DNA of 64,000 bases, taken from NCBI GenBank assembly GCA_030264375.1, contig JASCQW010000166.1, positions 15,406,512 through 15,470,511 on the forward strand. Direction: 5' to 3'. Position 1 is the stretch's first letter. Every line of letters begins with the position of its first letter. The position numbers and the translations under genes are program-made. Below, in pieces: positions 1 through 64,000 of this stretch. The notes beneath the pieces are model-generated. The model did no database searches and had not been told where the DNA came from. It worked only from the letters and a program-made list of their open reading frames with translations. The DNA comes from Carcharhinus longimanus (lineage: Eukaryota).

Positions 1-725
1 TAGCCATTTCTAACAAGAGGGAATCTAATCACCTCTCCTTGCCGTTCAGTGCTATTACCATCACTGAGTTCCCTCATCAACAACATGGGAGTAATCATGG
101 AAAGAATCTTATGCAGAACAGCCAGATCAATGTTGTGGCTACAAGATTAGATCAGAAGTTGGGAATTCTGTGCTATGTGGCTTCTTGACTTTCCAAATCC
201 TGTCCACCATCAAGGCAGAAATCAGGAATATGATGAAATACTCTGCACTTTATGAGTGCAGCTCCAACAACACCTAAGAAGCTCAACACCATTCAGGACC
301 AAGTAACCTGCTTTATTGACACGCCATTCACCACCGCCATCATTTACTCCCTATAATAATGGCTATCGTGTGCACCATATCTACAAGATGCACTGGAGCA
401 GCTTCCCATGGCTCCTTCAACACCATGTTCCAAATCCACAACCTCTGCCAGTTAGAATGACAAGGGCAATGGATTGATGGGAATGCCTCCACCTGCATGT
501 TCCCCTCTGAGTTGCATACCATCTGCACTTGAAAATATACAGCCATTCCTTACACATTGCTAGGTCAAAATCCTTAAACTTCCTTTCTAACAACACGGAA
601 TGTACCTACACCACATGGACTGCACCGGTTCAAGAAGGCCATTCACCATCACTTTGTCAAGGTAATTGGCAATGGGCAATAAGTACTTACCTTCAAATGA
701 TACCTGTGGCCCATGTACAATTAAA
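1..725 (+). mobile_element. 3' fragment of a decayed non-LTR retrotransposon (CR1/L2 group)
   Basis: Decayed RT C-terminus (KAEIRNMMKYS...MSAAPTTPKKLNTIQDQ) and a 3' UTR closely similar to the copies at 11930-12520 and 19890-20195. Confidence 0.7.
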
Positions 726-2027
726 ATGCACTTTTCCCTGACCATGTGGAATGAGAAAAATTCAATTATTTGCACTAAGTACCTTGAAATAATTCTACTG
801 CACTTTGAAGTGATTGTGGATTCCCGGTTATAGAATAAAGCAAAGCTTCTGTCCAGAGTTGAGCAACACTATCTTGGGTTACTAGAGGTACAAACCTTTC
901 CTGCTCTGAAGTAGGAAGGAAGCTTCACAAATACAAATGGAGCTGGGGAAGAAGTGAGGTGGACTAGTAGACTAGTTTTTTTAAAATTAGATTCTGTGCA
1001 TTCAACTTCTCCATTCTTCACTTGAGAAGTTGCTATTCAATCTTCAAAACCACTCTAAAATGTCTTGAAATAAGCTTTTACATTACAGGATTTTTAAAAA
1101 ATATAAGTTGTTGTCAGCAATACTTGGAACAGGAAGGCACAACTTGGTTTAACAGAACTGTTTGAAAGTCAGGTTGAATGTTTATCTCTTTCTCTTCCAT
1201 CTGGTTTTCCTTTCCAGGCATTCTGTGAAAGACTTGCTGTGACCCTCCTTCAGTAATAACATTTAAAAAAATCATTGCCTCAAATACAATCATGAAAAGC
1301 AGTTGAATATTTCTTTAAATGTGCTTCAGTGTTCATTACTTAATGTTCTCCACGTCCAGGCTAACATCATAGGAATAGCAGCCTTGATTCATTAAACTAC
1401 ATTCACGAAGCAGTTTATTTCAATAATAATTTGAATCAGCAAATATTTGTTTTTTGTACATGATGTCATTTTCCACGTGCTATTTGGAGTTGGTTCACGC
1501 AGCATGGGGAAAGCCATGGGCAATGCTCTCTGCTGCTACACCAATCTAGAAGAAATGTCCTTGAGCACAAATAAAATTATGGAAAAAAAATGCCGGATGG
1601 ATCTGTGAAAACCAGCTTCTGACGACAGCACAGCTGCAATGTTTGGTGTGTCAGCCTGAGCTCTCTGCTGCTGCAAGAAATAAATTCATGTCATGATATC
1701 TGAACGAGCATGATTGCTCTTTCAAAGAGCCAGCACAAATTTATTCGAATGGCTGCCTTCTGTGTTGTACATTTCTGTGATTCTGCAATGGAAAAGGGTA
1801 GCGTTTATACGGCAAACCAGAGTCTTGGCTGACCATGCTGCTGCAGTTGGTGACCTCTAGTGGTGGAAATCCAGTAGATGTGGGATGTCAAAATGAGTCA
1901 CCTTTCTGCAAATTAAAAATGAAAAAAAAAGTCCAGATGAGCATTTTCTTTAATTTCAGAATTCTCCTCTGTTGTGAAGGAAAATGATAAAGCTTACCAT
2001 CAGTTTAGTCTGTTTCCCACTGACACA

Positions 2028-3765
2028 CACTTCCTTCAGTAGGTGGTGGACATAATGTTTTCACCCTGACTTGTCTGCAAACACAAATCTCAAAAACTAA
2101 TGGATGGATTTCAGTAAAAGTTGGTACACAAGGTATGTCCCAAAAAACCGATTTGTTTTTTATGCAAAGATACAGGTCTGTATGTGGAATGTTGTGAAGG
2201 ATCTGTTAACATTGGGAGATAAGGCAAATTGAATTGTTTTTCAGCATGTTGAAGGTTATTTTAGTTTTGGGGTTTTTTTTACTAATTGTTTTAGAATGTT
2301 ACAGATTGTAGGGCAATTTGCCACAGCTGTCAGAATGTGAGCAGAGTTTTCAGAGCAGGTTGTTGGATGTGGATTGGCTGAAATCTCCTTACCAAGGTGG
2401 AAGTGGGTAAAGTGCTGTGAACATTGCAGACTAGTCTCCGTTGCTTTCACAGACCTCAGCAAGGCCTTGACTTGAGACTTTGCAAACTGTTGCAGAGAAT
2501 AGGCTGCTGACCTGGACTCCTGTACATTATTTCTTCTTACCAAGAACACACAGTTTTGTCAGTTGCAATGGAGCATCATTGAAGGCTTTTTCAACACCAG
2601 CAGCAAAGGTAATGCAGTTGTGCATTCTGGTGCCAACTCTCTGGCAAAGTTTTCTCCAGACTGTTATTGTTCAGTTGGGCAACATAAATGACGATGTCTA
2701 CCTGCATGCCAGAGCCAACAGCAAGCTGTTCAACTGGCAAGACTGTCTCCAGAGACCAAAGTATGTGATGCCCTGGTGGCTGATGCTCTTTTGCTGATGA
2801 CACCGCACTGGCAGCTCATACTGAAGTTCACTTGTAGGTCACTTCTCCCAGGCCTGCAAGGAGTTTGGACTGACCATCAATTTTAGGAAGACCAAACTTG
2901 TGGGCCAGGATGTAGAGATTTCACCCTGTAGCAACATTGTATTGGTGACAGCTTCCAATACTTTGGCTCAACAATTATCAGTACCCTGTCCCTTGAAACT
3001 GAAATCAGCACAAGGATTGCCCAGGCCACTGGTCAAGGCTGGTATGGACCATAAGCAGACTAGCGGGGAATTTGAAGCTGTGTGCACTAGGCAGGTGTTC
3101 TCAGCACCCTCCTTTACACTAGAGGGGCATGGACAATGAAAAGTGTCTGGACAGGTTCCACCTTCATTACCTGAGATGAATAATGGGCATTGCTTAGCAA
3201 AACACAATGCTGAATATGGAAGTACACCAGTATGTCCGGGCCCCCAGCATGTTTACCTTCTTGTCAGTGTTGCTGGCTGTGTCGTGTAATCTGAATTGAT
3301 GACAGCTCATTGCAAAGACATACTCGATGTTGAGCTTTCTGTTGGCACAAGAACAACAGGTTGCCCATGTCTGTGATGTAAGGATGTCTACAAGCATGAC
3401 TCCAAGTTGATTGGAATTGGTGTTTGTGAAGCCCTTGCTGCTGACTGGTGTGCCTGGAGTCAAGTTGGAACAGTGTGGAAAACAAAGAAATGACCAGGTG
3501 ACACACAAAAGAACCTGCTGGAAAAAGAAAATCACAGTCACTCTTGGGCCAACTCTGTTCAGGTGTTCCAGCTGTGGAAGGGACTGTTGCAGCAAACCAT
3601 ATTCAGTACAGAAGTGACAGAGACCCTGGGCACAGTCCATCACTTCACAAGATGGGCAGACGCCATAATAAAATTACAGAGCATCAACCAGGAAGTGAAA
3701 AGCCTGAAGTAAGAGCTGTGTAATTTTGTGGCAGAGGTATGTGTTCTACTGAGTGCTCTCTTGTT
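2028..3765 (+). mobile_element. Non-autonomous Helentron/HINE-like element interrupted by an RTE insertion
   Basis: The 5' part (taatgttttcaccc...ctcaaaaactaatggatggatttcagtaaaagttggtacaca) and 3' end (ggcagaggtatgtgttctactgagtgctctcttgtt) resemble fish HINE/DINE-like ends, judged from recall. Confidence 0.45.
2320..3668 (+). mobile_element. RTE-clade LINE, decayed 3' portion
   Basis: Frameshifted RT motifs: DDVYLHARANSKLFN, LFADDTALAAHTE, QACKEFGLTIN. Also a C-terminal CSSCGRDC zinc knuckle and an RTE-like 3' end. Confidence 0.75.
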
Positions 3766-5009
3766 GGATCTATATCTCTGCTCATCAGTTGCTCCAGTGA
3801 TGTGTACTTTGTGCAGTGTGTTTCCTTTGTTCTTGGGCAACTGGACAGCAACTCTTTGACAGTGCTAGTTGTCAATATCACAGCAGTGACAGAGGTCATA
3901 ACCAGTTCTCAATGCTGTCAGGCAAGTTTAATAATTTATTCTGTCTTTAAATTTGCTTTCTCTCTCCAGAAGACTGCAAAATGCCCTGAGTTTACCTTCT
4001 TATGGTTGTCTATGCATAGATGATGTCAATTATTATTATCCATTCTACAGATTAACTATGTAAAAGTGTCAAGAATGCAGATTGGGATATAGAAATATAG
4101 AGAAATGACATGAGTTAACTAAGTTGTCGCAAGGCTAGTTCCTTTAATTTTCAAAATATGATTCTCAAAATTTTGACTGAATGGAGATTTAGCAAATTGA
4201 AATGAGCCAGAACTACATAAAAATGCAAACGCACCTTGAAGACGAAGGTGAAAAGGCAAACAGGATACCCTCTAGAGTGCGAAGTGGGAGACATTTCCTA
4301 TAATTTGAAGACCCATCAAAACTCTGAACTGTTGGAGGATGAGATAATAAAATCTAAAGTGCTGGATATTGAAGCAGTGGTGCCACAGACAGACCCACCC
4401 AAAACCCCTCAGCAGTGCACAATGGGTGAAGTGTAACCAGCCAGGCTGCAGCCATTAAGAGAGCTTGCAACATAAACTTCAGTGAAAGAAATGAGCTGAA
4501 AGCACCTCTCTCTATCTCTCCCTGTCCCTGTGTCTTGGAACATTTGTACAACCTGATTTGGGAGCAATCCAACTTAGAAATCTACCAGTGAACTAAAATC
4601 TTGGGATTGATGCCTGGGAAGCCCTTGCTGCCGACGAGAGTGCCTGGAGTCAAGTTAGAAGTTGGATAAACTTTTTGTCGCGATGAACTGAGGAGGCTGA
4701 ATTGAGGGGAGCTAGTTCACCCCTTACCCGGCCAGAAAGTTGTGCAGGCATCATCACATTGCAAATGTAGAGAATCAATATGTCTTTGTACATAAGACAC
4801 TTTTGTTCCATTCCTATTTTTGAAACCACGACCACATGGGAAATGGATGGCTTTTCAGAGGGAGAACAACTATTGTACAGAAGAATAAAAGAAGATAAAG
4901 TGAAGGATGTTAGGGGGACCAAAGCTGTAGATGGGTGGGACTCAATGTTAAGCTTGCAATTACCATGCATTAAATTTGTTACAACACTTATGAATATACT
5001 TAGTAAGAT

Positions 5010-5415
5010 GTCTCACAACACCAGGTTAAAATCCAACAGGTTTATTTGGTAGCACAAGCCATGAGCTTTCGGAGCACTGCCCTTTCATCGGGTGGATTTC
5101 AGTTCAGAAGCAGGGCATATAAAAATACAAATTCAATTTACAAAATAATGGTTGGAATGCGGGTCTTTACAGATAATCAAGTCTTCAAGGTACAAACAGT
5201 GTGAGTGGAGAGGGCGTTAAGCACAGGTTAAAGAGATGTGTATTGTCTCTAGACAAGAGAGTTAGCGAGGCAAGCCTGCTTGCAAAATAAAATCTCACTC
5301 ACCTGATGAAGGGGCAACACTCCAAAAACTAGTGGCCTGTGCTACCAAATAAATGGTGTTGTGAGTCTTCTGACTTTGTTTACCTCAGTCCAATGCCAGC
5401 ATCTCCACATCGTGA
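5010..5415. mobile_element. Penelope-like remnant with inverted terminal arms
   Basis: ctcacaacaccagg...tttatttggtagcacaagcca...ttcatcgggtg (5012-5095) is mirrored by cacctgatgaa...gtgctaccaaataaa..ggtgttgtgag (5298-5366). Same family as 36043-36312. Confidence 0.55.
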
Positions 5416-5507
5416 GTATACTTAGGTCAGAATGTAAACTTTGCAGGGAATGCAACCTGTGCTATGTAATGAGGAGAATAGTAACATGATCTTTGAGTTA
5501 AAATATC

Positions 5508-5735
5508 AACTTGGCTCAGTGGTAGCAGTATAATCGCCAAGTCAGAAGGTTGTAGGTTCAAATCCCACTTCAGAAATTGGAACGTAAAAGCTTGGCTGGC
5601 ACTTCACCACAGTGCTGTTATGGTTGAGGCTTTTAACTGGGTTCCTGTGACTGTACTGGGTGTATATATAAAATTCCATTTCAAAGATGAACATGTGAAT
5701 TCTCCTTGTGTTCTGGCCAACATTTAACTCCACCA
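5508..5735 (+). mobile_element. tRNA-derived SINE fragment (DeuSINE/SacSINE1-like head)
   Basis: A box tggctcagtggt and B box ggttcaaatccc, followed by ctccttgtgttctggccaacattta, which resembles the Deu domain. Confidence 0.55.
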
Positions 5736-6877
5736 GGTTTTTCCATAATTTCTATTTTGCAGGGACACGGCTGTGTATTATACAGGGACGGTAGAGGCTT
5801 ACGGCAGCAAGAAGCAGGAAAGCTGTTCAAGGAGAGCTGATAATGTCAGAGGCTGATTTGAACCTCTGACATACTGTGGGATGTAGCAAGTGCTGTCTGT
5901 CAGTAGAAAGGCAATATGGAGGAGTGCACTGCTGTCTGGTTTGTGATGGTGCATATTACTGTCAAGATGTTCTCACCAGTGTTGGCATTTCTGGAAGCCT
6001 CCCTTCTAGAATTGTGTGTTTATTATTTGTCTTTCAAAGCCCAGTAACAGTACAAATGTCTTTGCTGTAATCTTGGGAGTTCTTAATCCACTTGCAAATT
6101 GATGGATGATAATGTGATGATCAAGAAGGAGGCAGATGATTAAATCCTGAGAACTCTAATGACTGAGGCGGAGATGGATGTGTTGAAAAACCCTTCCTTC
6201 TTTGACTGAACTTCCCTCCATTGCATAAACTTGCTTTGAAGAACACAAGTTGGGTTGACAGTCAACATTGAAGTCTGCAGAGCTACTCTCAAAATGTTTT
6301 ACTATTTCATGTGTAGCAGACAACCACTATGACATGGCCCTTGCTTCAGACCCAGAGTACATAAAGGATAACTGTCTGTTTTCACTGTTCTGCTGTTTCA
6401 GAACTGATGTGTGTCTTGATATGATTATCGGGTTGACAGTTTGTTGATATCTTAAATTTTGATCTTTTAGTTACAATTTTTGAATTATAATGGTGAGACT
6501 TCAAAAATGAATAGCAGTGAGCAAGTGAAAAAGACACCTAATAAAGAAACCTTTTATTTGATCATTGACTGCAGTATTATTTTTGAGATGGATCTTCTGG
6601 GTTCATGCCATGACTTGGTTTAAGATGTAAAACTGTTAATCTTGAGTGGCTGTTTGTCTGCCTTGCTTAGCGAACTATCCAGATTGTATGCCAACTGCCA
6701 CACAAAACCGGGGTGTCCCCAGAACTCTTATGCAAACTATACTTAGGTTTGAGTTGTTAAGTTAGTTGATGATATTTATCTCTTCACCACGCCGGTGTTC
6801 CATTTGGCATCTGTGTAAGTGCTGAATCGCAGCAAAGCAGCTCTTGAAAATAAACTTTTGCTTTCTTATGTCAACAG

Positions 6878-6986
6878 CCCCGTGCGGAGCCAATTCCAAT
6901 CTGTGGGTTTTGTCTGGGTACAAAAGAGCAGAATCGCGAGAAGAAACGTGAGGAATTAATTTCGTGTGCAGACTGTGGTAATAGTG
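6878..6986 (+). CDS. KAT6A: KAT6A coding exon (equivalent to human exon 3), first half of PHD1
   Basis: Acceptor tcaacag, donor gtaagt, 109 nt. Translates [37 protein letters not shown], matching MOZ PHD1 (TKEQNREKK is KAT6A-type). Confidence 0.97.
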
Positions 6987-7344
6987 GTAAGTACTTCTCT
7001 CAACATTTAAATCATTTGGTTGAATTTTCATAGAGCAAGTTCAAGTTGTTAGTTGAATGATTTTTTTGAGGCTCCACAGACTCTCTGTGGAAGGACATGT
7101 CAAATCTTGTGCAATGATAGTCTGCTTTATATGGATTATGAAGATTGAGGTGTGTGTGATTTGAATGAGCAACAAATTCACTGGTTTCTGTTGGTGCCAG
7201 GAGTCCATAACAGATAGAATAAGTGATTGAGTGAACCAGTCTACTACTTGGATAAGGGCAACTAATGTTTCAAAACTAAAGGCCAGCAAAATAAAGTATA
7301 TTTTTAAAATGTTTATTCGTGACTACTAATATTTAGTTAGGGGA

Positions 7345-7695
7345 GGCTTGGTAGCATAGTGGTTAGCACTGCTATGTTACAGTGCCAGGGACCTGGGTTC
7401 AGTTCCAGCCTTGGGTGACTGTCTGTGGAGTCTGCATATTTTCCCTGTGTCTGTGTGGGTTTCCTCCGGGTGCTCCGGTTTCCCCCCACAGTCCAAAGAT
7501 GTGCTGGTTCGGTTGATTGGCCATGCTAAACTGCCCCTTGTGTCGTAGGATGTGTGGGTCGGGGGAATTGGCTGGGTAAATATTTGGGGTTATGGGCATA
7601 GGGCCTGAGTAAGATGCTCTGTCAGCGGGTCGATGCAGACTCGATGGGCCGAGTGGCAGGTAGCCTCTTGCACTGTCAGGATTTATTCTGTGATT
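7345..7695 (+). mobile_element. HE1-type elasmobranch V-SINE, near full length
   Basis: tRNA head (agtggttagcactgct..gggttcagttcc), V-domain (gggtttcctccgggtgctccggtttcc.cccacagtccaaagatgtgc) and CR1-derived tail (gatgggccgagtgg..gcactgt). Confidence 0.85.
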
Positions 7696-7837
7696 CGATG
7701 CAAAGAGTTTTGAAACCAAGTTCATCAGTGTGACTTTTGGCATGCTTTGTTTACAACTATTTATGTGAAAGTTGTATTTTTCTTCGAATGCCCCTCATTC
7801 TCTCTGACCCCATCTTTATCTCTTTGCAATATTTAAA

Positions 7838-8145
7838 AATTCATTTGTGAGACATGGGTGTTGATGGCCAACAATTTCCCTCCTAGTTGCCATTGGAGGG
7901 AAGTTGAGAGTCAACCACATGGCTATGGCTCTGGAGGCACATATGGGCTAGACGAGGTAAGGATGGCAGATTTCCCTCCCTAAAGGACATTAGTGAACCA
8001 GAGGGGTTTTTCCAACAATGGTTTCATGGTCATCAGTAGATTCTTAATTCCAGATTTTTTTTCAACTGAATTCAAATTCCACCATCTGCTATGCTGGATT
8101 CAAACCCAGGTCCCCAGAACATTTGCTGTGTTTCTGGATTAATCT
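7838..8145 (-). mobile_element. tRNA-headed SINE whose head and tail match the LINE at 10780-12520
   Basis: The reverse complement has a B box (gggtttgaatcc), ctggttcactaatgtccttta and a tail acccatgtctcacaaatgaa, all shared with 10795-10980 and 12470-12520. Confidence 0.65.
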
Positions 8146-8749
8146 TCCCATTTAATCCACTTGTCATTTGCAATTATTTCCTGTCTCTTTGTATCTCACC
8201 TTCCCTTTCCCTTGTTCATTTCTCCTTCCTTTTCTCATTTCTGTTTGCTTGTTTCCCCTTTCCGATTACCCTTCTCCCTTCATCATTCCCTCTCCAACTT
8301 TTGACATTTCGTCTTTGTTCCCTTTCTTTTTTCTGTCTTGTTTTCCTCATACTGCGCCTCCATTTCTAACTTATTCCTTCACTGTAATTCATAACTTCAA
8401 TCTAGCCTTGTTCTTTTACTTGCCTTCAAATTATAATCCCCTGTGACAGAAATGGTGGTTCAGAGAGCTAAAGAAACATTGAAACTTCTCTCCCTGAGTA
8501 TTGATTTAATTGCAATCAAGCCATTTATATGTATTTTTGCAGATTTGTTCTTGATAAGGTTAAAATTTTTGGGCAATAGAAGTCCTGATTCCTGGATCAG
8601 TGTTTGGAATTGGTTGAGAGAAGGGACCCATTGCGAACAAAAGCAGAATGGCCAGAACATTGTGATGATGGGCAGGAGAGTGGATCAACTGGTGACCAGT
8701 GATTCACACAAAATGCACACAAGAATTCGGAGCAGGGGGTAATGTGTCT

Positions 8750-9590
8750 AATTCAGCCTTAAGTGTATTCAATGATACAGTCTTACTGACCTCTGAGGAA
8801 GAGCATTCAACAGACGAACCGACCCTGTGAGAGGAAATATTTCTCCTTGTCTTCACCTCGAGAGGGAGACCCCTTTTTAAACTGTGTCTCCTTGTTGGAA
8901 TCTCTCTCACCAATGGCAATAACTGCTTACCATCCGCCCTGTCAATTTCCCCCAGGATCTTGTCTGTTTCAATAAAATAACAGCTCATTTTTCTTAACTC
9001 CAGTAGGTACAGACCCAGCTATTTCAAAGTTGTCTTAAAGATAACCCCCTTATCCAAATCAGTCAAGTGTGCATTCTCTGAGCTGCTTCAAATGCAGCTG
9101 TATCCTCGTACTCTAGGTATGATCTCACCCACACTCTGTACACCTAAAATAAAATGTTTTCACTTTTATCAAAAGAGAAAATACTGGACAATTTCAGCAG
9201 GTCTGGCAGCATCTGTGAGGAGATGCTGTTTACAGGTGCTGCCAGACCTGCTGAGATTTTCCAGCATTTTCTCTTTCGGCTTCAGGTTCCAGCATCTGCA
9301 GTAATTTGCTTTTATTTCTTATTTTTATATTCCACTCTCCGAATGATAACATGCTGTTTGCCTTCCTGGTAACTTGCTGTACCTGCACACTAACCTTTCG
9401 TGATTCACGTGCCACAGAATTCTGCAATCTCTCTCCATTTAAACAGTATAATGCTTTCTGATTGATGCTGCCAGTTTTACAAGTCCATGCTTTCCCACAT
9501 TATACTCTGTGCCAGATTTTTTGCCCAGTCAGTTAACCCGTCCGTATACATTCACAGACTCCATATGTCCTCTTCGCAAGCCTACGGATC
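8750..9590 (-). mobile_element. CR1/HER1 LINE fragment (RT 3' part)
   Basis: The minus frame gives ETDKILGEIDRADGKQLLPLVREIPTRRHSLK..TRRNISSHRV, the CR1 ORF2 C-terminus. Interrupted by a hairpin element. Confidence 0.75.
9170..9312. repeat. Palindromic Penelope-derived/MITE-like hairpin
   Basis: aaagagaaaatactggacaatttcagcaggtctggcagcatctgt pairs with acaggtgctgccagacctgctgagattttccagcattttctcttt: about 45-bp arms and a loop of about 15 nt. Confidence 0.7.
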
Positions 9591-10779
9591 TTGTGTGACG
9601 GGTGGTGATGTTTCAGGTCCTATCTGTCTAACAGGGTTTGAATCAAAGAGAATATTTGACTGGACACAGAATGGTGCCACGTGTTTGTGTCTTGGCTGTG
9701 GTTGTGGAAGCTGGGTTTCCATTTGAAGATAGGTTAACTGCCTCCCCCCCCCACTGAGTGACCTCTATATTACGAGTTGTGATTTAGGATCTGGCCCGAT
9801 TCTTCAGGCTGGGATTGGATAAATTGAAACTGGCAAAGGGTGAGCAGGACAGGAGAGCTTGACTGACTGCATGGCTGCCATAACTGGGACGGTGAGGCAG
9901 CTTGAGTAGCAAACTATAATGCGCTCGAGCAGGAAAGTTCAAACAGATATGTCCAGCTGTGGGGAGCTGGTGGGGGGAATTGCAGGCCCCAGAACTGATG
10001 GGGATCCCTTGAAGGAATCTTCAACTGAATTTAAATTGAAGGAGGTGAAATGTTTACCTGGCAATGTGGAGCTGTGGTTGGAGCAGAGCTTGGCATTTGG
10101 AACATTGGGTGCCTGCAAAACAATTAATAATAATTCAACTGAAAAGCACTTTGGTGTATTAAACCAGGGGTGGGTGCTGTAGTTCTAAACTTGTTCTTTC
10201 TGTTTGAACATTTATAAGTCACAGCACAGATAAGTAGGCAAATAGGAAGTGCATGTTAGATGCAGGATACACATAATTTATTTGCTGGGTCTCTGTAAAC
10301 AAGGAAGACTGCTGTTTCGTTCAGCTTGATTGGGTCCTTTGTTAGATTGTGTGACTTAAATTGAAGCTATAAGAACCTACTTCAGTCGCAGGGGATTTGC
10401 GTGCAGCTCTGGAGATGCAAGTTATCTGTTACTTTCATAACTCTATGTTTCTTTCAAGCCAGCAGAGCTTGCATCACAGGTCTTTTTTGTTTGCCTGTGA
10501 AACATTTTATTCTGCTTCAACCTTGTTGAATGAAACAGCTCTAATTCAAGTGAAGATGTCAGTTTATGTTGCTCCCTCATGATTAACCCGAGATGAATGC
10601 AGCAACGTATTCCTGTTGTTGGAAATCACAGGCTGGAATGTTGGAACATTTTATTTGTTGATTAATACTTTTGCCTTCTACTCTTGAACAGATTCAAAGT
10701 AAAGTAACTCTTCAAAGAGATCCTTTTTGAGAAATATCATGGTTTTAGTTCACCATTGTATGATTGGAGTAGGTCATGA

Positions 10780-12520
10780 TATAATAGCAGCATCACTGGA
10801 CAAATAATTCCAGAAGCCTAATGTGGGTTCAAATCCACCAAAACGGCTGGTGGAATTTACGTATGATTCATAAATCTGGAATTTAAAAACTCGTGTAATG
10901 GTGACCGCGTAACCATTGTTGAAGTTGTCAAAACCCATCTGGTTCACTAATGACCTTTCGGGAGTGCAACCATCCTTGCCTTGTTTGATTAATTCATAAA
11001 TGCCTTCTAAATAGCCTAGCAAGCCAATGAGTTGTATCAAACCACTAAAATATCTAACAGGGATGGAACTGGACTGACCTGGCACCAGCCTAGGCACTGG
11101 CTGTGACAACAGTCCACCCAGCCCTGTCAACACTTCAGAGTCCTCCTCACTAATATCTGGGAGAGCTCGCTCTCTCTCAGATTACTCAAGGAACAGCCTC
11201 ATGAAATCATACCTTGCAGGCAATGTTCCAGACACCTCCATCAACATCCAACCATCCATCCATATTAGATCCAACCATCTTGAGCTGTTTCATCAATGAT
11301 CTTCCTTCATTAATGACCACCTTCCATCATGCCAAAAGTGGAGGTGTTCACTGCACAACATTCAGACACTGAAGCAGTCTGCGTTCAAATGCAGCAATAT
11401 TTGGATAACATTTAGCTTGGGCTGATTAGTATTGGCGTCAAGCAATGACCATCACAATCACTAGAGGATCTATTCAACTTGACATTAAATTGTATTAATA
11501 CTGAACTCTGCACTATCAAAACCTAGGTTACCATTGACGAGGAACCTATGAACAATTTAAGAACAGTACACATTGAGAAAATTAGGCCTCTGGCCCCTTT
11601 GAACCTGCTCTATCATTCAAGAAGAACATGGCTGATTTGATTTTAATCTCTACTTGGTATTAGTCCCGGTAACCTCCCTTGTTAACCAGGAATCTATCTA
11701 GCGCAGTCTTAAAGATATTCAAAGACTCTGCCTCCACTGCCTTTTGTGGAAGGGAGTTCTAAAGACTTGCAGCCCTCTGAGAGAATTGTTTTTTTTCCCC
11801 CATCTCTGTCCCAAATCCCTTACTTTTCGACATTGGCCCAAGTTCTAGAATGTCCTACAAGAGGAAATATCCTCTCCATGTGTTCATGAACCTTCAGGAT
11901 CTCAGATGTTTGAATTAGGTTACCTGGACTAGCATGTAAATACTGTGGCTATAAGAGAAGGTCAGAAGCTACAAACAGTTGTTCATCTCCTGACTCCCAA
12001 AGCCTGTCCACTATCTACAAAGCGCAAGTCACGAAAGTGATGAAATGCTCTCCAATTGCCTGGATGGGTGTAACTCCAACAACACTCAAGAAGCTTGACA
12101 CCATCCAGGGAAGAGCAGGCCATGTAGTCACCACCCTATCCACCTTCTTCAATGTTTACTTCTCCACTACTGACACACAATAGCAGCAGTGTGTACCATC
12201 TACAAGATGCACTGCAGGACCAGGGCTCCTTAGGTACGACTTCCAAACTCACGGCCACTACCATCTAGAAGAACAAGGGCAGCATGGGAACACCGCCAAC
12301 AAGTTCTTCCAAGCCACTCGCCATCCTGACTTGGAAATATGTTGCCACTCCTTTGCTGTCGCTGAATTAAAATCCTGGAACTCCTTCCCTAAAATCACTG
12401 TGGATTCATTTACACCACGTACACTGCAGCGGTTTAAGAAGTCAGCTCACCACCATCTATTTCAGATAACTTAGGATGGGCAATATATGCTGGCTGTGCC
12501 CACATCCCATGAACAAAGAA
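10780..12520 (+). mobile_element. Internally deleted LINE (tRNA-like head, APE start, RT end, 3' UTR) containing a nested CR1
   Basis: APE N-terminus remnant VLLTNIW..RLLKEQP..SYLAGNVPDTSINI (11140-11250), RT remnant PTILSCFINDLPS (about 11270), KAQVTKVMKCSPIAWMGVTPTTLKKLDTIQ (12020-12110), then the 3' UTR. Confidence 0.7.
11548..11915 (-). mobile_element. CR1/HER1 3' end nested in the LINE above
   Basis: Typical minus-strand CR1 tail (aggcctctggcccctttgaacctgctc..atggctgat..ttccaaagac-like). The host sequence ggttaccattgac resumes at ctggactagcatgtaaatactgtggct. Confidence 0.7.
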
Positions 12521-12773
12521 GGAAAAGCAAGAAGTAGAGATTTTCTGCCTCTCACCAGGAACACAGTTGGCCTTGCAGCTGGTATTTTTGTTTGCTGGCA
12601 GTTTTTCACAACAGTTGTTATGGTATCGTACCTATTCCTCAGTATAGTTGGAAAAAAAGTATATCCATGGTATAGTTGCAGTGAATAGCTGATAGACATG
12701 GCTTTTCTTTTATTTCCACCTTCACCCAAGTATTTCAGAGCCCAATTTGTCATGATGTGCATAATAATAGTAC

Positions 12774-12921
12774 CCACTGCTCCAGATCCCAAGATTTCCA
12801 TATCTCCAGAGCACCATTTCAATAATGCTGTCCACTGCTCCAGATCCCAAAACTTGGATATCACCAGAGCACCATCTCAATACTGCTATCTACTGCTCCA
12901 GATCCCAAGACTTGGATATCT
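12774..12921. repeat. 58-bp minisatellite, about 2.6 copies
   Basis: The unit ccactgctccagatcccaa... starts at 12774, 12832 and 12890. Confidence 0.9.
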
Positions 12922-13846
12922 TCAGCATCTTGTCGCCTACATATTGCCTGGAACATCTTTCATCTTACCTTTTGTTGGATGCTGGTCTTAAAAAATGTTA
13001 TTTAGTTAGTACTGAAATGTAATAGTCATCCTCCCGGAATTAAGATTTCAGTTAAAATGTGGACACAATCATATACTCAGTTTTGAAGAAACAATCTATT
13101 TGACTTAAAACATTAACTCTGTTCTTCTGTCAACAGATGCGGCCAGAGCTTTTTTTTTCGCTTTCAGAATTCAGAGTTGCTTTTAATCACATATAAACCT
13201 GATATTACACTCCAGTTGCACTTGTTAAAAGATTAATTTCAGCTATCATAAATTCTTGGTTCTGATAATACATTGCAGTAAAATATGCCCGATACACTGT
13301 ATAAAGCCTCAGAATGTCCACTGGTATCTCGGTTTATATGTTCCGTCAAACACAAATCTGTCACACTTCATTACATTGGTAAACCAACCTTAAAAAATGG
13401 AAAAGCAGGCCAGTCATTGACCTGGAACTTGTAAGCATGTTCAATTGTCCTCTGACCTTGGTGGTTTACAAGCAGTTACAGTTATTTGGATTTGTCCATT
13501 TGCATCACTTCAACATAAGGAGACTTGAGCACTGCCCTTAAAGGAGCAAGCCCATGTTAACAGCTGAACCTTACAACTGTCCTGCATACGCTAGATTACA
13601 CGACATCACTTCTGCTGGCATCGTTACCTTGATGTTGATGTGACTTTGCCCCTTCAAGTTCACATGCTATTCCAAGTGATCGAAATCAAATCTTACATCC
13701 GTACATGTTGAGGATACTTAGTTTATTTTGTCTTGTCCTTTTTTTGGTCATCACTTTGCAGAACAACACATGCTACCCATCCACAAAATGGAGATAATAA
13801 TCTCGACAATAACTTGCAATGATGCACATTCCATCTGAGTGACAGC

Positions 13847-13874
<28 letters not shown>
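13847..13874. repeat. (TG)n microsatellite about 50 nt upstream of the exon 4 acceptor
   Basis: Directly visible uninterrupted TG run. Confidence 0.95.
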
Positions 13875-13878
<4 letters not shown>

Positions 13879-13884
13879 GAATAA

Positions 13885-14097
<213 letters not shown>

Positions 14098-14194
14098 TGA
14101 ACAAAATAGTGCTGGAGTTGCTTCAATTCCCTGGGGCACCCCTCATGTTGCTAGTCACTGCACTGAATGGAACCCATCATGAATCTCTTGTAAT

Positions 14195-14530
14195 ATACAT
14201 TGCACCCATTTATAAAGTGCCTTAACATGTTTTGCATGATTTTCTAAAGTGCCTCACATACAATTATTTAACTTGGAGTGAAATGATTGCATTTGGACAC
14301 AGTTGGCAACCACAGTTGCCAACAAAATCCATAAATGACCAATTAACCTGTTTATGTCAGAATTAATTGAGAGTGATGTAGGACAGAACATCACAAGAAT
14401 TTGTGTTTTCCTTTTGATAATTGCATGAGATCTATATTATCCACCTGAATGTGTGGTGAGGATGTCATTTGACAACATTGCTTACAGTGCAGTCCTTCTG
14501 CACTGCACTAAAGTATCAAACCTCTCATGT
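14195..14530 (-). mobile_element. Old DeuSINE-like fragment
   Basis: Degenerate match to 50546-50945 (catttataaagtgcctt..caaagtgc..ccacctga..ctgcactgcactaaagtatca). Confidence 0.45.
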
Positions 14531-14846
14531 GTACCCAACACTCAACAGCTTATCTTGCTGCCCAACGTGTGAATAACACCAACCACTTGCCAATTTTATG
14601 TCATTGCCATCTTTGCTCTGAAAGTTATTTTGCTCATTGTCTATTGTATTCAGAATTACTATTATAGGACACTTTTGAAGGCTTTTTAAAGAAAAGCAAT
14701 CACTCAACTTTCAAAAAGCAAGTGGACTAGTTTTTAGGTTTGAGCTGGGTTTGATCAATGCGTCTGTAAAATGTTGTACTTGATTCACTTGATTCTGAAA
14801 GTCAGTCATGGACACAGCTGCAAACATCTACTGTTGAAACTTGATT

Positions 14847-14918
14847 TGACCAAACAAACTGTTTTGAGTTTGACAAGTGAGTGACCAAACAAACTGTTTT
14901 GAGTTTGACAAGTGAGTG
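14847..14918. repeat. Exact 35-bp tandem duplication
   Basis: tgaccaaacaaactgttttgagtttgacaagtgag occurs twice (14847-14881 and 14882-14916). Confidence 0.95.
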
Positions 14919-16164
14919 GGGTATTGGTTGATATTGGTGTCAATGCCTTCTCAATAATGTTGTATTGGGAAACAGACGATGGGTATTTGGACACAAATGG
15001 CAGATAGATAGGACGCTGTGGAGTGTTGATGCCAGCCAAAGTCAATCAACTCTCTCAGCAAGAAAGAGCTCTCTGACATTGTCTTGACCTCACCAACTGG
15101 TTTGAATCCAGTTAGGCGCTGATGATGTTAGTTGTGACACGGTTTGATTTTAGAATTTAAAGCAAGAAGCATTATGCACCATACAGAGTGTTTGATTATT
15201 TGCTTTTATTTGTACCAATGTATGAAGTACATCTGCCAGCAACACTGTTCAGATCTGGCATCAGCTCATTTATTTGCTTCTTGCTCAGGATATTTGAGAG
15301 TGATCAAAGCAATTCATGCAGTGACCTTTTGGACCAGGAAAAGGCCGTAAACTCAAGCCTACTTATTTTCCCCCCCTATTTTAATTGAATATTACTTGGT
15401 ACCACATTGTACTTAGCCGTTGATGTTTTACAGCAGTTGACTTGGGAGATCTTTAATATTTGGCTGAGCGTTATTGATCACTTTGTTCTGATACTCAGTC
15501 ACTTTTTTATGGTCACATTTGCTATTTTGTGATCCAAGTACTAAGGGCCATTTTCAGTAAGTGTATGCTAACTCGGCTTATTTTATATTGATTATTACAT
15601 CTAACACCTTGCCGTGGGATTTTAAAGGTTGATTTGAGTGGTGCATTAAGATTTTTAGGCCTGGGAAACAAGTTTGAATCCAAGAAATTACTCTTAAGGG
15701 ATTGAAATAGCAGCTGCCTGAAGGTGCTGAGCATAACAGAGGAGGGAAAGGGAAATTTTAGTTTGGAAATCTGGTAAAGTGAGCAAAGCATCAAGGCGTG
15801 GAGCTTTTATTCCTGTTCTAATTATCATTGTTCTTCAGAACAATGGTTTTCCCTGAAAGGAGTAAGCTCGCAGAGGTAGAACAAAATGGTGAATATCTGG
15901 TCCCTGAGAGCACAGAAGCCAGAAATTCAGTCAGGGATTTCAGGTGCTGGCAAAAATAGGAGAGATTAAGCTATGATCTTTTGTTCTCTGTCATCTCTTC
16001 TTTCTAAATAATATACAAATGTATATGAAATAAAAAGATCACCATTAATGATAGTATTAAAACGATATTGAATTTGAGAAATGGTTATGATGATGTGCAG
16101 AATAGTGTTTCTCACTGTAATGTGTATCAGAACTTGCAGGGTCAAATGTGCTTCTCCTTTCTCC

Positions 16165-17300
16165 TCTCGTCTCCTCCTCCTCCTCCTCCAGTCCTTTGGG
16201 ATTGAGGGTGTTTTGCTTCAACTTGGATTTGATGGGCTCTGAAAAGTCAGTGCACTGTTCACAGACTCTGCCACATTCGAGGCAGGTAATATTTGCAGGA
16301 TTGGGCAGTTGAGGTGTTTGGAGCTTTGTGTGCTCCCTCTGACGCAGTGACTTATTCTCTGCACATTCCCGACAAAGTCTCTGCATGTTGGGGGCCTTCC
16401 TGGGTGAAGTGTCTTCATTTTGGCCGTTCGCGAGCTAGAGCCTGCTAAAGGCAGGCAGGGAAGCTTGACCTGTTAGGATACTTTGCTGACATCGCTAAAG
16501 CATTGCCATGGTTCTCCTGGGAGGTTTTCTTCTGAGTGGAGAAATTGCTTCAGGACCAGGGGAGATGATTTTGAATGATTTTTAAGTTAGTAACTCGATA
16601 CTGAGCAAGTTGGCTTGGGAGAGTTGGTCCACCTTTCCTACTACCAGATTTGGAGGACCTTGCGAAGGTGTGGTATTTCTCCAATGTTTTGAGGTGTCTG
16701 TGCAGGAAGTCTAAAGTCACCAAAGCATGGGGGGTGGGGGGGAGTAGGTATTATTGCTGCCTGGAAAACCTTGACGTTATTCTCGGGTTTGAGATCATGG
16801 TCTCAAATACTCCTCCTTGGTCAGCTGAAGGCTGAGTTGGCACATGAGGGAAGATAAATTTTGGATGTGTTTGCCTTTGGCGAGAAGATACTCCCAAACA
16901 TATAGAAAGTGGTCTCCATTTCTTGCAATGTCACTGTTGATCTGAATAATGGGTGGAGGTGTGCTGTGGAGCTGGTTGGAAGAAGACTTTTGTTTTCTTG
17001 GTGTTTAATGAAAGACCCATTTTCTCATGCTTGGAAAAGGAGTTGGCAATGACGTGGAACTCAATTTCTGAGTGAGTGCACACACGATCATCCTCTGCAA
17101 ACTGAATGTACCTCTATTACTGAGGTTGGAGTGTCGGAGACTTTTGCCTCCCTTGCAAAGGATTTCAGATCCTCTTCTCAAAATTAGCATAGTCCCCAGC
17201 CAAGAGCAGTACACAATCACCCTAAATTTCAATGCCAGAGTCTTCAAAATAGTACATGCCCATTTGTAGAACCTCCTCAACCTCTGCTGCACAGCTCAGA
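16165..17300 (-). mobile_element. RTE-clade LINE 3' portion
   Basis: The minus strand ends gaagcaaaacaccctcaatcccaaaggact+(gag)n, an RTE-like tail. Has a CLECGRVC zinc knuckle and ILDFKARVFKIV-like RT remnants. Confidence 0.7.
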
Positions 17301-17744
17301 TGCCACAGTTATCTCCAAGTCACAGAAATGGCTGCAACAACTGTATATTTTACTATTCTCAGTTTCTGGATCTAGCCTTTGTCTTTTTCAGCCGCTCTGA
17401 AGTGTACCACTAGAATCATCATCTGAATTTTGGTGGCTCACTTTTGCATATCTTCAAGCGGTCTGTCTCCAGAAGTTTTGGTTCTCAATCTCAGTTTCAG
17501 CCTTTGTTTCCTTAGAAACTGGAAGGCTCAATTCCCTTTTCAATTAATGTCTGTCTCCAAAACATTTTTGACAAAGCTCTGAAACCGTGGATTCCATCAT
17601 ACTTGCTTAACCCCAGCCTTCACTATGGTAGAGCTTTTGCTAAGGGTCGCAGCTTGTATGTCATTCTGGTACAGGCTGAGGATGGTTTCAAATTTCTGAG
17701 GCCAATATAGAGTCAAAGCTTTTCAGAGATTGAAGAAAGGCCAC

Positions 17745-18200
17745 ATATCCTGACCGGTATCAAGTCCTGTTCATCCAACCCTCTGTGCTCACAACCTGCG
17801 AATTGGTTGCTCGTCTGACAATGCCCCGGGTCCCTCCATCGCTTCACTCCAATTCTGTTGGAAAATTCTTCTCCTCCAAGTCTGTCCTCTTGCGCAGCTA
17901 TCATTGGCTCCATGTCTTCAGTTGCCTTGGCTCTAAGCTCTGGAATTCTCTCCCTAAACCTCTGCCACCTTCCTGACAAGGCTTTTGATTTCTTGTACTA
18001 CTAGATTCTTTTGAGCAGAGATCCAAAGGTGTGTGTGATCAAATTAGTACCTTTACAGCAACTGTGTTTCATTTGATACAGGATTTTTAGTTTTTTCACC
18101 TAAAGCTTCTGACTCTGAAAAGGGCTACAGATCAAATTTTGCTTGATAACACTCCTGGTAAGTGCCTTGAGAAGTATTGTCACACTAAAAGCATGAATTA
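17745..18200 (+). mobile_element. L2 LINE 3' fragment
   Basis: HILTGIKSCSS.. and VFSCLGSKLWNSLPKPL match the L2 ORF2 C-terminal motif LWNSLP. Confidence 0.6.
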
Positions 18201-18750
18201 AAGTTCTTATTTTTAAGAAACAACTGTTTGTATTATGTAATGCCTTTAACGTAGCAGGGTTTTTGAAGGAGGTAGAGATGGATCAAAGTTTTGAAATCAG
18301 AAAAAAGGCTCTCCAGAGTACAGGGCTGTAATTGAAAAGTGAATTTGTTTTTGATTAATAGCTGTGGTGATAGTCAATAAACTAATTCCTTATTCCTTTG
18401 GAATGCTCTGTTCTGTTTATTATTACTGTTTTGAAGTTGTAAAATGGATGTTGGCTAAGACTGCCTGCAAATTTTATGGCTTAGAAGCTGGCAATTTACT
18501 ACTGAATTGTGTGCTTAATCTAAATGAGGTAGCCCTTCAACACAAAATGGGATCTTCTCTCCCTGGCTGCCTTTGGAAGCTTATACATTGTCCAGTGAAA
18601 CTAACTGACATGGGCTGCCTATTAAAACAGAATCTTGAAGCAGAATAAAGGACATTGTGGTGTCTTTGAGTCTCTGGCAGAGACAAGCTATTATTTTCCT
18701 TTGTGCTATTTCATTAATATCACTTGTAAACTCATGAAGACTAATAATGA

Positions 18751-18873
<123 letters not shown>

Positions 18874-19189
18874 TGAAATACAGTTCATTAAATTGTGAAA
18901 GGTAGAATCCAGCACAAGAATCATCTTGCTGTAGATTCCCATTCTTAACCTTGGGAACGTTCTCTGCAGAGCTTCTCAAAGTAATTTTCTGCAAAAACGT
19001 ATTATTCTGAATGTAAACAAATGATTCAGTATTTGAAAACTCTTGAAGTAATGAGGAAGTTAACATTGCAAAGGGTCTTCTGTACCAGTGAAAGGGGCTA
19101 TGATTGTAGGTTGCTGTACAATGCAGTATCTAATTAAACCTTAAAGAGACTTTTCACATTGGTTACAAGAGTAAGCAATTGCAGGTTTT

Positions 19190-19510
19190 AGGATATGAGT
19201 ATGATGGTTTCATAATCCAGAGGCTTGGATGTATCATCTGTGGGCATGAGTTCAAATTCAGTCATGTTGTGATCTGCCTAGCTCATGAATGTTCTTCAGG
19301 GGAAAATATAAACTGCTCTACCTGGTCCAGCCTAGATGTGACTCCAGATGTAAAGCAATTTGGCTGGCTCTTAATATCTCAGAAATGGCCTAACAAGCCA
19401 CTTGGTTGTATTCAAGAAGGTAGATCACTACCTCCCTCTCAAGTGTGATTTGGGGTGGCAGTAAACAGTAATTTTGCCAATAACATCCACATCCCAGAAT
19501 GCTTAAAAAA
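19190..19510 (+). mobile_element. Diverged copy of the tRNA-headed SINE (family of 7838-8145)
   Basis: taatccagaggc..gagttcaaattc head, cctagatgtgactccaga body and ccacatcccagaatg tail. Confidence 0.55.
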
Positions 19511-19889
19511 TGCCATCAAATGGAATACATTGATCAGTGAGAACTACCATGGGAATAACGTAGGTGTCAGAAAGGCTTGGACGAGCTGGATCCAAATGAA
19601 CTTTTCAGAATTAAATCACCAGGGGGCTTATTGAGGTCAAGGAAAGAAAATGGGATATGCTGGAGAATGTGAAGTTGGTGACATGAAATCAGTGGGTTCC
19701 AAGAAGGAGTTAGGCAGCTTCATGTTAACATGGTATTGAGTGTTATTGGAAATGTTCCCTGGGAATATAGTAGATCAAAACACTTTCCCTGAATGTGTTA
19801 AGCTTATTATGTTGTAGAATCCAGGACAAATATACTCCATTAACCAAAGGAAACCATTAATTCCCTGCAGCATCTAAGTATTGTGTCAG

Positions 19890-20195
19890 CAGTGTAGTAG
19901 AGTATCCAAGATGCACTGCAGCAACTCACCAAGTCTCGCTAAATAGCAGCTTCCAAACCAAAACCTACACGTGGGCAGCAGATGCATGGGAACATCCCAC
20001 CTGCAAATTCCCCTCTAATCCACAAGCAATCCTGTTTAGAATTCTGTTGCCACTCCTTCACTATGGCTGGATGGAAATCCTGTAACTCCCTCCCTATCAG
20101 CAATGTGGGTGTACTTACACGACATAGACTGCAGTGGTTCAAAAAGACAGCTCACAGCACCACCACAAGGGCAATAACATCTCCTGAATGAATGT
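19890..20195 (+). mobile_element. 3' end of the LINE family seen at 1-725
   Basis: caagatgcactgcagcaactcacc..catgggaacatcccacctgcaaattcccctc..aaatcctgtaactccctccc. Confidence 0.65.
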
Positions 20196-20942
20196 GAAAA
20201 ATCATTGCTAATATATATTTCATTAGAGGTCCATGAATAATAGCAACTGGTTGATTTGTGACATCAGGTAATTAGTTAATTCCAGATGTTTATGACATGT
20301 CTTAAACCCATGGATTCAATAATTACTTGATGATCACTCTGTTGTTATTATTCTTTAATTATTTGGCAGCTGCTCTGATAAACCCTCTAAGGGTAAAATT
20401 GTCTGGTGTTGATTATTAATTGGATTGATGTCAGTGACTGAAATGGACAAGTAAAATCGTAAAAGACAAGTGATGGTATACACATTCTCAGATCGTGTGT
20501 CTGCAAAACATTAATTCGACTTGCCATCCTGAGTCAGATGATCAGTGTGAAGCTGAAAGGACCTCCTGGTGTACTACTGCATGCGGGCAGATCCACAGTC
20601 TGTTATTGACATCAGATTGATGGCAGCAGCAAACAAACATCTGTTCAGGTTAAATCTCCTTTTGTCTGACTTGTGGCTAAAGTGGCATTTGATGCACAGG
20701 ATCCACATTTCACAAGAGGTTGAACCCTGAATCATTTTGTTGCTGGGACTTCTATTACCAGATTAGACAGGAAGGAGAAATACTTGAAAGCAAATACTCA
20801 TTGACATGTTGCTCGCGAAGATTACAAGCAGTCTAGTCTTTGCCGCACTTGAGATAGTTCACAGTTTGTATTTTGGTGGACAAGAGAAGACTAGCTTGTA
20901 ATAGGTCAAATATTTAGTCCTTGTTTTTACCTTCCATCACAG

Positions 20943-21075
20943 GCATGTGGGTGTGTCAGATTTGTCGACCACGGAAAAAGGGAAGAAAACTGTTGCACAA
21001 GAAAGCTGTACAGATTAAACGACGTTACGCGACAGCAATAGGGCACTCGAAAAACAGATTAAAGAATAACACAGT
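20943..21075 (+). CDS. KAT6A: KAT6A exon (exon 6 equivalent), end of PHD2 and basic region
   Basis: Acceptor catcacag, donor gtaagt, 133 nt, phase 1 to 2. Translates (G)[43 protein letters not shown](V). Confidence 0.96.
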
Positions 21076-21499
21076 GTAAGTATTTCACAAAATAAATTAT
21101 TGTTTGTCGACTGACCTCTGATATGGTGCCAAGGAAGAATGACATTCAGAGGATGCCAGACACTTTGTCACAATGGGAGTCAGAGTCATGAATAAGGCTG
21201 AATTGAGTGTTCCTTGGAACTGAGATTGCCAACTCTAGTTGGACATTCTCTTGCCGGTTGACATCTACAGCAAAGATATGTACCTCTCCTCATTTGTACC
21301 TGGGATATAAAAAGGCAATATTATAATTAGTACTAACTAAGTGCTAAAAACACTGACTTTTTTTTTGTCTTTTAATCCTGCACCATTGCCTGTGATGTTC
21401 TTGGCCCCCTCCTATTTCTCATTTATATTTGTCCTTCGGTGATGGAGGAAAATACACATGAATTTTCCTATATGCACTAATGGCACTCAGCTCACCATC

Positions 21500-23140
21500 C
21501 CTTCTCAGGCCCCCGGCACTTCCTGTAAATTGTCAGATTGCTTGTTCAACATCATCTATTTATGAGCACAAATTCCCTGTAAATATTGCAAAGACAAAAG
21601 CCATTGTCTTTGGTTTACATCACACACTACATTCCCTTGACATTGACTCAATCCTGCCAGCTGTGCGAGGCTGAACCAGAATTTTCACAAGGTCAATTAT
21701 ATATCTAATCCTCTGAAGAATTTCCTGTCACTTACCTGCACCGTCGCTAACACCACTGATTTCCACCTCTGCAACATTGCAACAGTGAATCTGCCGTTTA
21801 TTGTGGAGTTTATCGTGGAGTTCCCCAGGGTTAGGTGTTATATATTAATGACTCCAAAATTGTGTTGAGGGCAGGAATTAAACATTTGTGAATGATACAA
21901 AATTTTTAAGTATGTGAATTGTTAGAAGGTTAGTGTTCAACTTTAAAAGGACAAAGATTGGTGGAATGGGTGGACAAGTGATAGATGATGTTCAATGCAG
22001 AGAAGTGAGGTGATTCATTTTTGCACGAAGAACATGGGCTGACAATGTAAAGTAAAGGGTACAATTCCAAAGTGAGTGCAGGACCAGAGGGACCTGGGTA
22101 CATGTGCACAAATCATTTAAGATGGCAGGCAGATTGAGAGAGCAGTTAATAAAACTTGCAAGATTCAGAGCTTTATAAATAGGAGCATGGAGTATAAAAG
22201 TAGGCAGGTTATGTTAATCCTGTATAAAACAGTGGTTCAGCATTAACTGGAGTATGAGAAGGTTCTAGGAATAAGGAACTTCAGTGACGTAGATCGCTTG
22301 GAAAAGTTGGTCTGTTCTCCCTGGAGAAGAGAAGATTGAGAGGATATTTGATAGTGGTGTTCAAACTCATGAGGCTTTTGCACAGAGCAGAGAGGTTCCC
22401 ACTGGTGGGAGGATTGCAAACGAGGGCATAGATTTAATAATTGGTAAAATAAGCAGTGGTGACATGAGAAATATTTTTACACTGCAAGTTATTAGGGTCT
22501 AGAATGAGCTGCTTGAGTGTGTAGTGGAGATAGGTTCAGTTGGGGCATTCAAGAGGGAATTGGATTATTCAGTGAAAGGAAAGGATGTGCAATGCTCCAG
22601 GGAAAAGGTGGTTGTGAATTGCTCCTTTAAAGGGCCAGACGCAACAGGCTGAATGGCCTTCTGTGCTGTAGCTATTCTCAGAGTCTGTAAAACTCATGCA
22701 GGCTTTTGTTATCTCTGGACTTAACCATTTCAATGTACCCTGGCGAATAACTTCATTGTTCTCAAAGTAGAGGCCATTCAAAAGTCTGCTGCCTTTGTCT
22801 TAACTGGCATCAAACCTTCCTCAGTCATCACCCTTGCGCTCACTGATGTACTTGAATTCGTGCTGAATTCCTCAATTTTATGAAAAAACACTCTTCCAAT
22901 TCTATCCTCTTGAGCATCTGCAATTTAAATTGCCCCACTGGTGGTTGTGTTTTCAGCTATAAAGATCATAAACGTTGGAATTTAAGATGCTGCCTAAAAC
23001 CCACCTCTTTGACTGAGCTTTTGGTCATTTTGCCTGATATCTCCTTGTACTGGCTTGATATGTAAGCCAGTGTTGAACTTTGTTTGTCATTTGCGACATT
23101 TTATTACGTTAAAGCCACAACATAAATGCAAGTTGTTGAT
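21500..23140 (+). mobile_element. L2 LINE remnant split by a CR1 insertion
   Basis: NIAKTKAIVFG and ttccacctctgcaacattgc on the left; attcaaaagtctgctgcc..atcacccttgcgctcactgat..ataaatgcaagttgttg (L2 tail) on the right. Confidence 0.55.
21815..22690 (+). mobile_element. CR1/HER1 LINE 3' fragment
   Basis: GVPQG remnant, tgttcaatgcagagaagtgaggtgattcatttt, agggacctgggt, ctggagaagagaagattgagaggatatttgata and tail ggctgaatggccttctgtgctgt. Confidence 0.8.
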
Positions 23141-24783
23141 GTATCAGTTCTGTGAACAATAGTGTTAAAACATGCTCAGGCTGGATGGACCACGAGGATC
23201 AGCAACAAGTAAACAAAACCATTTTAGCCCTGTAGTTGTTTATGTAGGTCCTGTTCTAAAATCTAGAAAGGAATGGCATCATTTACATTTTATTTTTGGG
23301 GCAAGATGATGATTTGGAGCTATTTATACTGGCAGCTGCTAATTGGAGTTTACTCCAAGGCTGAACTTGTTTTGCTCAAGTTGAAGCAAATTGAAACAGG
23401 AAGTGTGGGCTTTATAAAACACAGTGTTGTATAAAGTGTTGCTGCAATATCTATTTATAATCAGCAATTTCTCCTCAGTAGTGTGGGTAGCCCCTGATTC
23501 TACAAGTGATGTACATAGGTACAGACCCAAATCAGCATTTCAGATGCTTTTTTTATCCTCCTCATCCTGTCTTTATCCATTTCCGTTTTTAGACAATATG
23601 GAAGATGCTAATACCATTTCAAGCATCCTCTCCTCTATCATATGACTTTACGATTTGTTACCCTCATTAAGCACGTATCTTGAATCTCCAACCCTTTTTT
23701 CCAAGTCGGCTCACGGCACCCTTAACAAACCTTATCTGCTGTCGATCTTCTCAGTAGTCCCACACATTCTTCTCAACCTCACGCCTACACTGCATCTTAA
23801 AATTTTCAAAGGCATTACTCAATCTCCTGCATTCTTAGCAAAAACTGTTACATTCCCAAGCAAATTTGTTTCATCTGGTAAGCAACAAACTTGATGATGG
23901 ATGATTTTCCTTCATTCAGTGACCAGCTCAGGAATACCATCTTTGTTGTGGGTTAGTTGACCTAAATTGTGAGGATTTTTATATTCTGCTCGCCATTAGG
24001 AAGTGCAAGTCTGAATGAAAAATGGAAAGCATCAATGCACGAAACACAGGATAGGTTCCTGACCCTTGACATTCTTTTTTGTTGAGATGTGTTTCAGTTT
24101 TACCAATTGAGCATTTGTGTCAACTATGTTAATGAACTGAAACCATTCAACCATGCACTTTGCCCCAATTTGTTCGCTTGTGATATTTGGGTTCATCACG
24201 ATAAATCCCTTCTTGAACATTGATGGCCTCCCATTCAGTGACAGAGATTACAGCAGAACAGCCCCTCCCAAAACATTTACAGTAGTCTATTGAACCTTGA
24301 GGATCAATGATAGGAAAACATCCATTCAAACCAGTTATCCTCATGAACTCTCAGTTTGCCCATTTTGTTTGAAGAGAGAAAGAATGAAAAGTAATGTTAT
24401 GAACGTTAACCAGCACTAAAAGAAATTCATTTGTGCTTGCAAATGTGGAACTGCACGATACCCACTGAAGGTGATAGCCAAAGCATCATACACCTTCTAA
24501 GATGTACCATGAGAGTCGTTATATGTATTTAAACATTTCTGTGGTTTCCTAAGTATGTGATTACTTGTAAAATACTCAACAAAAATGTGATGCCTGTTAT
24601 CCAGCAGGTGGTGTAGCGGACTTCTTATTTTGCTACTAGTATTTGTGAATTATAAACTGATTCCTTGCTTAGTATCTTATTTAACTTAATGGCAGAGGGA
24701 ACTGCATTTTAGATGTGTTTGATTCGGTCAGTGAAGATGCTTTTTGAATAACTGAACAAAATTTTTTTCCCCTCTTTCCACAG

Positions 24784-25103
24784 ATCAAAAGGTTCTCAGC
24801 CATTTGACAAAGAGAGACAATGTTCCGGTCGGGGTCGCAAACGCAAAATTTCAGCAATCCCCTCATCAAAGTCGGGACGGTTGGATGGACTGAGCACTTT
24901 GAACTCGCGAACCACCAAATCTTCCCGCCTGAAAATGAACAAGAAAACCAAAGGGCTCATTGATGGCCTTAGCAAATTCTTCACCCCTTCACATGATGGC
25001 CGCAAGCCACGGGGTGAACTCCTGGACTTAGCTGAGCAATACAGGCTCAAGAAAAAGGGGCCACGAAAATCAAGCACTTCTGACAGCAGCACATGGCCCA
25101 CAG
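24784..25103 (+). CDS. KAT6A: KAT6A exon (exon 7 equivalent), short form using the proximal donor
   Basis: Acceptor ctttccacag, donor CAG|gtactg, 320 nt, phase 2 to 1. Translates SKGSQPF...GRGRKRKIS...[27 protein letters not shown]...[13 protein letters not shown], ending at WPT as human KAT6A exon 7 does. Confidence 0.93.
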
Positions 25104-25646
25104 GTACTGCACTGACCACATTAATCCCTGCATGCCCAGTATCACCTGAGATTTCTTTACCAGCGCCAAGGTGCCACATTAGTAACATCAGATCATCTTC
25201 TTGTGCTAGCCCGCTTGATAACTTCAATAAGCAGACATTCACTGGCCAGTTAACTAAGTGCAGAATGCCCAGGTTAAGAAAGGAGCCAATTGATTCTCCT
25301 TCCTCTCTTTATTCTCCCAAACTCTCTGGCGAAGCAGATGCTGAGTTAACTCCTCCTTGTCTTACACCATGTGAACCTTGTCCTACTTCCACTGCTAATT
25401 CTGTTCTCCCAAGCTATTGGGGCAGTAGCATGAAAAACAGTTGCAATTTGCAAATCTCACCTTACCTACGACTGAGTACATCTGTAGAAACGGCGGCTAA
25501 ACTGCACTCTCATTATTTCCTGCCGTTTTCTGTGAGAGAGAAAGCAATAAGGGGCAGCCGGTGTAAAATGAGACATGGAAAGACGATCCTTTGGCACAGG
25601 AAGGGGACCGTGGAATTAGAAAGGAGTAAAAGTGCCGAGGACAAGG
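25104..25646 (+). CDS. KAT6A: Putative alternative 3' extension of exon 7 (distal donor, +181 aa, Ser/Pro-rich then basic)
   Basis: The frame stays open past the proximal donor to a stop at 25655-25657. A donor AAG G|gtaaga at 25646/25647 has the same phase (1), and the 543-nt difference is a multiple of 3. Confidence 0.7.
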
Positions 25647-26361
25647 GTAAGAAGTAAATGCCATGCTATTGTGCATCGCTAGCACTAGAAATTGGCTTTT
25701 TAATTACGCTTTTTTGGGGTGCTTCAGGTAGTTGCTGTTCTCCTTTGGGAGGGGAAGGGGGTTGGGCTTGTGCCATGAAAGTAGCTCTGCATGTTTTCAT
25801 TTCAGCAATTAAAATAAAAATACACGATAGGTCCATAAGAATTTGAGGCAGGAACTTTCTTCACAATCTTTGTCAAATACTGCTGTTTATTTCCATTATT
25901 TTCTATCTTAATTTCAGACTTACTGCCTTCATATAATCATTGCGCTCATTAAATTGGCTGGTATATGAACACTTTGAAAGAGGGTGGGGTTGCAACACCA
26001 GGTGTCTGACCACATTATTTGCCTCCAAATGAACAGTGACATAGAAGTATTTCAAGGAAAGTACTGAAGTATCACTGCTACTGGGCATCACTTTCATGGC
26101 ATGAGAGGAACATCCATTTAAACTGGAAAATATTCCCCAAGGTAGAGTTGGCTGATTAAAATCTGGTCACATGCAGATTGATGAGGCCAGGTCACTTGCA
26201 GAGTATTTTCTGTATTGCATAGAATTGCATCTAGTCGCCTCCCGCTTTTTTATTCAAAGCATTTCAGCTCATTCGCATTTGAAGGATTAGAACAAAACTG
26301 CCCATTCTGGCACCTTTTCATTGGGTGTGAGAGAGAGAGAGACCAGTGCACTTCTAACTTA

Positions 26362-28790
26362 AAACAAGAACACAAGAAATAGGAGCATTTGGTCCCTCAA
26401 TCCTGCTCGGCCATTCAGTAAGCTCATAACCAATCTTTTCACTCACAGGTACCTTCCCACACCATCCCCATAACCTTTGATTTACATCGTATCCAAAAAT
26501 CGAATGAGCTCTGACTTGAATGTATACATCAACTGAGTACAGCTCTCTGGAGTAGAGAAGTCCAAAGGGTGACAGCTCTTTCATGTGAATAGATTATTCC
26601 TCATCTTGGTCCGAACTGGCTGACCTCTATTCTGAGATAGTGGCCTCCAGTTGTAGACTTTCCAGCTGGACAAAACATATTCCAACCATCTATCTTGCCA
26701 AACCCCATAAAAAGTATATATTTCAATGGGATTACCTCTCAGTCCAGGAAATGTAGGCTTTGCCTGCTTAATCTCTAAGGGGCAATCCCTTCAATTCCTT
26801 TAAGGCCTTGGGGAAAGAGACCAAAACTGTACATAGTACAGTTGTGATCTCACCAAGACCTTTCACAAGTGCAGTAAGACTTCTTTGGTTTTATATGGAA
26901 TTTGCTTTGTAATAAAGGACAGCTTGCTGTTTGTTTTCCTCATTGCTTGCTGCATCTGCAGGATAACTTTGTGATTTGTGTACAAGGATTCCCAGATCCT
27001 TCTGAATACCAACATAGCAATTTCTCAAAAATATTCTGCTTCCCTACAGTATCCTATCAATCTGGATAATTTCACATTTTTTCCATGTTATATTCTAGCT
27101 GCAACATTCTTGCCTGCTCACTTTAATCTGACTAAATTATTTTGCAGTTTCTTTGCGTCCTTCTCAAGTTTACTCTTCCACTCAACTTTGTATCATCAGC
27201 AAACATTAACAAATTGCACTCCATTCCCTCGATGTTTGTTGGTGGTAACTAGTTGAGACCCATCCCTGATCCACTAAAGGACCCATTTGTTCTTAGTGTT
27301 TGTTTTCTGACCATTAACTACTACTTAATCCATGATATATTATTTCCCATCCCTCTAAGAGATAACTTCCATGGCACTTTGTTGAATGCTTCTGGAAAAT
27401 ACCAATTTGAAACCTAGTTTCAGATGTAAATAAATCACTCAAACTCAAAATAAAATGACCATGTAATGATCGTTCTTCAGGAGTAATTAACCCTGCCCCA
27501 TTGCACAGTGCTGCATCCAAAATAGCTTGTTCCCTTGTGATTCCTTATTGCATTCCATGAAGTCATTCTCCACATTTTTAATGAAAATTATCTTTGTCAA
27601 GATGATTATGTTTCTCCAGAATGATTGTTTACCCTTGTTAAATACACCTCCAAATTCATGACCCATATGCTGCCTAATACTGCAACTACAGTTTGGAGAT
27701 CTATAAACTACCCCCAGCATTTCTGTCTTGTTATTTCTTCGTCTACCTAATCTGATTCTACTTCCTAATTTTTCCAAGCTAACATATTTTCTCACTGCTA
27801 TCTTTATCCCGTCTTCTATTATCGAGCCATCTCCTCCTCCCTCTTCCACTTTGCCTACCTTTTAAAAGTCTTATGTCCTGGGATATTTAATTCCTAACCC
27901 TAATCATTGTACAACCATGTCTCCATTTTTTTCTCTGAGTGCTATTCATCTATTTGGTTCTGAAAGCTTTGTAAGTACAAATCTAGTGCTTTTGCTTGAA
28001 TTATTTTCTGTTTTTCTCCATGTCATCCGAGTCACGAATACTCCAATATGTTTCTTCAACTTTCTGCATATTCTTGCCCAAACTATAATTTTGCTGGTGA
28101 ATTGATTTTGAACTTCATTATTTGAGAGTCCAGTTCTTCTAGCGTTAGTCCCAGTCTTTAAGCGAGTCAGTCCCAACTGAACAGCTCCCTCTTTTCTCTG
28201 TACTGATATGAGCATTCAAAGATTCAAAATCTCTGCCTTCCACACCACTGTTTCAGCCTTGCATTTAACCTGCTAATCTATTTGCCTTCAATTTGCAAGT
28301 GGCTCATAAGAATCCAGAGATGATTACCGAGGAGTTTCTGCATTATCGTTCCGACCCGAGCTCTCCAAACTCCTCCAGCAGACCCACCTTCCTCGACAGA
28401 GGTTGCTTCCTCAGTGGACCATGATAACTGGATCTTTCACTTCCTACTCCCAAGTTCTTCTCCTGTTGTGGGAAAGTGTCCTTAATTTTGGCACTCCTGG
28501 TCATGGCTGGAGAATACAGAGTCTGTCTCTTTATACCATACTATACTATGATGGCTGCATTCCTCTTTGACCTTCTGCTTTAAAGCCCTCTTATAACATG
28601 GTGACAGTCCCTTGAACCAAGTGTCCCCATAGCCATGTCCCGTTCCTTTGAAGCTCCAACAACATCTGTATCTCAGAAACCATTTTGACAACTCTGCACT
28701 GAAATTTCTGAGGAGCAACTGCTACAGGTCTGATTGTTTGGGATTGTGATGCTTTCCACAGCCTCCATATGATGCAGTTGCAGCACCTTT
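26362..28790 (-). mobile_element. Long decayed CR1 LINE (3' end to APE/ORF1 region, with deletions)
   Basis: Tail aagaacacaagaaataggagca at 26367. Minus-frame LGVVYRSPN (CR1 APE motif) at about 27700. RT remnants at 26800-27250. Confidence 0.7.
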
Positions 28791-29294
28791 TCTATTCTGC
28801 TTTCCTGTTACTTTGTTCAATTTGTCTTGTTAATTACTCTATGTATTTAATTAACTTAGCTAGTTCGTAGTTTTTAATCTAATGGTTCAATCTAGTTTTA
28901 GTTATAGGCAACTTAACTTCAATATTGACCTATACAATTGCCCTAGTCCCCCTCCACTGATGTTATTGTCACTGCAAATTATTTTCCCTCTTTCTTCTGC
29001 TTCTCTGAGACATCTGTTGAGGCCATGCCAGTTACTCCTCATTCTCCTGACTTTGCCAATCTTCTATTTAAATACCTGGGCTGCTCCAGGGTACTCCTCA
29101 TTCTCCTGATGTCTATTGCACTCCCGTTACCACTTTAACAAGTTTGTTACTAATCATTGCTTTCCCTTAATGTGAAATTGGCAGCTTTCTGTTAAAATAA
29201 CTTTAAAAATGCTGTTTTCTGTGTCCCTTTACCATGCTTAATTCCTCTGGCGCTCTGATGACCTCAACTTAATTCTTTGCCTTGTCTTAGGCTA

Positions 29295-29395
29295 CCCGAA
29301 CAAGCGCTGGAGTGCGACGATTAGAGAATTTTCACAATAACTTCATTGCAGTGTTAATGTAAACCTACGTGTGACATGAGTAAATAAATTAAAAA
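29295..29395 (+). mobile_element. SINE 3' tail fragment
   Basis: ttttcacaataacttcattgcagtgttaatgtaaacctacgtgtgaca matches the tail at 53533-53546 plus 53723-53760. Confidence 0.6.
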
Positions 29396-30471
29396 ATAAC
29401 TAAAAAGGATTGATTCCTTGGATTCACAAATCGCCTTCTTTCCCCCCGGCAGTGGCTTGTAGTGGGATCAGGACAAGTTGGTTTTATTAATAAAAATTGA
29501 GCACTCACCTACCTGGTGAACAGCATGCTGGCACACCAGTGTGCGACACTATAAGGCTGGCTTACTCAAATGGGATTTGTAGTTTGGTATTTTGTTTTAG
29601 TTTAGTGTAGATTCCATTTCAAAGGCAAAGTACTGAACTGAGCAAAAGGATGCTGATTCTCACAACCAAATGAGTGCTTCATTGTAACTTTTATCCTTAG
29701 CTTTATACCCGTAAGAGTATTTAATTCAAGCTGCTACTGCCTTCTGCTGTGTCCCTTGTTGCCTTTAATATTTGCTATCCTGCTTGTTTATGTTTATTTT
29801 GTAGTTTACATTGACTGTATTGGGCTGTTTTTTTTTAATGATGCAGGCTTCTGTCATTTCATTGTGTTAATATACTTTGCCATCACTGCCTGAGGTGAGT
29901 CCCTGATCTGAGCCCTCCAGTATGAAAGGTGCTCCAAACAGAGTTGAGGAGCTTCTCCAGTAAAACAGAAAGGGAAAGATGTACTCCCATCCACCTCCAA
30001 GAGTCACAGCACTGGTGGCAGAGACCTGGAATACTTCGCCTCGCCCTGTTAGCTGTAAAATTGTGGAGAACCAGCTAAGAGAGGGAACCCTCAGTACATG
30101 AAGTCAGAACCTTGTAATTTGGGGTTGATTGTCATGTGTTGGCTGTCGGATACTTGATTGATGCTGACTTACCTGCTGGTCCAATAAAAAAGATGCACAA
30201 AACTCCAGGTGGATGAGCAAAAGAAACAAAATACCCGAATCCAATCTAATTGGCAGTTCAGCAGTTGTTAAATTTATCCCCCAGATTGGTTGTAGTCTTG
30301 GAGATTTGAGGGCATTAATGTTGCTGTATGGCTCCATTAACTTTTAACAGCTATATTAACACATTGAGGTTGTCAGTTCTCAGTCTGCCCCTCTGTCAGT
30401 CAAGGTTGATTGCAGGAGGTTTTGCTGAAGGAAAGTCTCTCCGTTAATATGATGTTTTTCTGAATCTGCAG

Positions 30472-30590
30472 ACAATCAGGACTCGTGGGGCTGCAAACTT
30501 GAAAATGAGGATGACCAATCACTGAGCAAAGACATTGTGACAGAGAAAGACCTGGACTTATTTCAGCAAGTTCAGGAACTTGCACTGGAG
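30472..30590 (+). CDS. KAT6A: KAT6A exon (exon 8 equivalent), pre-MYST linker
   Basis: Acceptor atctgcag, donor gtgaga, 119 nt, phase 1 to 0. Translates (D)NQDSWGCKLENEDDQSLSKDIVTEKDLDLFQQVQELALE. Not present in the ORF track. Confidence 0.94.
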
Positions 30591-31245
30591 GTGAGATGCA
30601 ACACAGCATGACGTTGGTGACTGTTGGCTAATAAACTGTTTACATTACAGTTATTGACTTCAGGGCCAGAGATTTATTCTTATCTCTTGCAGATAAGGTA
30701 GATATTTTCAGACTTGCAGGAAATGAAGATGTGCCAAGCTGATTAGAGTAAAATTACATGCATACAGAATTTTTTTCTGCTGTTTTGAAAAGTAAAGTTG
30801 TGTATGAGGTGTTTGCAAAATCAGAAGAAAAGGTTAGCTCCAATGTATCAAGGATATTAGCTATAATAAAATAGATAGGCACGAAAGACTTAACTCCAAA
30901 CCTGCCCGTGCAGCTGAGGAAATTTTGGGCACAAGTTGCACGCGGCAAGAATCTATTCTGGCAGGTGATTTGTTTTAAGCCACAATATAGCCCAAGAGTT
31001 TCCAAACTGTAAGCATTAAGGATTTGAGCTTAACAGTGCAATTGGTCCAAGTCAAGTTGCATGCATTTGGTAACTAAATGTATAATTGCTGTGAAGAGCA
31101 ATAAATGTCAAATACACTTGTACATGTTGTTGAGAATGTGAGAATATGCTGTGTGAATGCCATGTTTGCTCCAGCACTCTGTACGAGTGTGTACACTATT
31201 TCCAATCATGTACAGAAATGCTGGTCCACAGATAATGCATGTTAG

Positions 31246-31563
31246 GGCGGCATAGTGACACACTGGTTAACACTGCTGCCTCACGTGCTGCAGACTCGGG
31301 TTCAATGCCAGTCTTGGATGAATGTGTGGAGTTTACACCTTCTTCCTGTGTCTGTGTGGGTTTCCTCTGGGTGCTTCGGTTTCCTCTCTCAGTCCAAAGA
31401 TGTGAGGGTTAGGTAGATTGGCCATGCTGAATTGCGCCTTAATGTCCTGGGGGATTAGGAGGGTAAATATGTGGTGTTGGGGGATAGGGACTGGGTGGAT
31501 TGTGATCAGTACAGACTAGATGGACTGAATGGCCTCCTTCTGCACTGTAGGGATTCTATGATT
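31246..31563 (+). mobile_element. HE1-type SINE, full length
   Basis: tRNA head, V-domain and tail gaatggcctccttctgcactgtagggattctatg. Confidence 0.85.
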
Positions 31564-33664
31564 CAGTGAAAACATTGTTTTCGACAGTTTTTTTTAACTT
31601 TAAAGGTCGACTAATACAAATTCTCAGGAGTTTTTTTTAACAGAAAGACAGCATTTGAGTTTACTTGCTTCTTCAAAGGACTGTGGTTGTGAGTGAAAGC
31701 TATATCTGTACTGATGATACTGACCTGATTGTGGTCAAAATTTGGAATGAGTGTTGAGACTAACTGAGATCTCATTCACATGCATGGATAGAAGATGGTT
31801 AGTGGATAGCAAGCAGCAGATCATGTAGAGCATGTCAGAAACCACAGAGACTCATTTGACAGTTTCTATGATGTTGCAAACTGAATGGACAGTATAGGAG
31901 TGAGAAATTCTATCACAAAGGCCCTTTTATGTTTTAAACAACATTTGGGAAAATTATGTCCAGGAACCCTCCTATGGCAAATTTTGCTCTTCAATAATCA
32001 AATCTTTTCTCTAGTTATTAGTTTTCTGCTGTTTCTGCTCAAGTTACTAGTTTTGAGTTATCTGATGTCTTGTCTCATCCTGCTGTTCAAATCACTAAAC
32101 AAGTTGTCTGTAAATGGTAAAGTCAAGGAGAAGGACCAACTCAAACGTCGAACTCAGTTTTACAATTCTCGGCACTCAATTATTGGTGCCAAGACGTGTG
32201 TGCTAAATCAAAAACAAATCACCTGGGTTGGCAAAGGCAGAATATGCCCTGATGTTCAATTCCGTTTATGCTCTGCATAGGTGGAGTTGATAGTGCATAC
32301 CTTTACATCTGCACATTATGGTGTTCAGTCTTTTTGTTCAGGTCTTGCTGTCAGTTTGTCTTCTGCTTGGCCTTTCCCTCCCATGTTAATCAGCCATGAT
32401 CTGTTTGAATGGGCAGAACAGATTTTATGGGCTGAATGAACTACTCATGTTTCTGTGTTCCTATGTTCCTTATCCCATCTTCTGCCTATTGTGAAAGACA
32501 GTTAACAGACTGCCCTGGTACTTGAGAATAAATCAAGCAGTTTGTACCATGCAGCAGCTGATGTTCTGTGTTACATCTGGGACACAGGCCAGACCGTTGG
32601 GAGATTTGAACACAAGGGTACAAATTTGAAATTTAAGGGTTTAATGAGCTGGGACCAGTGTATATAATTCAGCCCGTAAAAGTCTTTCATCCATGTATAC
32701 CAACTGAAGTCAACATTGAACAAGTTGGAGCATTTTTTTTAACAATTGAATTGTGCACAGTTGTTAGCAGTCAGAAAGCCTGAGTTGTGTTCTATGAACT
32801 GTGATCATGGTTATGACTGGATGAGGAGGGGTTAAATGGCTCCCCTGCCCCTCATTGTTTGGCCCCATTTGTTTGAAAAGGATGTGCTTGCTGATTCGTG
32901 TTGTGATACAAGAGCAAAGATGAGGCTTTCTTGAGTTTAACTACGAAAGATATTCACTTCATTATACTTCAACCAGCCTAAGTAAAATAATAAGCTATGC
33001 ATTGAATCTGTACATACGTGTAGCAAGGTGTCCATAGATGAACGCAGAGAGCAAACAGGGCTCATAGCTTACCCTGTGGGTTGGAGATTAAAATGAAGCA
33101 GGAGTGAGCCCATTTAGGACTTTAACCTAGGCCGCATGTCCTCAGCCCTGCTGTATAAATTGTTTTGAGGGCTGGCTTGTCTTGTGACCTTCCTTCCTTC
33201 AAATACCAGGCTATTCAAAAAAAGATATTGTCCATGTGTTCCAAAGTTGATTTGATTAGTTTATGCCTGGGACTTAATTTGGGGTACCATTGTCCAAGCA
33301 ATTCATCTTCAAATCCTGTCTCAGGAGACAGGAGATGCGAGTCCTTCATGCTTCCCTGAAGTCATTGCCTTTGAACAGTTTTGCGGACAGCCTGTGATGT
33401 ATATGGTAATGCAAATTGGGGTTAGCCATCTTGGGCTGAGTTCAAATCTCTTTAGTCTCCCTAAATTTGAAAAAAAGCACAGATTTTTAAAAACAATTCG
33501 GATTTCTAGCTAGTGAATTAAAAATTATTATTTGGCATAAAGAACATCTTTGTGACATCATATAAAATATATTCCAATCACTCTTTTTGTACACCAATTG
33601 GCATAAAGCAAGCAGAAATGCTGAAGGACATAATGAAGATGAATGTTGCAGAAGATGGATATAT

Positions 33665-34895
33665 AGAACATAAGAAAGTAAGAACATAACTCGGAGCAGG
33701 AGTAGGCCCCTCGAGCCTGCTCTGCCGTCCAATAAGATCATGGCTGATCTTTTTTTGTGGACTCAGCTCCCCTTACCCGCCCGCTTACCATAACCCTTAA
33801 TTCCTTTGCTGTTCAAAAATTTATCTATCTTTGTCTTAAAAACGTTCAAGGAGATATTCTCAACTGCTTCACTGGGCAGGAAATTCCATAGATTCACAAC
33901 CCTTTGGATGAGAAAGTTCCTCCTCAACTCAGTCCTAAATCTGCTCCCCCTTATTTTGAGTCCAAGCCCCCTAGTTCTAGTTTCACCTGCTAGTGGAAAC
34001 AACCTCCCTGCTTCCATCTTATCTCTTCTCTTCAAAACCTTATGTTTCTTTCAGATCTCCCCTCATTCTTCTGAATTCCACTGAGTATCGTCTGGTCGAC
34101 TCAGTCTCTGCTCATTAGCCAACCTTCTAAACTCCAGAATCAACCTAGTGAATCTTCTCTGCACCCCCTCCAATGCCTTTATATCCTTTCTCAAATAAGG
34201 AGACCAAAACTGTGCACAGTACTCCAGGTGTGGTCTCTCCAGCACCTTATACAGCTGCAACATAACCTTGCTGTTTTTAAACTCCATCTCTCTAGCAATG
34301 AAGTAAGAATTCCATTTGCTGCCTTAATTACCTGCTGCATCTGCAAACCAACTTTTTGTGATTCCTGCACAAGGACACCCAGGTCCCTCTGCACAGCAGC
34401 ATGCTGTGTCGTGGTTCCCCAAGACGACAACTTATTTAACCCGATTGAAACAGAGAGTCTGAGTTGTAATCCTCCAAGCAGNNNNNNNNNNNNNNNNNNN
34501 NNNNNNNNNNNNNNNNNNNNNNNNNNNNNNNNNNNNNNNNNNNNNNNNNNNNNNNNNNNNNNNNNNNNNNNNNNNNNNNNNTTTCACTAATATCTATGAT
34601 TCCGAATTCCATACCCAGCTCAGGTATAATATTTAATACAGATTTCTCTTACACATGCTGCAGTTTTTTTTTTAACCGTTTAACTAATAGTGCATTTTGC
34701 TATTATTCCTGTCAAAGTGGATGACCTCACATTTACCAACATTGTACCCCATCTGCCAGACCCTCACCCACTTACTTAGACTATTCATATCCCTCTGCAA
34801 ACTTTCATTGTCCTCTGCACACTTCACTGTGTCAGTCATCTTCATGTCATCTGTCAATTTTGACACACTACACTTGGCCTCCAACTCCAAATAAT
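33665..34895 (-). mobile_element. Relatively young CR1/HER1 LINE 3' part, interrupted at 34405-34653
   Basis: ORFs MEFKNSKVMLQLYKVLERPHLEYCAQFWSPYLRKDIKALEGVQRRFTRLI, FRTELRRNFLIQRVVNLWNFLP and SKLTDDMK..WQMGYNVGKCEVIHF. Confidence 0.9.
34405..34653. mobile_element. TG...CA-bounded insertion (LTR-like) spanning a gap, with target-site duplication
   Basis: catgc|tgtgtcg...cttaca|catgc. Removing it restores the CR1 sequence gcagcatgctgcag. Confidence 0.6.
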
Positions 34896-35309
34896 TGCAC
34901 TGGGTTTTAAGCAGGTTATTGTTAAAATATATCTTTTGGGCATGATGCAGTAGTTCTTAACCAATATCGGGCATAATTGTAATGAGGAAACTGAGCCAGA
35001 CAATAACTTGGCAGAAGATAAACATTCACGCTTTGGTTTTGTTGTGGAAGATAGTTTCTTATGGCTAATGTGCTCTTACAACAGAAATTGGAGTGCAACA
35101 TTTTGGTAAAGTATCGGCTTAGCGCGTGTTTGTGCAGCTTCGAGGCATTGATTATACGTAATATGGGTAGGTAAAATCTGGCTTAAACACTGGACCACAA
35201 TAAGCTGAGGTTTTACCAGTAAACTGTTGCACGTTCTTCCTGCTTGACCAGTAGTTGTCCATTTAGCTATGCCATGAACACCCACAACTTCAGCTGTTGC
35301 AGAAAGGAA

Positions 35310-36420
35310 TTGTATAATAACATTACAACAGCTTCATAACATGCCCAAAGTGCTTCATGGGAACATAATCAAGCAAGATTTGACACCAGCTGCACTGTTG
35401 AATCAGGTGCCAAGGAGAGCAGGAGTGATGGGTGACCAGGACTTGGGGAAAGTTGGGAAATGGGCAACTAAGTTTTGGGTGAGCTTCTTGTTTGAGGAGA
35501 GGTGAGCCAGCAGGGTACTGGATTATTGAGGTAAAATAGGCATGGATGAGGGTTTCAGCAACATAAAAGCTAAGGCAGTGACTGAACTAAATAATGTCAC
35601 AGAAATCGGAGTAGACAGGCTTGGTGTGGTTGAGTGGCCAGAAGGTCATCTAAAGTGGATTGCAACACCAAGATCGCACATGGTCAGGTCCAGCCCCAGA
35701 TAATTACCAGGGAGAGGGATGGGTTTGGTAGCTCGCGAATGGAGTTTGTAGCAGTAACTGGAGATGATATATTCAGTTTTGTTGTGGAACATTTCTGCTT
35801 CTCAAATGCTGTTTGTCAGACAAGCAGTGAGACAAATGAGAGCTCGTGAGGAGGATTGAGGGAGGTACTAGTGAGATAGAACTGGTTATCATTGGTGTAT
35901 ATGTGGAACCTGGTGTGTACGAGGAGGCCTCTGAGGGGCAGCACATATGTAAGGAATAGGAGGAGGCCAAGTATCCATCCTTGCACAACTTCACAACTAA
36001 CTGTGTGGAAGTGGAGATACTCTGGCTATGACTGGATAATCATGATGTGGAGTTGCTGGCGTTGGACTGGGGTAAACACAGTCAGAAGTCTGACAACACC
36101 AGGTTAAAGTCCAACCAGTTTATTTGACAGTAAACCCACAAGCTTTCGGGGTTTGCTGCTTTGTCAGGTGAGTGGAGAGTTCTGGTCTCAAACAGAGCAT
36201 GTAAAAGGCACACACAGTTTACAGAATACTGATTAGAATACGAGTCTTTACAGCTCACCTGTGTGTGCCTTTCATATGGACTTTAACCTGGTGTTGTGAG
36301 TGTTCTTACTGTGACTGGATAAATCAGAGTGAAACCAGGTGATTGCAGTCTCACCCACTGGGTGAAAGATGGTGCTGTGGTCAACCCTGTCAAAGGCTGC
36401 AGAAAGATCCTCAAGTCAGT
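35310..36420 (-). mobile_element. L2 LINE remnant with a nested Penelope-like insert
   Basis: Minus-strand L2 hallmarks (gatggtgctgtggtcaaccctgtcaaaggctgcaga = SAAFDRVDHSTI) and the L2 tail at about 35310-35390. Confidence 0.6.
36043..36312. mobile_element. Penelope-like remnant with inverted arms
   Basis: acaacaccaggttaaagtcca (36093-36113) is inverted as tggactttaacctggtgttgt (36277-36297). Same family as 5010-5415. Confidence 0.6.
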
Positions 36421-38269
36421 GTTCCCATAAATAACAGCAAACAACAATGCTGGTATTGAGCAGCCGATCTAAATCAGGCGCAAATCTGAATCAGAGTTAC
36501 TAATTGCTGTCCACATTTATGCTTCAATTGCCTTAGGAGGGAGCGTTTTGGCTGAGTTGTCGAAGCAAAGGAAATCCCTTGGTGCTTCACTGAAACATGT
36601 TTTCTAAATATAGAGTTGATCATGGAGTGGTTGTATGTAAAGATGCAACTTTCCTGCCAGAAGCTTGAATTTTGGAACGGGCCATCAACGATGAGAGAAG
36701 AGGGGAAACCTATTGAAATCTGACCCATTTGACATAGATTTTGTCCCAGTATGTTTCATAGTATGTGACCTGTTGCTATTAATTGTGTGCTGTGTAAAAA
36801 AAAGGGGAAAAAAAACAAATTTCATATCTCCTCAAAGGATTAAGGCAAAGTGCCAGTNNNNNNNNNNNNNNNNNNNNNNNNNNNNNNNNNNNNNNNNNNN
36901 NNTGAGCACTGGTCACATGATGTGTGTCGCAGCTGCTGCAACACTTCAGTGACCAGAGAGTTCAACCACTTTTCATTTGTGCAGAGCTGAGGAGTGCAAG
37001 CCTTGCTCCGTTTTTTTACCCCTCTGTGCAGCTGGCTGAAGGGAAAGGGTTTTGTTTTAACCTAAAGTACTGTATAAGTGTGTTACAGACCCTGTGAATC
37101 TGTATCCTGGTGTTGTGTGACTGTGTGTGTGTGTGTGTATTCATTTTCTGCAACGTATCCATGTGCAAGCAATTGTACTGGAACCGAATGTCAGCGTTCC
37201 CACTTGGCATTCAACTGAAGGAGAAGTGGGAGCATGAAGGGAAGGGTTTGATGGCCCATGCATTGGCACAGGTAGAATATTTTCTGTTCTTGGAGTTTAC
37301 TAAATGATGAACTGGTTCAGAGGTCACTGTATGGTTGCAAAATCCTTTTCGTTTTGCTGAAGTTTTCATTAACTTGGCACATACTGCATTTGAAAAATTC
37401 TGCAATGGCAAAAGTATAAATGACTTGATTTGCTTGTTTGTTTATTGGACCCTGCGAACCTCCTGGTTTCTGAGTTGGTGTTTGTAAGGCCCGTATAAAT
37501 GAGCAACGTGGTATGACTTGTCGGGCCCGTGAGTGTATTTCTTATGCAATAAAGGATTTCTGGATATTAGATCCATTCTATGTATTCGTGGGTACACAAC
37601 AGCAACCAACAAAGTGATTCAAGTGTCGTAAACAAGGAGTCTTCTGAACTCTGAAATTTAGTCCTGTATTCAATAATTGATAATTGGTCCAAGGCATAGT
37701 GTAATGATAACAGGTGAGAACTATCCATCACCACCAGAACAAAGTTCTGATTCAAGCCCTGTTACGGCCGGTATGCCAACAGTATTGGGAAGGTCCCTGC
37801 TTCCTTCTGTATATGTTCCAATTTACTGACACCATTTGATCGTCTGCCCCACCGTAATTGGTAACAAGAACTCAAAACGTAAATATTCTTGACAATAGAC
37901 TGAATTGTGTGTGTGTGATGGGTCAAGGTAAATGTCAATGTTGGTGCAATTTTGTTTGACACTATGGGGGACAGTTTGAAAATGGTGATAATATCCACTT
38001 GTCTTTTAAACTAGAGCAAGTCTTGGAAAGTTGCACCAAACTTTTCTGCTGCATCTTGGAAAATGAAGTTAGGGAGCCCAGAGGCTNNNNNNNNNNNNNN
38101 NNNNNNNNNNNNNNNNNNNNNNNNNNNNNNNNNNNNNNNNNNNNNNNNNNNNNNNNNNNNNNNNNNNNNNNNNNNNNNNNNNNNNNNNNNNNNNNNNNNN
38201 NNNNNNNNNNNNNNNNNNNNNNNNNNNNNNNNNNNNNNNNNNNNNNNNNNNCCCAAAAATTGACATCCC

Positions 38270-40896
38270 TAACAAGTTAACATAGACGATATTCAATAAG
38301 TCAGTCACTATTAGTGATGGTCTGGTGGTCCTTGTTCTCAGTCAATGGCAATGTCTGGTATCGTCTCTCACTGGTGGGAACCTCTGGCATTTTTGTCTTT
38401 GCACAAACGTTATCGGTGGTGGGTTTAACTAGCGTTGATGCAGGAACTCGAAGTTGTCCCCGTGTCTGATCAGTAGATGAAGTGTTGCTTCTCTCAGTAG
38501 TGTCTTTTGGTATCAGATTTGTAGGAAAGTTCAGGTCAGGACATGATTTGGTAAAATCTGGATTCTCAGCACGTTCTGATTCTGGGAGATCAGTTCTCCC
38601 AACCAACAGCTGGTCTGCATGTCTCCTCCAGATAACGTCATCTCTAGACCATATAATTGGCAGGTTCATTCTGTGCAAGGAGACTGGCAGGAACCCATTT
38701 CTCTCCGATGGACTAATTCCTCGCCAAAATGCCTTGTCCTTGATGGAAAACTCGATGCTTTGCTTTCTCACCATTCCATTTGTCCTTGTTGCTGTTGTGC
38801 AGTTCCTTTCGTTTTTGGGGGTTTCAACAGATCAAGTGTTGATCGTAGTTGTCATCATCATTAGTAATGCAAGAGAGGCCTTGCTCATGGAATATGCAGT
38901 ATTCCTATTTACTGGTCATGAAGAACCTTATTCCCTGGTTATTCTCAAGGTATGTTTAATGGTTTGAATGAATGATTTTGCTAGTCTGTTAGTAGCATGC
39001 TGATACAGTGCAGACCTAATGTTGAATATCTATCTCCTAAGAAACTTTTGAATTCTTGAGAAACATATTGAGGTCTGCTGTTGCTGACCAGTTGTTCCAG
39101 AATGACAGATATTTCTCCTAGCTTCTCGGTAGTCTTCTCTGATAAAGTAGATATCATCATAGTGACCTCAGTCCACTTTGTGTGAGCATCAGCCATTACT
39201 AAGAACATATATCCTTCAAAAAATCCTGCATAATCCACATGCGCTTGTTGCCAAGCTGCTTCTGCTCATTCCCGTGGATGCAGTGGTGCTAAAGGTGGCT
39301 GGTTTCTTACCTTCGCCCAGGAAGAGTATGTTTGAGCTTTCTCTTCAATGTCCGCATCCAATCCAGGCCACCAGAAGTAACTCCTCACTATTTCCTTCAT
39401 GTGTATGAATCCACAATGGCTCTTGTGTAGCTTCTCTAACACCCACTTTCTCAGTAGTGGCAGATTGATCATGCTGAAGACACCCTGACTGTACTGACAA
39501 CTCCAATCTTGTGGAGTAGTAGAGTTTCAAGTTAGTTCCAAAGTCTTTACTCGTAAAACCAGATCTATCACTTCTGACAGCAAAGAATTGCTCTGTGTGT
39601 GTTTTCTCACTTGCCTAGAAATGACAGGTGTGTTATCGACTTGTTGAAAGTATAAGATTTTCCTGCTTGAGCAGTCAGACGAACAACTTGGTAATGGCAA
39701 TCTTGAAAGTCCATCCGTATTTCCACGTAAGCTTGACTGTCAATACTTAGTAGTATAAGTATGTGCAGACAAAAGCATTGCCCATCTTTGCATTCTACTT
39801 GCTCCAGGTGATGGAATTCCTGTGTGTGGTCCAAAAAAGGATAGTGAGTGGACCATGGTTCATCCGCATTGTAAACCCTCTCTCTCTGACACAGAGAACT
39901 GATGGAATTTCTTCCCTCCAAAGATGATCCTTAATGCTTCCGTTTCAATCTGTGCATAGTTACTTTCAGTCTTGCCCAAGATGGAAAAGCATTAGGTCTT
40001 GTCTTCACCCGATGGGACGATGTGGGAGACCACAGCTCCTATGTCATGAGGGAATGCATCACAAGCTAACTGTCAGGGTAGAGTAGGATCAAAATGCTTA
40101 AGAATTTTAGATTTAAGTTACACTCCTTTGGCTTGCACGAAAGAGTTATTGCATTGATCCGACCATATCCACTTATTGCTGTGGCACAAGAGGTTATATA
40201 TTGTTTTCAAAATGGTTGCCAAGTTTGGAACAAATCTTCCATAACTGTTCAACAATCCTTAGAAGGAACGTAACTGGTTAATATTCTGAGATACAGTGCC
40301 CCTGTAATGACCTTAACTTTAAAAGGATATTTGTGAAGGCCAGTGGTGTCAATCACATGTTCCAAATATCCAGAGGTGGATTAGAAGAACTCACACTTGT
40401 CCTTGCATCTCTCAGACCATAGTCTTCCAATCACTGGAGAGTGGCATCTGAGATTTGAAAATGTCCCTCTTCATCTGTTCCAGTAATTAGGATGTCATCG
40501 AGATAAAACTAGACTCTGCTCAGTCCGCTTAGGATCTGATCCCTTGCTCTGTAAAACAATGTAGGAGCTTGGGTGAGACCAAATGGCAATTTTCAAGACT
40601 GGAATAAGAATTCTTGTCCATATTTACTTGTAAGTAAGTCTGGCTGAGGTCAGATTTGCTGAAATGTTGGCCTCATGCCAACCTCGGAAACAAGTCTTCA
40701 TTGTGAGGTAACTGTTCCATACGTAAAAGTGGATAAATGGCAACCTTGAAGTCTTCGCAAATCCTTGCAGATCCATTGTTCTTGATGACTTGAACTATAG
40801 GTGTGGCCCATTCACTAATGCTGACAGATTCCGAGACTCCGGTCCTCACAAATCATTTCAAATCGACCTAATATCATATGGTACAGACCTTGCCTT
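38270..40896 (-). mobile_element. Gypsy/Ty3 LTR retrotransposon pol remnant (RT, RNase H, integrase), antisense to KAT6A
   Basis: Minus frames give RICEDFKVAI, FSKSDLSQTY, FYLDDILITG, LACDAFPHDIGAVVSH, LHKSHCG..MKEIVRSYFWWPGLDADIE, DYAGFFEGYMFLVMADAHTKW and IWRRHADQL, in Gypsy domain order. Many stops and frameshifts. Confidence 0.9.
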
Positions 40897-42149
40897 NNNN
40901 NNNNNNNNNNNNNNNNNNCCTTTTGTTTTCAGTTTTACTGTAATACATTTCATGCTCCCTAATTCTTACAGTGACCTCCAACTTTGACATTTTTCTGCCA
41001 TGCAAAAGTCTCTGCACTTCCTAGAGGAAATGTCACTTTCAGTGTGTCCTCCAGTACTCTGGATGTCACTGAGACAACAGTTGGGTGATGCTTGATGCCA
41101 ACTGCACCCTATTTATGGCAAGTTTATTCCACTGCAGGCATTCTGACTGACTTTAACTCTTGACTCCCTTGTGTTTGTCTTCCAACTCTTAACTCCTTGA
41201 GTCGCCGTCTGTTGAATCCCTGTTACTGTTGGTTTCATGTGCCCTTGTATATCAGTTGAATTGTTCAGTTCCTTGTCCATTCATATGTTCAGTTTGCCTC
41301 AGTTTGGATCTGGGCTTTTATCACTTCTATTTCTGCTGTTTTACCACTTTTGTCTTTACACCTCCTAGATCCCATTTTTGTTTTGTTACGCCAGTTTTCA
41401 TTTCTCCTTTCTTGGGTATTTGGTTCTCCTAAATCCCAATTCCAACCCTTCAGTTTTCTTTGACCGTTGGATTTTGCTGCTTCTCTTTCTGATTCAATTC
41501 CCTCTTAGACCTGCAGCTTCCTTTTTCTGTCTCTCCTAACATCCTCCCATGGGCCTTCAGGGTACTGCCTTCTTTCATACAGCAATTGCCCCATCCTACT
41601 GTCTTTTTCAGTGCACTAATGTTACCAGCCTCTTTCCTTTCCAACTCCCCCTCCCATTGCTGACCATGTGAATCTTGCCAGCAGATCAGCGATCAGTGCC
41701 TATTCTCCGTGTGCCTTTTCAGAATGGTGAGAGTTCTCTGTTCCTTTTGAGCATTTCCCCTTATTCCACTCCCTCACTTCTCATTGAAAATGATCATTCA
41801 CTGCTGCCCACTCAAGTAGCATTAAAATTTTATCACCGCTTTCCCCACTCAGCCTTTCACTGAGCAATTTCTCAACCTTGTGATTTCGAATTCAATTTGT
41901 CATGTTATCACTTTTGAGTTGATGACCCTTTTTTTTCTTTGCTAACCTCATCCATCCTTGTAAAGTTCTCAACCCATATTTATAGCCACCTCCGAGACCT
42001 TGCCATCTCATGGTCTCTCTCTCTCTCTCCAATTCTATCATATCAGTCAGAGAGAAGGCCACCTCTGATCACTTCTTTTGGTATCACTCTCCACCCATAT
42101 CCTCCAGCTTCTCGATTGCCAACGGGTTCAGTGTTTATAGGGCAGAGCG

Positions 42150-42400
42150 GCAAGATGGCAAAGTGGAGTTGAGACTGATTTGATTGAATGATGGGGCAGC
42201 CTCGGGGTCCTAATAACCCTTGACTCCCTTGTCAATCAAAAATCTATTGAACACTGAATAACCTAGCTTGCACTGCTTTCTGGGAGGAGAATTCCACAGA
42301 CTGAATAATCTCAGAGAAAAAATTTGTCTTTAGTCCTGCTTTAAATGAGAAACCTCTTCTTCTTAAACTGTGTTCCCTAGTTCTCGTCCATTACCAGCTC
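42150..42400 (-). mobile_element. CR1 3' fragments
   Basis: ccttgactcccttgtcaatcaaaaatctat..gaattccacagact..cttaaactgtgttccctagttct. Confidence 0.6.
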
Positions 42401-42489
42401 CACACAACTCAGACAATATTACCAGTCATTGCAACTTGGCTCTCAACATTCTCCCAGCATCTACCTTGCTGAGCTTCTGAATGTTTCAG

Positions 42490-42950
42490 TAAGGTTATTT
42501 AGAAGATTGGGAGGTAATCTTATTCAAACTTGGAATGTCCTGAGGGAACTTGAGGGGATAGATACCGGAAGAATGTTTCCACTTACTGAAACATTTCATT
42601 CAGAGGGGGCTCGGCAAGGTAGATGCTGGATGCCCCCTCTTGTGGGAAAGCGAGAACTCGGGGCACAGTTTAAGCATGAGTGCGCTCCCATTTAAGACAG
42701 AGATGGAGAGGAATTTCTTTTCTCAAAGAGTCATTAATCTTTGAATACGTTGAGGGCTGAGTTACGGTCCACCCTCCATTCGCCTCTGTGGAAGAGATTT
42801 CCAGTTTTTTGATTGACAAGGTAGTTAAGGGTTGTGTGGGACAGGAAAGAAAATGCTGTTAAGGCTGCAATCAGATCAGTCAATAACATCTTGAAAGATA
42901 GAACAGGCTAAGGGGCCAAATGGCCTACTACTCCTTCTGTTTCTTATGAT
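42490..42950 (+). mobile_element. CR1 3' fragment
   Basis: RRLGGNLIQTWNVLRELEGIDTGRMFPL, and tail ggggccaaatggcctactactcc..tttcttatg. Confidence 0.7.
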
Positions 42951-45074
42951 TTCATTGTGCCTGGTGATATTAGTCTGAATTGTGTGGCACTGGTAATTTT
43001 AGCGGCATTCTGTAATTTTCTTTCTCATTTCTATGAAAAATTATTTTCTTTTCAGCACTTGTGTCATCCTGTGACAGATAAAACTCATAACTTGCGTGCT
43101 TTATTGTCTTCCCATTCAGAATAATTATAAAGCACAGCAGTTGAAATTAATCAACTGAAAAGCTGGGAAGATTATGTTGCAATTCCAATTAATGGATAAT
43201 TGGTGGCACACAATGATGGGAGGAGGAGGATGCATGCAGTTTGGAACATGGGAATGGGATCTGGCTTTCCTGTCTTGTTTTACAACACAGAATTTAGATA
43301 AAAGTTTGTGGAAGGAAATTGCTTCATATGTCAATATGCAATACTGAGAATTTTAAAATCAATTTAGCAAGTGCAGGAGTGATGCACGAGTGGTTATTGG
43401 TGCGCGTTGGGCTAGAGACGAGGGCAGCCTTTTGGATGGTTTGTGGAGGGTGAAAGATGGGATGTGTGCCGGGGTGGAAGTTTGGAGGTAAAAAAAGAAA
43501 TAGACTTGGCCAGCGTTCTCATAAAAACATGTAAAAGTGATAGATTGGAAAAGACCAGCTGGTCCATCAAGTCTGTCTCGTAATGTTGCAGTTGAACATC
43601 AAAACTGCAATGTAATACAAAAATACAAGGTCAGTTTGAAGAAAGGCTTCTGAGCATTTGATCTCCAATGCCCACAGGGAGTCTGAATTATATCCAGGAA
43701 GGCACCACAGTCATAAGATGTATCACCCAAAACCTACTTACCTTTTGTAAGTCTGAACTTGTCCACTTAGTTTTGAACACACGGTGGATATACTTTTCAC
43801 CCAGTGGAGATAGCAGGACCTGTAGTTCTAATACGCATTGCCATTTGCAGTGAGCCACAGCATTAGCATCTTCCCTGCAGGCTCCCTCATCAAACGGGGA
43901 GAGAGAGAGAGAGAGATCAGAGGGACAGTTGGATACTGTAAAAGGAGACATTTTGAATTAAAGGAATCTTGCACCCACTTGGACACTACACCTTTAGTCA
44001 ACTTTACATTAGATTATTACTAACTCTGCATCAGTCTGCACCAAGTTGTCATCAAAAACCTTGGCCATACCTTGGAAGTCCCAATGAATCAGTCCATAAC
44101 AATCCTTCATTCCTTCTGTGAACATGAAAAAACATTTAACTATTTGCATCTCAGTTATTCAGTCTCCCTCACTGCCTCGTTAATTGCTTTGATAACAGCT
44201 TTCTGTCGCTTAATTCGTGCTTCATCCCTAGTCTCTTGAGAACTATATTCTTTAAATGTGTGAGTCAGATTTGTTCTTGTGAGAGAAGTACTTTGGTCAC
44301 TTCAGTTTTGTTTTAAGTACGTATTTGATTTCATAAACGTGCTCAGAATGCCACTGAGATTAAAAAATTCATGAGTGACTGAATACCCCAAACAAGGCAT
44401 TCCAAAACAAAGATATGTGGTTCCTTGGATATTACTTCCAACTTTATAGCCAGATTTATGTTTGTCTAAATTGCTACTGTTTGTTGTATGAGAGAGGATG
44501 CCCAGTGAGCAGGCTGCCACTCGAATTCTGGCATTATTTGCTCACAAGGTTTTGGTACTCTGTTAATCAGACCTTGACAACCCATTGTTGGCAGTTCAAT
44601 CTTTGTGAAGTAATTGAATTAATAACCTTATTGAAATAGGAACATACAGTTATTGCAGTTAATTCTAGGATCTTGCACTTCTTCTAATGCCACAATGCCC
44701 CTGTTCCATGTCTGTTGAAACATGGGCCTTTTTTTCCTTTATGCTTTACATAAGACTGGAAGGACATGAGTTTTTATTTGTTAACTTGTTGATTCCCCTT
44801 GCTCAGGGTGAGTTCTGAATCTCAGTTTTGCTGTTCTGTGTACATAGTGTAAATGTAACATAAAAAAGGGAGAGTGACAGCTAAAGATAGCAAGTCACAC
44901 TAGCAAAAGGAGGAAAATGATTCAACAGGATTGATGTTGGAACCACTAAGTTCACAAAGCAAAAACCACAGATGCTGAAAATCTGAAATAAAGCAGGTCA
45001 GGCAGCATCTATGGAGAAAAAAAAAGTTAGTTAATGTTTAGGGTCAAGATGACCCTTCAGATCGTTCATTCTCC

Positions 45075-45965
45075 ATATTTCACCATTTACATTAATGCTT
45101 TGGACTTGTTAATCAGAAGAATAATTTCAAACTTGTGTATGCCACCAAATTAGATTGTGTGAATAAAATTGAGAACTGCGAAACAACACAGAAATGTTAG
45201 TGATAAACTTAAGGGACGGATATGTGATTGGCAAATGAACTCCAATATAGATAAGCTTGAGATGGTGCTATTTGAAAGGAAGAATAAGGTGGCCCCATAC
45301 TCTTTGGGAAGTGTGGGTATGGGTTCAAGGAGCAGGAGGATGTACGATACAGAAAGTAGTGGAAGTAATGATGCAGATTATAAAGTCCATTTATAAAAGT
45401 AAACAAAACACACTTGTTTGTTTTAGAGGAATAGCTTTGGAAAGCACAGTAGTGAAATGTTGAACTTTTATACAATGCCAGTTAGACCACATCTGGGAAT
45501 CCTGCAAATAATTCTGGTCTCCAGATTATTCAGAGAATATAAAGGCAGTTGAAAAGGCGCAAGAAAATAAGGTATACAAAAGTGATAGCAGAAGTCAGGT
45601 TATGTCCGATAGGAAAGATAAAATAGGCTGATGCTTTTTCGTCTTGAAGGGTGATCTGATAAAGATTTATCCTACTAAACCCTTTAAGAATCTTAGAGCG
45701 ATATTTTCACTTGTAGGAGACACCAGTACTTAGGGTCATAAATCTGAGATGGCGACTAATCAATCCAATTTTACTGAGAGAGTGGTGAGGATGTGGAACA
45801 CTACCAAAGGTGTAGTTTGAGATAAATCGCCAAAGATTGAGAAAGGAGTGAAAGGATTTGGTTGATGGAATTAGATGATGAAAGGTGGAAGGGGGCTCAT
45901 GTAGAACATAAAAATCAGGATGGACCTGTTGGACAGAAGAGTCTGCTACTGTACTACAAATGCTG
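45075..45965 (+). mobile_element. Old CR1 RT/3' fragment
   Basis: WQMNSNIDK, gttagaccacatctgg..ttctggtctcca, gagagtggtgaggatgtggaac. Confidence 0.6.
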
Positions 45966-48099
45966 TTTAACGCAATGGATTTTATAATCTATTGAAGCCT
46001 TCTATTATGCACATTATAACATTGTGCTACACCTGTGTATACATCGGCTTTCGCAGGGGCCGTAAAAACAAAACTCTTTGGAAATATGATTTACCAAAGA
46101 ATTCGCCAACACTGTAGTATCTGTCCTAGAAAGAGCTCTGGGATGACTGAAGTTGCACTGGTGGGCAGGATTATCGGTTTTCATGGAATTTGAGCTAGAA
46201 TAGCTGGCGGGCCTGCTTTGCAGATTGTTCTTGTATGTGCACTTGGGACAAGCAAAAATATGGAAAGCCAGTAGGCAAGTAGTATATTTTAATATGTTTT
46301 ATAATGAAATGATTTTTCTTGCTGTGAACAGCTTTGAAATTTGAATGCTGTTTCTGCACATAAAACCTTTCAGTTAAAAGGTGTGCCTTTAACTGGCATC
46401 ATGTGACAAGATAATTTTCCTGGAAAACAAGATCAGGTATTCGAGGTTTAGGTTACTTCATGCATCTGATGTAATTTTGCTGCTGTGAGGCCAGCACAAG
46501 GAGAAACATTCTTCTTCAATTATCTTTGAATATTTGTGGATGTGATTACTGTTAAGTGGAGTGGCTAGGATTTTGCAAAGGCAGTGCTCTGTTCGTGATC
46601 AGCTTTTTCCTGCAAATGAAACATATTCCTTTGGGATTCTACAGCTGCATGTGGCAATGATGTAATTGTTTGCAAAAGGTTTTTTTCCTCAAGTTACCTG
46701 TAAAGTACCTCATTAACTGCATCACTGCGACAGCAGCGCCCATGTACGGAGAAGTGCTCCTTGGGGATGTATGTTTATATCCCTATGGAGGATGTCTGTG
46801 TGCTATCTATTTTGTTTCCAACAACTGTGAGCGCAATGATCTGTTCTTTTGTTGCTTTACATCCTTATCTCTCCCTGTTTTCTCGCAGTTCCTCTAATTT
46901 GCATCCCTGCACCTGTAGAAATTCTCAATGTGACAAAGTATTTGACACTGAAGTAATGATTGAGATGTAGTTTCATAATTCCACATTGTATATCTGCAAA
47001 AGACTAGAAGCCAGTACTTACCTATCAGTGGTATTCAGTCGGAATACATATAAGTTCCAACACAGAGAGAGGTCAGTCAGCCAACCAGTATTTGTCAAAA
47101 ATAATAAAGTGCTGGAAAACTCACCAAGTCTGCGTTGGGGAATCTCTCTTGGAACTGCAGAATGAAAGGGTTAATGCAACAATTGCTTGGAAAGTGCTAA
47201 CTTCCTCTGGGTAATTGCCTGGCACAAGAAAATGTATGAAAATGAAGTTTAATTTGCACACACAAGATAGTCCCGGCCATGTTACACTGATGGTTACCTC
47301 AAACAGGTGAGAAGAATTAAGCATTAAAACCTCTTCTAACTTCTGGGTGACCATCGCAAAGACACAGAATCCCCCACTACATGGGACTCCCCATTTGGAT
47401 TCCCGTGACACTTTCTCCACCCCTCCCCCACCACTTTTGATGTCCAATTTCTCCAACCCAACCCATTGCCCTCCCAATATCCAACACCCCAAATCCCATC
47501 CACTTATCTTAGACTAGGGAGAAGGTAAGTCCCAGTAGTATTCACTGGAGCTTTCAAGTTACCTGGTTTGTGGCAGCTACTTCAGTAAGAAAGGGTGTAT
47601 TCTTCACTTCAGCATTGAGCTTTGGGGACAGCTGCACTGCCTGGTTCTCAGCAGGCCCAAGTTGGAAGGTTGGGCAAGACAGAGGCGGAAGAAGGCCCAC
47701 ACGAGGAATTAGACACAGAATTGCAATCCAACATGTATTGCCACTCCCAAGTAAGTTACAGCCCATGATCTTGTCATCTGTACTGGGGGGGAAAAAAAGC
47801 ATGGTTCAAGCCTTTATTTCTGTTTCTCAGACTGTGGTCACAGAGCTGAGACCAGTCGCATACACATCCTGTTCCTTTTGGGAATTCTGGAACACTGTGA
47901 GTACTGGAAAACTGCTTACACAAGTGGCTGCAATCACTCTAGCTGAGTATGTGGCTGCGAGCATCACCACAAGGCATGCAGGATGCTTAAAAGTCTAATT
48001 GGCAGCATATTTCAGGACGTAGTCATCCCGCAGCCACAGAAGGTACCAAGAGCAAGTTAGTTATGCCAGATAGGGTTAGACTCAGCCAGCCGATTTTCG

Positions 48100-48965
48100 C
48101 TTTGTGCATTTCCCTTTAGGAATGTTGGTAAGCCTTTGGGGAGGATGTAGAAGAAATTCACTGGAATGGAATCAGGAATCAGAGGTTCAATTAAGCAAAG
48201 AGCTAAGAGAAGCTCTGTTTGTTCTCCATGGAGAAGAAAAAGTTCAGGTTGTGTGGTAGTTTATTAGTGTCACGAGTNNNNNNNNNNNNNNNNNNNNNNN
48301 NNNNNNNNNNNNNNNNNNNNNNNNNNNNNNNNNNNNNNNNNNNNNNNNNNNNNNNNNNNNNNNNNNNNNNNNNNNNNNNNNNNNNNNNNNNNNNNNNNNN
48401 NNNNNNNNNNNNNNNNNNNNNNNNNNNNNNNNNNNNNNNNNNNNNNNNNNNNNNNNNNNNNNNNNNNNNNNNNNNNNNNNNNNNNNNNNNNNNNNNNNNN
48501 NNNNNNNNNNNNNNNNNNNNNNNNNNNNNNNNNNNNNNNNNNNNNNNNNNNNNNNNNNACGTTCAAATCATTTTGATAGAGTGAATGCGAGGAAATTAAT
48601 TCCAGTAGTGGAAGGGTTAGTAAACAGGACACAAATGTAAAATGTTTCCCAGAGGCAACATGGGCAAACTTCTTAGACAGAAAGTTACTGTAATCTAGAA
48701 TAGACGATTGGTGTGAAAGAGTATTGGAAACAGAATTAGTTATAACTTTCAAAGAGGAATTGGATATAATGTTTAAGGGAGGAAAAAAATTTCAGAGCTA
48801 AGGGAACAAGAGGAGAAAATGACTAATTTAGATGTGCAGGTTAGGTGGTTTGGCAAATGTGAGATTACGGGGGCAGGGTGGATTTAAGATGCTCTGTCAA
48901 ATAGTCAGTGCAGACTCAATGGGTTGATGGCCTCCTTTTGCACTGTAGGGATTATGTGATTCTAC
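48100..48965 (+). mobile_element. CR1 3' fragment followed by a 5'-truncated HE1 SINE (48831-48963); contains a gap
   Basis: ttgttctccatggagaagaaaa, ttcaaagaggaattggata, gatgtgcaggttaggtgg..ggcctccttttgcactgtagggatt. Confidence 0.6.
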
Positions 48966-50273
48966 ACATACAGCTATTCCCATAGGAGGAAAGTTGTCCC
49001 ATTCTCAAAGCTGGAGATCTCTGGATGACAGGAGATAGAGGCTAAAGTATGATTTAAAAGGGTAGATTATGACAAATGTCAACCACATAATGTACTTGAA
49101 ATCAGAACAGAGTACAGAGTGTGCTAGGAGAAATTGAAAAAGGGTATAAGAGGTTATGAGAAAAGATCAGCATGTTACATAAAAGATAATCTACAAGTCT
49201 TTAACAACAAAAAGTAGAAGGATAATTTTAGAAATGCTATGGTTAGCAGACACCAAAAAATCTTTTCTTTAACTAAAAGATAAACTGTCTGTACACTCTG
49301 AATGGAAAAATACAAAATCTGTCAAGTATTTTGCATAGGTCAGCAAGCATATAACAATGATGCCAGCACTGAATTGAACCTGCAGTGCTGAAATAAACCC
49401 TCAATGTCGCAGCTGCAGGTGCATACTCATTTGACCAGCTCTTGTTTTTGTGCTTACTGGTCCAAACCTTCAAAATGAAGTTAATGCTCCAATGAAGCAT
49501 TCCCTAACCTATCTCCCAGAGGGCTGTATTAGGTCTATAAATACTCACTACATCTGAAGAGTCCTCTTTGCTCAGAATTGAGTTACATTTTTGAAGTTGG
49601 ACCATGGTTCTGAAAAGTCAAACGACAATCATTGTGCAGTAAGTTTTTGTTTGTCACAAAGACATAGATAAATTATACATGTTGATTCCTCCGGCTTTGT
49701 CACGTCTGTGTTGTAGCAACTAGAGTAAAATTGTTTGAATCGGTGGACACAGATAGATGAGTTGCTTTTAGCTCTCTCTCTCTCCTAACTCCTGTACATG
49801 TCTGTGCAAAACAATTATCAATCATTTTAACTGAATGCATAATATAATTCCATTGGTTCTACGTTTTCCATTATTCTCTGCATGCTTTGTACCTTGTAAA
49901 ATGGGAAGAATAGAGTTTAAACCTTTCCAAGAAACTAGAAAGCTGCTGACATATTTTTGGTGAATAAATAATTGTTGCTAATTTTCTTCTTTTTGGATGT
50001 GCTGAGATCTATGGCCTTCTCCCTTTGTGGAAGGAGGAAGAATGACAGTGCAATTAGATTGCTCATGTGCATGAGACTATATGGAATGAAGGGATGACAA
50101 AATCTCTGGAAACCCGTATCTCAACCTGTGAAACTTGGGGGTGATGACATTATTCACTGGAAAACACTTGTGCATAGTACTTTAGAAATGTAGTAATGTT
50201 CAGGTTGCCTTATACCTGAAGTTGAGAAAATGGTTTGTTTGTTAAAGAATATCCTGAAGATGAAAAAAGATGA

Positions 50274-50945
<672 letters not shown>

Positions 50946-53319
50946 AGGAAGAAGAAAGAGTTGGAAGAATTTCATTAAGGCGAGATACATTTATGCTCGG
51001 GGACATTTCAGTTACATATGCCTCTTACAGTCAAAATATTGAGGAAATAAAACCTCAAGTTAAATGAAAATCTTTCACTTTGTCTCTGCTATTAGTAATG
51101 TGCATGAAACATGAGAAAGCATGAGTTAAAACTGGTCTTGTAATTATATTAATGCACAGGGAGTTTGTTCCATGGTCAGGTTTGTAGAGCCAAGAAGAAG
51201 TCATTTTGCTCAATAATTAGAGGAAAGTATTCAACGGTCACAATAATAATTAGGAAGATGGTCCGTATTCCGAAACAATGATCAACCTGGTGAACGTATG
51301 CAGTGTTCCAGAATGATTTTAAACGCAGTACTCAAGGTGTTCATACCATTACCACTCCACAGCACACTGCCGTAATTACTTTGAGGCTGAGGAGTAGCGA
51401 TCTCATTGTGAAGCATCAATGATAAGGAATAGCCACCATATGATACTCTACAGATTATGATCATACTTTGTCCTTAACATCATGTTACACAACATTCAAG
51501 AGGCCCTGTAACATTGATCAGCTTTCAATTAGTGGTTTGCATAGTTGGCACGTGGTGCTCAGGAGAGAATGCTTGTTATGCCAGAATACTGCATTAAACC
51601 ATTTTAACTCCCTAAGAATATTTTTAAAATTTTCTTTCACAAGGTGGTTGTTTTCAGTTTATTATGGGCCATTTAAAGCCAGAAGAATGAAACTGTCTCC
51701 TGTTACAATAGAGAAGTGATTGAACTTGCCTCAAAACAGCAAGTCATTCAATAACCCCTCTGTCAACCAACTGTCATTGTGACACTGTCTGAATATCTTC
51801 CTTCACAGGGGAGGTGGCGAACGTCGGCCACTGCAGTAACAATGAATCTGAAATGATAGTCGTTGCCTGCTGATGGAAACTTGACCTAATTAACCTCTGT
51901 TGCAGATTCAGTAATCCTAAATGTGAACTAAGCAGACTAGGATAATGTTTACCAGCAAGTCTGGCATGAATAAAACAGGAGGGAGAAAGAAAAAAGTTAA
52001 CGAAGAGAGCAGAATGAGAAATCGAGCAACCTCACGGTGGGTGCAGAAGGTAGGCGAGGTCTTTGAAAATAATTCTCNNNNNNNNNNNNNNNNNNNNNNN
52101 NNNNNNNNNNNNNNNNNNNNNNNNNNNNNNNNNNNNNNNNNNNNNNNNNNNNNNNNNNNNNNNNNNNNNNNNNNNNNGTGAGGGCTGGCAATCTTCTTCG
52201 TTAACTCAGGCAGGGTAGTTCTAGTTCGACGAAGAGACGGATATTTACCTGCAGGCTTTTTTTGCGTGTGCAGTTTTAGCTGGTTCAACTGCAGAAGAGG
52301 CCCTGCTTGCACTTCAGGACACAAAGGTTTACCAACCTCCTTAAAATGGGATATGTTACGACAAAGATGTCCTGTACATTCAATATATCGTTAACAAAAA
52401 GACAAGTTTGCTGTGCATCTCACAGCGCCTTGGTTTGGCCACTGTTAAACCTGTTGGATGTCAACTATGTTTGACCAAAAATAAATACAGCACTTTATTT
52501 TGCATTTGCTAGAATAATTTTGAAAGTATTCTCAAGTTGTGTGTTTCCCCTGAGCACTCAAACATATGGTTGATTCCAAATATTGTTTGCCTGGAAACAC
52601 AGCATTCAAATTTCCTTCCCCATCACTCAATGTGAATGTAGTCATTTGAATGGAACCAGTTCCCATTTACTCACACTACGTTGCAGTGCAATATACCAAA
52701 TTAAATCACACCATCAAGAATTCATGATCTTACCACTTAAATGTACAGTACTGATGCTTTTCATTACTCTGTGCACTGAACATGTAGCTCATTATACATC
52801 AATCCCCCATCTCACATTTTCAGTTTGCATTGCAATATGTTTTAATGAGACTCATCATCAAAGCTCCAATGCTTTTTATGCTGAAATAAGGCACAAAGAG
52901 CTCATTAAATCAAAGAGATACAACCGAGTGGTTAAATTAGGTTGAGATGTCCTTTCTCAGTATTGAAGTACGCTGATTGTGACCATTAGTAGCTAGTGAT
53001 TTAACTAATGAATTGCAGCTCCCAGCCTTATTAGAGCAAATCAAGCTTTTAACATGCGCAAATGGCCGTACTCCAGCAAGTATAGACTGCTGGCCTTGAT
53101 ATCATCACCTTAAAGTGTTGTCAATTGGTGTACTTAATTAAATTGTGCCAAATAACTACGATAGAAAAAAGATGATACTTGGGCTCATACTCTTTAATAT
53201 GTGAAAACGTCTTTCCTTATTCCTCCTCAAAGCATGAATTTCTACTGACATACCATTCTTGGGCACCAGTGCTGTACAGTGGCGGCAATACTTGAGCTGA
53301 TTCTGGTGATAGCTGCAAG

Positions 53320-53762
53320 GGCGCTACAGTGGTTAGCACTGCTGCCTCTCAGCGCCAGGGACCAGGGTTCGATTCCCAGCTTGGGTCATTGTCTTTGTGG
53401 AGTCTGCATGTTCTCCCTGTGTCTGAGTGGGTTTCCTCCGGGNNNNNNNNNNNNNNNNNNNNNNNNNNNNNNNNNNNNNNNNNNNNNNNNNNNNNNNNNN
53501 NNNNNNNNNNNNNNNNNNNNNNNNNNNNNNNNTTTCACAGTAACTTAGAAATCACAGAAACCCGACAGTACAGAAAGAGGCCATTTGGCCCACAGAGTCT
53601 GCACCGACCACAATCCTACCCAGGCCCTACCCCCCCAATATTCTGACAGATTTATCCACTAATCCCTCATCTGAGGACACTAAGGGCAATTTTTGGCATG
53701 GCCAATCAACCTAACCCGCACATCATTGCAATGTTAATGTAAGCCTATTTGTGACACTACTA
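53320..53762 (+). mobile_element. HE1-type SINE (gap inside) with an inverted SINE fragment inserted in its tail (53547-53722)
   Basis: Head and V-domain at 53320-53442. The tail tttcacagtaactt|cattgcaatgttaatgtaagcc is split by minus-strand HE1 sequence (ggccaatcaacctaacccgcacatc). Confidence 0.7.
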
Positions 53763-54694
53763 CAGAAACTAAAAAAAGGTGAGATGGCCTCAGCCTTGTG
53801 CAAAAATTGTGAGACTCAAATAGTTGGTAGAAGAAAAGAGGCCGTATTTGTTGATAATTGTCAGTGAGCACCTACTCACTGACCAGATCCCTGCTGGTTG
53901 GTATGAACCAATTGTTTACTTAAATGGAAAGCAATCTGTTTCAGCATGTCATCCTTTACCTGTCCAAAAAGAATACTTTACAGCAGCCGTGCAGTGCTAC
54001 TGGCTTCCCTTCACCTCAATTCACTTATTCACCGCTAAATTTGTGACCTGCTTGTTAATTTTCCTGCTATCCTGCACTGCGAAGTTCGAACTTTGTGAGA
54101 TGATGATTCCAGACCTAATTTGAATCCCTGGTTGATATTTTCATTAACTATATTATCCTGAAGTTAATTCTGAGAATCTGTGCAGAATAGCTTTCATGCT
54201 TTTGGATTTGCTGAAAATGTCTAATTTTATTTAGCGAATGCAAAGTCCTTAAGCCAAGCAGTTTCTTCCAGTCTTTGTGTTTGAGTGTGGATAGGCCTCT
54301 GCTGAGTCTATGTCCCTTCTATGATGCAGCACATAGTCTGGTCTTTCCCACAAGCACACAGGAGGTTTGCACTAATGCCCCATCTATGGAGGGTGGACAA
54401 GCATGGAGCCGTGGCCAGTCCTGAACCTCTTGACGATGGAACACACTTTCCTTGCAAGAAGCAGAGCAGCTGTTGGGTTGGGTGTCATGTCCAGTGATTT
54501 CCATTCATTTGTCCAGGTGGAATTTGCATTGGAAATCCAGTGTGGAAGGGCTCTTCCAGATCGAGCACCTTGCTAGGAGTCGTACTTTGGGTGCGCTGGC
54601 TTGTTGAAAGTGGCTAGATATGTGGAGGAGTGATGTTTGCCAGGGTAGTGGGAGCAGCATCCCACCTTGAGCCAGCTAGTTTGGCAATTGAGTT

Positions 54695-55052
54695 AAGAAC
54701 ATAAGAAATATGAGCAGGAGTAGGCCATCTAGCCCCTCGAGCCTGCCCCGCCATTCAACAAGATCATGGCTGATCTGTCGTGGCTCAATTCCACATTCCC
54801 GCCCTCTCCCCATAACCCTTAATCCCCTTGCCTATCAAAAACCTATCANNNNNNNNNNNNNNNNNNNNNNNNNNNNNNNNNNNNNNNNNNNNNNNNNNNN
54901 NNNNNNNNNNNNNNNNNNNNNNNNNNNNNNNNNNNNNNNNNNNNNNNNCTACCATTATTCCTACCAAAGTGGACAACCTCACATTTGCCAACATTAAATT
55001 CCATTTGCCAGTTCCTGGCCCATTCAGCCAGCCTATCTAGATCCTTCTGCAG
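54695..55052 (-). mobile_element. Young CR1/HER1 fragment (gap inside)
   Basis: Tail aagaacataagaaatatgagcaggagtaggcc and LQKDLDRLAEWARNWQMEFNVGKCEVVHFGRNN. Confidence 0.85.
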
Positions 55053-56246
55053 AGTTGTTACTGGGCTTGACCTTGGCTGCAGTTGTTTGTGGTGTTCCTG
55101 GAAGGTCAGAGTCCTATCTAGGGTCACTCCGAGGTGGTTCTTTAATTTGCTTTAAAAAGCCATCCATTTGCATGTTGAGCTCTTTATTGACATTATGAAC
55201 ATGGAATAATCTGGATACTGATTTTGCAGGGCTTGACTTGATTCACCACATTTTGCAGTATTATTCAACTTTTGACAAGTTCTCATTTAGGGTCTAAAGT
55301 TGCGAGGCAGATGTCACCGTCAATATGAGCTTTCACAGGTTAGTTTTTGGAAGATCATTTGTGTGCAAGCTGAACAGGGTTGGAGCCAGTACTGAGCCTT
55401 AGGAGAGTCCATTGGTTTGCCTTTTCCATGTACTTTTCGCCTGTCCAAGGTAATCTCTGAACCTTGAATTGTACAACGGTGTTCCAGTGCCTTAGGATTG
55501 GTGGGGGAGGAGGTTGCATGATTGCCAGTGTGCCAAATTGGTTTGTAGGCAGCTGTGAGGTTGAGGAACACAGCACCTGTCTTGAAGTTTTTTCCAGGAC
55601 CTGTTTTCCTGTGCTGTCGTCCTGTGGAAGCTTGGTCAACAATAAGAACTTGTTTTACGATTGGATTTATGTGCTGAAGGATGAAGCATTCAAGAATTAT
55701 GTATGGGGCCAATGCGAGAGTTTTGGTATGGTGATGACTTTTGCTGTCCACCATTTCTTTGGATTGGTGTTGAAATGTATGACCATCATATAAAATCAGG
55801 TCAGCCTGGCAAGAGCTTGGGGCCCCACGTGTTTCATAGATTCTGGTGCAATATGATCATATCCTGATGTCTGGCTACACTTCAATCCCTCGAGGATCTC
55901 CTTCAGTTCTGCAACCTCAAAATGGGAGGAGTGTTGTCTTTTCTGTGTTGCTGTTGGTGTTGTCTTCGTTCACCCTGGGTGTTTGATTTGGTGTTTGAGT
56001 TCAGGAGTGTCTTAACTATGGCACGCCAGACGGCTGGCGACATGGTTGTAACTGAGTGGCAGTTTTTAGTAGTTGGCTTTTAGGCTGCTCAAGGTGACAG
56101 ATTCTGTTTCAGCACCTCTTGCTGGAGTGTATGACATTTAGCTTTGCTATGGGTTCCTCCCAGTTTAGGGACTGGATTAGATGATCTTCTATCTCTGGGT
56201 CCCCTAATGCTTCATATGCCTTTCAGAGGGCAGCACTCTGTTCGTT

Positions 56247-56445
56247 GGGGGTTGTTTTAGCTCAGTTAGCTGCGTAGCTAGTTAGTAATGCAGTGTGACG
56301 GCAACAGTAGCAGCTGAGGTCATTCATGAAGGCACCACCTTCTCAGTCTTGCGTCTTGCCTAAGTTGTGGTGATCCTCAGGTTAAATCACCACCAATCAT
56401 CTCCCCCTGTCAAAGGGGAGAGCAGCCCATGGTTATCTGGGATTA
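56247..56445 (+). mobile_element. tRNA-derived SINE fragment
   Basis: tagctcagttagc head and gtggtgatcctcaggttaaatcaccacca..aaaggggagagcagccc body. Confidence 0.5.
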
Positions 56446-59029
56446 GAGATGTGTGTGTTATATACACTCTTCATCTAAACTTGGGATGTAGATGGATTGG
56501 TAGTCTTGAGGAATTGCCATGCTTTGTAGATTGCACCACAGAGGTGATTGTACGCTTCATCAACAGTGATGTTTTGTAGTGTGGTTGTTCAGACGCTGCA
56601 TGCCAAAGATTACATTGTATGTTGCCCATTCGGTTTCCAGAAATTCCATCACATCTTATTGGAGTTGTTGACTATCAAATCACATAGGCTTCTGTAAATG
56701 AGTAAGGGTTGGTGTTGGATGCTTGGGAAGTTAACTGAGCCAAGGCTCTGTGCAACGTGGGGAGTCTCATGAAGAGAACTGTCCCTAAGCTGTCCAACTG
56801 AATGTAATGTTCCTCACTGCTCCTCACTGTTTAGAATTGTTTCTGGATGTCCACCATACTAGCGTTTCACTATCCAATACTGCTATCTCCAGTCTGAATG
56901 TTGACTGTTCAAGTTTCACACATTAGATGGCTGAGTGGGGAGGGTGGGCAAGACTTGCTGATGCTTAGTGCTTGCAGACATAGGCTATGTGGAATCCATC
57001 AACTGCTAAGGTGTCAGAGAAAATGGTTGTTGCCAAGTGATTTTCTTGAGCAATATTGGTTTGGACATGGGTGGCACAGCCATATTTGGCATCAACGTGG
57101 TATTGACAGGAGGTCATAGCTTTTGGCGGAATAGTGTTCTGTTTCTTCTGTTCTGACATCAGTGGGGTATTGAGCAGCAAGGACTTCACTTTGCTGCCAA
57201 TGGGCACTCAACATTGAACTGGAAGATTCGAAAAGCGAGCTCTGATCTTTGGGAGTTATCTTTCCTTGTTCCTTCTGGCTTTGGGACTTCGACTAGGATN
57301 NNNNNNNNNNNNNNNNNNNNNNNNNNNNNNNNNNNNNNNNNNNNNNNNNNNNNNNNNNNNNNNNNNNNNNNNNNNNNNNNNNNNNNNNNNNNNNNNNNNG
57401 GCTTTGGGACTTCGACTAGGATTCCTTTTGTAGACTCTTCTCATGTAGCTTCCTTTGGAATTTAATCTACTGGTCAGATCATGAGCTTCCCCAGGCAAGC
57501 CTAGGTATTGGCAGCAGGGGGGCATGGCGTGAGCGCTGATCCATTTCTCCCCAATCTTTAATTACAGGACTTTATTGAATTAGAATTGATTGCCAGTTTC
57601 AATAAATACAAGTGAACAAACGACATAAGTGGGAGCTGAGGCTGTTAGATGAGCCACAGGAAGGACACATTATGCATTAAGCCAAAAAAAGGTTGCAGCT
57701 GAGGCAGAGTTGTTGCGGTGTTGTATTTTCTGCATTGTCGCGAGTGGATTTCATTGGGTGAGACTCTTGTTAATCCTCTTTACTGAACATGAGCTCACTT
57801 TCCTTTGATTGGACAGGCTCTCTTCTGGCTTAGGTGATGCACTTCTGTTAAGTCACACATAGTCCTTAACCACACTATGTAATGAAAATAGATACGCCTT
57901 GATTATAAGCGCAGATATTGTGTTGTATAGTATTTCAGACACTACAGTAAGGTCAGCATAGACCGTGTGGTTGGAGTGAAATTGTGGAATGTGTTTTATT
58001 CACTTCCTTTTAAATAGTTTGAGTTGCCACTGGGATGTTGCTCAAGAAACTGGTGATGCCAAATTGACAACAGTTGACCACCCAACTCCCTATTTACCTG
58101 CACCAAAAGAGAGTAAACACTTGCTTCGACTCACACAGATCTGCTTTTGCTTTTCATGAGCTTAAAGTAGTTGGTTTTGCACCGTTGGTTTAGAAATTTG
58201 AAATTGATACGTGTGTCTTTTGGTTACTTTCAACTGAAATAGTTTTCATTGACTTGGTTTGCTCACAGCCTTTCTTTCTACCCCAGTGTTGTATACTCTT
58301 CACCCACCAGGTTCTGGATGGCAGCCTGGTCATCATAATACTTGCAAAAGTAGTCTGACTTAATTTATCAGCCAGGTTGTATTTTTTGAACCGCATCAGG
58401 TGATGCTGTTGGTGCCATACGGTCTAAAACAGTTTTTATCTAAAGAAGAATGAGGTGTTTTGAGCGCTATATTAAAAGGCATCAGTTGAGAATTGAACAC
58501 TTTCTATGTTGATCTGTCAATAAAATCTGTTCACAAAGCTGGCAAAAGATCAATGATTCATCAAAAGTGAATTGCATTAACAATCACAATACTTAACAAT
58601 CGTAAACTTCCAACTGAAGGGAAACCAGGGGATAGTGACAGACAAAGTCACTGGAGGCAATGTTTAAACTAACTGGTGCAAGGGTTAAGAGTGCATTCCA
58701 TGCGCATTTTCCTGTTTACTTAACCCTTAAGCTACAAGTACAAGTTACACTAACCTTTGACTCGGGGTGAAGAGCACAAATGGAAACTGAGTGTATAACA
58801 TCATGGGAAACCCTGAGGGTGCTTTGACCCTCCCAGTTTCCGACAATGCCACTTCGTCATTTAGCTTGCTTTTTTTCAACTGCAGTTATTCTTCCATATT
58901 TGGAATTTTTTTATCCCTGCCATCTCCGATTCTGATCACATTTGGCAGTCAAAGTGTTATTTCATTGTAGGAATTCATATTTTGGGAATTTTTTAGATTT
59001 TTGACAGAGCAAGCATTTCTATTAAAAGA

Positions 59030-59305
59030 TTGGTGGCACGGTGGTTAGCACTGCTGCTCACAGCGGCAGGGACCCGTGTTCGATTCCCGGCCTTGGATCA
59101 TTGTGCAGTCTGCACGTTCTCCCCGTGTCTGCGTGGGTTTCCTCCAGAAGCTCCGGTTTCCTCCCACAGTCCAAAGAAGTGTGGATTAGGCCGTGCTAAA
59201 TTGCCCCCTAGTGTCAGGAGGACTAGCTAGGGTAAATGTATGGACTTAGACGTACTGGGTGGAATTGTGGCCAAATGGCCTCCTTCTGCACTGTCGAGAT
59301 TCCAT
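59030..59305 (+). mobile_element. HE1-type SINE
   Basis: ggtggttagcactgctgctcacagcggcagggacccgtgttcgattcccggcc, V-domain and tail ggcctccttctgcactgt. Confidence 0.85.
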
Positions 59306-59513
59306 GGTTATCGTTCTTCGGCCCCTTCCCCACCAAAATACCTCCACTTTGTTTTTTTCACTGTTGCTGATGTTTGACCACAGTCATATCAGCAGCTTCC
59401 TAAGTTGTACAAGGACCTTAGTCTATCTGGATCACCTGTAACAGCACCTGACTTTTAGTTTTACAGACAGGGTTGTGCTCCAGTAATTAGTATTGGCGGT
59501 GCCTTTTGAGTGA

Positions 59514-59909
<396 letters not shown>

Positions 59910-60607
59910 TGATTAAATGTGGACAGAACATAAAATGTACCCTCCTCTCATGAGCAAAACATTCTGTATCCACTCCCACTTAACCTGTCTTCATCCACTT
60001 GAAGGGGGACTGACTAAAAGAATTTGAGTCATTTTGTGTTGAGTCACTAGCTCTTTTTTTCAATGTATTGTCCAGTCTTGGCAAAATGCTATGCATGACA
60101 CATGTTGACCCAAACGTTTTAAACTACAAAACAACGATGCTGAAAAGGTCAATACATCAGAAAGTGTGCAGTGCCTTACAGCTTGTAAGATATGGATAAT
60201 TACAGCTCCCATTAACAACTGAATTAAATGCAACTCTGTGTAATTTTGCCTATCTTGACATCAACCTTTCTAGTGTCTACATTCAACATGACTTGTAATG
60301 CAAAATGAAAGTCATTACTTAGTTCTCTCTGTTCAGTTGGTCATTACTGAACATTTTTGAAGTATTCTCGTATTTAATAAAATGTGTTTTTCATCTTGGC
60401 TCATTTGGTTTTTGCTATAAAATCAACCAGAAACCTAGCAGATGGAGTCCCAAAGGAAATAGTCAGGGATTTATTTTTCAATCTGTTTGTCTCCCTCCTC
60501 CCCAAGCTACTCCTCAAGTTAATTTTCATCAAGCTCGGTTATAAAAGCATCTTGTTTTCACCACTTAGTGCTTTACTTTGTTTCTCTTTGCCCTTAATGA
60601 ACATTGA

Positions 60608-60883
<276 letters not shown>

Positions 60884-61547
60884 TAGCTCTCATTTCAAAG
60901 TTTTCAAACACTATTTTTAGATTCTGGTTACTTTTACACGTTTGCACTTTTATACTATTTGGGATATTAACTTTACTGTTTTCTGCCCTCTGTTAAATTC
61001 TACATTGAAATTTAATTTATTCACGTTAGGTCTTGGCTTACTGCCCTATGACTACTGCCCTTGCATCTTAACTACAGTCGCAAGGAATTCAGTTATCTCC
61101 ACAATTCTGCAGATCTGCTCACCCATTGCTGTACCACTGCTCACCCAGCTGCTCCCAGCTCATTTCTTATCCCTGCTGTGGCCTTGCATCATTCAGATGA
61201 GAGCAATACAAAATTACTATTTGTTCCCTTCCTTTTGAGTGGTGTGCATTTTTAGAAATTACTCTGCTTTTTAAAAAGGCTATTTTTCCACATTGCCACC
61301 TCCACCATTTTCTCCAGTTCCTGTCTCATCTTCAGTCTCCCCTTTCCCCTCACCTGGAACATACATAACCCATCTTCATGCCACGGCTGTCAATACTTGG
61401 ACCCTCTTTATCCATACTCCTGGTCTGTTGCAAGATTGAAACAGCTCTGGGCAGTCACCAGTGACACTGATTTTGACTGATGCTCCCCATCTGTAACTTT
61501 TAACATGGTTAGCAGCCCCATCCTTTTCCGTGTCCCTATGACATTGT

Positions 61548-61745
61548 CTTTACTCAGAGGGTAGTAAGGGTGTGGAATGCCCTGCCTGCAGCAGTTGTAG
61601 ACTCGCCAACTTTAAGGGCATTCAAATGTCATTGGATAGACATATGGATAATATTGGAATAGTTTAGGTTAGAAGGTCATAAGATTGGTTCCACTGGTCG
61701 GTGCAACGTCGAGGGCTGAAGGGCCTGTACTGCGCTGTTCTAAGT
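61548..61745 (+). mobile_element. CR1 3' end fragment
   Basis: tttactcagagggtagtaagggtgtggaatgccctgcc..gagggctgaagggcctgtactgcgctgt. Confidence 0.7.
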
Positions 61746-62084
61746 TCCTTTATTGTTCCACTCTTACCTGGCTGTGTGTAGCCAGCATATCTCTTGCCAA
61801 AAGTTTCTCCTCCCAAACCTGCATAGTTACTCCAGTGTTTTCCCATCTTTGAATCTCCCTTTTCTCTCTCTCCTAATTCTTATCTGTATGTTGCCTCTTG
61901 TGAGGGTGTGGTTGGCTTTCATATGAATGCCACTGATAACCATCTTTAGTTTTTGGTGACCATTCTTTATCCTGTAAAGGGATTTCTTGTCTGACAAGAA
62001 TTTTTCAGGATTTCTGGCAGCTCAACATTGGCCATCCTGAATAATTTGCCCAATTCTGTCCCTATTCCTGACGGTCCACCCTAG

Positions 62085-62525
62085 TGCATATGTATGCTTT
62101 GCAGCACAGTTTGCTACTACTGAATCCCCTTGTCTTTGCCTTTCTCACATCCAGACTTCATTTTTCCAATGTGGTTTGACTCCTTTAGCACCATTGAATG
62201 TGAATTCATGTCTTCTAGCCACATATGATTCCATTTTTTATTGCCTTTATCCTTTGTGGCCTTTATTAGTTTTCAACACCTCAATTTAATATCTTTCTAC
62301 ACCCTCACCCTGCCCAATTCTTCAAGCCTGCTCCTTTCTTTTTCCAGCTCTGATCTTCTGCCACAATGCCCTCCCCCCTCCTTTTCTTCACCATTGGTGG
62401 CAGAATCTTTGCAATTTTGCTCCACATACTGCAGCATTTCTCCTTCAGACGCCTTTAATCTGTTAGTTCTTTCACCATCTTCAACCTCATGAATAAAGAC
62501 TGCTTCTTGATTAGCATCCATGGTT
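62085..62525 (+). mobile_element. L2 3' fragment
   Basis: tgcctttctcacatccagacttcatttttccaatg resembles AFxTSRLDYSN; ends with an L2-like decayed 3' region. Confidence 0.45.
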
Positions 62526-63194
62526 CCAACCACCCCTTTCACATTCAACTCCTCCCCCTGACCACCATCATCCCCAACTCCCCACAAGTATGAGCAGCTT
62601 GGAGATAGTTTGCTAAGTTCAGAGCAGAACATCCATACACATTGCTGTCCTGAGCACACAGAAAATGACCAAATGTTAATCTATTCTCTCACCACTTATT
62701 ACAGAGTGCACAGAACTTAGTCTGGAAGCGATTGCTGTCATTTCTTTCTCTCTGCTTGTTCAGAAGCACTTGTCTTCTGCTGTTTGGGTTGACAGATATG
62801 AGGAACAGAGAGGATTTGTGGATTCATCCCCAAGTGTTGCCGTTTGCTGCTGCGAATGAGCTTTGGAACGTGCAGGTCGCTTCATTACTTGTGGGACGAA
62901 AGCTAAAAAATTACAATGAAATTGTGAATGTGAAACATGTTGTCTCTAATTCTCGAAAGTCCAGAAAGGATGTTTCCTAAAGCTGGAAACTTGCCACCAA
63001 TCTTTGGTTTCTTGTTACCTTATAAATAGCCTTTCTGGCAGGAATTTTGAATCTTTAAAAAAAACACAAACCAGTTATGAAGGAGTTATGAACCAGTTAT
63101 GAACTTAGGAAGGACGTGTGGGAGAAGCCAGAGTTTCCCCAGCAAGTCTGCACTTCTGACCACAAAACCTGCATGTCTCAGGGCTCAACCTGGA

Positions 63195-63782
<588 letters not shown>

Positions 63783-64000
63783 TGAAGGATTTTTTTTAAA
63801 CTCGCAGCTACCAAGCACAATAAGCAACCAGTCTTGGCACCCTGCTCAGTTCTAGCGCTGAACTGTGGAGTAAAACCCAATGTTCACCCATGCTCAAAGG
63901 GATTTGATTCCATACATTGTTGGAATCGCATCATTGATAATGCAATGATAATAGAGAAGTTTTACAGCAGTTGTACAGGACCTTGGTGAAATCACACATA

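Follow-up and report, generated by a model that had tools for sequence, protein, structure and literature searches.

Two splice donors and an in-frame 181-residue extension in the KAT6A linker exon of sharks, with a likely counterpart in KAT6B

One of the described systems close to the locus analysed here is the set of KAT6B (MORF) isoforms, which, like those of shark KAT6A, have an alternative length at the end of the paralogous exon and an insert of similar size. We take these to be the isoforms named MORF-alpha and MORF-beta; a literature search for the latter name gave no match. The KAT6B insert resembles that of the shark in being Ser/Pro-rich and then basic, and in the register of its C-terminus. 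Another close system is bony-vertebrate KAT6A (MOZ), with the same exon and the same short junction. Lengths of 2004 and 2073 aa are given for human KAT6A and KAT6B (PMC12722229, PMC12678635), and MOZ reportedly uses its basic domain in binding the MLL complex (PMC10078767). Our literature search, with few subscription papers in its scope, found nothing on what the KAT6B insert does or where it comes from, and nothing on a shark KAT6A isoform.

One exon, two donors, one frame

The window is a stretch of 64,000 nt from the shark Carcharhinus longimanus (contig JASCQW010000166.1). With the Chiloscyllium KAT6A-like protein P0002 as tblastn query, ten exons were placed in order from 6875 to 63746; the double PHD finger (DPF) is encoded upstream and the MYST acetyltransferase domain downstream of the linker exon, which is the fifth KAT6A exon in the window (the label exon 7 presumably follows human numbering). 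The constitutive part of this exon is 92–93% identical to carpet-shark KAT6A-like proteins and 54–61% to bony-vertebrate KAT6A, and the exon and its neighbours are nearer to KAT6A than to KAT6B. From these identities and the ordered placement of the exons we conclude that the gene is a shark-like KAT6A. Two intronic tandem repeats (12763–12925, 58 bp x 2.8; 14847–14918, perfect, 35 bp x 2.1) and an assembly gap (48278–48558, a run of Ns within the intron that follows the exon at 30472) were also seen.

Both donors of the linker exon are used and the frame between them is conserved across sharks. The two donors (Table 1) are both in phase 1 and lie 543 nt, or 181 codons, apart, so that the common acceptor is reached in frame and without a stop from either. 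As the original prediction had it, the frame stays open for 184 codons past the first donor (WPT/G), the second donor of the same phase lying just ahead of the TAA at 25655–25657. No stop-free frame in the window is longer than the one containing the exon (24752–25657, 301 aa). The chance of such an opening per site had been put at about 1e-4; recomputed, it is 1.5e-4 from (61/64)^184, or 6e-5 with the stop frequency of the window itself, and of 61,013 overlapping start positions in introns not one opens a frame of 184 codons, the longest being 171. Donors 1 and 2 match the textbook 9-base consensus at 6 and 7 positions, respectively, which is a count of matches and not a score of strength. 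The constitutive part also contains a core motif common to KAT6A and KAT6B (P0002 residues 401–418).

Table 1. The linker exon of KAT6A and the exon that follows it in the window; a slash marks the splice boundary.
Feature	Position	Strand	Observation
Constitutive part of the linker exon, basic region between DPF and MYST domain (acceptor 24784)	24784..25103	+	93% identity with residues 348–452 of P0002 (Chiloscyllium, KAT6A-like)
Proximal donor CAG/GTACTG (short isoform)	25101..25109	+	Joint 25103->30472 in runs X1, X2, X4
In-frame extension, 543 nt, 181 aa	25104..25646	+	First 121 aa with 30% Ser+Pro; last 60 aa with net charge +8
Weak second copy of core motif (insert aa 59–76), at the offset of the clear copy in KAT6B inserts	25277..25330	+	p 0.002 in the window
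Best-conserved stretch of the insert (aa 121–160)	25463..25582	+	39/40 residues identical to each of five carpet-shark proteins
Basic C-terminal 40 aa of the insert; ungapped alignment to KAT6B insert end in donor register	25526..25645	+	
Distal donor AGG/GTAAGA (long isoform)	25644..25652	+	Joint 25646->30472 in runs X1, X2, X4
Next exon, acceptor common to both forms	30472..30591	+	

Relation to KAT6B and to bony-vertebrate KAT6A

KAT6B donors were read from the ends of proteins, and the short KAT6B forms splice at the place matching donor 1. Between the positions matching the two donors, three fish-like KAT6B reading frames hold 175 (P0157, Goodea), 184 (P0158) and 184 aa (P0159), to be compared with 181 aa in the shark; the donor positions are the same as for a KAT6B-type insert and the length is similar. 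The sequences themselves differ strongly from the shark insert, with an overall identity of 15–18%, and the net charge of the last 60 aa is +11 to +14 in KAT6B inserts versus +8 or +9 in sharks.

Two anchored comparisons point to a common origin; both anchors were spotted by eye before testing, and the pairs compared are not independent. When the last 40 aa are aligned without gaps from the distal donor, shark and KAT6B inserts give Z values of 2.2–4.4, and this register is the best of about 140 in 8 of the 9 pairs. The same ungapped block is also the best free local match found by hhalign, and global alignment scores reach Z values of 1.3–6.5. The second anchor is the core motif, which recurs at aa 56–59 in all three KAT6B inserts (0/1000 shuffles) and has its best match at aa 58–59 in five of six shark-type inserts (p 0.002–0.019), the scan failing in the whale shark insert (p 0.67). 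With the KAT6B copy as query the shark copy was not found (p 0.24–0.58); the second copy is clear in KAT6B and weak in the shark. In P0157–P0159, insert aa 56–76 form a clear internal repeat of the core motif of the exon, with an L-x-x-F-F pattern that may resemble motifs of the PIP/MIP type.

Free comparisons of shark and KAT6B inserts gave less. The hhalign profile match was not significant (E 0.25; 33/150 and 70/150 column shuffles reach the score), the HMMER inclusion threshold was passed by one of nine sequences only, at 4.6 bits, and for local pairwise scores just 2 of 12 pairs exceeded every one of 500 full shuffles. On the homology of the two inserts the anchored comparisons are positive and the free profile comparison negative. 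The same division applies to the likely view of the second donor as older than the KAT6A/KAT6B duplication: the anchored comparisons favour it, and the free profile comparisons fall short of significance. The protein searches brought up neither an outgroup from before the duplication (lamprey, amphioxus) nor a shark KAT6B.

These free comparisons and the low identity are what one would see if the shark long form, real and functional as it may be, had arisen by independent exonisation of intron sequence, its likeness to KAT6B being a convergence of disordered basic stretches; moreover, the G-T with which the insert starts is partly dictated by the donor sequence. Against this, both donor positions, the nearly equal length, the ungapped register at the distal donor and the offset of the motif would all have to recur, and we regard an independent origin as rather unlikely. 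A common ancestry of the shark KAT6A and KAT6B inserts is, judged from these sequence comparisons, quite probable.

KAT6B may have a third state at this exon. The catalytic glycine of mouse KAT6B isoform 1 is placed at 577 (PMC13327545), versus 685–686 in rodent short-donor KAT6B proteins. The gap corresponds to about one exon and suggests an exon-skipped form, so that a whole-exon-skip form of KAT6B is likely.

Bony-vertebrate KAT6A differs from the shark gene in having the short spacer in 90 of 92 proteins (among the best 120 of 512 matches listed), a count that is weak alone, since a short form served as query and the 27 listed KAT6B proteins, too, were without exception short forms. The other two carry insertions unrelated to that of the shark; the insertions of P0068 and P0070 do not match the shark insert. 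We give more weight to genomic reading frames of the tetrapod/teleost KAT6A type that run past the donor, all 22 of which stop about 2–55 residues beyond it and end 44–97 residues after the core motif, versus 226 in the window; none of the 22 is assignable to gar, coelacanth or lungfish. P0141, which looks chimeric, and P0155, which is KAT6B-like and diverges from the others midway, were left out of these counts.

The explanation which we think probable is that two 5' splice donors compete within one KAT6A exon and give rise to two in-frame transcripts, 181 codons apart, in the linker between the DPF and the MYST domain, the extension being a likely ancestral KAT6 feature that KAT6B and the KAT6A of sharks have retained and that bony-vertebrate KAT6A has likely lost.

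Conservation and transcripts of the shark insert

The long form had been called hidden and under-described. This was overstated, since RefSeq already predicts it, as isoform X1, in the carpet sharks Hemiscyllium ocellatum, Chiloscyllium punctatum, C. plagiosum and Rhincodon typus, in the first two with short forms beside it. The long isoforms XP_060712673.1, XP_072410284.1, XP_020386712.1 and XP_043537474.1 agree with the window in having exactly 181 aa at WPT/.../DNQD, the short ones being isoforms X2/X3. Five RefSeq inserts from the four species are all of this length, free of indels and identical to the window at 139–144 of 181 residues; these are automated predictions, and the identity is only 77–80%. 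Insert aa 121–160 are near-invariant across the five proteins. The zebra shark (Stegostoma) model P0128 has the insert too; this isoform X2 model starts at a Met inside the insert, without the winged-helix and PHD domains, and may reflect either a real internal start or an artefact of the model. Another small alternative splice of shark KAT6A, outside the window, consists of the presence or absence of 5 aa (KVHVQ) after the MYST domain (P0131/P0038, P0002/P0037). A protein search with the insert only had matched none of 333 candidates, because the long forms measure 2030 aa and the search covered a range of 528–2000 aa.

A HMMER search over 1.84 billion representatives gave 29 matches, one of which (P0135) extends over the whole insert. 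The reading frame of P0135 is identical to the window insert at 114/181 residues (63%), is intact, has indels of whole codons only and ends as in the window (...AEDK/GKK). Between whale and epaulette shark the insert is 90.6% identical, the next exon 90% and the region after MYST 90%; the insert changes as fast as the remaining unstructured regions of the coding sequence. Runs X2 and X4 show 8 differences, 5 synonymous and 3 not (omega 0.18–0.32), and the synonymous excess rests on these few changes (p 0.02; with transition sites as the basis, 0.10). The frame is intact in carpet sharks and in P0135, as the prediction required.

Twenty listed runs, none of them registered as RNA, contain the stretch or a part of it, and four of 22 listed runs were placed on 25000–30640; that these runs are RNA is a guess. 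Both GT..AG joints, leading from two donors to one acceptor as in alternative 5' splicing, were found in contigs of three of the four (X1, X2 and X4), from three organisms and three studies. In each of the three a 602-nt contig covers 25074–25645 and runs on into the next exon, and the short joint rests on a 27-letter side. In run X5 neither joint was found, its single contig (299 nt) lying inside the insert. The intron past donor 2 (25756–26322) had no cover in any of the four runs. Contig depths of the long and short forms were 21.6/13.5, 7.45/13.2 and 8.1/45.2 in X1, X2 and X4, the long form making up roughly 15–62% of both; since contig depth is a poor measure of expression, we take this only to mean that neither form is vanishingly rare. 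A short high-copy element at 29294–29395 of the intron appears in thousands of contigs of all four runs with loose ends on both sides; it resembles a SINE or LINE 3' tail, and other copies explain the A>G differences seen in it more simply than editing does.

Splicing noise that is tolerated, and open only because shark genomes change slowly, would agree with the small number of substitutions and with an insert less conserved than the constitutive exon (77% versus 98/106 residues against epaulette shark), but a frame that stays open at 63% identity, all its indels being whole codons, a near-invariant block of 40 aa and the depth of the long form in three runs, rough as it is, make it very unlikely. 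Intron retention or DNA in the runs, without a second donor, is scarcely credible in spite of the guessed RNA label, as GT..AG joints from 25646 to 30472 are present in the contigs and cover ends at the donor; such joints indicate spliced molecules, whatever the label of the run. A long KAT6A isoform with a Ser/Pro-rich and then basic insert is therefore real, spliced and conserved, as contigs and five carpet-shark proteins attest.

A longer linker and its possible role

No Pfam family and no Rfam match were found for the insert, PDB sequence searches with the KAT6B insert and KAT6A linker reading frames gave no matches, and the best value in the ESM Atlas (0.76) was at chance level. RNA structure in the insert gave no signal (z +2.0). 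AlphaFold2 on nine insert sequences yielded a mean pLDDT of 50 and a pTM of 0.10 without elements, on a shallow alignment. Together with the 30% Ser+Pro followed by a charge of +8, the absence of a Pfam family and this low pLDDT suggest that the insert is disordered.

The insert would leave DPF and MYST intact and prolong the basic domain. The tether from the histone reader to the catalytic domain would become longer, and would gain a basic patch as well as another copy of the linker core motif. Its likeliest effect would be on reach and on partner or chromatin binding. That a disordered extension of the basic domain, by its longer tether, basic patch and motif copy, tunes binding rather than catalysis is a tentative reading.

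A more far-reaching and somewhat doubtful scheme is that the linker exon of the ancestral vertebrate KAT6 contained a duplicated docking motif whose copy number was set by a splice switch, with none on exon skip, one from the short donor and two from the long donor, and that KAT6B and shark KAT6A kept this switch, which bony-vertebrate KAT6A lost. If true, the motif copy number would set the binding to a partner, for example the MLL complex, giving a testable function for the KAT6B isoforms.

The long isoform being already present in automated annotation limits the surprise; the part that is probably unreported is its likely common origin with the KAT6B insert, together with the repeated motif. 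Such an origin would date a splice switch in a disease-linked pair of chromatin enzymes to before the KAT6A/KAT6B duplication. It would point to a concrete way in which human KAT6A and KAT6B differ, the first having lost and the second having retained a long linker that bears a repeated motif, and the repeated motif and the conserved basic block would be specific targets for probing the role of the KAT6B long isoform.
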